Part shown: positions 1 through 64,000 of the stretch, piece by piece | How the letters are laid out: the number at the start of each line of letters is the position of its first letter | How positions within the stretch are numbered: position 1 is the first letter of the stretch | NCBI RefSeq assembly: GCF_009914755.1 | Contig: NC_060947.1 | Source: the human T2T-CHM13v2.0 reference genome, Homo sapiens | Reading direction: 5' to 3' (one strand) | Length of the DNA stretch: 64,000 nucleotides | Made by a program: the position numbers and the translations under genes | Notes under the pieces: generated by a model | What the model was told of the DNA's origin: nothing | Databases searched by the model: none | The model's input: the letters and a program-made list of their open reading frames with translations, nothing else

Positions 1-796
1 GGTCCTCCAAGAATCAGAGACCAAGATATGATTATTCATATAAGAAATTTATTGAAGGCCGGGCACGGTGGCTCACACCTGTAATTCCAGCACTTTGGGA
101 GGCCGAGGTGGGCGGATCACGAGGTCAGGAGTTCGAGACCAGCCTGACCAACATGGTGAAACCCCATCTCTACTAAAACTACAAAAATTAGCCAGGCGCG
201 GTAGTGCGCACCTGTGATCCCAGCTACTCAGGAGGCTGAGGCAGGAGAATCGCTTGAACCTGTGGAGGTGGGGGTTGCAGTGAGCCGAGATCGCACCATT
301 GCACTCCAGCGTGGGTGACAGAGTGGGACTCCGTCTTAAAAAAAAAAAAAAAGAAAGAAAGAAAGAAATTTATTGAGAGAACTACCTGTGATAGAAAATG
401 GGGAAGGAGCTGAAAGAATCTGGGAGAACTGCCAAACTACAATGCAGAACTGGCTCTGGATGAAAGGGAAGGGTAAAGAAGGAAGAATTAAATAAAGGTT
501 GGGAGAGAAAGCATTCTAGACTTCATTGTGGTTTAAGAGACTTCTGAAAGGTCGTTGGAGAGTCCTTGAGCCAAAATCCCCTATCAGAGCAGCCCTGCAT
601 GTCTTAGAAATGGACCTGTCTTAGAATCTCTGCTGTGCTCAATTGTTTATTGGCTAGAAGCAACCCTTAGGAAGAGTGGTCTGTGCACAGCACAAGTACT
701 GTGATGGATTTCTAAGTGCTACAATTGGGCCGCAGGTCAGTTACACTCTCTTCCATCAGAGATATAAGAAGCACATTTTCATGGCACTATGCATGG
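1..796. mobile_element. Old MaLR (MLT1-type) LTR relic interrupted by an Alu
   Basis: MLT1-like text (…aagaaatttattgagagaactacctgtg…) is continuous across the Alu TSD. Confidence 0.45.
57..362 (+). mobile_element. Alu (AluS-type)
   Basis: GGCCGGGC start, dimeric body, A/GAAA tail; TSD AAGAAATTTATTGA at 42-55 and 363-376. Confidence 0.97.
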
Positions 797-1173
797 TGTA
801 TTAGTCCATTCTCACACTGCTATGAAAAAATATCCGAAACTGGGTAATTTATAAAGAAAAGAGGTTTAATTGACTCACAGTTCCACATTGCTGGGGAGGT
901 CTCAGGAAACTTACAATTATGGTGGAAGGCAAAGGAGAAGCAGGCACCTTCTTCACAGGGCAGCAGGACGAAGTGAGTGCAAGCAGGGGAAATGCTGTAT
1001 GCTTATAAAACCATCAGATCTCATGAGACTCTCTCATTATCATGAGAACAGCATGTGGGAAATGGTCCCCATGATCCCATTACCTCCACCTGCCCCCACC
1101 CTTGACATGTACGGGTTATGGGGATTACAACTGAAGATGAGATTTTGGGTGGGGACACAGGCAAACCATATCA
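797..1173 (-). mobile_element. MaLR solo LTR (THE1/MST family)
   Basis: tgtattagtccattctcac…aaaccatatca termini; imperfect 5-bp TSD catgg/aatgg. Confidence 0.9.
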
Positions 1174-1805
1174 AATGGCAACATATATTTATATATTTGT
1201 AGGTCATTTTAGCAATAGTTTTTACATTTGGAATGTTCATTTCCTTTCACATGGCAGTTCTACCTCTAAGAATTTATCCTTCAGAAATATACAACTATAT
1301 ATATACATGATGACTTACATGGACTCTCATTCAGCTAATGACTTGCTGCTGAAACATGGAAATCTGATTTTTAAAAATATAAAATAAGTAAAAATATAAA
1401 TAAATTAAAATAAAATAAATTTTTAAAATAATTACACGACTGTAAAAATCTATGAAAAGTAATGATTATTGCATCATCATCATGGGTCATTGTTGAAAAT
1501 TAGAAACAATTTAAAAGTTAATCAATAGCGGACTGGGAAAAAAATAACATAGCATTGAATATGATATTGTCAGGATATATGTACATTGAAAGGAATACAT
1601 GAGATAGTATTGAGCAATAACGGATTACAAATAGGATGTCTCCTGTGAACTTTCATGTCTATGAAAAAGAAAGTAAACCAAGTAAGTGGAATAAAAGTGC
1701 TCATCTTTCTGAATATAAGCTGAAATTCTAGCTCAATATTTTGTCTCATAAAGAAAATGAAACATAAAATTTTTCCCATAGTAGAGAACCCTTCTTAATT
1801 ACTTT

Positions 1806-2193
1806 CTTTTATTATTATTATTATTATACTTTAAGTTCTGGGGTACATGTGCAGAACGTCCAGGTTTGTTACATACGTATACACGTGCCATGGTGGTTTG
1901 CTTCACCCATCAACCCACCATCTACATTAGGTGTTTCTCCTAATGCTATTTCTCCCCTAGCCCCCCACCCCCCGACAGGCCCCAGTGTGTGATGTTCCCC
2001 TCCCTGTATCCATGTGTTCTCATTGTTCAACTCCAACTTATGAGTGAGAACATGCGGTGTTTGGTTTTCTGGTCTTGTGTTAGTTAGCTGAGAATGATGG
2101 TTTCCAGCTTCATCCATGTCCCTGCAAAGGACATGAACTCATCCTTTTTTATGGCTGCATAGTATTCCACGGTGTATATGTGCCACATTTTCT
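1806..2193 (-). mobile_element. 5'-truncated L1PA 3' end (about L1PA7-8)
   Basis: ttattatactttaagttctggggtacatgtgcag L1 3'UTR; TSD ttaattacttt at 1795-1805 and 2194-2204. Confidence 0.93.
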
Positions 2194-2333
2194 TTAATTA
2201 CTTTATTTTGAACAACTACTTGGAAAAAATACATAAATCTAAAATGGCCTTAATCAATGTTAGTTTTGTATGTTAATAGAAATTATCAGCCAGAATTTAT
2301 AAGAAAAAAAGGAAGACAAAAAATCAACACTGA

Positions 2334-2640
<307 letters not shown>

Positions 2641-3432
2641 AATCAACACTAATTTTTAAATTATCATCTGTGAAGACAGATGACCTCACAATTACGGATT
2701 TTGGATACCAAGTATAAACAACCCTTTTCAAGGCTACTTTAGAAACAAATATATGATAAGTGGTTTTATTAGGGATTTTATCATGAATAACAGATACATA
2801 CTTGTAACTTGGGATAAAATTTTGAGTGATATGTGGATTCAAAAAGTGCTTTCTTTAAAATATCTTAGATAGAAGTGATTATGTTGTATTCTAGAAAAGT
2901 GTCAGATCTCTCCAGAAAAAAATCTTCAGTGATGATAGTAACGAATGTTAAATTCAACAGTAAAATATGAATAAAATTGTTTTATAAAACATGAGAAAGA
3001 TATAACATTATATTATACCTAAATCTGCACTGTGTGTTTATTGTCCAAACCAATGGATTCGGTGCTCTAAAGGATAATAGAGAGAAGTGTGAAAGACAAC
3101 TTACCCCAAAGGGCATACTATATTGTTGGATCATCAGAAACATTCATGAATTTTTTAAATATATATTTGTAATTAATTTAATCAACATTTGCAAAGTAAA
3201 TAGGGATATATCATCTTATTTAATTGCCATTTACATAATTTTCTATATTCAAGTTAGCCATATATTCTTGAAAAAAAAGTTCTCCTTAAGAAAATAGAAA
3301 CATTTCTTATATTCAAAATTATCTTATAATTGAATATATATGGAAAATGCCCCAGCCCTTCAGGAATCTGCTTCATTTCTCATATGGACGGAAGAATAAG
3401 GTTGAAAGGCTTTTTTTTGCTGTTATTATTGT

Positions 3433-3922
3433 TTATACCTGTTTACTATTGCTACCAAAACATATCACAAAGCCAGTGGCTTAAAATAGCACAACGTATT
3501 ATACACCTCTGTAGGTCATAAACACAACTCACTGAGCTAAAATCAAGGCATCGTCATCAGGGCTGCATTCCTTTCTGAAGGCTATAGGGGAGAATCCATT
3601 TTCTTGCCTTCTCTGGCTTCTAGAAGCCATCTACATTCCTTGGTTCATGGCCCTCCTCCTCCACCTTCAAAGCCAGCAACATCAAACTTACTTCTCACAC
3701 TACCATCTTTGGTTCTCTGCAGCTGGAAAAGGTTCTCTGCTTTAAAAGACTCATGAAATTAGATAGGATTTACCTGGATAATCCAGAATAATCTTCCCAT
3801 TACAAGCTTCTTAACCTGAATCACAGATGCAAAATCCCTTTTGCCATGCAAAGTAGTATATTAACAGGTTCGGAGGAGTAGGACACATATATCTTTCAGG
3901 GTCCATTATTCTGCTTTCCACA
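3433..3922 (-). mobile_element. MLT1 (MLT1C/D-like) LTR
   Basis: gggctgcattcctttctgaaggctataggggagaatcc…attattctgctttccaca motifs. Confidence 0.8.
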
Positions 3923-4159
3923 CTTTTACTTAAAAATGAAACTTAAATCAGTTATCAATTCATGTTATTTTCAGATTCATGTCAATAGAAAAACATATCA
4001 ACAAATCTGCATTGTGTGCTTATTATGCAAACCAATGGATTGGGTGCTATAAAGTATAATAGAGAGAATTGTAAAAGAGATCTTACCCTAAAGAGCATTC
4101 TACATTTTTGCATCATTCATGAAAAGACAATTAACGATAAAAGCCTATGTGCTAAGTGT

Positions 4160-5000
4160 CAAATTCATGTGTTAAACAATATTTATTGAGTATCTACTAT
4201 GCTTTTCTAAGCTCTGATAATACAATGAAAGAAAACACAATGTCTCTACCTTCATGAAGCTTATTTTCATGTAAAAAAAGAAACTATGAAAAGAAAAGAA
4301 AATTTGGGGACCCCAAACTCACTATGCCAAAGGGAAAAGTTAAGCTTGGGAGATGGGTCACGCAAAAACTGCCTTTTGTTCCTAAACAGATAGCTGCAAC
4401 AATAGAAGGCCACATATCTCCCAGGGGGCCTCCTTTACAAATTGCTCACAAGGAAATTCCTGTGGGCCCCAAAAATCTTTACCCTAAAGCAGAGTTATGT
4501 TGAATATCACCCTGACAGTACAAATTAACAACTTGTGTTCACAGGTGTGGCACAAAGACAAGACTGGCAATCATCCCTCCATGCACCCTAAGAAAAATAC
4601 ACATTTGACTTTTTCTTCCCTATGTTTACTTTATCTTATGTAAAATGCAGATTTACTGAGAGTGAGATAAATGCATAATTGACTATTCCTCTTTTCCTTC
4701 CTGCCCACTCTCCCCTTTCAATACTGAAGTTCTCAAACTCTCTTTGGAGAAAGCACTGGGCTACAGATTTTACTCAGGCACGTCCAGAACCTTGGCAAAA
4801 TAAACCTCCAAATTGATTGAGATCTGTCTCAGACCCTTTTTGGTTTACAAATTTAATAGCTATACTGTAATATCAAGCAGGAATAAGTGCTATGGAGGAA
4901 AATAAAGTAGGTTAAGGGGATAGAAGAGATGGAATAGCTATTCCAAAAAGGTTAGTAGTCCTCTTTGAAAGCTGAATGAAAGAATGAATGAATGAGTGTT
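4160..5000 (-). mobile_element. L2 fragment split by an LTR
   Basis: aacaatatttattgagtatctactatg and aataagtgctatggaggaaaataaag L2 3' motifs. Confidence 0.55.
4287..4849 (+). mobile_element. ERV1 MER4-family solo LTR
   Basis: tgaaaagaaaagaaaatttggggaccccaaactcac start; AATAAA; …tttttggtttaca end. Confidence 0.8.
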
Positions 5001-5124
5001 ACAGAGAAATACTGTATGACTTCACAGTACAGCAGTGATCTCTCTTGACTAGAGTAATCCCAAAGACTTCATATTAAAAAATAGAACATACATCTTTGGA
5101 GGGTAAGTAGGGTTTTAGTAAGTA

Positions 5125-5292
5125 GAGCAATATTTCTCATTGTGCTATATGTATCATCTTCATCAGAATCCACTGCTAAAGTTGTGGATTCTCAGGTGCC
5201 ACCAACAGACCTACTAAATCAGAACCTCTGTGGATGGAGCTTAGGGATGTAACCAGGTGATTCTTACCTACACTGAATTATGAAAAAACATC
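5125..5292. mobile_element. MER5-type hAT-Charlie MITE
   Basis: cagacctactaaatcagaacctctg…caggtgattctta motifs. Confidence 0.65.
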
Positions 5293-5396
5293 ACAACAGA
5301 GTCTTTTTTTTTTTAACTGTAACTCGCTTTTATTTGCTAAAATACTCATTTCTAGCTACGAGGCAATTTATGACAAAAGCCCCAAACTTCCAGGAG

Positions 5397-6340
5397 TTTT
5401 TGTTTTTGTTTTTTATTATACTTTAAGTTCTAGGGTACATGTGCACAACATGCAGGTTAGTTACATATGTATACGTGTGCCATGTTGGTGTGCTGCACCC
5501 ATTAACTCGTCATTTACATTAGGTACATCTCCTAATGCTATCCCTCCCCGCTCTCCCCACCCCACGACAGGCCCCAGTGTGTGATGTTCCCCTTCCTGTG
5601 TCCAAGTGTTCTCATTGTTCAATTCCCACCTATGAGTGAGAACATGCGGTGTTTGGTTTTCTGTCCTTGTGATAGTTTGCTGAGAATGATGGTTTCCAGC
5701 TTCATCCATGTCCCTACAAAGGACATGAACTCATCCTTTTTTATGGCTGCATAGTATTCCATGATGTATATGTGCCACATTTTCTTAATCTAGTCTATCA
5801 CTGATGGGCATTTGGGTTGGTTCCAAATCTTTGCTATTGTGAATAGTGCCGCAATAAACATACGTGTGCATGTGTCTTTATAGCAGCATGATTTATAATA
5901 TCTTGGGTATATACCCAGTAATGGGATGGCTGGGTCTATAATTCTAGAAATACCATTTGAGGAATCAACACACTGTCTTCCACAATGGCTGAACTAGTTT
6001 ACAGTCCCACCAACAGTGTAAAAGTGTTCCTATTTCTCTACATCCTCTCCAGTACCTGTTGTTTCCTGAATTTTTAATGATCGCCATTCTAACTGGTGTG
6101 AGATGGTATCTCATTGTGGTTTTGATTTGCATTTCTCTGATGGCCAGTGATGATGAGCATTTTTTCATGTGTCTGTTGGCTGCATAAATGTCTTCTTTTG
6201 AGAAGTGTCTGTTCATATCCTTTGCCCACTTTTTGATGGGGTTGTTTGATTTTTTCCTTGTAAATTTGTTTAAGTTCTTTGTAGATTCTGGCTATTAGCC
6301 CTTTGTCAGATGGGTAGATTGCAAAAAATTTTCTCCCATT
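5397..6340 (-). mobile_element. 5'-truncated L1PA (about L1PA4-6) carrying a 3' transduction
   Basis: L1 3'UTR plus ORF2 C-terminal peptide ([14 protein letters not shown]…, 5965-6216); TSD acagagtctt at 5296-5305 and 6345-6354. Confidence 0.95.
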
Positions 6341-7386
6341 CAAGACAGAGTCTTAAACCACTAAAACTTAAAAGAAAACTGCACTGTCCCTTCCTGACAG
6401 CAACATGTAGCCCATGCCATGCCTGGGAGGATTAGCGAGTAGACTAAACTGGTGAAACAGGTGGTCAAAACTAGAAGGATGTTTTCTACCAGGCTGAGAA
6501 GTTTAAACTCTTTAAAGACCAGTGAACCATCAAGTATTAATGATCAGGTAATTAACGTAAAAAGCAATATTTTAGGTCTATTAGCAATATTTAGGACTAT
6601 TAGTCGTGACATGTACAGGATGGACTGTAAGTGAAGGTATCAATAATGAGGAAAAGTATGATAAATCTATGGCAGTGGTACACACTTGAGGCATTACGCA
6701 TCAGAGCCAGGTTAACTTCAATAATAATCAAAGGGGAAGAACAGATATGGAGGACATTATGAGGTAAGTAAAAATGAGACATTGTAATTGTTTTGATTGG
6801 GAGAATGAGGAAGAGTCAGAAATGACTCAGATTTTGAACACAGATAACTGGCTAAATGGGTTTGCTGATTATTATGGAACACCATTACCTAGCTTGATGG
6901 GACAATACTCATAAATGATTATATAATAGTATAGGAGAAAAAAGCTATTACCTTCTTCCTGCAATTTTTCTAAATTTGCCAGTAATCAAAGAAATATGAT
7001 TAGAGCCCTCTCTTGTACTTCTACCCAAGTTAACACGTGAAATAACTTCCAGCATTTGGGAATCAATGTGCAAGAAAAAAACACCTTAATATTGAAGAAA
7101 ACTGGAACTAGTCCTTTATAGCAACTGTTACTAATTTATTAGCTGAGGAGTAAGTAGAATGTAATTATAGCTTTATGATTGTCAGTATCAGTAGCATTTT
7201 GGAGAAAACCTGTAGTACTTCATGTTTGTTTCTTCAGTTATAGCACATACACTTAAACACAATCACACACTAAGAAATAATTACTATTGTTTAGCAAATG
7301 ATAGTAATTATGTCTTTCAATTATTTTTAATTTAAAAATTATGTATTTCAGTCACCTAGTAATCCATGTAAAGTAAACCTCATTAA

Positions 7387-7699
<313 letters not shown>

Positions 7700-7852
7700 A
7701 AAATAAAACTTTTTAAAGGTTGAAGTACACATTTTTCTAAACCAAGATATAGTAGGATACTCAAAGATAAGAAACAGGTAACTAGTGATTAGAGTATTCC
7801 ATGCATTTTAAATGAAATCAACTAGGAATGTGAAGAATATGTTCTTTAACAT

Positions 7853-8017
7853 TCTCTGTGTGTGTGTTGGTAGGGGGGGCTTTCTACACTTATACACATA
7901 CGCATAGAGATATATGCATATATGTATCTGAAAAAAATGAGCAGAGATTTAATACACATATAATTTGAGTTCCATATATATAGAGAGAGAGAAAGAGAGA
8001 GAGCGAGAGAGAGTGTG
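7853..8017. repeat. Mixed TG/TA/GA microsatellite patch
   Basis: Visible dinucleotide runs. Confidence 0.7.
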
Positions 8018-8399
8018 TTCACCACATTAATGCCTTTGGAATTATCTGTGTGTATCAAAACACATTTGGCAACATGTTGTTACTATTCTAGAAAACTACC
8101 ATATCTGTTTTCACATCTCGTTTTTTCCACAAATATAGTTTACTTTGTCCACTTTATTTTGAAGAAAAATCTCTCTCTTCCCATAATTTTCTACTTGGAG
8201 AGAAATAGCTAACAACTAGAAGAAGCAAAACTACATCCTACATTTTCTTCTGAGGTCAAACCCACTGAGCAACTGAAGTTGGTATTATTGGGTTTTCATG
8301 TGATTACTTGTCTTCTCATGTGAAACATGAATACACAAAAGGGAGAATGGGTTCAGCTTCCTGTAATGGCCAAGTGTCTCCTTTCAGAGCAATCCTTGT

Positions 8400-9420
8400 A
8401 CAAATAACACCACCAATTCTGAATAATTTTTTTAATTAAGGCATTGGATTATGATTGAAAGCAAGCAGGAACTGGAGAGGATTTGACAGTCATGAGGAAG
8501 TAAAGGTATGAGGTGAGATTTCTTTTTCTTTTAATAGCTTTTAGCCTTATGGCAGGCCCCAATCTGTGCCCAGCCTTGTGGATAATGCCCTGATAGAAAT
8601 GCTGTAGTCTAATAGGCTTGAAAAATGAGAGAAAGGAGTTCTGGGCAATCACAGCTACTGACAGTGAAGGAAAAAATTCACAGGAAAAAGGGAGCCAGGA
8701 AGGGAGATGAACATGTATTATGAATAGTCTCTGCCTAAATCTCTGGCTGACCCTTGAACTATACAAGGGTGAGGTAGACTACAAGGAGCTAAGCCAAAAT
8801 AACTAAATTGAGATCTGAGCTGCCTACACACCAAGGGAGAGACATTGTTCACATTACGAGTTCGGCGAAGTTAAGAGGTTTTTTTTAATGAACATTCTTT
8901 AGGAAAACATAAAAATAAAAACCAGAATCTTCACAAGATTTACAACTTCCAGGTACAATTCAAAATACTTAGAATATGAAGAATCAGAGAAAAAATTATC
9001 AATTTCAAAAAAAGGAAAATTAATGGAAACCAACCTCAAGATTTTGTAACTATGTAATAACTATAAAACCCTAAGATTTTATAACACAGCTTTTATAACT
9101 ATGATCAGGGATATAAAGAAAATACGCTTGTTATGAATGAAAGGAAATCTTAGCAGAAATATAGAAACTATAAAATGAACAAAGAGGAACTTCTACTTTA
9201 AAAAGTAGCTTAAATAAAATAAATTGTTTAATAGGGTTAACAGCAAAATGGAAACATCAAAGGGAAAAAAAGGCAAGAAATTTGAAGATAGATAAATAGA
9301 AATTATCCTGTTTGAAAAACGGGAAAAAAGATGATTGAAAAAAAATGAGCAGAGACTTAATACACGTATAATTTGAATTCCATAAAAAGACAAGAGAAAA
9401 TGGAAGAAAAAAAGATATTT
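8400..9420 (+). mobile_element. Ancient L1M 5'/ORF1-region relic
   Basis: A-rich text with L1 ORF1-like motifs (gaatttgaagatagataaatagaaattatcc…aaaaaatgagcagagactt). Confidence 0.55.
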
Positions 9421-9741
9421 TAAAAGCTTTGTTTATGCAAAGGAGTAACTTTGATTTTAGATGCTTATTTAAATCTCCTTAAATTTAGCTGTTCTTGCAA
9501 ATATTTGGGAAATCTGGTTTTTAAATGGTGATGTAAAGATAGAATTTTTTATTTTAACCTTCTGAAAATCACCCACAAATAAAAGGAGAATGAGGAAATA
9601 AAAAAGCAAATTCATTTTTTGATGAAATCACTGAACATCTGGAATCCTTAATCACAATTGACAAAGAACGGCTTCATATACATTTAAGGATAAACAGTGG
9701 CACAGGAAGACAGCAAGAGCGGATGCACATAACCATGGAAC

Positions 9742-10043
9742 TTTCTTTTTTTAGATGGAGTTTTGCTCTATCACCCAGGCTGGTGTGCAGTGGCACGATA
9801 TTGGCTCACTGCAACCTCCTCCTCCCAGGTTCAAGTGATTCTCTCGCCTCAGTCTCACGAGTAGCTAGGACTATAGGCGCTGGCCACTACACCCAGATAA
9901 TTTTTTCCTTTTTTGGATTTTTGGTAGACACAGGGTTTCACCATTTTTGCCAGGCTGGTCTCAAACTCCTGACCTCAAGTGATCTGCCCGCCTTGGCCTC
10001 CCAAAGTGCTGGGATTACAGGCATGAGCCACCGCACACAGCCC
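9742..10043 (-). mobile_element. Alu
   Basis: Reverse Alu body; TSD ccatggaact. Confidence 0.95.
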
Positions 10044-10322
10044 CATGCCCATGGAACTCTGATGAAGCCCACAGATCATAGTTCTCCGAAATATGTAGCA
10101 CATTCTCAAGGACAAAACTAACACTTATTTTTTATACAAAAACTATCCTGTGATTTGAATACATAGTTTGAAATTATGTTCTAGGTACATTTTAAATTAC
10201 TTACCTTGAGGGTGCCTTTTGAGAAAACGTTGAAGAAAATAATATATTAGTGATTCTTTGGAGCTCACTTCTAATTTGAAGGGATTTAGTTCATTTTTTT
10301 CATTCCAATAAAAATGAAAATA

Positions 10323-10680
<358 letters not shown>

Positions 10681-11038
10681 CTACACTACCTCCAGATGGT
10701 CACTAAGGAGATCAATTTTCTCAGTTATAGCAGTTTAAAATGTCATCTTATTAGAATACAATACAAAAAAGTTCCCTTACCAGATTATCAATTAGCTGAC
10801 TTGGGAAAATAATAAGTGTTCTCTATTTCCTCTATAAAGCATTCTAACTGATGCCCAGCACAGGCTAGATACTCACTGCTAGTTGGCTGTACTCATTACC
10901 TTCACAGGCTTCTCCTTCCACCATATGAATTTGATGCTTACCAAGAGTCTGTTGAGTTTATTCCAAAACTTATTTATGCCAGTTGTACATGTTAATGTGT
11001 TAAGTAATTTAAGGCAATATTGCGTAAAATGATAAGAT

Positions 11039-11400
11039 ATGAATGCAAAATCAGAGTTGTTCTTTCCATAAAAACTAATTTGAATGCTTTGAAAAATATT
11101 ACTAAAAGTACATCTTTAAACATTGCCTTTGAATTTGGTGTAGATGAGAATTGCAAATATAAGGAAAATTTATTAACATCTTAAAAATTTCTAAACTCAG
11201 ACTGCTTGCCAATTTTCTTTAAGTCCCCTATTCACTTTAAATACACTCAAATTGTAAAAAATAAATTATTTGATTTATATATTTTTTTGAATAGTTTTTT
11301 GAATTATTTGAATTAATTTTTTTGAATTATATTCATGTAAGAATAATGTGAAACACAAATGATTGATTTATATACTCAAAGGAAAAGCCCTATGTTAAAA
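11039..11400 (+). mobile_element. Tigger/pogo-family transposase relic (CENP-B-type N-terminal HTH)
   Basis: 11053-11163 translates to RVVLSIKTNLNALKNITKSTSLNIAFEFGVDENCKYK, resembling the Tigger/Jerky HTH pattern. Confidence 0.55.
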
Positions 11401-11804
11401 AGAAAAGCCAAATATATATTTAATATTTTAAACATTTATGGCACAGTCCATCATTTTTATGTTTCCTCAATTTTGCTTACTTAAAAGAAAAACAGAAACC
11501 AAGAAACTACTACCATGACATAGGAGACAAAAAGAAAGATTTATCAATGCCCTTTGATGTGTTATTAGCCATAAAGCTACTGTTACCAGACAGAATTCTG
11601 GAGAAGAACTATTGTATTATCCATATCCCCCATTCAATACTATTTTAATAACATAAAATATGTGCTTTTCAAAATGGAGAAGTCATGTGAATAAATATAA
11701 TTTTCAATTATCATTGTCCAACTCCACTTTTCTCCTATCAGCATTTTATTATTATAATTTAATTTGGCATGATGATAATAGTAAACAGCTTGTGTAGAAA
11801 GCTT

Positions 11805-11905
11805 TATAATCATCATCATGATAGCTAGCATTTATAGAGCCTTTACTATACGCCAGGCACCTTGCTAAGTACTTTATAGGAATAAGCGCCTTTAATTTTC
11901 GCAAC
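11805..11905 (-). mobile_element. MIR fragment
   Basis: atagctagcatttatagagcctttactatacgccaggcac. Confidence 0.6.
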
Positions 11906-13049
11906 TCTCAAACTAACTTTCAATTGAAAGTTATTGAAACGAAAAAAACTGTCATTGAATAGCCTATAAGGCCTACTTTTGTATCAATATATATAATAAT
12001 GAGTCATCTCAGTACCTATTTCCTGAGTAAGTAATCCAGTATAATATAAATATCCTGCTGTTTGGGGAAGAAAACAATGCAAAGTAATGAACGTTCTTAG
12101 GCTTAAAAAAGTAAGCACATTCCAAAGAGTAGTATCTATCTTCTTTAATCGAATGCATGGAATAACCAAATTTAAGACCAAAGATAAAATTAAGGAAATG
12201 TATTTCACCAAAGGATAATTATAGTTCTATTACCAATTCATTAATTCATATTGATTCACATATTATTCCTACTTATTATGTAATTTATTTTAAGAATATG
12301 TGGTAAAATTTACAATCTTACAAGATCTAGTTCCCAAAAGTTATAGAACATTCCATTCATTGTATTGGGTTAATTTCTACTGAAATCAGGCCTTTCCCCT
12401 AAACATGTAAAACTACTTTCTCAAATTTTCTTGAACATTTAATCTGAACAAGCCCTTTATATACATACTTATTTAATCTTAAAAAAAACTGAAAGGGCAG
12501 GTAGACTATTCTTTCCAATTAAATCATAAGAAAATTGAATTTGGAAGAATTTAGGACACTTGCTGGGGAACACACAATTAATAAGTATGGGAGTCTAACA
12601 TAATAGGACATTGAAAAGGACTTCCCTTGTTGTCTTGGGATTGTCCACTAGAACTCACAGCTAAAAAAAGATTTAAAAAATACTAAGGCACTACATATCT
12701 TATTCTAAAATGAGCTTCCAACGAGCTACCCAGACATGCATCCAGGTATCACATTGCAAGGTTTTCTAATTGGTGTCCCAACTCACCCATACCATAATCA
12801 ACCAGTGCCCTACTACTTCACTCTGGTATATAAGGAGAGCACCAGGGAAGGTAGAGTGCTCATCAAAGTGATTCCTCTGCCTCCTTGTAATAGGAGGGAA
12901 GAGGCGTTTTTTTCCTCTTGAAACCATATAATGTGGTGTTCCAAGAGAAAATATTTATAAAATGTAGGATGCATGCATGTAAGACTAGAGAGACATTTTG
13001 TTCCCTGGCTAGATAATTGCTTAGGCAACAGGCTTGCTATTATGCCCCT

Positions 13050-13461
13050 TGTCAAAAGAAAAAAACTACAACAAATTTGGTTTAAAGATCAAACTGACTT
13101 TTACCTGCAATTTGAGAATCTGGTAACATCTCACTCTATAAAATAGAATGAGTGTTCCAATGAGCTGAGCAGAGGAGGTTGGCTTTATAGGCAGAAAAGG
13201 GCTGAAGAAGCAGAAACAGAACAAAAAGTGAGTTGGTCCTTTTGAAGTTACTGTCTTTACAGGTTAAAATAAAGGCGACTTTCTTATTATGTTGACTCTG
13301 GTTGACTAGACTCTCATTTTTCAGAAAAACTGGCCCGTTTCAAAGTTCAGTTTGATTAGCACTTAGCACAAGTGACTCCATTCTGGTTTGGTCTGGTCTG
13401 ACTGGGACCTAGCACAGGAGGCTAATCCAAAACAATGGCTTCCCATAAACTTTGTTTCCCA
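13050..13461 (-). mobile_element. ERV1 solo LTR (MER67-like)
   Basis: gtgactccattctggtttggtctggtctg…caaaacaatggcttcccataaact motifs. Confidence 0.65.
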
Positions 13462-13869
13462 CCCTATACCTATCTGATCAGGAAAATAAAGAGAGACTTA
13501 AAGGAAGAAATTAAAGAAGAGATGGCAGTGGAGCAGCCTGTACTTCCTACAGCTCAACACAGAAATAACACCTGAGTATGTATAGTTTAAGTGGTTATCA
13601 AGGACAGAAGCTGGCGTGGGTTCTTCAGTGAACCACTGTGTGAAGAATTTAATAGGCGATACAAGTGGTTGAGAACTGTGCAGCGGGGAAGTCCCAAGAG
13701 TCCTCAAAAATACTCATATGTGCACTCCATAAAAGAGTCAGCATTTGGGTGTCTATTACACAGAAGGCATAGAGAGCCAGTGTTTGATAGTCAGAAAATC
13801 AGCAACAACAACAATTGCTAAAATGCATATGTTGACATTTTAACCTTGTGCCCTTCTAAAAGAAACCTC

Positions 13870-14148
13870 AGCCTGGGTGTAGTGGCTCACGCCTGTAATC
13901 CCAATACTTTGGGAAGCTGAGGTGGGTGGATCACTTGACGTCAGGAGTTTAAGACCAGCCTGGCCAATGTGGTGAAGCCCCGTCTCTACTAAGAAAGATA
14001 CAAAAATTAGCCAGGCCTGGTGGTGGGCACCTGTAATCTCAGCTACTTGGGAGAGGCGGAGGTTGCATTGAGCCAAGATCCCACCACTGCACTGCAGCCT
14101 GGGTGACAGAGAGAGACTCCGTCTCAAAAAAAAAAAAAAAAAAAAAAA
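13870..14148 (+). mobile_element. Alu with a ~30-bp right-arm deletion, inserted in an MLT1 LTR
   Basis: TSD aaagaaac(c/t)tcag; lacks gctgaggcaggagaatcgcttgaaccc. Confidence 0.93.
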
Positions 14149-14311
14149 GAAACTTCAGAGAATTCCTTTTCTCCTTCCCCCATGTGAGGACACAGTAAGA
14201 AGGCAGTCTGCAGCCTAAAAGAAGGCACTCATCAGAACCTGATCATGCTGGCACCTTCATCTCATCTGGTCTGTGGTATGATGTTATTGCAGTCTAAATG
14301 AACTAAGACAA
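14149..14311 (+). mobile_element. MLT1A/B-like LTR fragment
   Basis: ccatgtgaggacacagtaagaaggc…aactaagaca. Confidence 0.7.
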
Positions 14312-14579
14312 CACCAAGTAGTCTGCAAAATGCTGTCAGTTAATTAAAGAGACAGTCTCCTCTCATGCCCCCTCCCCAAAACCTTCTTGTAGTCAGTAGG
14401 AGAGAAGAAGCAAAAACTGAGAAGAAAAAGGATATAGGCTCCTAGCAGAGTATTCCCTGTCTCCACTCTAGGCCTTGGAGCTCTATGAAATTAGATATGA
14501 GACTGAAGTTTGAAACTGGTCTAAGACATTTTTCTAACTGTGAATTATATTGCACACACAAATGTTTGTAAAATGTATC

Positions 14580-15620
14580 CATACATGATGGAAGATGACA
14601 TCGTCATCAGCAAAAAGAAACAGTTTCAATTCTTCCTTTTCTGTAGCATGCCATTTAATTCTTTCTCTTGTCTAATTGCTCTGGCTAGGACTTCCAAAAC
14701 TATGTTGAAAAGAAGTGATGAGATAAAGATAATTTTAAATCGAAAAAATTCAGTATATTGTTGGGAGCAAGCCCCCCAAAGTCTGGCCATAAACTGGCCC
14801 CAAAACTGGCCATAAATAAAATCTCTGCAGCACCGTAACATGTCCATAATGGTCCTAACGCCCAAGCTGGAAGGTTGTGGGTTTACGGGAATGAGGGCAA
14901 GGAACACCTGGCCCACCCAGGGCAGAAAACCACTTAAAGGCATTCTTAAGCCACAAACAATCAGCATGAGCGATTTGTGTCTTAAGGGTGTGTTCCTGCT
15001 GCAGCTAATTCGGCCCATCCCTTCGTTTCCCATAAGGGATACTTTTAGTTAATTTAACATCTATAGAAACAATGCTAATGACTGGTTTGCTGTTAATAAA
15101 TATGTGGGTAAATCTCTGTTTGGGGCTCTCAGCTCTGAAGGCTGTGAGACCCCTGATTTCCCACTTCACACTCCTGTATTTCTGTGTATGTGTCTTTAAT
15201 TCCTCTAGTGCAGTTGGGTTAGGTTCTCCCCGACCGAGCTGGTCTTGGCAGTATATGAAATATGTTGTCTTTTGGCTCAGAATTTGGTCTTGGTGGAAAA
15301 TCTATGTGCACTTGAAAATAAAAATGTGTATTCTGAATTTTGGTTATACTGCCCCATGAGTATCAATTACATCAAATTGGTTAATAGCATTGCACAGATC
15401 TTACATCATTAGTGAAATTTGTTTCCACTTGTTCTTTCAGTTAAAGAGAGATGTGTGCAAATCTCCAGCTGTATTTTTTATATTTCTCTATTTCTCCTTT
15501 TATTTCTGTTGATTTTTACTTCATGAATTTTGAAGTTCTGTGATACAGGTTCATACATATTTAGAATTGTACCTCTTCCTGATTAATTATCCATTTATCA
15601 TTATGATATTTCCTATTTAT
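14580..15620 (-). mobile_element. Old L1M fragment interrupted by MER9
   Basis: ttgctctggctaggacttccaaaactatgttgaa L1 motif; T-rich L1 antisense text. Confidence 0.7.
14759..15250 (+). mobile_element. MER9 solo LTR (HERV-K HML-3)
   Basis: TGTTGGGAGCAAGCCCCCC…GGTCTTGGCA; 6-bp TSD GTATAT at 14753-14758 and 15251-15256. Confidence 0.9.
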
Positions 15621-15634
15621 CCTTATTGAGGGCC

Positions 15635-16055
15635 TGTTAGTCTGTTCTTGCATTGCCATAAAGAAGTACCTGAGAGTGGGTAATTTATAAAGAAAAGAGG
15701 TTTACTTTTGCTCACGGTTCTGCAGGCTGTAGAGGAAGTGTGGTGCTGGTCTGTGCTCCTGGTGAGGGCCTCAGGAAGCTTCCAGTCATGACAGAAGGCA
15801 GAAGGGAAGCAGGCATGTCACATGGCAAGAGAGAGAGCAACAGAGAGAGGGAGAAGGTGCCAGGCTCTTTTAAACAACCAGATCTCTTGTGAACTAATAG
15901 AATGACAACTCACTAAATACCATTAGGATGGCACCAAGCCATTCATGAGGGATTCGCCCCCATGACCCAAACACTTCCCACTGGGTCCACCTCTAACATT
16001 GGAGGTCACATTTCAACATGAGATTTGGAGGGGACAAAACATCTAAACCATGTCA
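15635..16055 (-). mobile_element. MST (MaLR) solo LTR
   Basis: MST text; 5-bp TSD GGGCC at 15630-15634 and 16056-16060. Confidence 0.9.
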
Positions 16056-16591
16056 GGGCCTAATTATGTTAAGCACTCTGCTAGTCAATTTATATGTATA
16101 CTTTTCTTAGTATGTATGCCCAAATAAGCCAGGATCAGGGTGGGAAAGGAGTATAATTTCAGGCATAGCAAGCAGCAAGTTTACAGACAAGGCATGAATG
16201 AGATTGACCTTTTTGACAGAAGTGAGTAATTGTGAGAGGGGTTGATGGTGCTGTTGCAATTTGTTTTTTTCCCTTTTCCCTCTAAGCTCAGTAGCATACA
16301 GTATCACTCAGTCTTGTACTGCTGCCCTACCTTCTGGAGTATGTTTATAGCAATGTAAAAAGCAAATGCCTCTTTACCATGATAAAAATTCACATTACAG
16401 TCATTTCTAATCTCACTACCACTCCCAGACCACACAGGCGCTTTCCTGATCTCTGATAAGCAAGATCTTTTCCAAGTGGGTCCCAAATCTACCTCTTTGT
16501 TTTCTCTCAAAACTACTTTCTCCATGGGAAAAAAAAAAAAAAAAATCTTGTCTTGGTGGATTCCTGGATCTAAACATAAACATATAAACTC

Positions 16592-16765
16592 ACCCAAAAG
16601 GCAAACAACCTAATTAATAAATGTGCAAAGAATTTGAATAGCCATTTCTCCAAAGAAGATATATAAATGACCAACAAGCACATAAGACAATGAACATTAT
16701 TAATTAGGGAAATGCAAATCAAAACCAAAATATGTACCACTTTCCACTCATTACTAGTGGCAGTA
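16592..16765 (+). mobile_element. L1M ORF2 3' fragment
   Basis: catttctccaaagaagatatataaatg…gggaaatgcaaatcaaaacc. Confidence 0.8.
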
Positions 16766-16809
16766 ATAATAATAATTTCTTTTTTATCTATTTCACTCAT
16801 TAGTAATGA

Positions 16810-17107
<298 letters not shown>

Positions 17108-17594
17108 TTCAAATTTTTCTTTTAATTATTTGAATCACCTTTTCTTTAATACTTGGGACACATTTTTAATGACTATTTAAAATCTTTCTCTACTTAATCC
17201 AACATATGGACCACTTTACAATTGTTTATTACTGATTGCTTTTTGCTTCACGATGGGTCATATTTTTCTGTTCCATTGTCTAGTATTTTTAATAGTATAT
17301 TGACCTTTTGACTCACATGTTGTAATGATTTTGGATTCTTCTATCTTCCTCTGAAGAGTGTTGATTTTTTTTTTTTTAATCCAGTAAGCAGTTCAATTAC
17401 TGTCTAATTACCAGGAATTTGGATAGGCTTGGTATTTTCATTGTGTTAAGACAGATTTGTGAAAAATCTGAAGTGTTCTCAAAGCCCCCAAAACATGAAA
17501 AAATTCAACCTCCAAACTCTTCTCACCTAGGATTTTCTAAGGCCGTGGTTGTAGGCTTACTTAATGTGACTCTGTGTTAAGTCTTACTCCAGAG

Positions 17595-17802
17595 AAGGGG
17601 TCAGCAAACTGCGTGAGCCTGTTTTTCTATACTACTAAGCTAAGAATGAATTTATGTTTTTGAATGGTTCTTAAAAAGAAGGACTAGTAGCAGGAAGAGA
17701 ACAAGAAAGAGGATGAGAAAGAAAAGTGAGAGAGCTATGTGTCCCACAAAGCCTAAAGTATTTATTACCTGGCCCTTTACTAAAGAACTTTGCCAATCCC
17801 TG
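17595..17802 (+). mobile_element. MER58 hAT-Charlie MITE
   Basis: (c)aggggtcagcaaac…tttgccaatccctg TIRs; 8-bp TSD ctccagag/ctcaagag. Confidence 0.85.
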
Positions 17803-18264
17803 CTCAAGAGCATGGTCCTCTTTCCTAAAGCACAACCTTTCTAGATGCCTCAGCTCGATTAGGGGTATCAGCATAGTGTTAAGCAGATCTTTCCTTTCTG
17901 ACTCTGCCAGAACTCCAAAGTCCTCCAGCCCCAAAGGACCTCTACTACCACTGTGTTTTGTTCAGTCCCACTGCAGGCACACTATAAGCCGTAGGTAGTC
18001 TAATCCTTTGTATTTTCAGCCTACCTCTCACTCAGGGAAGCACAGGGGATGTTCACATAGACTCAGAGTCCACTTTTCACAGCACTTTCTTTGATGACCT
18101 ACTTCACAGATTCTAGGGACTTCAGTTATTTTGAATTTGGATCTCTGTCCTTTTGTTCAGCTGGACTACCATGCTCTGCTTGAATTCCAGCTCTTACATG
18201 TACTTGGATAAAAGTGAATAGTTAAGAAGTGATAGTTAACCAACAACTCATTAAAGTCTTAAAA

Positions 18265-18352
18265 TGACATTATATGCTTGATATTATTATCTCCATTTGA
18301 CAGATGGAGCAACTGAGGCATGAAGAGTTTAAGCTACTTTCCGTAAGTCACA
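18265..18352 (-). mobile_element. MIR core
   Basis: attattatctccatttgacagatggagcaactgaggc. Confidence 0.7.
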
Positions 18353-18861
18353 AAAACGTCTCTTTTATCAAAATATAGGAGATAATATATATGTGCAATA
18401 TATAAAAGGCATTGCAGCAGATTTAGTTAAGGAAATTGATGGACATAGAACTTTCTTATATACCTAAAATTATCTCCATTCTAATTGTAGGAAAAAAGGA
18501 AAGCATCTTTTAAATTTCATGCAGTACTGTTCTGTAGACATTCTAAAATAGATAGGAAATTTTCAAAGTCTGAGACAATAAAGCATATTAACTTTTGCAG
18601 CATTTAATTACTGGAATAATCACTGTAATTATTTGAGTTAGCCAAATAGATTTTACATATCTAAATAAGTATATAAGGTACATACATAGAGCCACATCGA
18701 ATATTTAATAAAGTGAAAGTTATGCAATTGCTCATTTTCAGAAAAATAATGGTGACTGACACATGAGTAGCAGAATAAGATTAGGAAAATATTTTAATTC
18801 TATGAAGAATTATATTGAAAAGACAAAATATGATATCCAGTAAATTTGGAATGGTTTGCTA

Positions 18862-18942
18862 TTAAGTTGGTGCAAAAGTAATCACATTGTTTTGCCATTA
18901 CTTTCAATGGCAAAAACCTCAATTACATTTGCACCAACCTAA
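18862..18942. mobile_element. MADE1 mariner MITE (palindromic)
   Basis: ttaagttggtgcaaaagtaat…attacatttgcaccaacctaa with TA flanks. Confidence 0.92.
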
Positions 18943-19994
18943 TATAGTCTAGAGAAAACACATCGATTGTATTCTCTTAGAAATACTATTACTATTTTAC
19001 CAAAGTTCAAGATTTGAAATTCAGTTTGTTTTTATTACAGATAGTGAATGAGGCATTTTTATGGCTTTAAAGATAAATCTCTTGGTTGGATAATCACAAA
19101 ATAGTGAATTCTTCTATATCTTTACTATTTTTAGCCTTGCTAGATCAAATATTTCTTTGAAAATCTGATAAGAACTATGTATTATCTCTCCCAGGAAAGA
19201 AATGTATAGATGGATATACATAATATTTTATGCACAATTTCAGGGCATTCACACACTCCATTAACCCCATTATGAAACTAAGAGCATATTAAAGAGCACT
19301 AGTTTAGTATAAATGTTAACAGGAGGAAAAGGGAAGCAAAAATGAAGCCCGCCATGAATGAGAAGGGTGTTTTGGTTTATTTAAACATGAGACCGAAAAT
19401 TTTGCAAACAAATAGGAAATCTCTATCATGCAATATTTATTTTTCCTATGAGATTCCACACAAATAACTGTACTTAATTTACTTCTCATTACCCAGGGAG
19501 CAGGTGATGCTCTTGTTTTACAATGATAAATGTTTAACTGGAAATGAAGCGTGCTGTTTTAATAATCTGTTGGGGAAAAAAATCCACCATGTCCATCTAT
19601 GCACATTTCTCACTGGGTATATAAAATTGCAAAGCTTTCATCACTCTCTACCTGGACCATTTCTTGGGGCTGCATTTGCACAAAGAAACTCTAAGGATGA
19701 GGAATCATCTCCTTCCAAACAAAGAGCACGCTCACTTCTGCTTTCTATAAAAGTGTTAACATTTCAAAGCTCAGTATTACTCTCCTGGAAAAAAAAAAAA
19801 AATCCACTGCATATATAGGCATCTACCATGGGCCCTTTGGGTTGCCATAGTGGGACATGGGTGGCATGGAGATCCTGTATGAATCAATATGAAGCTCTGA
19901 GGACTCCTTTTTCTGTGAGTAACAAAGTCCTTTGTCTCTGACCCAGGTCTTCTCTCATTCTGTCAGTTTACAAGTAGTGTAAAGTCTCAGCCTC

Positions 19995-20415
19995 TGTCTG
20001 CTGTTGTTGACACAAACTACCCCAAAACATGGTGGCTAAAGAATAACCCTTTCTTATAGCTAAGGTTTTTTTTTTTCAGTTAGGAATTCTCAAGTGCTTA
20101 ACTGAGTGAATTATCTACTACACATGGTGTCAATTGGGGCCATTCAGTGGCATTCAGCTGATGGCTGAGCAAGTCTGGAGGATCCAAGACAGCTTCGTTC
20201 ACTTGCCTGATGCCTTGGCAGTGACATCTAGAAGACTGCACTCTGGTAGGAATCTCTCTTCTGTGGTTCAAATGCATCTTCACATGATATTTACAGCAGT
20301 GTAATGATAAATAAGCAGATTCCTTACATAAGTAGAAAAGCAGGCCTTCAACAGGAGGTGTTCCTAGGAGTGCCCTCGACAAGATGATGAAAAAAAAAGC
20401 CCTAGACTCTTCTTG
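19995..20415 (-). mobile_element. MLT1 (older subfamily) LTR
   Basis: cacaaactaccccaaaacatggtggctaaag…tggcattcagctg motifs. Confidence 0.65.
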
Positions 20416-20419
20416 CCCC

Positions 20420-22415
20420 AAGGATACAATGATTCAACAGTAATACACAGATCAATTCTCTTTGTGGGAAATGCAGAAGATAGTTGAGAGGCTCCTGCAC
20501 TGTGAGTGAGTGCAAAACCACCCACATTGAAACCAGTAGGAAAACTGGAGAAATTCTCACACCATAATCCTCACCCCTGTAAGTAAGTCTCAAGATCCAC
20601 TCCTCCTCACAGAAAGTTCAATTATCAACTATCCAAAGACTAGAGCATCCTTTTGAAAACTCAGTACATGAAAGCAAGCCTGAGAAACCCGTGTGGTCCA
20701 CAGAACAGAATAAAAGCCAAATGCAAAAGATAGAAAGAATGATCTTACTCTGACCTTGATGCCCCACCCCTCCACAACCTCAAGTCAGTACAGTATTGGA
20801 CAGAGAGGATTTCCCTGGGCCCACAGTTTATACAGGGGAAAACAGAATGGGAGGCAGTCATCTGGCATCCCTAGCACTTTGATATGCTTCCCAGGAAGCT
20901 GATTTGTCTCACCTCACTGAAAACACTAGGGTAAACAGCACACTTAAACCACCCAAGATCAGGTAGAAACAGAGAAAAGAGCCAGAGATCGTGACCAGCA
21001 CACAAATCTTGGTAGTACCTTCATGTTCCTGCCAACTGTGGCACCAGATCATAGACACTAGCCAACCTCATAGCCCACCTGCAAGGCTGAGCCGGTTTGG
21101 TTGCCTTCAGAAGCACAGTGGGAAGTTTAACCTAGTTTGAGTACCTAGATTACTAGTCTCCATACCCAGCCTCAGAGCCTACCCTAATGACCCCACCCAG
21201 GCAAAGAGACTCCCACCTCTGTTCATTTTGGAGAATTTAAAGGACTAGGCTGGCTTAACCTGCCAAGTCAAGCAGCAGCTCCACTCAGCCAATGAGCCCA
21301 ACCAATGACCTTGCCCAGGAAGGAAGACTCCTACTTCTGCACATTTTGGGGAAAGAAAAAGGTTAGATCAACTTGACCTGGGAAGTCAAGCAGCAGATTC
21401 ATTTAGCCAAAAAGTTCACTCAACAACCCTGTCCCGGAAGGTAGACTTCCACCTCCATGCATTCTGAAGAGGCAAGGGGGCTGGACCAGCTTGACTTGGG
21501 AGGTCAAACAGCCACTCGCCTCAGCCAAAAGCCCACCCCATGACTCCACACTGACAGGGAGGCAATCCTCAATCATGTGGCAGTTCTAAGGGGCATAGCC
21601 CTTGGTCTCACACATCTCAAACAGCATCTCTACTTAATATTGGAGCCCAGCCTGCAGTCCTGCCCAACTGTAGGTCCCAAATAGTGGAATTGCCCAGACA
21701 GGAAATACACGTTATGACCAGCCTGAGTAGAAGACATTGCTATACCCAGCTAGTATCTCCACCTGATAACAGAGCCCAGCCAGTGGTCCTACCGGACAGT
21801 GCAGCCCATCCAGCAGCCCCATTTGACATCAGAGTAAAGGCAGTGGCCCAGCCAACTGCATGGAAAAAACCAGTTTGTTCTTCTAGAATCACAGGCTAGA
21901 CTAAACAGTGAAGGCCTATCTCTGCCAAAGACTATCTATAAGGGCCAGAAGAGGGGGCTGACTCCTCAAATACACAAACAACGATGAAAGGACACTGAGA
22001 TTATGGAGAATCAAGGAATCATGACACCTCCAAAAAATATGAATAAATCTCTAATCATGGACTCCAGAAAAATGGAGATCTATAAAATGGTAAAAAAATA
22101 AAAAAAAAAATAAAAAAAAATTCAGATTGATACACATAAAGAAGTACAGTGAACTACAAAAATATGCGGAAAAAAATTTATTGAAATTTGGAAAATAGTA
22201 CATGAAGTTTGACAAAGAAGTAGAAATAAAAAACCACCAGACAAAAATCCTAGAGATAATAAATAAAAGGAATGAACTAAAAAAGTTATGGAGAAAGCCT
22301 GAACAGGATACCACCAAGAGAACAATCCATTGCATCATAGGAGTTGTGGAAGGAAAAGAAAGAGAAAAGGGACCAGAAAACACATCTTAAAAAATAAAAG
22401 CTGAAAAATCCCAGA
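20420..22415 (+). mobile_element. Old L1 (L1PB/L1MA-type) 5'UTR and ORF1 start
   Basis: aatcaaggaatcatgacacctcca…; decayed ORF1 peptide KFDKEVEIKNHQTKILEI…IGVVEGKEREKG. Confidence 0.7.
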
Positions 22416-22522
22416 ATTTCACTTCTGCCAGCTTCTATTAGTTATGTCAGTCAATGAAAAGGAAATTAGGCCCAAAATCTTAATGGTAGGAGTGTTGTAA
22501 GTTTCCAATTATTTCTAAACTG

Positions 22523-23125
22523 TGTTGAGGCTCAGAAAATGATATCCTAAAATATGGCACTTAATATGCTGAACTGAGGAAGCCTTAAGGTATCTCTGAC
22601 CACTCCCTCCCCAACCTCCTGTTTCTCAGCCTTCTATCTCTCCCAAAGCACAGAATGAGGCTTTACTCTGATATTCCCTCACCTGCCTTAAAACTGGACC
22701 CTTCAAAAAAAAAACCACAATTGCCTTCCTCTTGCTCACATCTCATTATCTATCTTAAGAAGGAAGACTGAGGAATGCAACCACAAGAACTGACTTTTTC
22801 TGCAAGATAATGTCTGCCTCTCTGGCTCATTCAAATTCTAAACGGAACCATTTACAAGTAAATTTATGTATCCTGGCTCTATTCATTCTCTTTAATGACT
22901 ATTTACTACTCCTCAAAAGAATTGCCTACATTCCCCATTTCCCCTCTCTTCTATGAAAGGTATACAAGCAACTGTACCACATTGGGTTATTCGGTAATCA
23001 TTCTCTCACAATTTCTCCATGCTATGGATGTTAAGTTAATTTAGTATGACTTTTTTTTTCCTATTAATCTGTTTATTTTCAGCTACCCTTCCAAAGGCAG
23101 AGGGGAAGCTTTTCCTTGGCCCCAT
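22523..23125 (+). mobile_element. ERV1 solo LTR (MER31-like)
   Basis: tgttgaggctcagaaaatgatatcctaaaatatggc…ggggaagcttttccttggcccc. Confidence 0.75.
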
Positions 23126-23285
23126 AATTTTTTTTTTCTGAGACTATCGCTTCAATTTCCAAGTCTATCTGAGCTTATTATTATAAAAATATTTGGCTAT
23201 AGTCTTTCATACCTGAGATTATAAATATATCTTATTTATCTACCCTGGTGAAATAAGTTTGATGCCCTTAAAATTCCTTAATGCG

Positions 23286-23560
23286 GGCCGGGCGCGGGGG
23301 CTCACGCCTGTAATCCCAGCACTTTGGGAGGCTGAGGCAGGCGGAGCATGAGGTCAGGAGATCAAGACCATCCTGGCTAACACGGTGAAACCCTGTCTCT
23401 ACTAAAAATACAAAAAATTAGCCAGGCGTGGTGGCAGGCGCCTGTAGTCCCAGCTACTGAGGCAGGAGAATGGCATCAACCCGGGAGGTGGAGCTTGCCA
23501 TGAGCCGAGATCACGCCACTGCACTCCAGCCTGGGGACAGAGCGAGACTCCGTCTCAAAA

Positions 23561-23601
<41 letters not shown>
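23286..23601 (+). mobile_element. AluY with (AAAT)n tail
   Basis: gagaatggc/gagcttgc diagnostics; TSD aaaattccttaatgc. Confidence 0.95.
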
Positions 23602-23603
<2 letters not shown>

Positions 23604-24304
23604 AATTCCTTAATGCATTTAACTGGGGGCTCGTGATTGGAGGTTGAGAGAAATAAAATAAGTGTTTAATATTTAGTACCATTGTTTTAATGAGTCATCT
23701 TGTCTTTATTAACTCTAGTCAGAAGTCTTTATTAACTCTAGTCAGAAGACATATTCTATTTGTACTGTTAATTAAGAAGAAATAATCTATTGTTAATTCA
23801 ATCTAGCATTTCATTTTGTTTGGAGAACTTTAACTATCAAGTAAGCTTAGTGAAAATCTCCTTAATACGCAAAATAATCATGTAAGCATGGGGGATAAGC
23901 CTTGGTAGTTGAAATGGGATCTTTGCTGAGTTGTTTTTCTGTTTTCTGGGAATTACATTTTTCCACATTTAGGCCATCGATATATTTGAAAATAACACAG
24001 TAAATTATTTATTATTTCGAGAACAATTGTAGAGCTAATACACCTGTTGCAATTGGGTTGTTTTTGATTCAATGATAATGATTGTATTGCTTGATATATG
24101 GCTTACTTTCTTCTGACTCTCAATTGTATCAATCAGAGTTAATGGTAACAGTTTAAAAATGTCTAAACCCTTTGTTTTAAAATGTCTAAAGGTGTAAAAT
24201 GTTATTAAATGATTTAAAATGCATTATCAGAGATGTAATCGGGAAAGACTATCAGTTTGTGCAATAAAATCAACGTGAAAACATTCCAAGATCTAGGACA
24301 TAGC

Positions 24305-24703
24305 TGTCAGGCCTCTGAGCCCAAGCTAAGCCATCATATCCCCTGTGACCTGCACATACACATCCAGATGGCCGGTTCCTGCCTTAATTGATGACATTCC
24401 ACCACAAAAGCAGTGAAAATGGCCTGTTCCTGCCTTAACTGATGACGTCACCTTGTGAAATTCCTTCTCCTGGCTCATCCTGGCTCAAAAGCTCCCCTAC
24501 TGAGCACCCTGTGACCCCCACTCCTGCCCATCAGAGAACAACCCCCCTTTTTCCTTTACCTTCCCAAATCCTATAAAACGGCCCCACCCCATCTCCCTTC
24601 GCTCTCTTTTCAGACTCAGCCTGCCTGCACCCAGGTGAAATAAACAGCCTTGTTGCTCACACAAAGCCTGTTTGGTGGTCTCTTCACACAGACACGAGTG
24701 AAA
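24305..24703 (+). mobile_element. HERV-H 5' LTR (LTR7)
   Basis: TGTCAGGCCTCTGAGCCCAAG…GTGAAA; TATAAAA 24572-24578; AATAAA 24639-24644. Confidence 0.97.
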
Positions 24704-24705
24704 TT

Positions 24706-24723
24706 TGGTGCCGTGACTCGAAT
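24706..24723 (+). promoter_or_regulatory. Primer-binding site, tRNA-His
   Basis: TGGTGCCGTGACTCGAAT, one mismatch to the complement of the tRNA-His 3' end. Confidence 0.93.
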
Positions 24724-25559
24724 CGGGGGACCTCCCTTAGGAGATCAATCCCCTGTCCTCCTGCTCTTTGCTCCGTGAGAAAGATCCACCTACGACCTCA
24801 GGTCCTCAGACCGACCAGCCCAAGAAACATCTCACCAATTTCAAATCCAGTAAGCGGCCTCTTTTTACTCCCTTCTCCAACCTCCCTCACTATCCCTCAA
24901 CCTCTTTCTCCTTTCAATCTTGGTGCCACCCTTCAATCTCTCCCTTCTCTTAATTTCAATTCCTTTCATTTTCTAGTAGAGACAAAGGAGACACGTTTTA
25001 TCCATGGACTCAAAACTCTGGCACTGGTCACGGACTAGGGAAGGCAGCCTTCCCTTGGTGTTTAATCATTACAGGAACGCCTCTCTGATTATTTACTCAG
25101 GTTTCAGAGGTGTCAGACCACGCAAGGATGCCTGCCTTGGTACTTCACCCTTAGCGGCAAGTCCCGCTTTTATAAAGGAAAGGCAAGAACCCCTCAACCC
25201 CTTCTCCTTCACCCTTAGCGGCAAGTCCCGCTTTTCTGGAGGAGAGGCAAGAACCCTGACCTCTTATCCCTATGCCCCGATCCCTTATTTCTGTGCCCGG
25301 ACCTCTTATCTCTGCGCCCTGATCCCTTATTTCCACGCCCCGACCTCTTATCTCTGCACCCCAACCCCTTCTCTGCTTTTCTGGAAGGCAAGAACCCCCC
25401 CCCCCGCCCCCCGACCCCTTCTCCGTGTCTCTACTCTCTTTTCTCTGGGCTTGCCTCCTTCACTATAGGCAAGCTTCCACCTCCATTCCTCCTTCTTCTC
25501 CCTTAGCCTATGTTCTTAAGAACTTAAAACCTCTTCAACTCTCACCTGACCTAAAATCT

Positions 25560-26700
25560 ATGCGTCTTATTTTCTTCTGAAATGCCGCTTGACCCCAATA
25601 CAAACTCAACAGTAGTTCCAAATAGCCAGAAAACGGCACTTTCAATTTTTCCATCCTACAATATCTAAATAATTCTTGTCGTAAAATAGGCAAATGGTTT
25701 GAGGTGCCTGACGTCCAGGCATTCTTTTACACATCAGGCCCTCCCTAGTCTCTGTTCCCAATACAACTTGTCCCAAATCTTCCTTCTTTCCCTCCCGCCT
25801 GTCCCCTCAGTACCAACCCCAAGCGTCGTTAAGTCTTTCTAATCTTCCTTTTCTACAGACCTATCTGACCTCTCCCCTCCTCACCAGGCCGAGCTAAGTC
25901 CCAATTCTTACTCAGCCTCCGCTCCTCCACCCTATAATCCTTTTATCACCTCCCCTCCTCACACTCGGTCCGGCTTACAGTTTCGTTCTGTGACTAGCCC
26001 TCCCCCTCCTGCCCAGCAATTTACTCTTAAAAAGGTGGCTGGAGCTAAAGGCATAGTCAAGGTTAATGCTTCTTTTTCTTTATCCCAAATCAGAAGCGTT
26101 TAGGCTCTTTTTCATCAAATATAAAAACCCAGCCCAGTTCATGACTTGTTCGGCAGCAACCCTGAGACGCTTTACAGCCCTAGACCCTAAAAGGTCAAAA
26201 GGCCATCTTATTCTCAATATACATTTTATTACCCAATCTGCTCCCGACATTAAATAAAACTCCAAAAATTAAATTCCAGTCCTCAAACCCCACAACAGGA
26301 TTTAATTAACCTCGCCTTCAAGGTGTACAATAATAGAAAAAAGTTGCAATTCCTTGCCTCCACTCTGAGACAAACCCCAGCCACATCTCCAGCACACAAG
26401 AACTTCCAAATGCCTAAACCACAGTGGCCAGGCGTTCCTCCAGAACCGCCTCCCCCAGGAGCTTGCTACAAGTGCCAGAAATCTGGCCACCAGGCCAAGG
26501 AATGCCCGCAGCCCAGGATTCCTCCTAAGCCGCGTCCCATCTGTGCAGGACCCCACTAGAAATCGGACTGTTCAACTCACCTGGCAGCCACTCCCAGAGC
26601 CCCTGGAACTCTGGCCCAAGGCTCTCTGACTGACTCCTTCCCAGATCTTCTCGGCTTAGCAGCTGAAGACTGATGCTGCCCGATCACCTCAGAAGCCCTG
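25560..26700 (+). pseudogene. gag: HERV-H gag relic with nucleocapsid zinc knuckles
   Basis: CYKCQKSGHQAKEC (CX2CX4HX4C) at 26464-26505; broken second knuckle RPICAGPH*KSDC; many stops. Confidence 0.85.
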
Positions 26701-26724
26701 TAGACCATCACAGACGCCAAGCTT

Positions 26725-27020
26725 TAAGTAACTCTCACAGTGGAAGGTAAGTCCTTCCCCTTCTTAATCAATACGGAGGCTACCCACTCCACATTACCTT
26801 CTTTTCAAGGGCCTGTTTCCCTTGCCTCCATAACTGTTGTGGGTATTGACGGCCAGGCTTCTAAACCTCTTAAAACTCCTCAACTCTGGTGCCAACTTAG
26901 ACAATACTCTTTTAAGCACTCCTTTTTACTTATCCCCACCTGCCCAGTTCCCTTATTAGGCTGAGACACTTTAACTAAATTATCTGCTTCCCTGACTATT
27001 CCCGGACTACAGCTACATCT
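26725..27020 (+). pseudogene. pro: HERV-H protease relic
   Basis: FLINTEATHSTL (mutated DTG active site); CPVPLLG motif. Confidence 0.85.
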
Positions 27021-27099
27021 CATTGCCGCCCTTCTTCCCAATCCAAAGCCTCCTTTGCATCCTCCTCTTGTATCCCCCCCACCTTAACCCACAAGTATA

Positions 27100-29200
27100 A
27101 GATACCTCTACTCCCTCCTTAGTGACCGATCATGCGCCCCTTACCATCTCATTGAAACCTAATCACCCTTACCTCGCTCAATGCCAATATCCCATCCCAC
27201 AGCACGCTTTAAAAAGATTAAAGCCTGTTATCACTCGCCTGCTACAGCATGGCCTTTTAAAGCCTATAAACTCTCCTTACAATTCCCCCATTTTACCTGT
27301 CCTAAAACCAGACAAGACTTACAAGTTAGTTCAAGATCTGTGCCTTATCAACCAAATTGTTTTGCCTATCCAGCCCGTGGTGCCAAACCCATATACTCTC
27401 CTATCCTCAATACCTCCCTCCACAATCCATTATTCTGTTCTAGATCTCAAACATGCTTTCTTTACTATTCCTTTGCACCCTTCATCCCAGCCTCTCTTCG
27501 CTTTCACTTAGACTGACTCTGACACCAATCAGGCTCAGCAAATTACCTGGGCTGTACTGCCGCAAAGCTTCACAGACAGCCCCCATTACTTCAGTCAAGC
27601 CCAAATTTCTTCCTCATCTGTTACCCATCTCAGCATAATTCTCGTAAAAACACATGTGCTCTCCCTGCTGATCGTGTCCGACTAATCTCCCAAACCTCAA
27701 TCCCTTCTACAAAACAACAACTCCTTTCCTTCCTAGGCATAGTTAGATACTTTCGCCTTTAGATACCTAGTTTTACCATCCTAACAAAACCATTATATAA
27801 ACTCACAAAAAGAAACCTAGCTAACCCCATAGATCCTAAATCCTTTCCCCACTCCTCTTTCCATTCCTTGAAGACAGCTTTAGAGACTGCCCCCACCCTA
27901 GCTCTCCCTGACTCATCCCAACCCTTTTCATTACACACAGCTGAAGTGCAAGGCTGTGCAGTCAGAATTCTTACACTAGGACCAAGATCATGTCCTGTAG
28001 CCTTTGTCCAAACAACTTGACCTTACTGTTTTAGGCTGGCCATCATGTCTCCATGCAGCAGCTGCTGCCGCCTTAATACTTTCAGAGGCTCTAAAAATCA
28101 CAAACTATACTCAACTCACTCTCTACATTTCTCATAACTTCCAAAATCTATTTTCTTCCTCACACCTGACACATATACTTTCTGCTCCCCAGCTCCTTCA
28201 GCTATACTCACTCTTTGTTAAGTCTCCCACAATTACCATTGTTCCTGGCCCAGACTTCAGTCCAGCCTCCCACATTATTCCAGATACCACACCTGACCCT
28301 CATGACTGCATCTCTCTGATCCACCTGACGTTCACCCCATTTCCCCATATTTCCTCCTTTCCTGTTCCTCACCCTGATCACACTTAGTTTATTGATGGCG
28401 GTTCCACCAGGACTAATCGCCACACACCAGCAAAGGCAGGCTATGCTACAGTACAAGCCACTAGCCCACCTCTTAAAACCTCTCATTTCCTTTCCATCGT
28501 AGAAATCTATCCTCAAAGAAATAACTTCTCAGTGTTCCATCTGCTATTCTACTACTTCTGAAGGATTATTCAGGCCCCCTCCCTTCCCTAAACATCAAGC
28601 TCAAAGATTTGCCCCTGCCCAAGGCTGGCAAATTTGCTATTCTACTACTTCTCAATGATTATTCAGGCCCCCTCCCTTCCCTACACATCAAGCTCAAAGA
28701 TTTGCCCCCGCCCAGGACTGGCAAATTAGCTTTACTCAACATACCCTGAGTCAGATAACTAAAATACCTCTTAGTCTAAGTAGACACTTTCATTAGATAA
28801 GTAGAGGCCTTTCCTACAAGGTCTGAGAAGACCACCACAGTCATTTCTTCCCTTCTGTCAGACACAATTCCTCAGTTTAGCCTTCCCACCTCTCTACAGT
28901 CTGATAACAGACCAGCCTTTATTAGTCAAATCAGCCAAGCACTTTTTCAGGCTCTTAGTATTCAGTGAAACCTTTATATCCCTTTACAGTCCTCAGTCTT
29001 CAGGAAAAGTAGAATGGACTAAAAGTCTTTTAAAAACACACCTCACCAAGCTCAGCCACCAACTTAAAAAAGACTAGACAATACTTATACCACTTTCCCT
29101 TCTCAGAATTCAGGCCTGTCCTCAGAATGCTACGAAGTACAGCCCATTTAAGCTCCTGTATAGATGCTCCTTTTTATTAGGCCCCAGTCTCATCCCAAAT
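27100..29200 (+). pseudogene. pol: HERV-H pol relic (RT, partial RNase H, integrase)
   Basis: QYPI…SPYNSPILPVLKPDKTYKLVQDL…VLDLKHAFF RT motifs; FIDG RNase H start; SLQSDNRPAF integrase motif; stops, frameshifts and deletions. Confidence 0.9.
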
Positions 29201-30109
29201 ACCAGACAAACTTAGACTGTGCCCCAAAAAACTTGTCATCCCTTCTATCTTCTATCTAGTCATACTCCTATTCACCGTTCTCAACTACTCATACATGCCC
29301 TGCTCTTGTTTACATTGCCGGTTTACACTGTTTCTCCAAGCCATTACAGCTGATATCTCCTGGTGCTATCCCCAAACTGCCACTCTTAACTCTTAAAGTA
29401 AATAAATAATCTTTCCTGGCAAGGCTATGCTGAACCTCTTTAAGCACTCTCTAATTAGATGTCCTAAATTCTCCCAATTCTTAGTCCTTTAATACCTGTA
29501 TTTCTCCTTCTCTTATTCCGTTGAGTTTTTCAATCCATACAAAACCGTATCCAGGCCATCACCAATAATTCTACATGACAAATGTTTCTTCTAACAACCC
29601 CACAATATCACCCCTTACCACAAAATCTTCCTTCAGCTTAATCTCTCCCACTCTAAGTTCCCAAGCTGCCCCTAATCCCGCTCAAAGCAGCCCTGAGAAA
29701 CATCGCCAATTATCTCTCCATACCACCCCAAAAAATTTTCACCGTCCCAACACTTTACCACTATTTCGTTTTATTTCTCTTATTAATATAAGAAGACAAT
29801 AGCAACTAATAAAAACTTAAAAGAACTCAAAGAAATTTTAAAATACTTGTGATATTGTGACTTATTATAAGAAATATAAATCTGATCTTTATCCCCATTT
29901 CCTGGCTTACAGCTCCGAAAGCCCTTGCATTCTCTGAAGTTATAAGTGTCTTTTTGTATGCTAATAAGATGACTGATGGCTGGGGCCTCCTGAGCTGCCT
30001 CAGGATGAAGGCCAATTGCCAGGTAAACAACCATGTGATGAGAGGACTGAAACTTTCAGCCCCATCCCATGAACTCCAGAAAGGGGAGAAGATCTGAAGG
30101 TTGAGTTAA

Positions 30110-30657
<548 letters not shown>

Positions 30658-30659
30658 TA

Positions 30660-31019
<360 letters not shown>

Positions 31020-31133
31020 TTAAACCTGAGGAGGGGGTGGTGGGAACCTGCAATTTACAGCCAGTCAGTCAGAGGTACTGGAGGCCTACACTTGTGATCA
31101 GCATGTGAAATAACGGGCAGTCTTGAGGAACTA

Positions 31134-32194
<1,061 letters not shown>

Positions 32195-32202
32195 GTGAGG
32201 GG

Positions 32203-32500
32203 TCCTGGCACAGTGGCTCATGCCTATAATCCTGGCACTTTGGGAGGTGAATTGCTTGAGCCTAGGGGTGGGAGACCAGCCTGGGGCCACATGGCAAAAC
32301 CCCATCTCTACAAAAAATACAAATATTTCCTGTGCATGGTGGCGCCCATCTGTTGTCCCAGCTACTTAGGATGCTGAGGTGGGAGGATCACTTGAGCCTG
32401 GGAGGCAGAGGTTGCAGTGAGCCAAGATCCCACCACTGCACTCCTGGGCAACAGAGCGAGACTCTGTCTCAAAATAGTAATAATAAATTATAATAAATTA
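32203..32500 (+). mobile_element. AluJ-type
   Basis: gggaggatcacttgagcc AluJ motif. Confidence 0.88.
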
Positions 32501-32501
32501 T

Positions 32502-32803
32502 AGCCGGGCGCGGTGGCTCAAGCCTGTAATCCCAGCACTTTGGGAGGCCGAGGCGGGTGGATCACGAGGTCAGGAGATCGAGACCATCCTGGCTAACACG
32601 GTGAAACCCCATCTCTACTAAAACTACAAAAAATTAGCTGGGCGTGGTGGCGGGTGCCTGTAGTCCCAGCTACTCCGGAGGCTGAGGCAGGAGAATGGCA
32701 CGAACTCGGGAGGCAGAGCTTGCAATGAGCCGAGATCGCGCCACTGTACTCTAGCCTGGGTGACAGAGCGAGACTCTGTCTCAAAAAATAAATAAATAAA
32801 TAA
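32502..32803 (+). mobile_element. AluY
   Basis: ggagatcgagaccatcctggctaacacgg and gagcttgc diagnostics. Confidence 0.95.
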
Positions 32804-33344
32804 ATTCTAAAATACCAAGAAAAGGCAGCAATGTTTAGAAGCCCAACACTAGGAATGCTCTAAATTTTTTTTAAAAAGTGTTTTAACTCTACAGTGCAAC
32901 AAAACAAATATGGAAAAGACTGTAAAACTCTAAAATCAGTCTGTTTATATCAGTGGTTCTCAACCATAACATTTATGCTTAAGGCACACTGTCTGCAGAA
33001 TACCCAGAATTATTTATGCATATTTTATGGCACCATGAATATTATTTCACCCATTTCTTTCTTGCTCAAGAAGGTCTATCAAAATGAAAGTCAATGTTAA
33101 TATAGGAATAATGTAAATTTCCTTTTGTTGAAAGGAAATAAATACAAAAAGATCTTTAGTACTTTCATTTTCACTAGTAAAAGACTACTGATTTTTCTGC
33201 CCGGAATATTTTTTCCTGACATCCTTTGTCTTGCTAAGTTCTAAGTCTTCCTTCAGCTCTTAGCAAGGAGTCACTTCTCCAAAAAGGCCTAGCTTAATAC
33301 TCCCTGCTGACATTCCATTTAAATGAGGTCCTTTCTGCCAGATG

Positions 33345-33545
33345 GCTTGGGTTTGAATTGTTTTGTTATTTACTAATGTAGTCACTTTAGACGTTAGTCT
33401 CTGTGCCTCAGTTTCCTCATCCGTGAAGTCGGAATTGTCATAATACCTACTCATGGAGTTGATAATGAGGATCAGGTGAGTCATGTTAAATGCTGCAGAG
33501 AGCACCCACCATTTGGCATGTACAATACAAGTGTTAGTCATCATT
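33345..33545 (+). mobile_element. MIR
   Basis: ctctgtgcctcagtttcctcatc core. Confidence 0.8.
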
Positions 33546-33689
33546 TAAGCCCTATGTCAAAACATGCCTAAGATAAGACCCTCCCCTTGATTTGTTTTTC
33601 AGTTCTAAGAACAATAAATTCTCTTTTGTATTAGCCAGAAAAAAATAAGTCCATTCTATTATTCTTTGTCATTGCCCTAGCTATCTTGC

Positions 33690-34203
<514 letters not shown>

Positions 34204-34448
34204 CACAAATAATTTTAATTCACAAATGGAATTGATGAAAAAAAGGAAAAAAAGTTTACAACCATTTAAAAACATTGCAGTTGGCAACCAATATTATTTG
34301 ACTAGAGCCCTTCCAAGGATCAAACCATGACATAGATATAGGTTAAACTAGAAGGGACTGAGAGAGATAAAGATATAGATTGCACTAGAAGGGACTCTGA
34401 TTTTGTTATGAGTTTGAGTCACAAAGTGAATATTATCTTCTGTGTTCT

Positions 34449-35202
34449 TGTTACAGTAGGTAACCAGCCAGGCATGAGTGGGGCAGGATAGGGCTCCCCC
34501 AACCTACCCACCAGGAATGTCACGTGACCATCAGGTGATGGTTCGGCAGTTATCACACTGCCTCTCTAAAAGTCATAATTGGCAACTAGTGCCAGGGAGA
34601 GGTAATCTCCTGATGGTCCACAGTTGTCAAACTAAAGTGATAATTGATCACAGGCACCAGGGAGAGGCAGTTTCCCGAAAAGGTAAAAACACTTGAAATT
34701 TGTAACCAGCTTCCAATAACATTTCAGGAATTGGGCGAGTGAGCCTGGGCATGTGCATTAAGAGACAAAATGGCAGAGCATGACCTTCCGGGGGCATTCC
34801 ACTGGCAAAGGGAAGAAAGCTTCAGGTGGGCATGCATACAACACTGCACATGCTCACCTCCCAAGGGTAAGGAGGCCACTGTGTGTGCAGGCAGATCATC
34901 CTTAAAGAAGAATGAAGGGAAAGGGGCTCAAGATGCCGGAAGTGGGCCAGCATATAAAGTCTTAGGATCAACTTAGGGTCAAGGTGAAATGGGGCACTTG
35001 TCCTTCAAGTCACCCGGTTGGGTCCCTTCCAAGTGCACTTTCCTTTCTTTCCTGCTCTAAAGCTTTTTAATAAACTTCCACCCTTACTCTCAAACTTGCC
35101 TCGGTCTCTTTTTCTGCCTTATGCCACTCAGTGGAATTCTTTTTCTGAGGAGGTAAGAACGGAGGTTGCTGCAGACCTGTATGGATTTGCCACCCCCTAA
35201 CA
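34449..35202 (+). mobile_element. ERV1 solo LTR (MER50-like)
   Basis: TGTTACAGTAGG…CTAACA; 4-bp TSD TTCT. Confidence 0.8.
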
Positions 35203-35461
35203 TTCTAAACGGGCACAAATATAGAGAGTCAACTCTCAAATTCATGATTTTACTAATTCAGTCAACAAACATTTATGAAGTACATGTGTGAGTGTGTGTA
35301 GGGGTGTGTGTGTGCATCAGGCATGGTATTATGCACTGGAACTATGTTTTAGCCATGGTAGGCCAGAATTATCCAGAGCAAGGCCATATCTTATTTGAAG
35401 TGGATATATACCTGAAAGGAAAAAAGAACTGACATATTTGTCAAGCAGCATAAATGTCTAC

Positions 35462-35865
35462 TGTCAGGCCTCTGAGCCCAAGCTAAGCCATCATATCCCC
35501 TGTGACCTGCACGTACACATCCAGATGGCCAGTTCCTGCCTTAACTGATGACATTCCACCACAAAAGAAGTGAAAATGGCCTGTTCCTGACTTAACTGAT
35601 GACATTATCTTGTGAAATTCCTTCTCCTGGCTCATCCTGGCTCAAAAGCTCCCCTACTGAGCACCTTGTGACCCCCACTCCTGCCCACCAGAGAACAACC
35701 CCCCTTTTTCCTTTACCTACCCAAATCCTATAAAACGGCCCCACCCCTATCTCCCTTCGCTGACTCTCTTTTTGGACTCAGCCCGCCTGCACCCAGGTGA
35801 AATAAACAGCCTTGTTGCTCACACAAAGCCTGTTTGGTGGTCTCTTCACACGGACGCGAGTGAAA
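35462..35865 (+). mobile_element. HERV-H solo LTR7
   Basis: Near-identical to 24305-24703; its own TSD tctac/cctac; no PBS or PPT adjacent. Confidence 0.96.
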
Positions 35866-35993
35866 CCTACCACAGTTCATCCTTCCAGTTCAAAATATTT
35901 GGCTCATTATCCTTCTTGCATGCAAATATACTCCCTCTTTCTTTGAGGAAAAACAAACCATAAAATGTGTGTCCTTCAGGAAATAAAGCCTAG

Positions 35994-36561
35994 TATGATG
36001 GTTAATAGTAGGTGTCGACTTGACTAGATTGAAAGATGTCTAGGTGGCTGGTAAAGTGTTGTTTCTGGATATGCCTCTGAGGGTGTTGCCAGAGGAGACT
36101 GACATTTGATTCAGTGGACTGAGAGAAAAGACCCACTCTCAATGTCTATGGTTACCATCCAATTAACTGCCATATGGCTAGGAAAAAGCAGGGGGAAGAA
36201 AAAATAAGCAGTTTGCTGACTCTCCGAGCTCTCTCTCTTCCCGTGCAGAATGCTATCTTCCACTCATGTCCTTGGTCATCAGACTCCAGGTTCTTCTGCC
36301 TTTGGACTCTGGGACTTGCACCAGCAGCCTCCCAGTGGTTCTTGGGCCTTCGGCCTCTGACTGAGGGCTTCACTACTGGCTTCACTGGCTTTGAGGCTTT
36401 TGGACTTGGACTGAGCCACACTACCAGCTTCTCTCTTTCCCTAGCTTGCAGACAGCCTATTGTGGGACTTCACCTTGTAATCTTTTGAGCCAATTCTAAT
36501 AAACTCCTTTTATATATAAATAAATGCCATTGGTTCTGCCCCTCTGGAGAAGACTAATACA
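35994..36561 (+). mobile_element. MLT2 (ERV-L) solo LTR
   Basis: gatggttaatagtaggtgtcgacttgact…agactaataca. Confidence 0.85.
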
Positions 36562-36983
36562 CTTAACGATCTCTGAATTATTGCCTACATCAGATATTCT
36601 CCCACTGAATATGCCTATACCCCAGGTCATGGTATATCTTGGGGTTCAGGGGGCCCCTTTTACATGGACACCTCTTTCACAGAATCATAGACTGTTTGAG
36701 AAGCCTTATCAAATTTGTGTCCCTCATGGGCCTTACAGATGCTTAATAAAACATTGGGAGTAATTATAAAAAAAAAAGGGAAAGGAAAAAGGGAGTCAAA
36801 ATGCTTGCCCCAGAAGAGTGATAGAAATTTTTGGATGGTTATTCACTATTTGCCCCAGATTGGAAAACTAAGAAAAAAAAAATCAGAAGGCAAAGGTTAT
36901 CAAGAGAAATTTAACATTGCCTGGAGCAATGCTGACGCAAATTAAAATAAAAATTGACAAAAGAATCTGAATACCTTGGCTCA

Positions 36984-37453
<470 letters not shown>

Positions 37454-37891
37454 TTACGTAAGGTAGTTGTGACTCTACCTAAATGTCTTATGAAAATAGG
37501 TATTGTATCTAACTGGGGGATGTTTCCCCTATCTAGTACTATAAAATTGAAAGCATGTAAATCTGCTCTTTGAGAAATATGAATCGGACATGCTAAATGG
37601 GAACTAGTAAGATTACCTGAGCCCACAATCTGTAGGGTAAAAGCTGGAGTGCCAGTCAGGACAAATCCTCTCCTTCATAGCCTTTTGTGGAGCATTAATT
37701 GGGGCTTATGGCAAAAGACTGTGAGTACTTCCCAACAACAATGACTGGACTAGAGAATTTCCACTTGAGGGGCATTTACTGCCTTGCTATGGAATGTTAA
37801 CTGAAGCTACTCCTATGCTGATGGAAGTAATGCTGTGCAAAGAGTTTCATGATAAAATGAAAATAGCTTACATAGGATCTTGGTACCTGAG

Positions 37892-38258
37892 TGTATTAGT
37901 CCATTTTCACACTGCTGATAAAGACATGCCCAAAACTGGACAAAAGAAAGAGGTTAAATGCACTCACAGTTCCATGTGGCTAGGGAGGCCTCACAATCAT
38001 GCAGGAAGGTGAAAGGCACACCTCACATGGCAAAACAAAAACAAACAAATAAACAAAATGGCAGCAGACAAAGAAGAGGGCTTGTGCAGAGAAACTCCCA
38101 ATTTTAAAACCATCAGGTCTCATGAGACTTATTCACTATCATGAGAATAACACAGGAAAGACTCACCCCCGTAATTCAATTACCTCCTACCAGTTCTCTC
38201 CCACAACACGTGGGAATTCAAGATGAGATTTGGATGGGGACACAGGCAAACCATATCA
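37892..38258 (-). mobile_element. THE1 solo LTR
   Basis: tgtattagtccattttcacactgctgataaagac…aaaccatatca. Confidence 0.92.
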
Positions 38259-38427
38259 CTCGGGATACAAGGAGGAGATACTCATGGACAGGGAGCCTCT
38301 TTTTTCCCTAGGACTGATTCTAACTATGTGAGGAGCTACTAGATTCTACAGTGCCTGATACAGACAGCCCTCATGAGCTGTTTGGCTTCTGAATGGCAGT
38401 TCCAAGGTGAAAAAACATCTTGTTTGA

Positions 38428-38808
<381 letters not shown>

Positions 38809-39108
38809 TTCTCAACATAATTTTTTAAAGTTATTTGTAGTTAGAGCATTTGGGTGAAGTATGTTTATGTAAGCAAATTTACTTTTCTATTTGAGTTCCC
38901 CAAAATTTGCATTGTTACTTTATGACAATATAGTTATTTGCATACGTTTAGTAAGAGTCTTTTAGAACAGAACAATTGGAGACACTGATCGTTTTACCAA
39001 GACTTTGACTAAAATAGTATATTTTTAGGTAAAGTTCCAGCAAAGCCAACTTAAAAGGAGCCTATATAATCAATCAATTCTTGCTGCACTTTATGTGAAT
39101 AATCAGGC

Positions 39109-39538
39109 TGATAAAAGAAAAACTTCAGCCAAATTAAACTTAAAGGAGTTTAATTGAGCAATGAACAATTCGTGAATCAGGCAGACCCCAGAATCACAGC
39201 AGATTCACAGAAACTCCAGGGGTGCCTCGTGGTCAGAACAAATTTATAGACAAAAACGGTAAAGTGACGTACAGGAATCGGATGTGAGGTACAGAAATAG
39301 TGAGATTGGTTGCAGCTCAGCGTTTGCCTTATTTGAACGCAGTTTGAACATTCAGCAGTCTGAGTGGTTGAAGTATGTCCACTGAGTTTGGCCAACACTC
39401 AGCAATTGTTACAGGTATATACTATTAAGTTAGGTTTTCAACTTTGTCTGACTATTCAGCTAGGTTACAGTTCATTCTCAAGGACTCAAATATAGAAGTA
39501 TGGAGTCCTTCTCAGGCCATATTTAGTTTGCTTTGACA
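39109..39538 (-). mobile_element. MER57A-like solo LTR
   Basis: aaaagaaaaacttcagcc…ggagtccttctcaggccatatttagtt; TSD aggc/aagc. Confidence 0.85.
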
Positions 39539-40216
39539 AAGCAAACTATAATAAGCCTAATACTTACGTTGCATACAAGCTGCTAGTATTAAAATTTCTC
39601 TTTAATAGAAAAAGAGGGCTAGAGAGAGACAGAGAAATTGTTTCAAAAGAAAAGTGTATAACATTTGTTACTAGATTTTAGCCCTGATTTTTGTTTTCCA
39701 GTGCAGAGTGAACCATGAATTATTTCTTGGCTACAATAATCCTCTAAAGGATGCTAGATTATAATTCTTATTCATGGTTTTAGCTGATGCCCTCATGGAA
39801 TAGATTCATTTTTCTGTTCTGACACACAAGTACTCTTTGTCAAATTATTAATGTTTTTTATTTCTCCTTGTTTTATTTCCAGGGAAACCAAATCATGGTA
39901 TTCTGAAGACCAGAGATGATAATCTCCCTCATTTGGCTTCCCACTGGGTCCGATCTGTTATTCACTACAAATGCCCAGCTGCTAAGACTACACAAGCACA
40001 CTCCCTGTAGGCCCAGGAACTATTGCAGAAGAAATGGGTGTATGAGATTTTAAGGGCTGGTTTTTGAGGGATATAATTAAGTCAAGGTCACAACCTCCAA
40101 ATGAAGTTTGGGTACAAAGATGCCTAAACAGCTGGTAAAACAATGGCCTTTGCTTCTTGAGCTATTATGGGGCACCTTTGCATCCACCCCAGCTATTAAG
40201 AATTTCCTTCTCCTGG

Positions 40217-40634
<418 letters not shown>

Positions 40635-40736
40635 TTAAAAAAATGTTTTCCAAACAATGCTTGTGTTTTATAGAGCTAATTGCTATAAGTCTGTAACTGA
40701 AACCAAGATTACAGTAACTCAACAAATAGAAGTTTA

Positions 40737-41179
<443 letters not shown>

Positions 41180-41372
41180 CTACTTTAAAAAATAATAATA
41201 ATTTTAAGGGGTAATAAATGCCTGTCCACGTCCATTTCTATCTCACCTAGAACAATTAGTTGGATGTAAGTCTTGTTGACCCTAAGTCCCTTGGCCACTT
41301 AGCCAAAGGGAGGGACAGAATGGACCCAGGGCAGGCAACCATGGCATCCCGGCAATGCTTACGGGACAAAAG

Positions 41373-41815
41373 CGAGGACTAAGCTATGATGTTTTTATCT
41401 TGCCCAAATTCCTATCTAAGGGGTCTGGGGAGTCATGCCGTACAAACTATAAATTCTCATCAGATGGTTTTTATTTAACCCTATATATTGTGACATACTT
41501 TCCAACCTGACTCTGCCATAACACTACGAGACAAGGAAGAAAATAAAAATATTTTACCCCAAAACATATTTCTTTGCCATATCTTGAAATGGCCCTGTAA
41601 AGCTGTTTTTTTTTTTTTTTTTTGGTGGGGGGAAATTTGCATCTGTAAAGAATCTCTATTAACATAGCTAGATCTTTTTATTCCAGGCCCTCCCAATCCT
41701 AAAAAAATTAACTAAAGTTCTAGCGCCTTTTAAACATCTGAATAGGAAACATTTGTCATCTATTGTCTCTAAGGGAAGCCACTATAAGACTTCAAAAGAA
41801 CCTTGATCTCCACAA

Positions 41816-41848
<33 letters not shown>

Positions 41849-42451
41849 AGATAGCGTGTCGCCCTGTTACGCAGCCTGGAGTGCAGTGGCACGATCTCAG
41901 CTCACCGCAACCTCTGCCTCCCGGTTCAAGCAATTTTCCTGCCTCAGCCTCCCCAGTAGCTGGGATTACAAGCGTCTGCCACCACGCTCAGCTAATTTTT
42001 TATATTTTTAGTAGAGACGGGGGTTTCACCATGTTGTCCAAGCTGATCTCGAACTCCTGACCTCAGGTGATCCACCTGCCTCGGCCTCCCAAAGTGCTGA
42101 GATTACAGGCGTAAACCACTGAGCCCAGCTGGTCTCCACAATCTTTTATCTTAACCTGTACATTTCTTTCTATCTATCCCAGGTCTTTAGACAAACTCAA
42201 CCAGTTGTCAACCAGAAAATGTTTAAATTTACCTACAGCACTTTGAGTTGTCCCGCCTTTTGGACCAAACCAATGTATTTCTTAAATGTATTTGATTGAC
42301 CTCTCATGCTAAAACCAAGTTGCACCCCGACCACCTTGGGCACTTGTTCTCAGGACCTCCTGAGGGCTATGTCATGGGCCACGATCACTCATATCTGGCT
42401 CAAAATAAATCTCTTCAAATGTTTTACAGAGTTTGACTCTTTTCATTGACA
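41373..42451 (+). mobile_element. MER4-family solo LTR containing an Alu
   Basis: (c)gaggactaagct…gactcttttcattgaca; TSD AAAG. Confidence 0.8.
41818..42129 (-). mobile_element. Alu
   Basis: TSD tctccacaatctttt. Confidence 0.94.
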
Positions 42452-42836
42452 AAAGTACAATTTTGTGGCCATTGATGTTGCCTCTGAAAAATCTTGGCCA
42501 GAAAGGGGAGAATGTAAACGAAAAATAAAATTTAAAAGTCCTCCAGCAACCCAACTGAATGGACTCCCTCCTTGGCCAGGGCACCCTAAAATGTAACCTG
42601 AAAGACTGGTTGAGGCTGTGATGGGAAGTGGGGGTTGGACATGCCTCATTATACCCCTCCAGTATTAACATCGACACAAACCTTAAGTCTGTTAATAAAC
42701 ATTTACAGTCTGTTCTCTCTAATGCCTGCTACTTGGAGGCTTCATCCGTATGATAAAACTCAGGACTCCACAACCCCTATCGTAACCCTGACATTCCTTT
42801 CTGTAGATAATAACTCTTTCAACCAATTGCCAATCA

Positions 42837-43140
<304 letters not shown>

Positions 43141-43252
43141 CAGGGTATGTTTAAATCTACCTATGACCTGGAAGCACCCACAACCCTGCTTCGAATTATC
43201 CTGCCCTGCCAGATAAAATCAATGTAAATCTTACCTGTATGGGTAGATGCAT

Positions 43253-43698
43253 TGTAGCAGGACGAGCCACAGACACCGAGTTGAGGAAGGAGAGGGCTTT
43301 ATTTGGCCAGGCGCGTCGGCAGAGTTACGTCTCAAAAAACTGAGCTCCCAAGTAAGCAATCCCTGTCCCTTTTAAGGGCTTACAACTCTAAGAGTGTCCG
43401 CGTGAGAGGGTCGTGAATGATTGAGCAAGCAGTGGGTACATGACTGGGGGCTGCATGCACTGGTAATCAGAACGGAACAGAACAGGACGGATTTTCACGA
43501 TGCTTTTCCATACAATGTCTGGAATCTATAGATAACACAAGCAGTTAAGTCAGGGGTTGATTTTTAACTACCAGCCCCAGGGTGCGGCTCCGGGCTGTCT
43601 GCCTGTGGATTTCACTTCCGCCTTTTAGTTTTTACTTCTTTTTTCTTTGGAGGCAGAAATTGGGCATAAGACAATATGAGGGGTGGTCTCCTCCCTTA
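43253..43698 (-). mobile_element. LTR15-like ERV1 solo LTR
   Basis: Reverse start TAAGGGAGGAGACCACCCCTCATATTGTC; TSD GCAT. Confidence 0.82.
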
Positions 43699-44075
43699 GC
43701 ATTATGTCTCCCTAAAATGTATAAAAGCAAGCTGTACCCCAACCACCTTGGGCCCATGTCATCAGAATTTCCTGAAGCTGTGTCACATGCACGTCCTTAA
43801 CCTTGACAAAATAAACTTTTTAACTTGATTGAGACTTGTCTCAGATCTCAAGCTCCTTGTCTCAAGAAATTCTCCCCGCTCAGCCTCTCAAAATGTTGGG
43901 GTTACAGGCTTGAACCGCTGCACCTGGCCACCTTAAGACAATTTAACTGGGAGGGAGTGTCTACTGAATTGTTGTTTTTCAAAGGCTTTCTAAATATTAT
44001 ATTTTTAAAGCTGAGAAGCAGTTATCTTTTATTTTTCAATTGCCAAAAAGATAGAAATTTCTTAACTCTCCATCC

Positions 44076-44376
44076 TTTTTTTTTTTTTTTTTGAGACAGA
44101 GTCTTGCTCTGTGGCCCAGGCTGAAGTGCAGTGGCATGGTATCAGCTTACTGAAACCGCTGTCTCCCAGGCTGAAGTGATTCTCATGCCTCAGCCTCCCA
44201 AGTAGCTGGGATTACAGGTGTGCGCCACCATGCCTGGCTAATTTTTGTATTTTTAGTAGAGATGGGGTTTTGCCATGTTGGCCAAGCTGGTCTTGAATTC
44301 CTGGCCTCAAGTGATCCTCCTGCCTCGGCACCCCCCAAAGTGTTGGGATTACAGGCGTGAGCCACCACACCCAGCC
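44076..44376 (-). mobile_element. Alu
   Basis: Reverse Alu body. Confidence 0.93.
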
Positions 44377-44384
44377 CCAGAATC

Positions 44385-44745
44385 ATTTTTTGAAAAAGTG
44401 ATGTTTGAGCTGAAATCTGAAGACTGAATAGTCTTTGACTAAATAAAATAGGTAACAAAATCAGATTTATCTTATGAAAAGTTTACTCTGGATTTAGTGA
44501 GGAAAGTGGAAGAGTGGGAACAAAAATGGACATGAATAAGATTGTTAGGAGGCTATGGAAATCATTTAGGTAAGAGGTAATGGTTGCCTGATTTAGGGTT
44601 GGTCCTGGTGGTTGGGCGAAGCGTCTGGATTTGAGAATTATTTGTGAAGCACACAATAGATGAGGTTCAGTTATGGATTGTGTATGGGAGATTAAGGAAA
44701 GGGAGGTCACAAGAGGGACTTCTGGGTTTCTATTTAACTGGATGA
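44385..44745 (-). mobile_element. L2 fragment
   Basis: gttaggaggctatggaaatcatttaggtaagag motifs. Confidence 0.6.
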
Positions 44746-44749
44746 ATCA

Positions 44750-45575
44750 ATTATTATTATTTTAAATTGATAAATAATAATTGTATATATTTATAATGTT
44801 CAATCTGATGTTTGGAAATATGAATCCATTGTAGAATGGCTAAATGAAGATAATACTCATATTACATTATATACTTATTTTTTTGTGGTGAGAACACTTA
44901 AAGTGTACTCTGAGCAATTTTGAAGTATATAATACATAACTGTAGTAACTACAGTTAATAACAATGTATTATATACTTCCAAGTAACCAAGTTGTATACT
45001 TGGTTACTACAGTTAATAACAATGTATTATATACAGACCTCTTGAATTTATTCCTGTCAAACAGAAATTTGGTATCCTTTGACCAACATTTTCTCAATCC
45101 TCCCCACAAACATACACACAGCCTCTGGCAACCATCATTCTACTCTCTGTTTCCATGAGTACAACTTTTTCAGATTCCACATATAAGTGAGAACACGTGA
45201 TATTTGTCTTTCTGTGCCTGGCTTATTTCACTTACCGTAACATCCTGCAGTTTCATCCATGTTGCCACAAATGACAGCATTTCATTATTATGGCTGAATA
45301 CCATTCCATTGTGTCTATATACCACATTTTCTTTATCCATTCATTCACTGACAGACAGACATTTAGATTGATTCCGTATCTTTGCTATTGTGAATAGTGG
45401 TGCTGCAATGAACATGGGAGCACAGGTGTCTCACGGATAGACTTTATTTCCTTTGGATGCATACTGTGTAGTAGGACTGTTGGGTCATATGCTAGTTCTA
45501 TTTTTAATTTTTTAAGGACCCTCCATACTTTTTTCCATAATGGCTGTGCTAATTTACATTCCCATCAGCAGTATA
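44750..45575 (-). mobile_element. L1MA 3' end
   Basis: tttgtggtgagaacacttaaag…cagattccacatataagtgaga. Confidence 0.85.
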
Positions 45576-45699
45576 CTATATCACAGTCTTTACAGCCTCT
45601 GATAGCAGCTTGCTAGTTGCACCCCTCCCAATCATTAAGCTAATGCTAGATAATTTAGAAATATGGTTTTGCAACATCTACTTCTATGTATCTAATTCT

Positions 45700-46092
45700 T
45701 GTTTCAGTCAGATAAAGTAGGTTATGCTGAAGTAGCACCACCAAAATGTTATCAGTTGAACACAACAACAGTATATTCTTCACTCATTGGAAGTGCTTTA
45801 GGTCCAGGTGAGTCCCTAGGGAAGCTGTGCTTTATATAGTGGCACAGTATGCCCTATTGCTTTAATCCTGTGACACCTTATCAACACATGTTCTCATTAT
45901 ATATGGGATCTGGGAAGAGAGAGCATGGAGAATTGTGCACAGGCTCTTAAATGCTGCTTAACAAAAGTGACACCTCTGATTACAGTTTATTGGCCAAAAC
46001 AAATCACATCTGTATACTTAAATTTGAGAACAAATGTGTTTGAAAGTAGAAGAGAACAAAAAATCTTTAAAACACTAGCAATTGTCTGTCAC
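45700..46092 (-). mobile_element. Old MLT1 LTR
   Basis: tcagtcagataaagtaggttatgctgaagtag motif. Confidence 0.55.
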
Positions 46093-46650
46093 ATAATACA
46101 ATGTACAAGACAGTCCTAATGATGTGATTAGACATCAGCTAAAAGCTGTGAATGAAAACCTCTGTCCTTGCAGGCTTATACAATACAAAAGTTGCTAGAT
46201 TGACTTCAGTGTCTCTTTCATTTACTACCTTGGAACTTATGAGGAAAGTAGTGAGAAACATATGTAGCTAAGGTTATATAAGGGAGGTAGAGTTGTTTCC
46301 AGGATAGGAGGGAGGTAAAGGAACTAGACTACACTAGAGTAAAGGAAGATGGGTGTTTATGTGTGTGTATAAAACTGGCACTATGAATAAAACAATTTAA
46401 ATATCTGCCCTCATCAAGCTTACATTCCAATGGGAAGTTTATATGTTTATGTTTAGGTCCAGGGAGCCACAAAGACAAGATGTGTGTGTGTTTTTTTTTT
46501 TTTTTTCATGAAGAAAGTAGTTTTGAGAGAATACAAAGAGGCCTGATTTGGGACCCACTTGGAAAAGATCTTGCAGTGATCAGGAAAGCTCACGTGTGGT
46601 CTGGGAGTAGTCGTGGGATTAGAGATTACTGCTTTAAAGTGACATTTGCA

Positions 46651-46953
46651 TTTTGTTTGTTTGTTTGTTTGTTTTTTGCTCTTTCAGACGGAGTCTCACT
46701 TTGTGGCCCAGGCTGGAGTGCAGTGGTGTGATCTCGGCTCATTGCAACCTCCGCCTCCCAGATTCAAGCAATTCTCTGCCTCAGCCTCCCGAGTAGCTGA
46801 GATTATAGGCGCCCACCACCATGCCTGGCTAATTTTTTTGTATTTTTAGTAGAGAGGGGGTTTCACCATCTTGGCCAGGTTGGTCTTGATCTCCTGACCT
46901 GCCTCGGCTTCCCAAAGTGCTGGGATTACAGGCATGAGCCACCGTGCCCTGCC
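46651..46953 (-). mobile_element. Alu
   Basis: TSD gacatttgcatttt. Confidence 0.95.
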
Positions 46954-47277
46954 GACATTTGCATTTTTTATCATGGTAAATAGGCATTTGCCTTTTACAT
47001 TGCTATAAATGTTCCCAGAAGGTAGGGAAGCAGTACAGGACTGTGTGATATTATGTGCTACTGAGAAGTAATGAAGAACTTAGAGGACAATTATGGGGAA
47101 AGAAGAATAGCAACCACACCATCACCCCTACAAACATTACACACCTTTATCAGAAAGTCAACCTCATTCATGCTTTGTCTGCATACTTGCTGTTTGCTCT
47201 TGCCTGGAATGACACTGCTTTCCCACCCCCATCCTAGCTTATTTGGGCACACATAATAATAAAATTATATATGTAAG

Positions 47278-47910
<633 letters not shown>

Positions 47911-48254
47911 TTACTAGCAGAGTGCTTAACATATATTAGACTCTCAATTCTTTCCTTTTAAGACTGTATGAAGGGAGCAGATTCTGGATGTTATTCTCTC
48001 CCCTTGGGACAGCTAGACCCACTAGATAATTTGAAATAATTGGTGGAATTTAAAATTCACTACTTTTCACAGTTCTGTGTACTAACCCAGGGCTTAAAAT
48101 TTAGAGAAATGGGATACTGTATTTGAAATATTCAAAGAAGTTCTTAGTACATACTAAGCATCCAATGTCATTGTTAACTTATTCCCATGTATAGAAGAAT
48201 ATTTTTGGAAAAGCACTTCTTCAGTTTTGGAGAAACTTTAAAAATGCATTCTCA

Positions 48255-48572
<318 letters not shown>

Positions 48573-48593
48573 TCATAGCTGTTCCTCACCAAG

Positions 48594-48947
48594 TGATATG
48601 GTTTAGCTGTGTCCCCACCCAAATCTCAACTTGAATTATATCTCCCAGAATTCTCACGTGTTGTGGGAGGGACCCAGGGGAAGGTAATTGAATCATGGGG
48701 GCTGGTCTTTTCTGTGCTATTCTCATGATAGTGAATAAGTCGCACGAAATCTGATGTGTTTATCAGGGGTTAACACCTTTGCTTCATCCTTATTTTTTCT
48801 TGCCACCACCATGTAAGAAGTGCCTTTTGCCTCCTGCCTTGATTCTGAGGCCTCTCCAGCCATGTGGAACTGTAAGTCCAATTAAACCTCTTTTTGTTCC
48901 CAGTTTTAACTATGTCTTTATCAGCAGTGTGAAAACAAACTAATACA
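48594..48947 (+). mobile_element. THE1 solo LTR
   Basis: TGATATGGTTTAGCTGTGTCCCCACCC…CTAATACA; TSD CCAAG. Confidence 0.94.
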
Positions 48948-48996
48948 CCAAGGCTATGCAAATTTGTCTGGAGCAAAGTAGTAGATTAAGACCCTA

Positions 48997-49322
<326 letters not shown>

Positions 49323-49377
49323 CTAGTAATAATAGATTTAAAGTATCTGTCTCAGTGTCTAATATATAAGAAATTGT

Positions 49378-49680
49378 GGCTGGGCGTGGTGGCTCACGCT
49401 TGTAATCCCAGCACTTTGGGAGGCCAAGGTGGGCAGATCATGAAGCCAGGATTTTGAGACCAGCCTGGCCAACATGGTGAAACCCTGTCTCTACTAAAAA
49501 TACAAAAATAAGCTGGGCATGATGGCGTGCGACTGTAGTCAGAGCTACTCGGGAGGCTGAGGCAGGAGAATTGCTTGAACCCAGGAGGTGGAGTTTGCAG
49601 TGAGGTGAGATCTTGCCCACTGCACTTTAACCTGGGCAACAGAGCAAGACTCTGTCTCAAAAAAAAAAAAAAAAAAAAAA
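49378..49680 (+). mobile_element. Alu
   Basis: Full dimer with long A tail. Confidence 0.94.
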
Positions 49681-50946
49681 GAGAGAGAGAAGCTTAAGAA
49701 ATCGAAAATAAATTCCCTCCCCGTGTACACAGAAATTTGCACATAAAAAACCCTCTACTTACAGAATTTATCAAAATTATATACAAATATAAAATGGAAG
49801 TTGAGCTTTGATACTTGTTTTGTTTTAAAATCATACAATCTTGATAGCAGAAGTCAGTTTTTCAAAAGCCGGGATGTGTACCAGAGGAATATATGGGGGC
49901 TAAACAAATTCAGCTTTGAGCACAATGATATCAAGCATGGCAGCAGGATCAGCAAGGGGCAGGGAAGGAATGTGGCTATCTTCCCCAGTGCCAGTCAGTC
50001 TAGTGCTCTGCTGAGTCAAGTTATAAGAAAAGCAATAAAAGGAAGGAACAAAACAGAACGATTCAAGGAACAAATGACATGTCCACAATAGAGCCACTAT
50101 GTAGCTTATATTGGAATAGTATATAAAAAATTATAACAGAAATTGCCACAATAAAATCCATCATAGACACATCTGGACAGGTCTGGGCAAGTTTAAGAAG
50201 ACAGGCAGTCCATGTCTCAGGACCTAGCAGATGGTGAGAAGGAAGTGGGTAGTGTGACAGGGCAACAAAAAAGCGCATAAAGGGGAGGAAAATACATGAC
50301 TGTTGCCACAGATAAACACTGGATATGCCATGGTGGTAAAGTGAGAAGCAAATTTTGCTATCCGGGTCTCTCTCTGTCTTTACACACATGCACCCAGCCA
50401 TGAACATGTGCACACACACACACATCACCACCACCATCACCTTTGAAAAAAATCCTGAGTATCTTCTGAGTGCCATGAATACTGACAGAGTCAGATTATC
50501 TTCTGATTAGATAAGTGAGGTCAAAAATCCCATTGTTGACCTGCATTCTCGTGTTCCTTACAGAAGGTAATTCAAGTATCTTCTGACCTGCTCATACTTG
50601 CCAAGCTGGGCAAGAATGATGATGGTGAAGAGCAATTTGGAGAAAAAAAAATTATCAAGAGGGTGAAGTAAAGCAGTTCATCATGTTTGTTACCTGTCTG
50701 TTAGTGATACTGTCCTTTTGACTCAAGAAAAATCCTGCAAAGCTTCAGAGGAACTAGTGTAAAGGTGAAAACAGGGAGAGTGGGAAGCCAGCTGATCTGA
50801 CCTCAGTGAGTAGTGCTGAGTTCACAATGTAGCCAGAATAACAGAAAAGAAGAGCAAGCAACTATTTTCACCACATCAATAGCAATGTTATTTAGATGTT
50901 AAATAACTCAAAAAGGAAGAAAATACAACTCAGACCAGAAGGAGGG

Positions 50947-51255
50947 TATGGTAGGCAAAATAATGACCCCTCAAAAATGTCCATGTCCTAATCCCTGGAA
51001 CCTATGAATATGTCAGCTACGTTTGCAGATGTGATAAAGTTAAGGACTTTGAAATAGGGAAATTATTCTGGATGATCAAGGTAGGCTCAATGTAATTACC
51101 AAGGGCCTTAATAGTGGACAAGGGGGACAGAAGTGGTCAGAGTGATAATGATGAGTAAAGGCCTTGACCTATTGTTGCTGGCGTTGAAGAGGGAGGAAGG
51201 GCCCGTGAGCCATGTCATGTGGGTTGGGCTCTAGAGCTCAAAAAGGAAAGAAACT
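50947..51255 (+). mobile_element. MLT1D-like LTR fragment
   Basis: tggtaggcaaaataatgacccctcaaaaatgtccatgtcctaatccctggaacc. Confidence 0.8.
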
Positions 51256-51719
51256 GGTTCATTGTGAAGATTACATAGCATAGGTACCCTAGTCCACCAC
51301 GCAAAAGATCTGACAGTGCACCACCTAGTTTGGCCAGGCAAAACCAAGAATGTCTGAATTCTATCTTACACACTAGCTAGCATTTTTACAACATCAAACC
51401 TGAAGATCTATAATCATAAAGTCTTTGAGCAGGTATGCTGGAGGATGCTGTAAAAGGAATTCACATTTTCCTAGGAGGTTGAAAGTGGTGACACCTAAGG
51501 CTTATTTTATTTCTGATCAGCAGTAGCCATCTGGCCCCATAGTATCCCTCAGTCTGCAGCTTTAGAAGTTGCAGAAAGGATGATTATAACTTCGGGGAAC
51601 AAGGAGTGAACTGTAGTTAGCACCTGGCTTTCCAATATAAATAAACTCTACAGGTCTGTGTTACCTTTCATAGGGCACAGGTTGTTTATAATAGAATGTG
51701 ACATGTATGTTGTTAAACA

Positions 51720-51817
51720 CTTTTATGTTTCATTCACTGTTGTATCTCCAGAACCTGGAGGAGTTTCTGGCATACAGTAGCTACTCAATAACTATTTTTG
51801 GAATAAATAAGTGAATG
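51720..51817 (+). mobile_element. L2 3' end
   Basis: ttcactgttgtatctccagaacct…ctcaataactattttt. Confidence 0.7.
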
Positions 51818-52234
51818 TTGGCTACTGAACACTAGAGACGACATAGATTTTACAGAAGGTAATTCAAGTATCTTCTGACCAGCTCCTCTATAAAAACAAG
51901 CCACCATCAGCCAATCTTTTCTTTAATGTATTTACTAATTTGTAGATAAGGGAATTTCAGAAGACATAGTATACTGAAACAAAGCAAGGTCTTTGACATG
52001 TGTGATTACTATTTTCCTGTAAACAAATATGGACTGTAGCTGAATATGTGGAGGTTAAAAAACAAAACAAATCAAATGTGAGCTAAATGCAAGAATATTC
52101 ATGTAGATTAATTTCTGATTAAATAACCATATTGAAAGCTGCCTCATTATTTAATGAGCATCAATCTGGAGTGAAGTCCCTTGTGACCTGCAAGGCTCTA
52201 TCCTTGTTGCTTGCAATTATTTATACATTTTTAA

Positions 52235-52531
52235 AATTTTGTATTTTTAGAGACAGGGTCTCACTCTGTAACCCAGACTGGAGTACAGAGGCATCATCAT
52301 ACCTCACTGTAACTTCAAACTGTTAGGTTCAACCAATCTTCCTACCTCATCCTCCAGAGTAGGTAGGACTACAGGCATGTGCTGCCATGCCCGGCTAATT
52401 AAAAAAAAAAAAAAAATGTAGAGATAGGGTCTCACTGTGTTGCCCAGGCATGTCTCAAACTCTTGGCCTCAAGTGATCCTCCTGCCTTGGCCTCCCAAAG
52501 GCTTGGGATTCCAGGTATGAGCCACCAGGCC
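52235..52531 (-). mobile_element. AluJ-type
   Basis: gagacagggtctcactct and gtctcactgtgttgcccagg. Confidence 0.9.
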
Positions 52532-53136
52532 AACCAAATACTTGCATTTAAGTACTTTTATCTGTGACTTATTTGGATGCAGATATGAGAACATGCTCAC
52601 AGAATATGCAGATAATACATAACTGAGAGTAAGAGCCTCTATGATGAATAGCAGAGTCCAGATCCTCAAATGTCTTGCCAGCTTGAATAATGCACTGAAT
52701 CTATGATGGTGATATATAATAAGGACAAGTTGGGGGAGGGTTAGCAACAATAAATTCAATGTGAAGCAAAATGTAGATATGGCTACCTAAAATGTAATGG
52801 CTCTTAGGCCATAATAGTGATATAGTATCTAAACTCCGCATAGTTTCATAACCACCTAGAATATCTGTTCTGGGAATCACATTCTAAAAGAAAATAAACA
52901 AATTGCATTGCATTTAAAGGAAGGCAAATAGAATGATGGAGCTGATTTCTAATATCAGATGGTGAGAACAGACTGAAGATATTGTTGATGTTATAAGAAA
53001 GGCAGAAGCAGAAGGTTGCATGACACTCATATGCAAATATTTTAAAGAAAGGTAGTAATAATATAGTGGGAAGGTGGATTCTAGAGAAACGCAGCCTAAG
53101 TTTAAATTCCAAGTCTGCCACTTCCCAAATTTGTGA

Positions 53137-54116
53137 TGTAAGGAAGAAAAAAATAGTATCTTTTCCTCATCCATCGCAAGGTTCATGGCTGATATCCCTA
53201 TAAAACAGATTAACAAGAGAAAAGCATATTTAGCCAAAGTTTTATGTGACACGGAGCTTTAAAAAATGAAGACCCAAGACCCAGGGAAAACTACGTATTT
53301 TTATACTAAGTGTGATATAAGAGGTGGATAGTTGTAGAGAAATGTGATTGGACAAAAAAGGGGTATTATCTAATGGTAATAAATTGGGGGGAACTCAGTA
53401 AGGCCTGTGTCCTCAGATTCTTTCCTGTGTTTCTGTGTAACAATCTTTCCATCCCCCCCACCATCTCCCCCTTCTTTATTCCATACGGTAGGACACTTGT
53501 TATATGAGAGTCTCCAAGTCAGAAGGGAGGAGGTCAGCAAGTGACATCCCTAGGTTTCCCTTCCCTTCCCTTCCCTTCCCTCCCCTCCCTTCCCCTCCCC
53601 TTCTTTCTCTTTCTCTTTTCTTTTCTTCTTTTCTTTTTTAAAACAGGGTCTCACTCTGTTGCTTAGGCTGGAATACAATGGCACTATCTTGGCTCACTGC
53701 AACCTCCAGTTCCTGGGCTCAATCAATTCTCCCACTTCAGCCTCTTGAGTAGCTGAGACTACAGGTGCTCATCACTACGCCCAGCTAATTTTTTGTAGTT
53801 TTCGTAGTGTCAGGATCTCACCATGTTGCCCAGGCTGGTCTCAAACTCCTGGGCTCAAGCCATCTGCCAAGGCTTGGACTCCCAAAGTGCTGGGATTACA
53901 GGCGTCAGCCACCGCGCCCAGCCCCTTCCTAGGTTTTCTCATTTGCTTAAAGGGAGAGGAATTCTAGCTTCCCTAACCCACTTCAGGGGAGAAAGGAGGG
54001 TGAGAGAACACTGGAGAGACCTTCCTGCTTCTGTAGCCCTCACAATCTTCTTGAGTTAAAAATATTCAGCATGCGAAAACTTTGTACTTTTGGGTATCGT
54101 GTTCTGAATTCTGGCA
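53137..54116 (-). mobile_element. ERV1 solo LTR (MER31/MER39-like) inserted in a MIR, containing an AluJ
   Basis: TG…CA with TSD GTGA (53133-53136 and 54117-54120); MIR text resumes after it. Confidence 0.75.
53556..53923 (-). mobile_element. AluJ-type with pyrimidine microsatellite tail
   Basis: TSD cctaggttt. Confidence 0.9.
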
Positions 54117-54559
54117 GTGACCTTCAGCAAATTACTTAACCTCTCTTAAAGTCTCATTTTCCTCTTCCGTAAAATTTGTACATGAACAGCATGAAGCATG
54201 TCTATATGACATCAAACGTTTTTTAAGCCATATTATTTAATATTTAATAAATACAGCAAAAAAAGAATGTAATGTATGTTTTGACTACATATATTATGAT
54301 AAGCATAGAAAAAGACCTAGAAGAATAATATAAAATAAAAATAGAGGTTACTTCTCTTTATAACTATTATGATGATGTACTGAATTATTATTTGTAAAGT
54401 ACTCAAAACAATGCCTGATAGGTATCAGCTGTGACATAAGTATTTGTAAAACAAAGCACAAAGAGGTGTTGTCAGGATTAAAGAACTTAATGCATATAAA
54501 GTACTTAGAACAGGGCCTGCTGGATAATGAATACAAGAAGTATAGCTGCTATATTTCTG

Positions 54560-55212
<653 letters not shown>

Positions 55213-55653
55213 GTTTTTTAAGGACTGTAATGTGAAAGTGGGATTAGACTTGACCTCCAAAAACAGTGTTCTAGGAAAATAGCAGAAATGTATAAGGAGT
55301 TGCATCTCAACAGACAAAAGAACTTTTCAATAGTAAGAGTTTTCCACTTGTGCTGGTGAGGGTATATAATCTGTACTCTTGATTCAGATAGATATGTTTA
55401 AATCTCAATTCTTTCCTTTTTGAGCTTTGATTTTTCTCACCTATAAACTGGGCAAACGTTGAAAGTAATTCTAACTATTAAATAAGAATATTTTAAGAGG
55501 ATCATTGTCTTATTCTAGAACAGTGTCTGGAACTTAGTAGGCACTCAATAAATATTTCTTGAATGGGTTTGCTAAAAGAAAATGCTTCAGTGTTAGTTAC
55601 CGTAGGATCAGGGAGAGCTTCCACCTTGGCCCTCTGAAGGTTCACCAAAAAAT

Positions 55654-56224
55654 TGAGAGAGGAGAAAGGAAAAAACCCAGTCAGGCAGGCAGTTAGTGTG
55701 GGTCCTTGGATGAATTCTTTCAAACAAAAGAACAGCCTGCTGGCACAGATAAGGGAACTTGCACAAGGGGGCTTGCCTAAGCCATGGCCACAGCTACACA
55801 GACAAGAAAGGCTACACAGCTGACTTGCCCAGACATGCCCGCAATGGAAAATTCTGTCCCCTGGCACGTGCGCACAGTAAGGAGAACAAAGCAATATGGA
55901 GTAACTCAAGCTGAGGGCCTGCATGCACATTAGGAGGATTGGGTGGAGCTACCACAAATTTGTGCCTTATGCAAATAAGACGCCCAGCCCTCATCAGTTT
56001 CTTACAAAAGCCTTTGCGTTCAATTGCAAAAATGGCAACCCTCCTCCAGGACTCCTCTCTGTGGCAGAATGCTTTCTCTCTTTCTTTCACTTTTTTAACT
56101 TCTGCTCTAACCTCACTCTTGGTGTGTCCACGTCCTGGATTTTCTCGCCATTAGACAAAGATCTCCAGGTAATACCTAACAACAAGAGACTGCTACATTG
56201 TGGTGCATTGGCGAGACTGTAACA
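55654..56224 (+). mobile_element. ERV1 solo LTR (MER66-like)
   Basis: TGAGAGAGGAGAAAGG…GTAACA; TSD AAAT. Confidence 0.75.
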
Positions 56225-56341
56225 AAATCAACTCACAAAAGACAGATTAATTGGAGAAAAGGCAAATTTGTTTAACATATATACACGGGAGCCTTCAGAA
56301 TGAACACCTAATCCCCCAAGGATGTTCGGGAGCTTATATAC

Positions 56342-56605
56342 TCTTAAAAGAAAAACTTCAGTTGAATTAAATTTAAAGGAGTTTAATTGAGCAATGAATG
56401 ATTTGAGTTTGAACACTCAGCAGTGTATGAATGGTTGAAGTATGACTGCTGGGATCGGCCAAGACTCAGCTATTGCTACAGATGCATATTCCTAAGTTAG
56501 GTTTTCAATCTTGTCTACCTATTAAGTTAGGTTACAGTTCATCCACAAGGACTCAAATATAGAAATACGGAGTCCTTCTCAGGCCATATTTAGTTCACTT
56601 TTACA
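56342..56605 (-). mobile_element. MER57A-like solo LTR with internal deletion
   Basis: Homologous to 39109-39538; TSD ATAC. Confidence 0.85.
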
Positions 56606-57471
56606 ATACCATCCTGATAAAATAGGTTATGGAAGGGTGGAGAAGAGGAATTCTGTTGAGGGAATTACGAGGGAGAATGAATGGATCCAGGAATAGAGAT
56701 TAACTTGTAAATAGTTCTGTTTGACCGTGCAAGGGTCTGTTCAAGTGTGGTTACATTCTTGGTCTTATAGGGAGGGGAAGAAAAAACAATTTTTCTCCTT
56801 GGTGGGTCTGGATATTAGGCAGATAAAGGAACTTCAGCTTCTTTGGGAGAGGCTATGGGGGCAGTGGGGAAGGTCAGAGAGACCTTGAGAGTTCTTCAGT
56901 TCAGCATGTCAACACCTATTTGGGGATATTAGTTTCTGAGCCCCAACATTATCTTTCCTATTTCCTGACAAAAATCCAATCTTTATAGAGATTTCAAGAA
57001 ACACTTCAACTTGCAAAAAAGAGGCATGGAAAGAATGGGACTGTTTATAATAATGAAAAATGGGGAAAAGAAAACTAAAAGGAGAAATTCACAGCTAAGT
57101 ACAACCCATGCAGATGAAAGTTCATTTCTCAGATAGTGTCTTTGTAAGTTGGAGGGGGAGGGTCGAGATCTCTTCTCCTTCTCTTCAATATCCCTTTCCT
57201 CCAAGGCCATCCAGGAAGTCTTACACAGTAAAACACAGTTTAGGAACTAACACCTTTAAAGGTCTCAGGGATTTGAATAGATTGAAATTGTCTGAGGGAA
57301 TGTGTTTTCTGAATCGTTTTTGATAAGCCATTCAAAGAAAAGAGAAAGAGTCCTTCAAATGACTCTCTATACCAACTTTTCCCCTGATGAAACACCTGTT
57401 TTCAGATATTATTCTTAACTTTTCAATGAAAGACTCAGGAATGAAGAAAAATAAGAAGCACAAAATAATAA

Positions 57472-58037
<566 letters not shown>

Positions 58038-60109
58038 TGATATTTCTCTCCTGTGAAAAGAAAAAGATGCAAGGGTATTGAAAATCTGCTGATTCGGTTG
58101 CTGCAATGCAGTCTTGAAATCTCATTGCCAATTTAAGTAGGATAGCAGGGGAAAATATTTTATAGATTCAAAGAACAGCTTCTGTCACTTTTTCAGCCTC
58201 TCCTTTTCCAAAGGCCAAATGTTAGGATAAGTTGTGTTTATGTTGTACAACGTTTTTTAATTCTTAAACTCTAAAACCTCCTCCAAGTTAAGCAGATTTC
58301 AAGGGCTGAGAAACAAAAGTGAGTGAACAAAGGAAGCAAGTCTGACCACCAAGGGGAAAAGAGGCGGTAATAGCAGCCTGCAGCATTTCAGGTCTTTTCA
58401 ATAGTGCCCAGTGCCCCTCGGGAAACAGAATATAACTGGAAATTGCCAATTAAAACATGAAGTCAGAATTGCAGATTTTCCAAACAGGTGATTTCTCTGG
58501 CATGCTATAAGGCTGTGCAGAATCAGACTTGAGACCCTGAATTGGATAGCATATGGGGAAAATATAATTTGCAAGCAGAAGTTAAATTTGTTTTCTATTT
58601 AAAATTTCACAGGAGCTGGAACTGATTAGTCCTTTCTTTATGGAAAGCAGAAAATGAGAAAATCAGGGTAATGATCATTAGTGAAATGTGATACACATTG
58701 ATATTCTGTAACCAGCCGAACTACAGGTGATTAATCATTAAGGCAATCACATATTCTTTACTATTTTTAGGAATCTCAGATATTTCCATTATAAATGCAC
58801 AATGATGAAAGTGCCTCTTTAGAAGCAGCTGATCGTTAAATGGGTTATAAGCTAAATGAAATACAAATCAGCTAACATTTTAAATTTACTGTCATTATTA
58901 CATAAAAAATGCTTTGGCTTTTAATATATATAATCTGTTAAATGAGAGAAAGCTATGTATATCTGTAAGTAAATAACTTGTTTATGTTCAAAATTTAAAC
59001 TCATAAAGTTTGGAGGGTTTTTTTTTTTCTTATATTCGGACACAAACCAGATACTGAATTAAAACAAAATTTTTTTCTTTAAGTTTTAAAAAGAGGGAGA
59101 ATTTACTTAAAGTATATAAAAGAGTAGACTCTGTGGCAATCATAGCAGTGACTCAAAACTAAGAAAGAAAAAAATTTGCTATTGCTACACGTCAAGTAAC
59201 AAAATTAGATGAAGAATTTTGCTGTTGCGCAGAAGTCAAACATTAAAACTTTTAATTCTTAAAATATTTTTATAGGTACTATTGGAAGTGTTACTAGTAA
59301 AGGTAAGAGTGTTTGATAGTTCCACAATGTGAAGATACGCTAAATACGTGGTAAATGAAGATTCATAATATCTATATGTGATTATTCATGTAAAGGTAAA
59401 GAATCATACATTATTTTAATACATATTTTTCTCTCACTTGTTTCTTCCATATTTTCTTTGTAATAGTGGAAAAATATATATGGGGGCCATCTAGTGGCCA
59501 ATGCAATACTTTTTTTTTTTTTTTTTGGCTTTGAAATTAATTATTAGTTTTCCAGAATTGTATTCTATCTCTTCTGCTGTCAAAACAAGGAGAGATAAAC
59601 ATGATTTCCATGATGATAAGAATCCCTTAGTAGGTGTTTTCTCCATTGAACTGTTTGGATGTCATCCTTTAAAATTTGTTAACCGGTGGTGGAAGCTGGG
59701 AGGTGGGGGAAACATGAATAATGACAAAAGCCTTAAATGTCAAGAGAGATTTGCTTAATCAGTTCAGTATTTAAGCAACTTGATCAGCAAAGGTGCTTGG
59801 CTTTAACAGTTTTTTAAAGAATCATTTTTGAGTGCAGGTTTAAAATTGCATTACTACCAATCCGAGTGACATAGTAAATCAATTGAGGACAGGGCTGTAA
59901 TATTCAGCAGGTATGCACTTCAACTGCTGAGGCTTCACAGCTAGTATCTCTTCTGATCTGTTAGTGCTTCTGCTGTGCCTGTTGACTATCATGTTGAGTG
60001 GTGGATGTGAAATATCTATGTATAGAGGAATATGCCTGTGCCTAGTTCCTATAATAAATCAGGCAAATTATCTAACCAGAATCTTGCTGTTCATTTAAGA
60101 ACTACAGTT

Positions 60110-60470
60110 ATTTCTGCCTTCTTTTCTCATCCCCGGAAGCAACCAACTTTAACAGTCTCTTGTATATCCTCTTTGAAAGGTTTATGACTATACAACCATC
60201 ATTTTTATTATACAAAGTGTATCACACATACTATCTTGCTACTTTTTATCCACTTAATATATATTTGAAGATACTTCCCTTCATGTTTATAAAGAGCAGG
60301 TGTCTTCTTTTTGAATTGTTGCAAGCTACTCTAATGCATGGATGTACCAGGATTTATTTAGTCCTCTACTGATAGGCATTTAACTTGTTTCTAATCTTTG
60401 GTTAGTACAAAAAAGTACACAAACAGCATCCTTGTACATATTTCTTTGCTTATACATGACAGTATTTTTT
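60110..60470 (-). mobile_element. Ancient L1ME-type fragment
   Basis: ctactgataggcatttaacttgtttctaatc…catccttgtacata. Confidence 0.6.
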
Positions 60471-60554
60471 TTACTACGTTCTGTGTACCTCTTTATAACT
60501 CTTTTAATTTTTATTATTTTTTATTTTTTTGACACAGTTACAGGAGTCTGCCTC

Positions 60555-60960
60555 TTTTTAAACATTTAATACTTACTATGTAGAAGGCAAAGGTGCTCCG
60601 CTAGGTGTTGGGAATGCAAAATAGTCTAAGACAGCGGCTCTACACTCATGACATTTTTAATGGAATTGGATAAACAAGATGCTGATAAAGATAAAGAAGC
60701 AAAGTAATGTATGATTTCTAATTTATGGATGATACTGCAAGTTTAGAGTCAGAGGAACTTAGAGAACAAAAAGATCATTTGAGTCTGCAATAGTATGAGG
60801 CAATGGATGGGAGTTGAGCTATTCTCTAAAGCAAGGGCAGGCATTAGATAAAGGAATAATAGAAGGGAACATATCCAGGCAGGAAAAACAGTGTGAAAAA
60901 ATCATGGAAATGGAAAGGTACATTGCATGTTTTGCAGGATACCATTTTGGTCAATTTAGG
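60555..60960 (-). mobile_element. L2 fragment
   Basis: aacatttaatacttactatgt…ctaggtgttgggaatgcaaaa. Confidence 0.55.
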
Positions 60961-61300
60961 GTAATGACATATCGACAACAGTAAAATTCAAGCAAAAGCG
61001 ATTCATACTTCCAAAGAGTATTTTTGCTATAAAATTGTTCTAAACTAAGCCCAGTTCAGCAGACAACAAAAAAAACCAAAACATGAACATTGAATCATAG
61101 CAACCCCTAGCTTTCTTCACTAAAATTATTTTAGGGTCATTTTTCTATGTCCAAAGAAAATGTCTGGAATTACCTGGTTTTGGCACTTTGATTTTGTAAA
61201 TCCTCTTGAGGAATTGCTCAGTCAACAACCCTATTGAATATCTATCATGTACTAGATGCTAAACCTACCGTATTGAGTAAGACATAAAACCTGTCCTTGA

Positions 61301-61717
<417 letters not shown>

Positions 61718-61954
61718 TGATTATAACGTCAATAGTTCTATTGATCTCACTCCATAATTTGTAGAGAGATTAGTGTTTATTAAAAGCAAAGAAAAACAAA
61801 TCAAAAAAAGAAAAAGGCCTTAGTAAATTCGGGAGGTAGTTTTTAAGGCAAACTGTTCAAAGTAAATCCAGTACTTTTTTATTATTATTGTTATGATTAT
61901 TATTTTGCCAAACAAGATATGGTAACTTGAACAATAAAAAATAAGACACATTTG

Positions 61955-62421
61955 TGTCTGCATTAGCAAAGGTAAATGCTAGTTTGTTGACAAAGGTTAA
62001 AGTAAAAAAATTCTCAGTGGATTACAATGGAAGTTTATTTCTCACTGATATTAAGTCCGCTCGGTAGTTGTGGAAAGGTAATGCCCATGTAGCTAATCTG
62101 GGACTCAGTCTGTCAGAAGCTCTCTCATCTTCAACGTGAATCTTCAAATGTCACACAGGAATTCAACAACCAGCTGGTAGATAGGGGAAGAGAGAGTGTA
62201 TTATTACATCAGAAGTTTTTATGGGTCATGGACCATGTCTGGAAATAACAAAAATAGTGTTACTTCTGTTTCCATTAGCTAGAACTCAACCACATCACCC
62301 CCATCTAATTCCAAGACAGCCAGAAATGCAGACTTTAACTAGGCAGCCACTATTCAATTATAAGTTTACAATATGGATCAGGAGCAAGAATCTTTGGTGG
62401 ATAGCTAGTCATCTCTTCACA
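61955..62421 (-). mobile_element. Old MLT1 LTR
   Basis: gaagtttatttctcact…ttccattagctagaactcaaccacat. Confidence 0.6.
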
Positions 62422-63084
62422 GTGTCCAGTCTCTTCTAAAACAATCTGATTTAGGGCATTCTTATTTGTTTGCATTATTTTTTTCACTAGAACTATTTGC
62501 TTAAGAGTGATTGATAAGAAAATATAGTGAAAGTTTGCATAAACTTCCATGCCAAGAGGTATGATTTCTAGTCAGAACCTTCCTGCAAAGTTTTCTGAGT
62601 ATACAATATGGCATAGGCAACAAAATGTGAGTCCATGTTTCTCTAAAAAAATGGTATTTTCAATGGGTAGATAATTTATTAGTAGCCTGTAAAAGGATTC
62701 TTTTCAATGTATTTCTCTGTTGCTGTAAAAGTCAACCTCCAATTTAAAACCAGGCCAATCATAAAAAATAATTCCTAGGGCTGACAAAAGAGATGTTTGC
62801 TGTATAATTCACTATCAAGTTTAAAGAATGCATAGAAAAAGGTAATAGGATACCCGAGATTTTTTAAAGACCTATTGAAATTTGTATGCTTTCAATTAAT
62901 ATAGCAATATGGTATCTCTATATGGATATAAAACTTCTCAAGTTATTTTTGTTAAGATTCAGTTTTTGAAAGCAGACTACTAAAAACATGTATAATTCTC
63001 CATTTGTGACATCTACTGGGGAATATACACACAAATGTATCCATATAAAAATATTTGTATTTCAAAAATCCAAAGAGCTAATAA

Positions 63085-64000
63085 TTTTTTTCATTATACT
63101 TTAAGTTCCAGGGTACATGTGCACAATGTGCAGGTTACATATGTATACATGTGCCATGTTGGTTTGCTGCACCCATTAACTCATCATTTACATTAGATAT
63201 TTCTGCTAATGCTATCCCTCCCCCATCCCCCCACCCCACGACAGGCCCTGGTGTGTGATGTTCCCTGCCCTGTGTCCAAGTGTTCTCGTCATTCAATTCA
63301 CACCTACGAGTGACAGCATGCAGTGTTTGGTTTTCTGTCCTTTCAATAGTTTGCTCAGAATGATGGTTTCCAGCTTCATCCATGTCGCTACAAAGGACAT
63401 GAACTCATCCTTTTTTATGGCTGCATAGTATTCCATGGCATATATATGCCACATTTTCTTAATCCAGTCTATCACTGACGGACATTTGGGTTGGTTCCAA
63501 GCCTTTGCTATTGTGTATAGTGCCACAATAAACATATGTGTGCATGTGTCTTTATAGTAGCATGATTTTTAATCCTTTGGTATATACCCAGTAATGGGAT
63601 GGCTGGGTCAAATGGTATTTCTAGTTCTAGATCCTTGAGGAATCGCCACACTGTCTTCCACAATGGCTGAACTAGTTTACAGTCCCAACAACAGTGTAAA
63701 AGCGTTCCTAATTCTCCACATCCTCTCCATCACCTGTTGTTTCCTGACTTTTTAATGATCGCCATTCTAACTGGTGTGAGATGGTATCTCATTGTGGTTT
63801 TGATTGGCATTTCTCTGATGGCCAGTGACAATGAGCATTTTTTCATGTGTCTGTTGGCTGCATAAATGTCTTCTTTTGAGAAGTGTCTTTGCATGTCCTT
63901 CGCCCACTTTTTGATGGGGTTGTTTGATTTTTTTCTTGTAAATTTGTTTAAGTTCTTTGTAGATTCTGGCTATTAGCCCTTTGTCAGATGGGTAGATTGC
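63085..64000 (-). mobile_element. L1PA 3' portion (continues past the window)
   Basis: L1 3'UTR and ORF2 C-terminus (MFIVALYTIAKAWNQPKCPS…). Confidence 0.96.

What the first reader, a model, noticed from the sequence alone, without database searches (positions are those of the whole stretch)
24300..29803. Single-LTR HERV-H with intact TSD, ending in CA inside the PPT: possible integrated one-LTR circle
Seen: ATAGC (24300-24304) | TGTCAGG-LTR7-PBS-gag-pro-pol…TTATTAATATAAGAAGACA | ATAGC (29799-29803). There is no 3' LTR, yet the 5-bp TSD is perfect. Recalled knowledge: the HERV-H PPT/U3 junction normally reads …AAGACA-GGAA-TGTCAGG, and retroviral integrase joins CA-3' ends with two bases lost per end. 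Inference: in a one-LTR circle this junction is GACA-ggaa-TGTC, an inverted repeat with CA-N4-TG spacing that mimics a two-LTR circle junction. Cutting there and integrating would give exactly this structure: one LTR, TG…CA ends, 4 nt lost and a normal TSD. One-LTR circles are usually considered dead ends, so a germline fossil would be notable. The alternative is a later near-precise deletion of GGAA plus the 3' LTR.
Basis: partly seen in the sequence, partly recalled or inferred. Interest (0 to 1): 0.88.

Follow-up and report, generated by a model that had tools for sequence, protein, structure and literature searches.

The report
One-LTR HERV-H provirus, recurrent form
This endogenous retrovirus has only its left LTR and stops at a CA inside its polypurine tract, yet has an intact 5-bp target duplication; six more copies elsewhere in the genome have the same structure, so it was most likely inserted in this form by the viral integrase.

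Summary
ATAGC (24300-24304) is followed by TGTCAGG, LTR7, a PBS and gag-pro-pol remnants. The element ends ...AAGAAGACA (29798) and is followed by ATAGC (29799-29803). There is no 3' LTR.

The usual junction is AAGACA-GGAA-TGTCAGG, with a 4-nt spacer in 30 of 30 sampled copies.

Nine HERV-H tails in the same genome run into non-LTR, non-Alu DNA.
- Seven end at the same CA and are followed by a 5-mer identical to the 5 nt before their own 5' LTR: ATAGC, TGGAC, CTGAT, GTTGC, GTGTT, GTAAC and GGAAC. The last is ambiguous.
- One ends 4 nt later with its own TSD.
- One has no TSD.

Ordinary two-LTR copies have 5-bp TSDs, and their right end is ...TGAAA, so it is AA and not CA. The single-LTR copies are scattered on a tree of copies.

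Repeated later deletion is therefore very unlikely. The integrase most likely used the CA in the PPT as a right end at integration. A one-LTR circular substrate is the most economical reading, but sequence alone cannot prove it. No description was found in print.

The parts
24300..24304 (+). left copy of the 5-bp target-site duplication, ATAGC
   Evidence: identical to 29799-29803
24305..24703 (+). the only LTR (LTR7-type 5' LTR), starting TGTCAGG and ending GTGAAA
   Evidence: 94.8% identical over 399 nt to the solo LTR at 35462-35865
24704..24723 (+). tt dinucleotide (24704-24705) and the 18-nt primer-binding site TGGTGCCGTGACTCGAAT (24706-24723). The tRNA-His assignment is recalled, not tested.
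24724..29789 (+). internal region with broken gag-pro-pol: zinc knuckle 26254-26559, protease 26728-26964, RT 27101-27511, RNase H-like 27763-28020. There are many stops. It is collinear with other HERV-H copies.
29790..29798 (+). truncated polypurine tract AAGAAGACA. The element's right terminus is the CA at 29797-29798, 4 nt short of where U3 starts in ordinary copies.
29799..29803 (+). right copy of the 5-bp target-site duplication, ATAGC

Best explanation
The element was inserted in this form. HERV-H integrase paired the authentic U3 end (TGTCAGG...) with a pseudo-end, the CA inside the polypurine tract. That CA lies 4 nt before U3, in the inverted repeat GACA-GGAA-TGTC. This repeat has the same CA-N4-TG geometry as an LTR-LTR circle junction.

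The simplest substrate is a viral DNA circle with one LTR, either covalently closed or the nicked circular intermediate of reverse transcription, which already has a plus-strand break at the PPT/U3 border. Staggered cuts after the two CAs linearise the circle into LTR-PBS-gag-pro-pol-...AAGACA. Ordinary concerted strand transfer then gives one LTR, TG...CA termini, loss of GGAA and the family's normal 5-bp duplication.

Shown: the structure, the family junction, the recurrence at the same base with independent TSDs, and the normal 5-bp TSD. Inferred: that integrase made the cuts, and that the substrate was circular.
For: 1. Structure in the window.

2. The junction AAGACA-GGAA-TGTCAGG has a 4-nt spacer in 30 of 30 sampled copies.

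3. Recurrence. Among the 502 exact occurrences of the 16-nt tail (21 in the reversed control) and its AAGGCA variant, I found 9 HERV-H tails followed by non-LTR, non-Alu DNA. In 7 of the 9, the 5 nt after the CA equal the 5 nt before the copy's own 5' LTR:
- window, ATAGC
- C5:96.67 Mb, TGGAC
- C16:53.64 Mb, CTGAT
- C3:57.35 Mb, GTTGC
- C4:155.14 Mb, GTGTT
- C5:22.21 Mb, GGAAC
- C1:3.69 Mb, GTAAC (found through a pattern hit 6.5 kb upstream on the same strand)
Each match has a chance of 1/1024.

4. In the screen of the 10 nt after an 18-nt anchor (40 and 34 hits), no inspected HERV-H copy breaks off before AAGACA. The two tails left uninspected in the Against line read non-canonically within those 10 nt.

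5. Ordinary two-LTR copies have a 5-bp TSD and a right end ...TGAAA (L019 and L041; solo LTR). The pseudo-end therefore offers the canonical CA and the same terminal TGTC as U3.

6. The single-LTR copies have different flanks and internal structure and are scattered among 30 ordinary copies on a tree. They are independent events.

7. No comparable class was seen at the other end. The PBS was not preceded by an LTR end in 7 hits at 5 loci, against about 6 expected by chance.

8. Precedents in print. HIV-1 integrase cleaves the 2-LTR junction palindrome internally (PMC1905944, abstract read). HTLV-1 proviruses without a 5' LTR keep 6-bp repeats next to internal sequence, which was read as integrase using an internal site (PMC6950816, passage read).
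Against: - No experiment shows that any integrase cuts this junction.
- Circle and linear substrates give the same product, so sequence cannot tell them apart.
- One copy (C7:147.42 Mb) ends 4 nt later, at ...AAGACAGGAA, with its own repeat CTTAC. The CA rule does not explain it.
- One copy (C19:30.96 Mb) ends at AAGACA but has no repeat, GAGGG against CGACT.
- The GGAAC case is ambiguous, because its TSD repeats the PPT tail.
- I found no integrated 2-LTR junction, which would have proved a circular origin.
- Three hits of the tail screens were not inspected: C5:127184703, and C8:2992655 and C19:23167258.
- Orthologous empty sites were not available.
Confidence: 0.6

Rival explanations
1. The pseudo-end is the same but the substrate is linear. 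In an ordinary two-LTR linear DNA, integrase synapsed the true U3 end with the internal CA of the PPT, as proposed for HTLV-1 proviruses that lack one LTR. The 3' LTR was discarded during joining and repair.
For: It gives the same product, so the evidence fits equally well. The precedent is a passage in PMC6950816: 6-bp repeats abut pol or env sequence in ATL proviruses without a 5' LTR. No integrated 2-LTR junction was found, so nothing demands a circle.
Against: Both strands must be cut at an internal site, and a whole LTR must be removed as a flap. In the HTLV-1 precedent the internal sites vary, whereas here the site is fixed at the one place that copies a circle junction with exact 4-nt spacing. 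A circle or nicked circle explains that more simply.
Confidence: 0.27
2. Ordinary two-LTR proviruses later lost GGAA plus the 3' LTR through deletion, for example by microhomology-mediated end joining.
For: The C7:147.42 Mb copy (precise loss of the LTR only, 2-nt AA microhomology possible) and the C5:22.21 Mb copy (AGGAA microhomology possible) could have arisen this way. The C19 copy has no TSD.
Against: Five loci share both break points to the base with only 1 nt (A) of microhomology: the window, C5:96.67, C16, C3 and C4. C1 does too in the AAGGCA variant. The right break always falls exactly at the LTR/TSD border. No inspected HERV-H tail broke off before the CA among the 74 hits (two tails were not inspected). 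No matching class was seen at the 5' LTR.
Confidence: 0.06
3. It is a chance 5-mer match beside a randomly truncated element, or an assembly collapse.
For: None beyond the prior that truncated ERVs are common.
Against: A match has a chance of 1/1024 per locus, and 7 of 9 LTR-less tails have it in the same register. The same structure occurs on six different chromosomes of the assembly (chromosome 5 carries two copies).
Confidence: 0.01

Closest known systems
HTLV-1 'type 2' defective proviruses lacking the 5' LTR (passage in PMC6950816)
   Same: They have one LTR. A repeat of the virus's normal TSD length abuts internal viral sequence. They are read as formed before or at integration, by integrase recognising an internal sequence plus one true LTR end.
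   Different: In HTLV-1 the 5' LTR is missing, the internal sites vary (pol, env), and the events are somatic in leukaemic clones. Here the 3' LTR is missing, the end point is one fixed base in the PPT, and the insertions are germline-fixed and recurrent.
Integrase cleavage of the LTR-LTR (2-LTR circle) junction palindrome: HIV-1 (PMC1905944, abstract), PFV (PMC1180852, listing and abstract start only), 2-LTR circles as a reserve for integration (PMC4372172, abstract start only), and the early circle-junction model (PMC11054761, passages)
   Same: The site is an inverted repeat with CA-N4-TG spacing. Staggered internal cuts after the two CAs would release integration-competent ends.
   Different: The site here is not U5-U3 but PPT-U3, a pseudo-junction present in one-LTR forms. 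The evidence is genomic fossils, not biochemistry. The product lacks an LTR.
Solo LTRs formed by LTR-LTR recombination
   Same: One LTR is flanked by the TSD.
   Different: A solo LTR loses the internal region. Here the whole internal region is kept and only the 3' LTR plus 4 nt is absent. The solo LTR at 35462-35865 is an example of the ordinary kind.
L1-mediated processed copies of HERV transcripts (known for HERV-W; recalled, not searched)
   Same: They are ERV copies with incomplete LTRs.
   Different: Those copies start in R, end in poly(A) and have long variable TSDs. This element starts at the U3 TG, has no poly(A) and has the retroviral 5-bp TSD.

Membership tests
HERV-H (LTR7 / HERVH-int) provirus | LTR7-type LTR starting TGTCAGG | tested here: met
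   94.8% identical to a solo LTR7-type copy; the same start as hundreds of copies
HERV-H (LTR7 / HERVH-int) provirus | PBS TGGTGCCGTGACTC... directly after the LTR plus 2 nt | tested here: met
   the same 14-mer occurs 342 times in the genome. The tRNA-His assignment is recalled.
HERV-H (LTR7 / HERVH-int) provirus | gag-pro-pol of retroviral type | tested here: met
   zf-CCHC and RVP above the cut-off; RVT_1 and RT_RNaseH_2 below the cut-off; the frames are broken
HERV-H (LTR7 / HERVH-int) provirus | 5-bp target-site duplication | tested here: met
   ordinary copies L019 and L041 also have 5 bp
HERV-H (LTR7 / HERVH-int) provirus | two LTRs, with the PPT followed by GGAA and U3 | tested here: not met
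   AAGACA is followed directly by the TSD; canonical in 30 of 30 other copies
Solo LTR by recombination | LTR alone between the TSD copies | tested here: not met
   5.1 kb of internal sequence is retained
L1-mediated processed ERV copy | starts in R, ends in poly(A), long TSD | tested here: not met
One-LTR defective provirus formed at integration (HTLV-1 type 2-like) | a repeat of normal TSD length abutting internal viral sequence on the side that lacks the LTR | tested here: met
   window and 6 other loci
Integrase circle-junction (att) substrate | inverted repeat with CA, a 4-nt spacer and TG | tested here: met
   GACA-GGAA-TGTC in 20 of 30 copies exactly; the spacer is 4 nt in 30 of 30
Integrase circle-junction (att) substrate | actual cleavage and joining by the cognate integrase | not testable with these tools
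   needs biochemistry

The most novel reading that the evidence does not exclude
HERV-H carried a built-in second attachment site: its PPT/U3 border copies an LTR-LTR circle junction. Because of it, one-LTR circular DNA, normally taken to be a dead end, was repeatedly linearised and integrated by the viral integrase in the primate germ line. That left at least 6-7 fixed fossils, about 1% of the copies screened. This would be the first natural evidence that circular retroviral DNA can be an integration substrate.
Probability: 0.5. Interest if true: 0.88.

Novelty: new variant of a known kind. Interest (0 to 1): 0.78.

Why it matters
Whether circular retroviral DNA can ever be integrated has been argued since 1984 (PMC11054761, passages read). 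It returned with work on cleavage of 2-LTR junctions by HIV and foamy-virus integrases.

This genome holds a natural experiment. A retrovirus family whose PPT/U3 border mimics a circle junction has left several independent one-LTR insertions. Each ends at the predicted CA, lacks the predicted 4 nt and has normal TSDs.

This gives a concrete sequence rule that can be tested:
- in other ERV families, with or without a CA-N4-TG border;
- in other primate genomes;
- at the bench.

It also matters for ERV annotation and dating. Such copies are not decayed two-LTR proviruses. They never had a 3' LTR, so they could not be dated by LTR divergence or turn into solo LTRs.

Tried and rejected
1. The missing 3' LTR is displaced downstream. 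The LTR7 at 35462-35865 has its own flanks, tCTAC/cCTAC, and no GGAA or ATAGC beside it. Rejected.

2. An integrated 2-LTR circle junction would show a circular origin. The pattern search with up to 2 mismatches gave 38 hits. The only 1-mismatch hit (C9:27776554) has non-LTR DNA upstream. The 2-mismatch hits were judged by eye only. Nothing was found.

3. C7:13377768 (AAGACA|GTACA) looked like a further case. Its upstream sequence is not HERV-H, so it is a chance hit.

4. The 10 'GGAATAGG' hits are not LTR-less ends. In L052 this is an internal second copy of the tail, about 540 nt upstream of the real PPT. The other 9 were not inspected.

5. Three tails run into Alu sequence at the junction (L075, L087, L082). 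They were left out of the count of nine.

6. I tried to show the empty site through paralogous repeats. BLAST of the flanks against all held sequence found no paralogue spanning an insertion site.

8. Literature. Searches for HERV-H with 1-LTR circle (0 papers), one-LTR circle with integration, endogenous retrovirus and PPT (none relevant among the 15 listed), HERV-H with 3' LTR, TSD and PPT, HERVH with solo LTR, truncated, 5' LTR and TSD, and provirus with one LTR, TSD, circular, integrase and endogenous (3 papers, none describing this) found no prior description. Subscription-journal HERV-H surveys are not in the library.

9. The census is incomplete. The true number of such copies is probably higher.
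Full report
**1. Observation**

Searches confirm the finding base for base: ATAGC (24300-24304) | TGTCAGG... and ...TTATTAATATAAGAAGACA (ends 29798) | ATAGC (29799-29803).

- The LTR runs 24305-24703 (399 bp, ending GTGAAA). It is followed by tt and the PBS TGGTGCCGTGACTCGAAT at 24706-24723.
- The internal region carries broken frames. Pfam finds zf-CCHC, RVP, RVT_1 and RT_RNaseH_2 in them (the last two are below the curated cut-off).
- BLAST of the element against the window finds no 3' LTR. The only other LTR7 is at 35462-35865, 94.8% identical to the 5' LTR. Its own flanks are tCTAC/cCTAC, so it is an unrelated solo LTR.

**2. The normal junction**

The window's genome (a human T2T assembly, 24 contigs) can be searched by pattern. 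The 19-nt tail occurs 984 times with up to 1 mismatch. In the 30 loci fetched, 30 of 30 have a 4-nt spacer before the LTR start, and 20 of 30 read exactly GGAATGTCAGG.

**3. The normal ends**

Two ordinary two-LTR proviruses have GTAAC before TGTCAGG. Their 3' LTRs end ...GTGAAA|GTAAC and ...CATGAAA|GTAAC (L019 and L041). The normal TSD is therefore 5 bp. The normal right terminus is AA, not CA.

Read inward, the three ends are:
- U3 end: TGTCAG
- U5 end: TTTCAC
- PPT pseudo-end: TGTCTT

The pseudo-end copies the U3 end and supplies the canonical CA.

**4. Recurrence**

- searched the 16-mer tail followed by a non-G base and gave 27 hits. By context, 16 are ordinary junctions with a point change, 7 are chance hits outside HERV-H, and 4 are HERV-H tails followed by non-LTR DNA. 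The four are the window, C5:96.67 Mb, C16:53.64 Mb and C19:30.96 Mb.
- Searches used an 18-nt anchor, then 10 free bases, then a base that excludes the LTR start. They gave 40 and 34 hits. One search covered flanks that start with G (26 hits) and the AAGGCA variant (4 hits).
- These added C3:57.35 Mb, C4:155.14 Mb, C5:22.21 Mb, C7:147.42 Mb and C1:3.69 Mb.
- They also returned three tails that run into Alu (L075, L087, L082), one chance hit (C7:13.38 Mb), and an internal second copy of the tail that reads GGAATAGG (seen in L052).
- Three hits were not inspected further: C5:127184703 (GGAATAAT), C8:2992655 (AAAACAGGACTT) and C19:23167258 (AAGAAAATATTAATA).
- The exact 16-mer occurs 502 times, against 21 for the reversed control.

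**5. TSD test of the nine LTR-less tails**

| Locus | 5' flank / 3' flank | Result |
|---|---|---|
| window | ATAGC / ATAGC | match |
| C5:96.67 Mb | TGGAC / TGGAC | match |
| C16:53.64 Mb | CTGAT / CTGAT | match |
| C3:57.35 Mb | GTTGC / GTTGC | match |
| C4:155.14 Mb | GTGTT / GTGTT | match |
| C1:3.69 Mb | GTAAC / GTAAC | match; the tail reads AAGGCA|GTAAC and GTAAC|TGTCAGGCC lies 6.5 kb upstream on the same strand |
| C5:22.21 Mb | GGAAC / GGAAC | match, but ambiguous: the TSD repeats the PPT tail, so the end could lie anywhere within AGGAA |
| C7:147.42 Mb | CTTAC / CTTAC | ends 4 nt later, ...AAGACAGGAA|CTTAC |
| C19:30.96 Mb | GAGGG / CGACT | ends at AAGACA, no repeat |

So 7 of 9 match 5/5 in the register set by the CA. 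Six are clean and one is ambiguous. The chance of a match is 1/1024 each.

In the 10 nt after the 18-nt anchor, no inspected HERV-H copy breaks off before AAGACA. The two uninspected tails read non-canonically there.

**6. Independence**

The copies differ in flanks, length and internal deletions. On a tree of 38 tails of 900 nt each (30 ordinary copies and 8 LTR-less; C4 was not held), they are scattered, and C1 sits in a distant clade. Branch support was not examined. A copy without a 3' LTR cannot itself be copied in the usual way, so each is a separate event.

**7. Controls**

- *5' side.* The PBS 14-mer occurs 342 times, against 11 for the control. It is not preceded by an LTR end in 7 hits at 5 loci. 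About 6 are expected by chance, taking the 11 control hits times the 0.56 pass rate of the filter.
- *2-LTR junction.* No convincing integrated junction was found.

**8. Mechanism**

A later deletion would have to hit the same two bases repeatedly with only 1 nt of microhomology, and the right break would always have to fall at the LTR/TSD border. I reject this for the six clean cases. It remains possible for C7:147.42 Mb, C5:22.21 Mb and C19.

The structure is what concerted integration gives when the right end is the CA of the PPT. By analogy with MLV (recalled), the PPT primer ends ...CAGG and unintegrated U3 starts AATG. CA is then followed by exactly 2 nt on each strand of the border, and 4 nt are lost in all.

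The only natural DNA forms in which this border is a potential pair of ends are one-LTR circular forms. These are closed circles or the nicked circular intermediate, whose plus-strand break lies at this border. Using the same pseudo-end in a linear two-LTR DNA, as proposed for HTLV-1 (PMC6950816, passage read), gives the same product and cannot be excluded.

Internal cleavage of a circle-junction palindrome by integrase has in vitro precedent (PMC1905944, abstract read). The history of the circle model is summarised in PMC11054761 (passages read).

**9. Novelty**

Five literature searches found no description of one-LTR HERV-H copies with TSDs, or of germline integration through a PPT/U3 pseudo-junction. 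Older HERV-H surveys in subscription journals are outside the library and may hold relevant tables.

I rate this a new variant of a known kind: a defective provirus formed at integration through an internal integrase site. It is of high interest because it bears on whether circular viral DNA can integrate.

**10. Verdict**

- A pre-integration, integrase-mediated origin is about 0.87 likely in total. That splits into 0.60 for a circular one-LTR substrate and 0.27 for a linear one.
- Later deletion is about 0.06 likely, and chance or an assembly artefact about 0.01.

Noticed in passing
window 35462-35865: A solo LTR7-type LTR in the same orientation, 94.8% identical to the 5' LTR of the element. 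Its own imperfect 5-bp repeat is TCTAC/CCTAC. It is an independent insertion 5.7 kb downstream.
   Followed up: yes
L019, L041 (G000 C1:112.83 Mb, C6:81.72 Mb); window 24698-24705: The right terminus of ordinary HERV-H proviruses is ...TGAAA (AA), followed by tt before the PBS in the 5' LTR. It is not the canonical CA.
   Followed up: partly
L052 (G000 C18:74525674 and 74526212); also pairs at C3:58635083/58635624, C5:98943233/98943776, C14:14902707/14903253: Some HERV-H copies carry a second, internal copy of the tail ...TTAATATAAGAAGACAGGAAT about 540 nt upstream of the real PPT. It is followed by AGGCCTTGACTTAC... and not by an LTR. This looks like an old internal duplication or template switch.
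   Followed up: partly
L075 (C5:98.94 Mb), L087 (C11:70.23 Mb), L082 (C9:118.97 Mb): Three HERV-H copies have Alu sequence starting within 1-2 nt of AAGACAG, at the PPT/U3 border. The A-rich PPT may be a favoured L1-endonuclease target.
   Followed up: no
G000 C1:34994658(+) and C1:35000702(-): Two LTR7 starts face each other 6 kb apart, each preceded by GTAAC on its own strand, so the flanks are inverted and not direct. This suggests an inverted duplication or an unusual provirus with two U3-type outer ends.
   Followed up: no
window 28539-28731: A tandem duplication of about 93 nt inside the internal region: 28539-28638 against 28632-28731, 92% identical.
   Followed up: no
window 31760-31882 (-): A weak match (76.6% over 124 nt) to part of the LTR on the opposite strand. 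It is probably an older related LTR fragment.
   Followed up: no
G000 C7:147423865 (-), L080/L095: A one-LTR HERV-H copy ends at ...AAGACAGGAA, keeping the whole PPT and lacking exactly the LTR, with a perfect CTTAC repeat. The CA rule does not explain it. It may be an AA-type end like the normal U5 end, or a 2-nt-microhomology deletion.
   Followed up: partly
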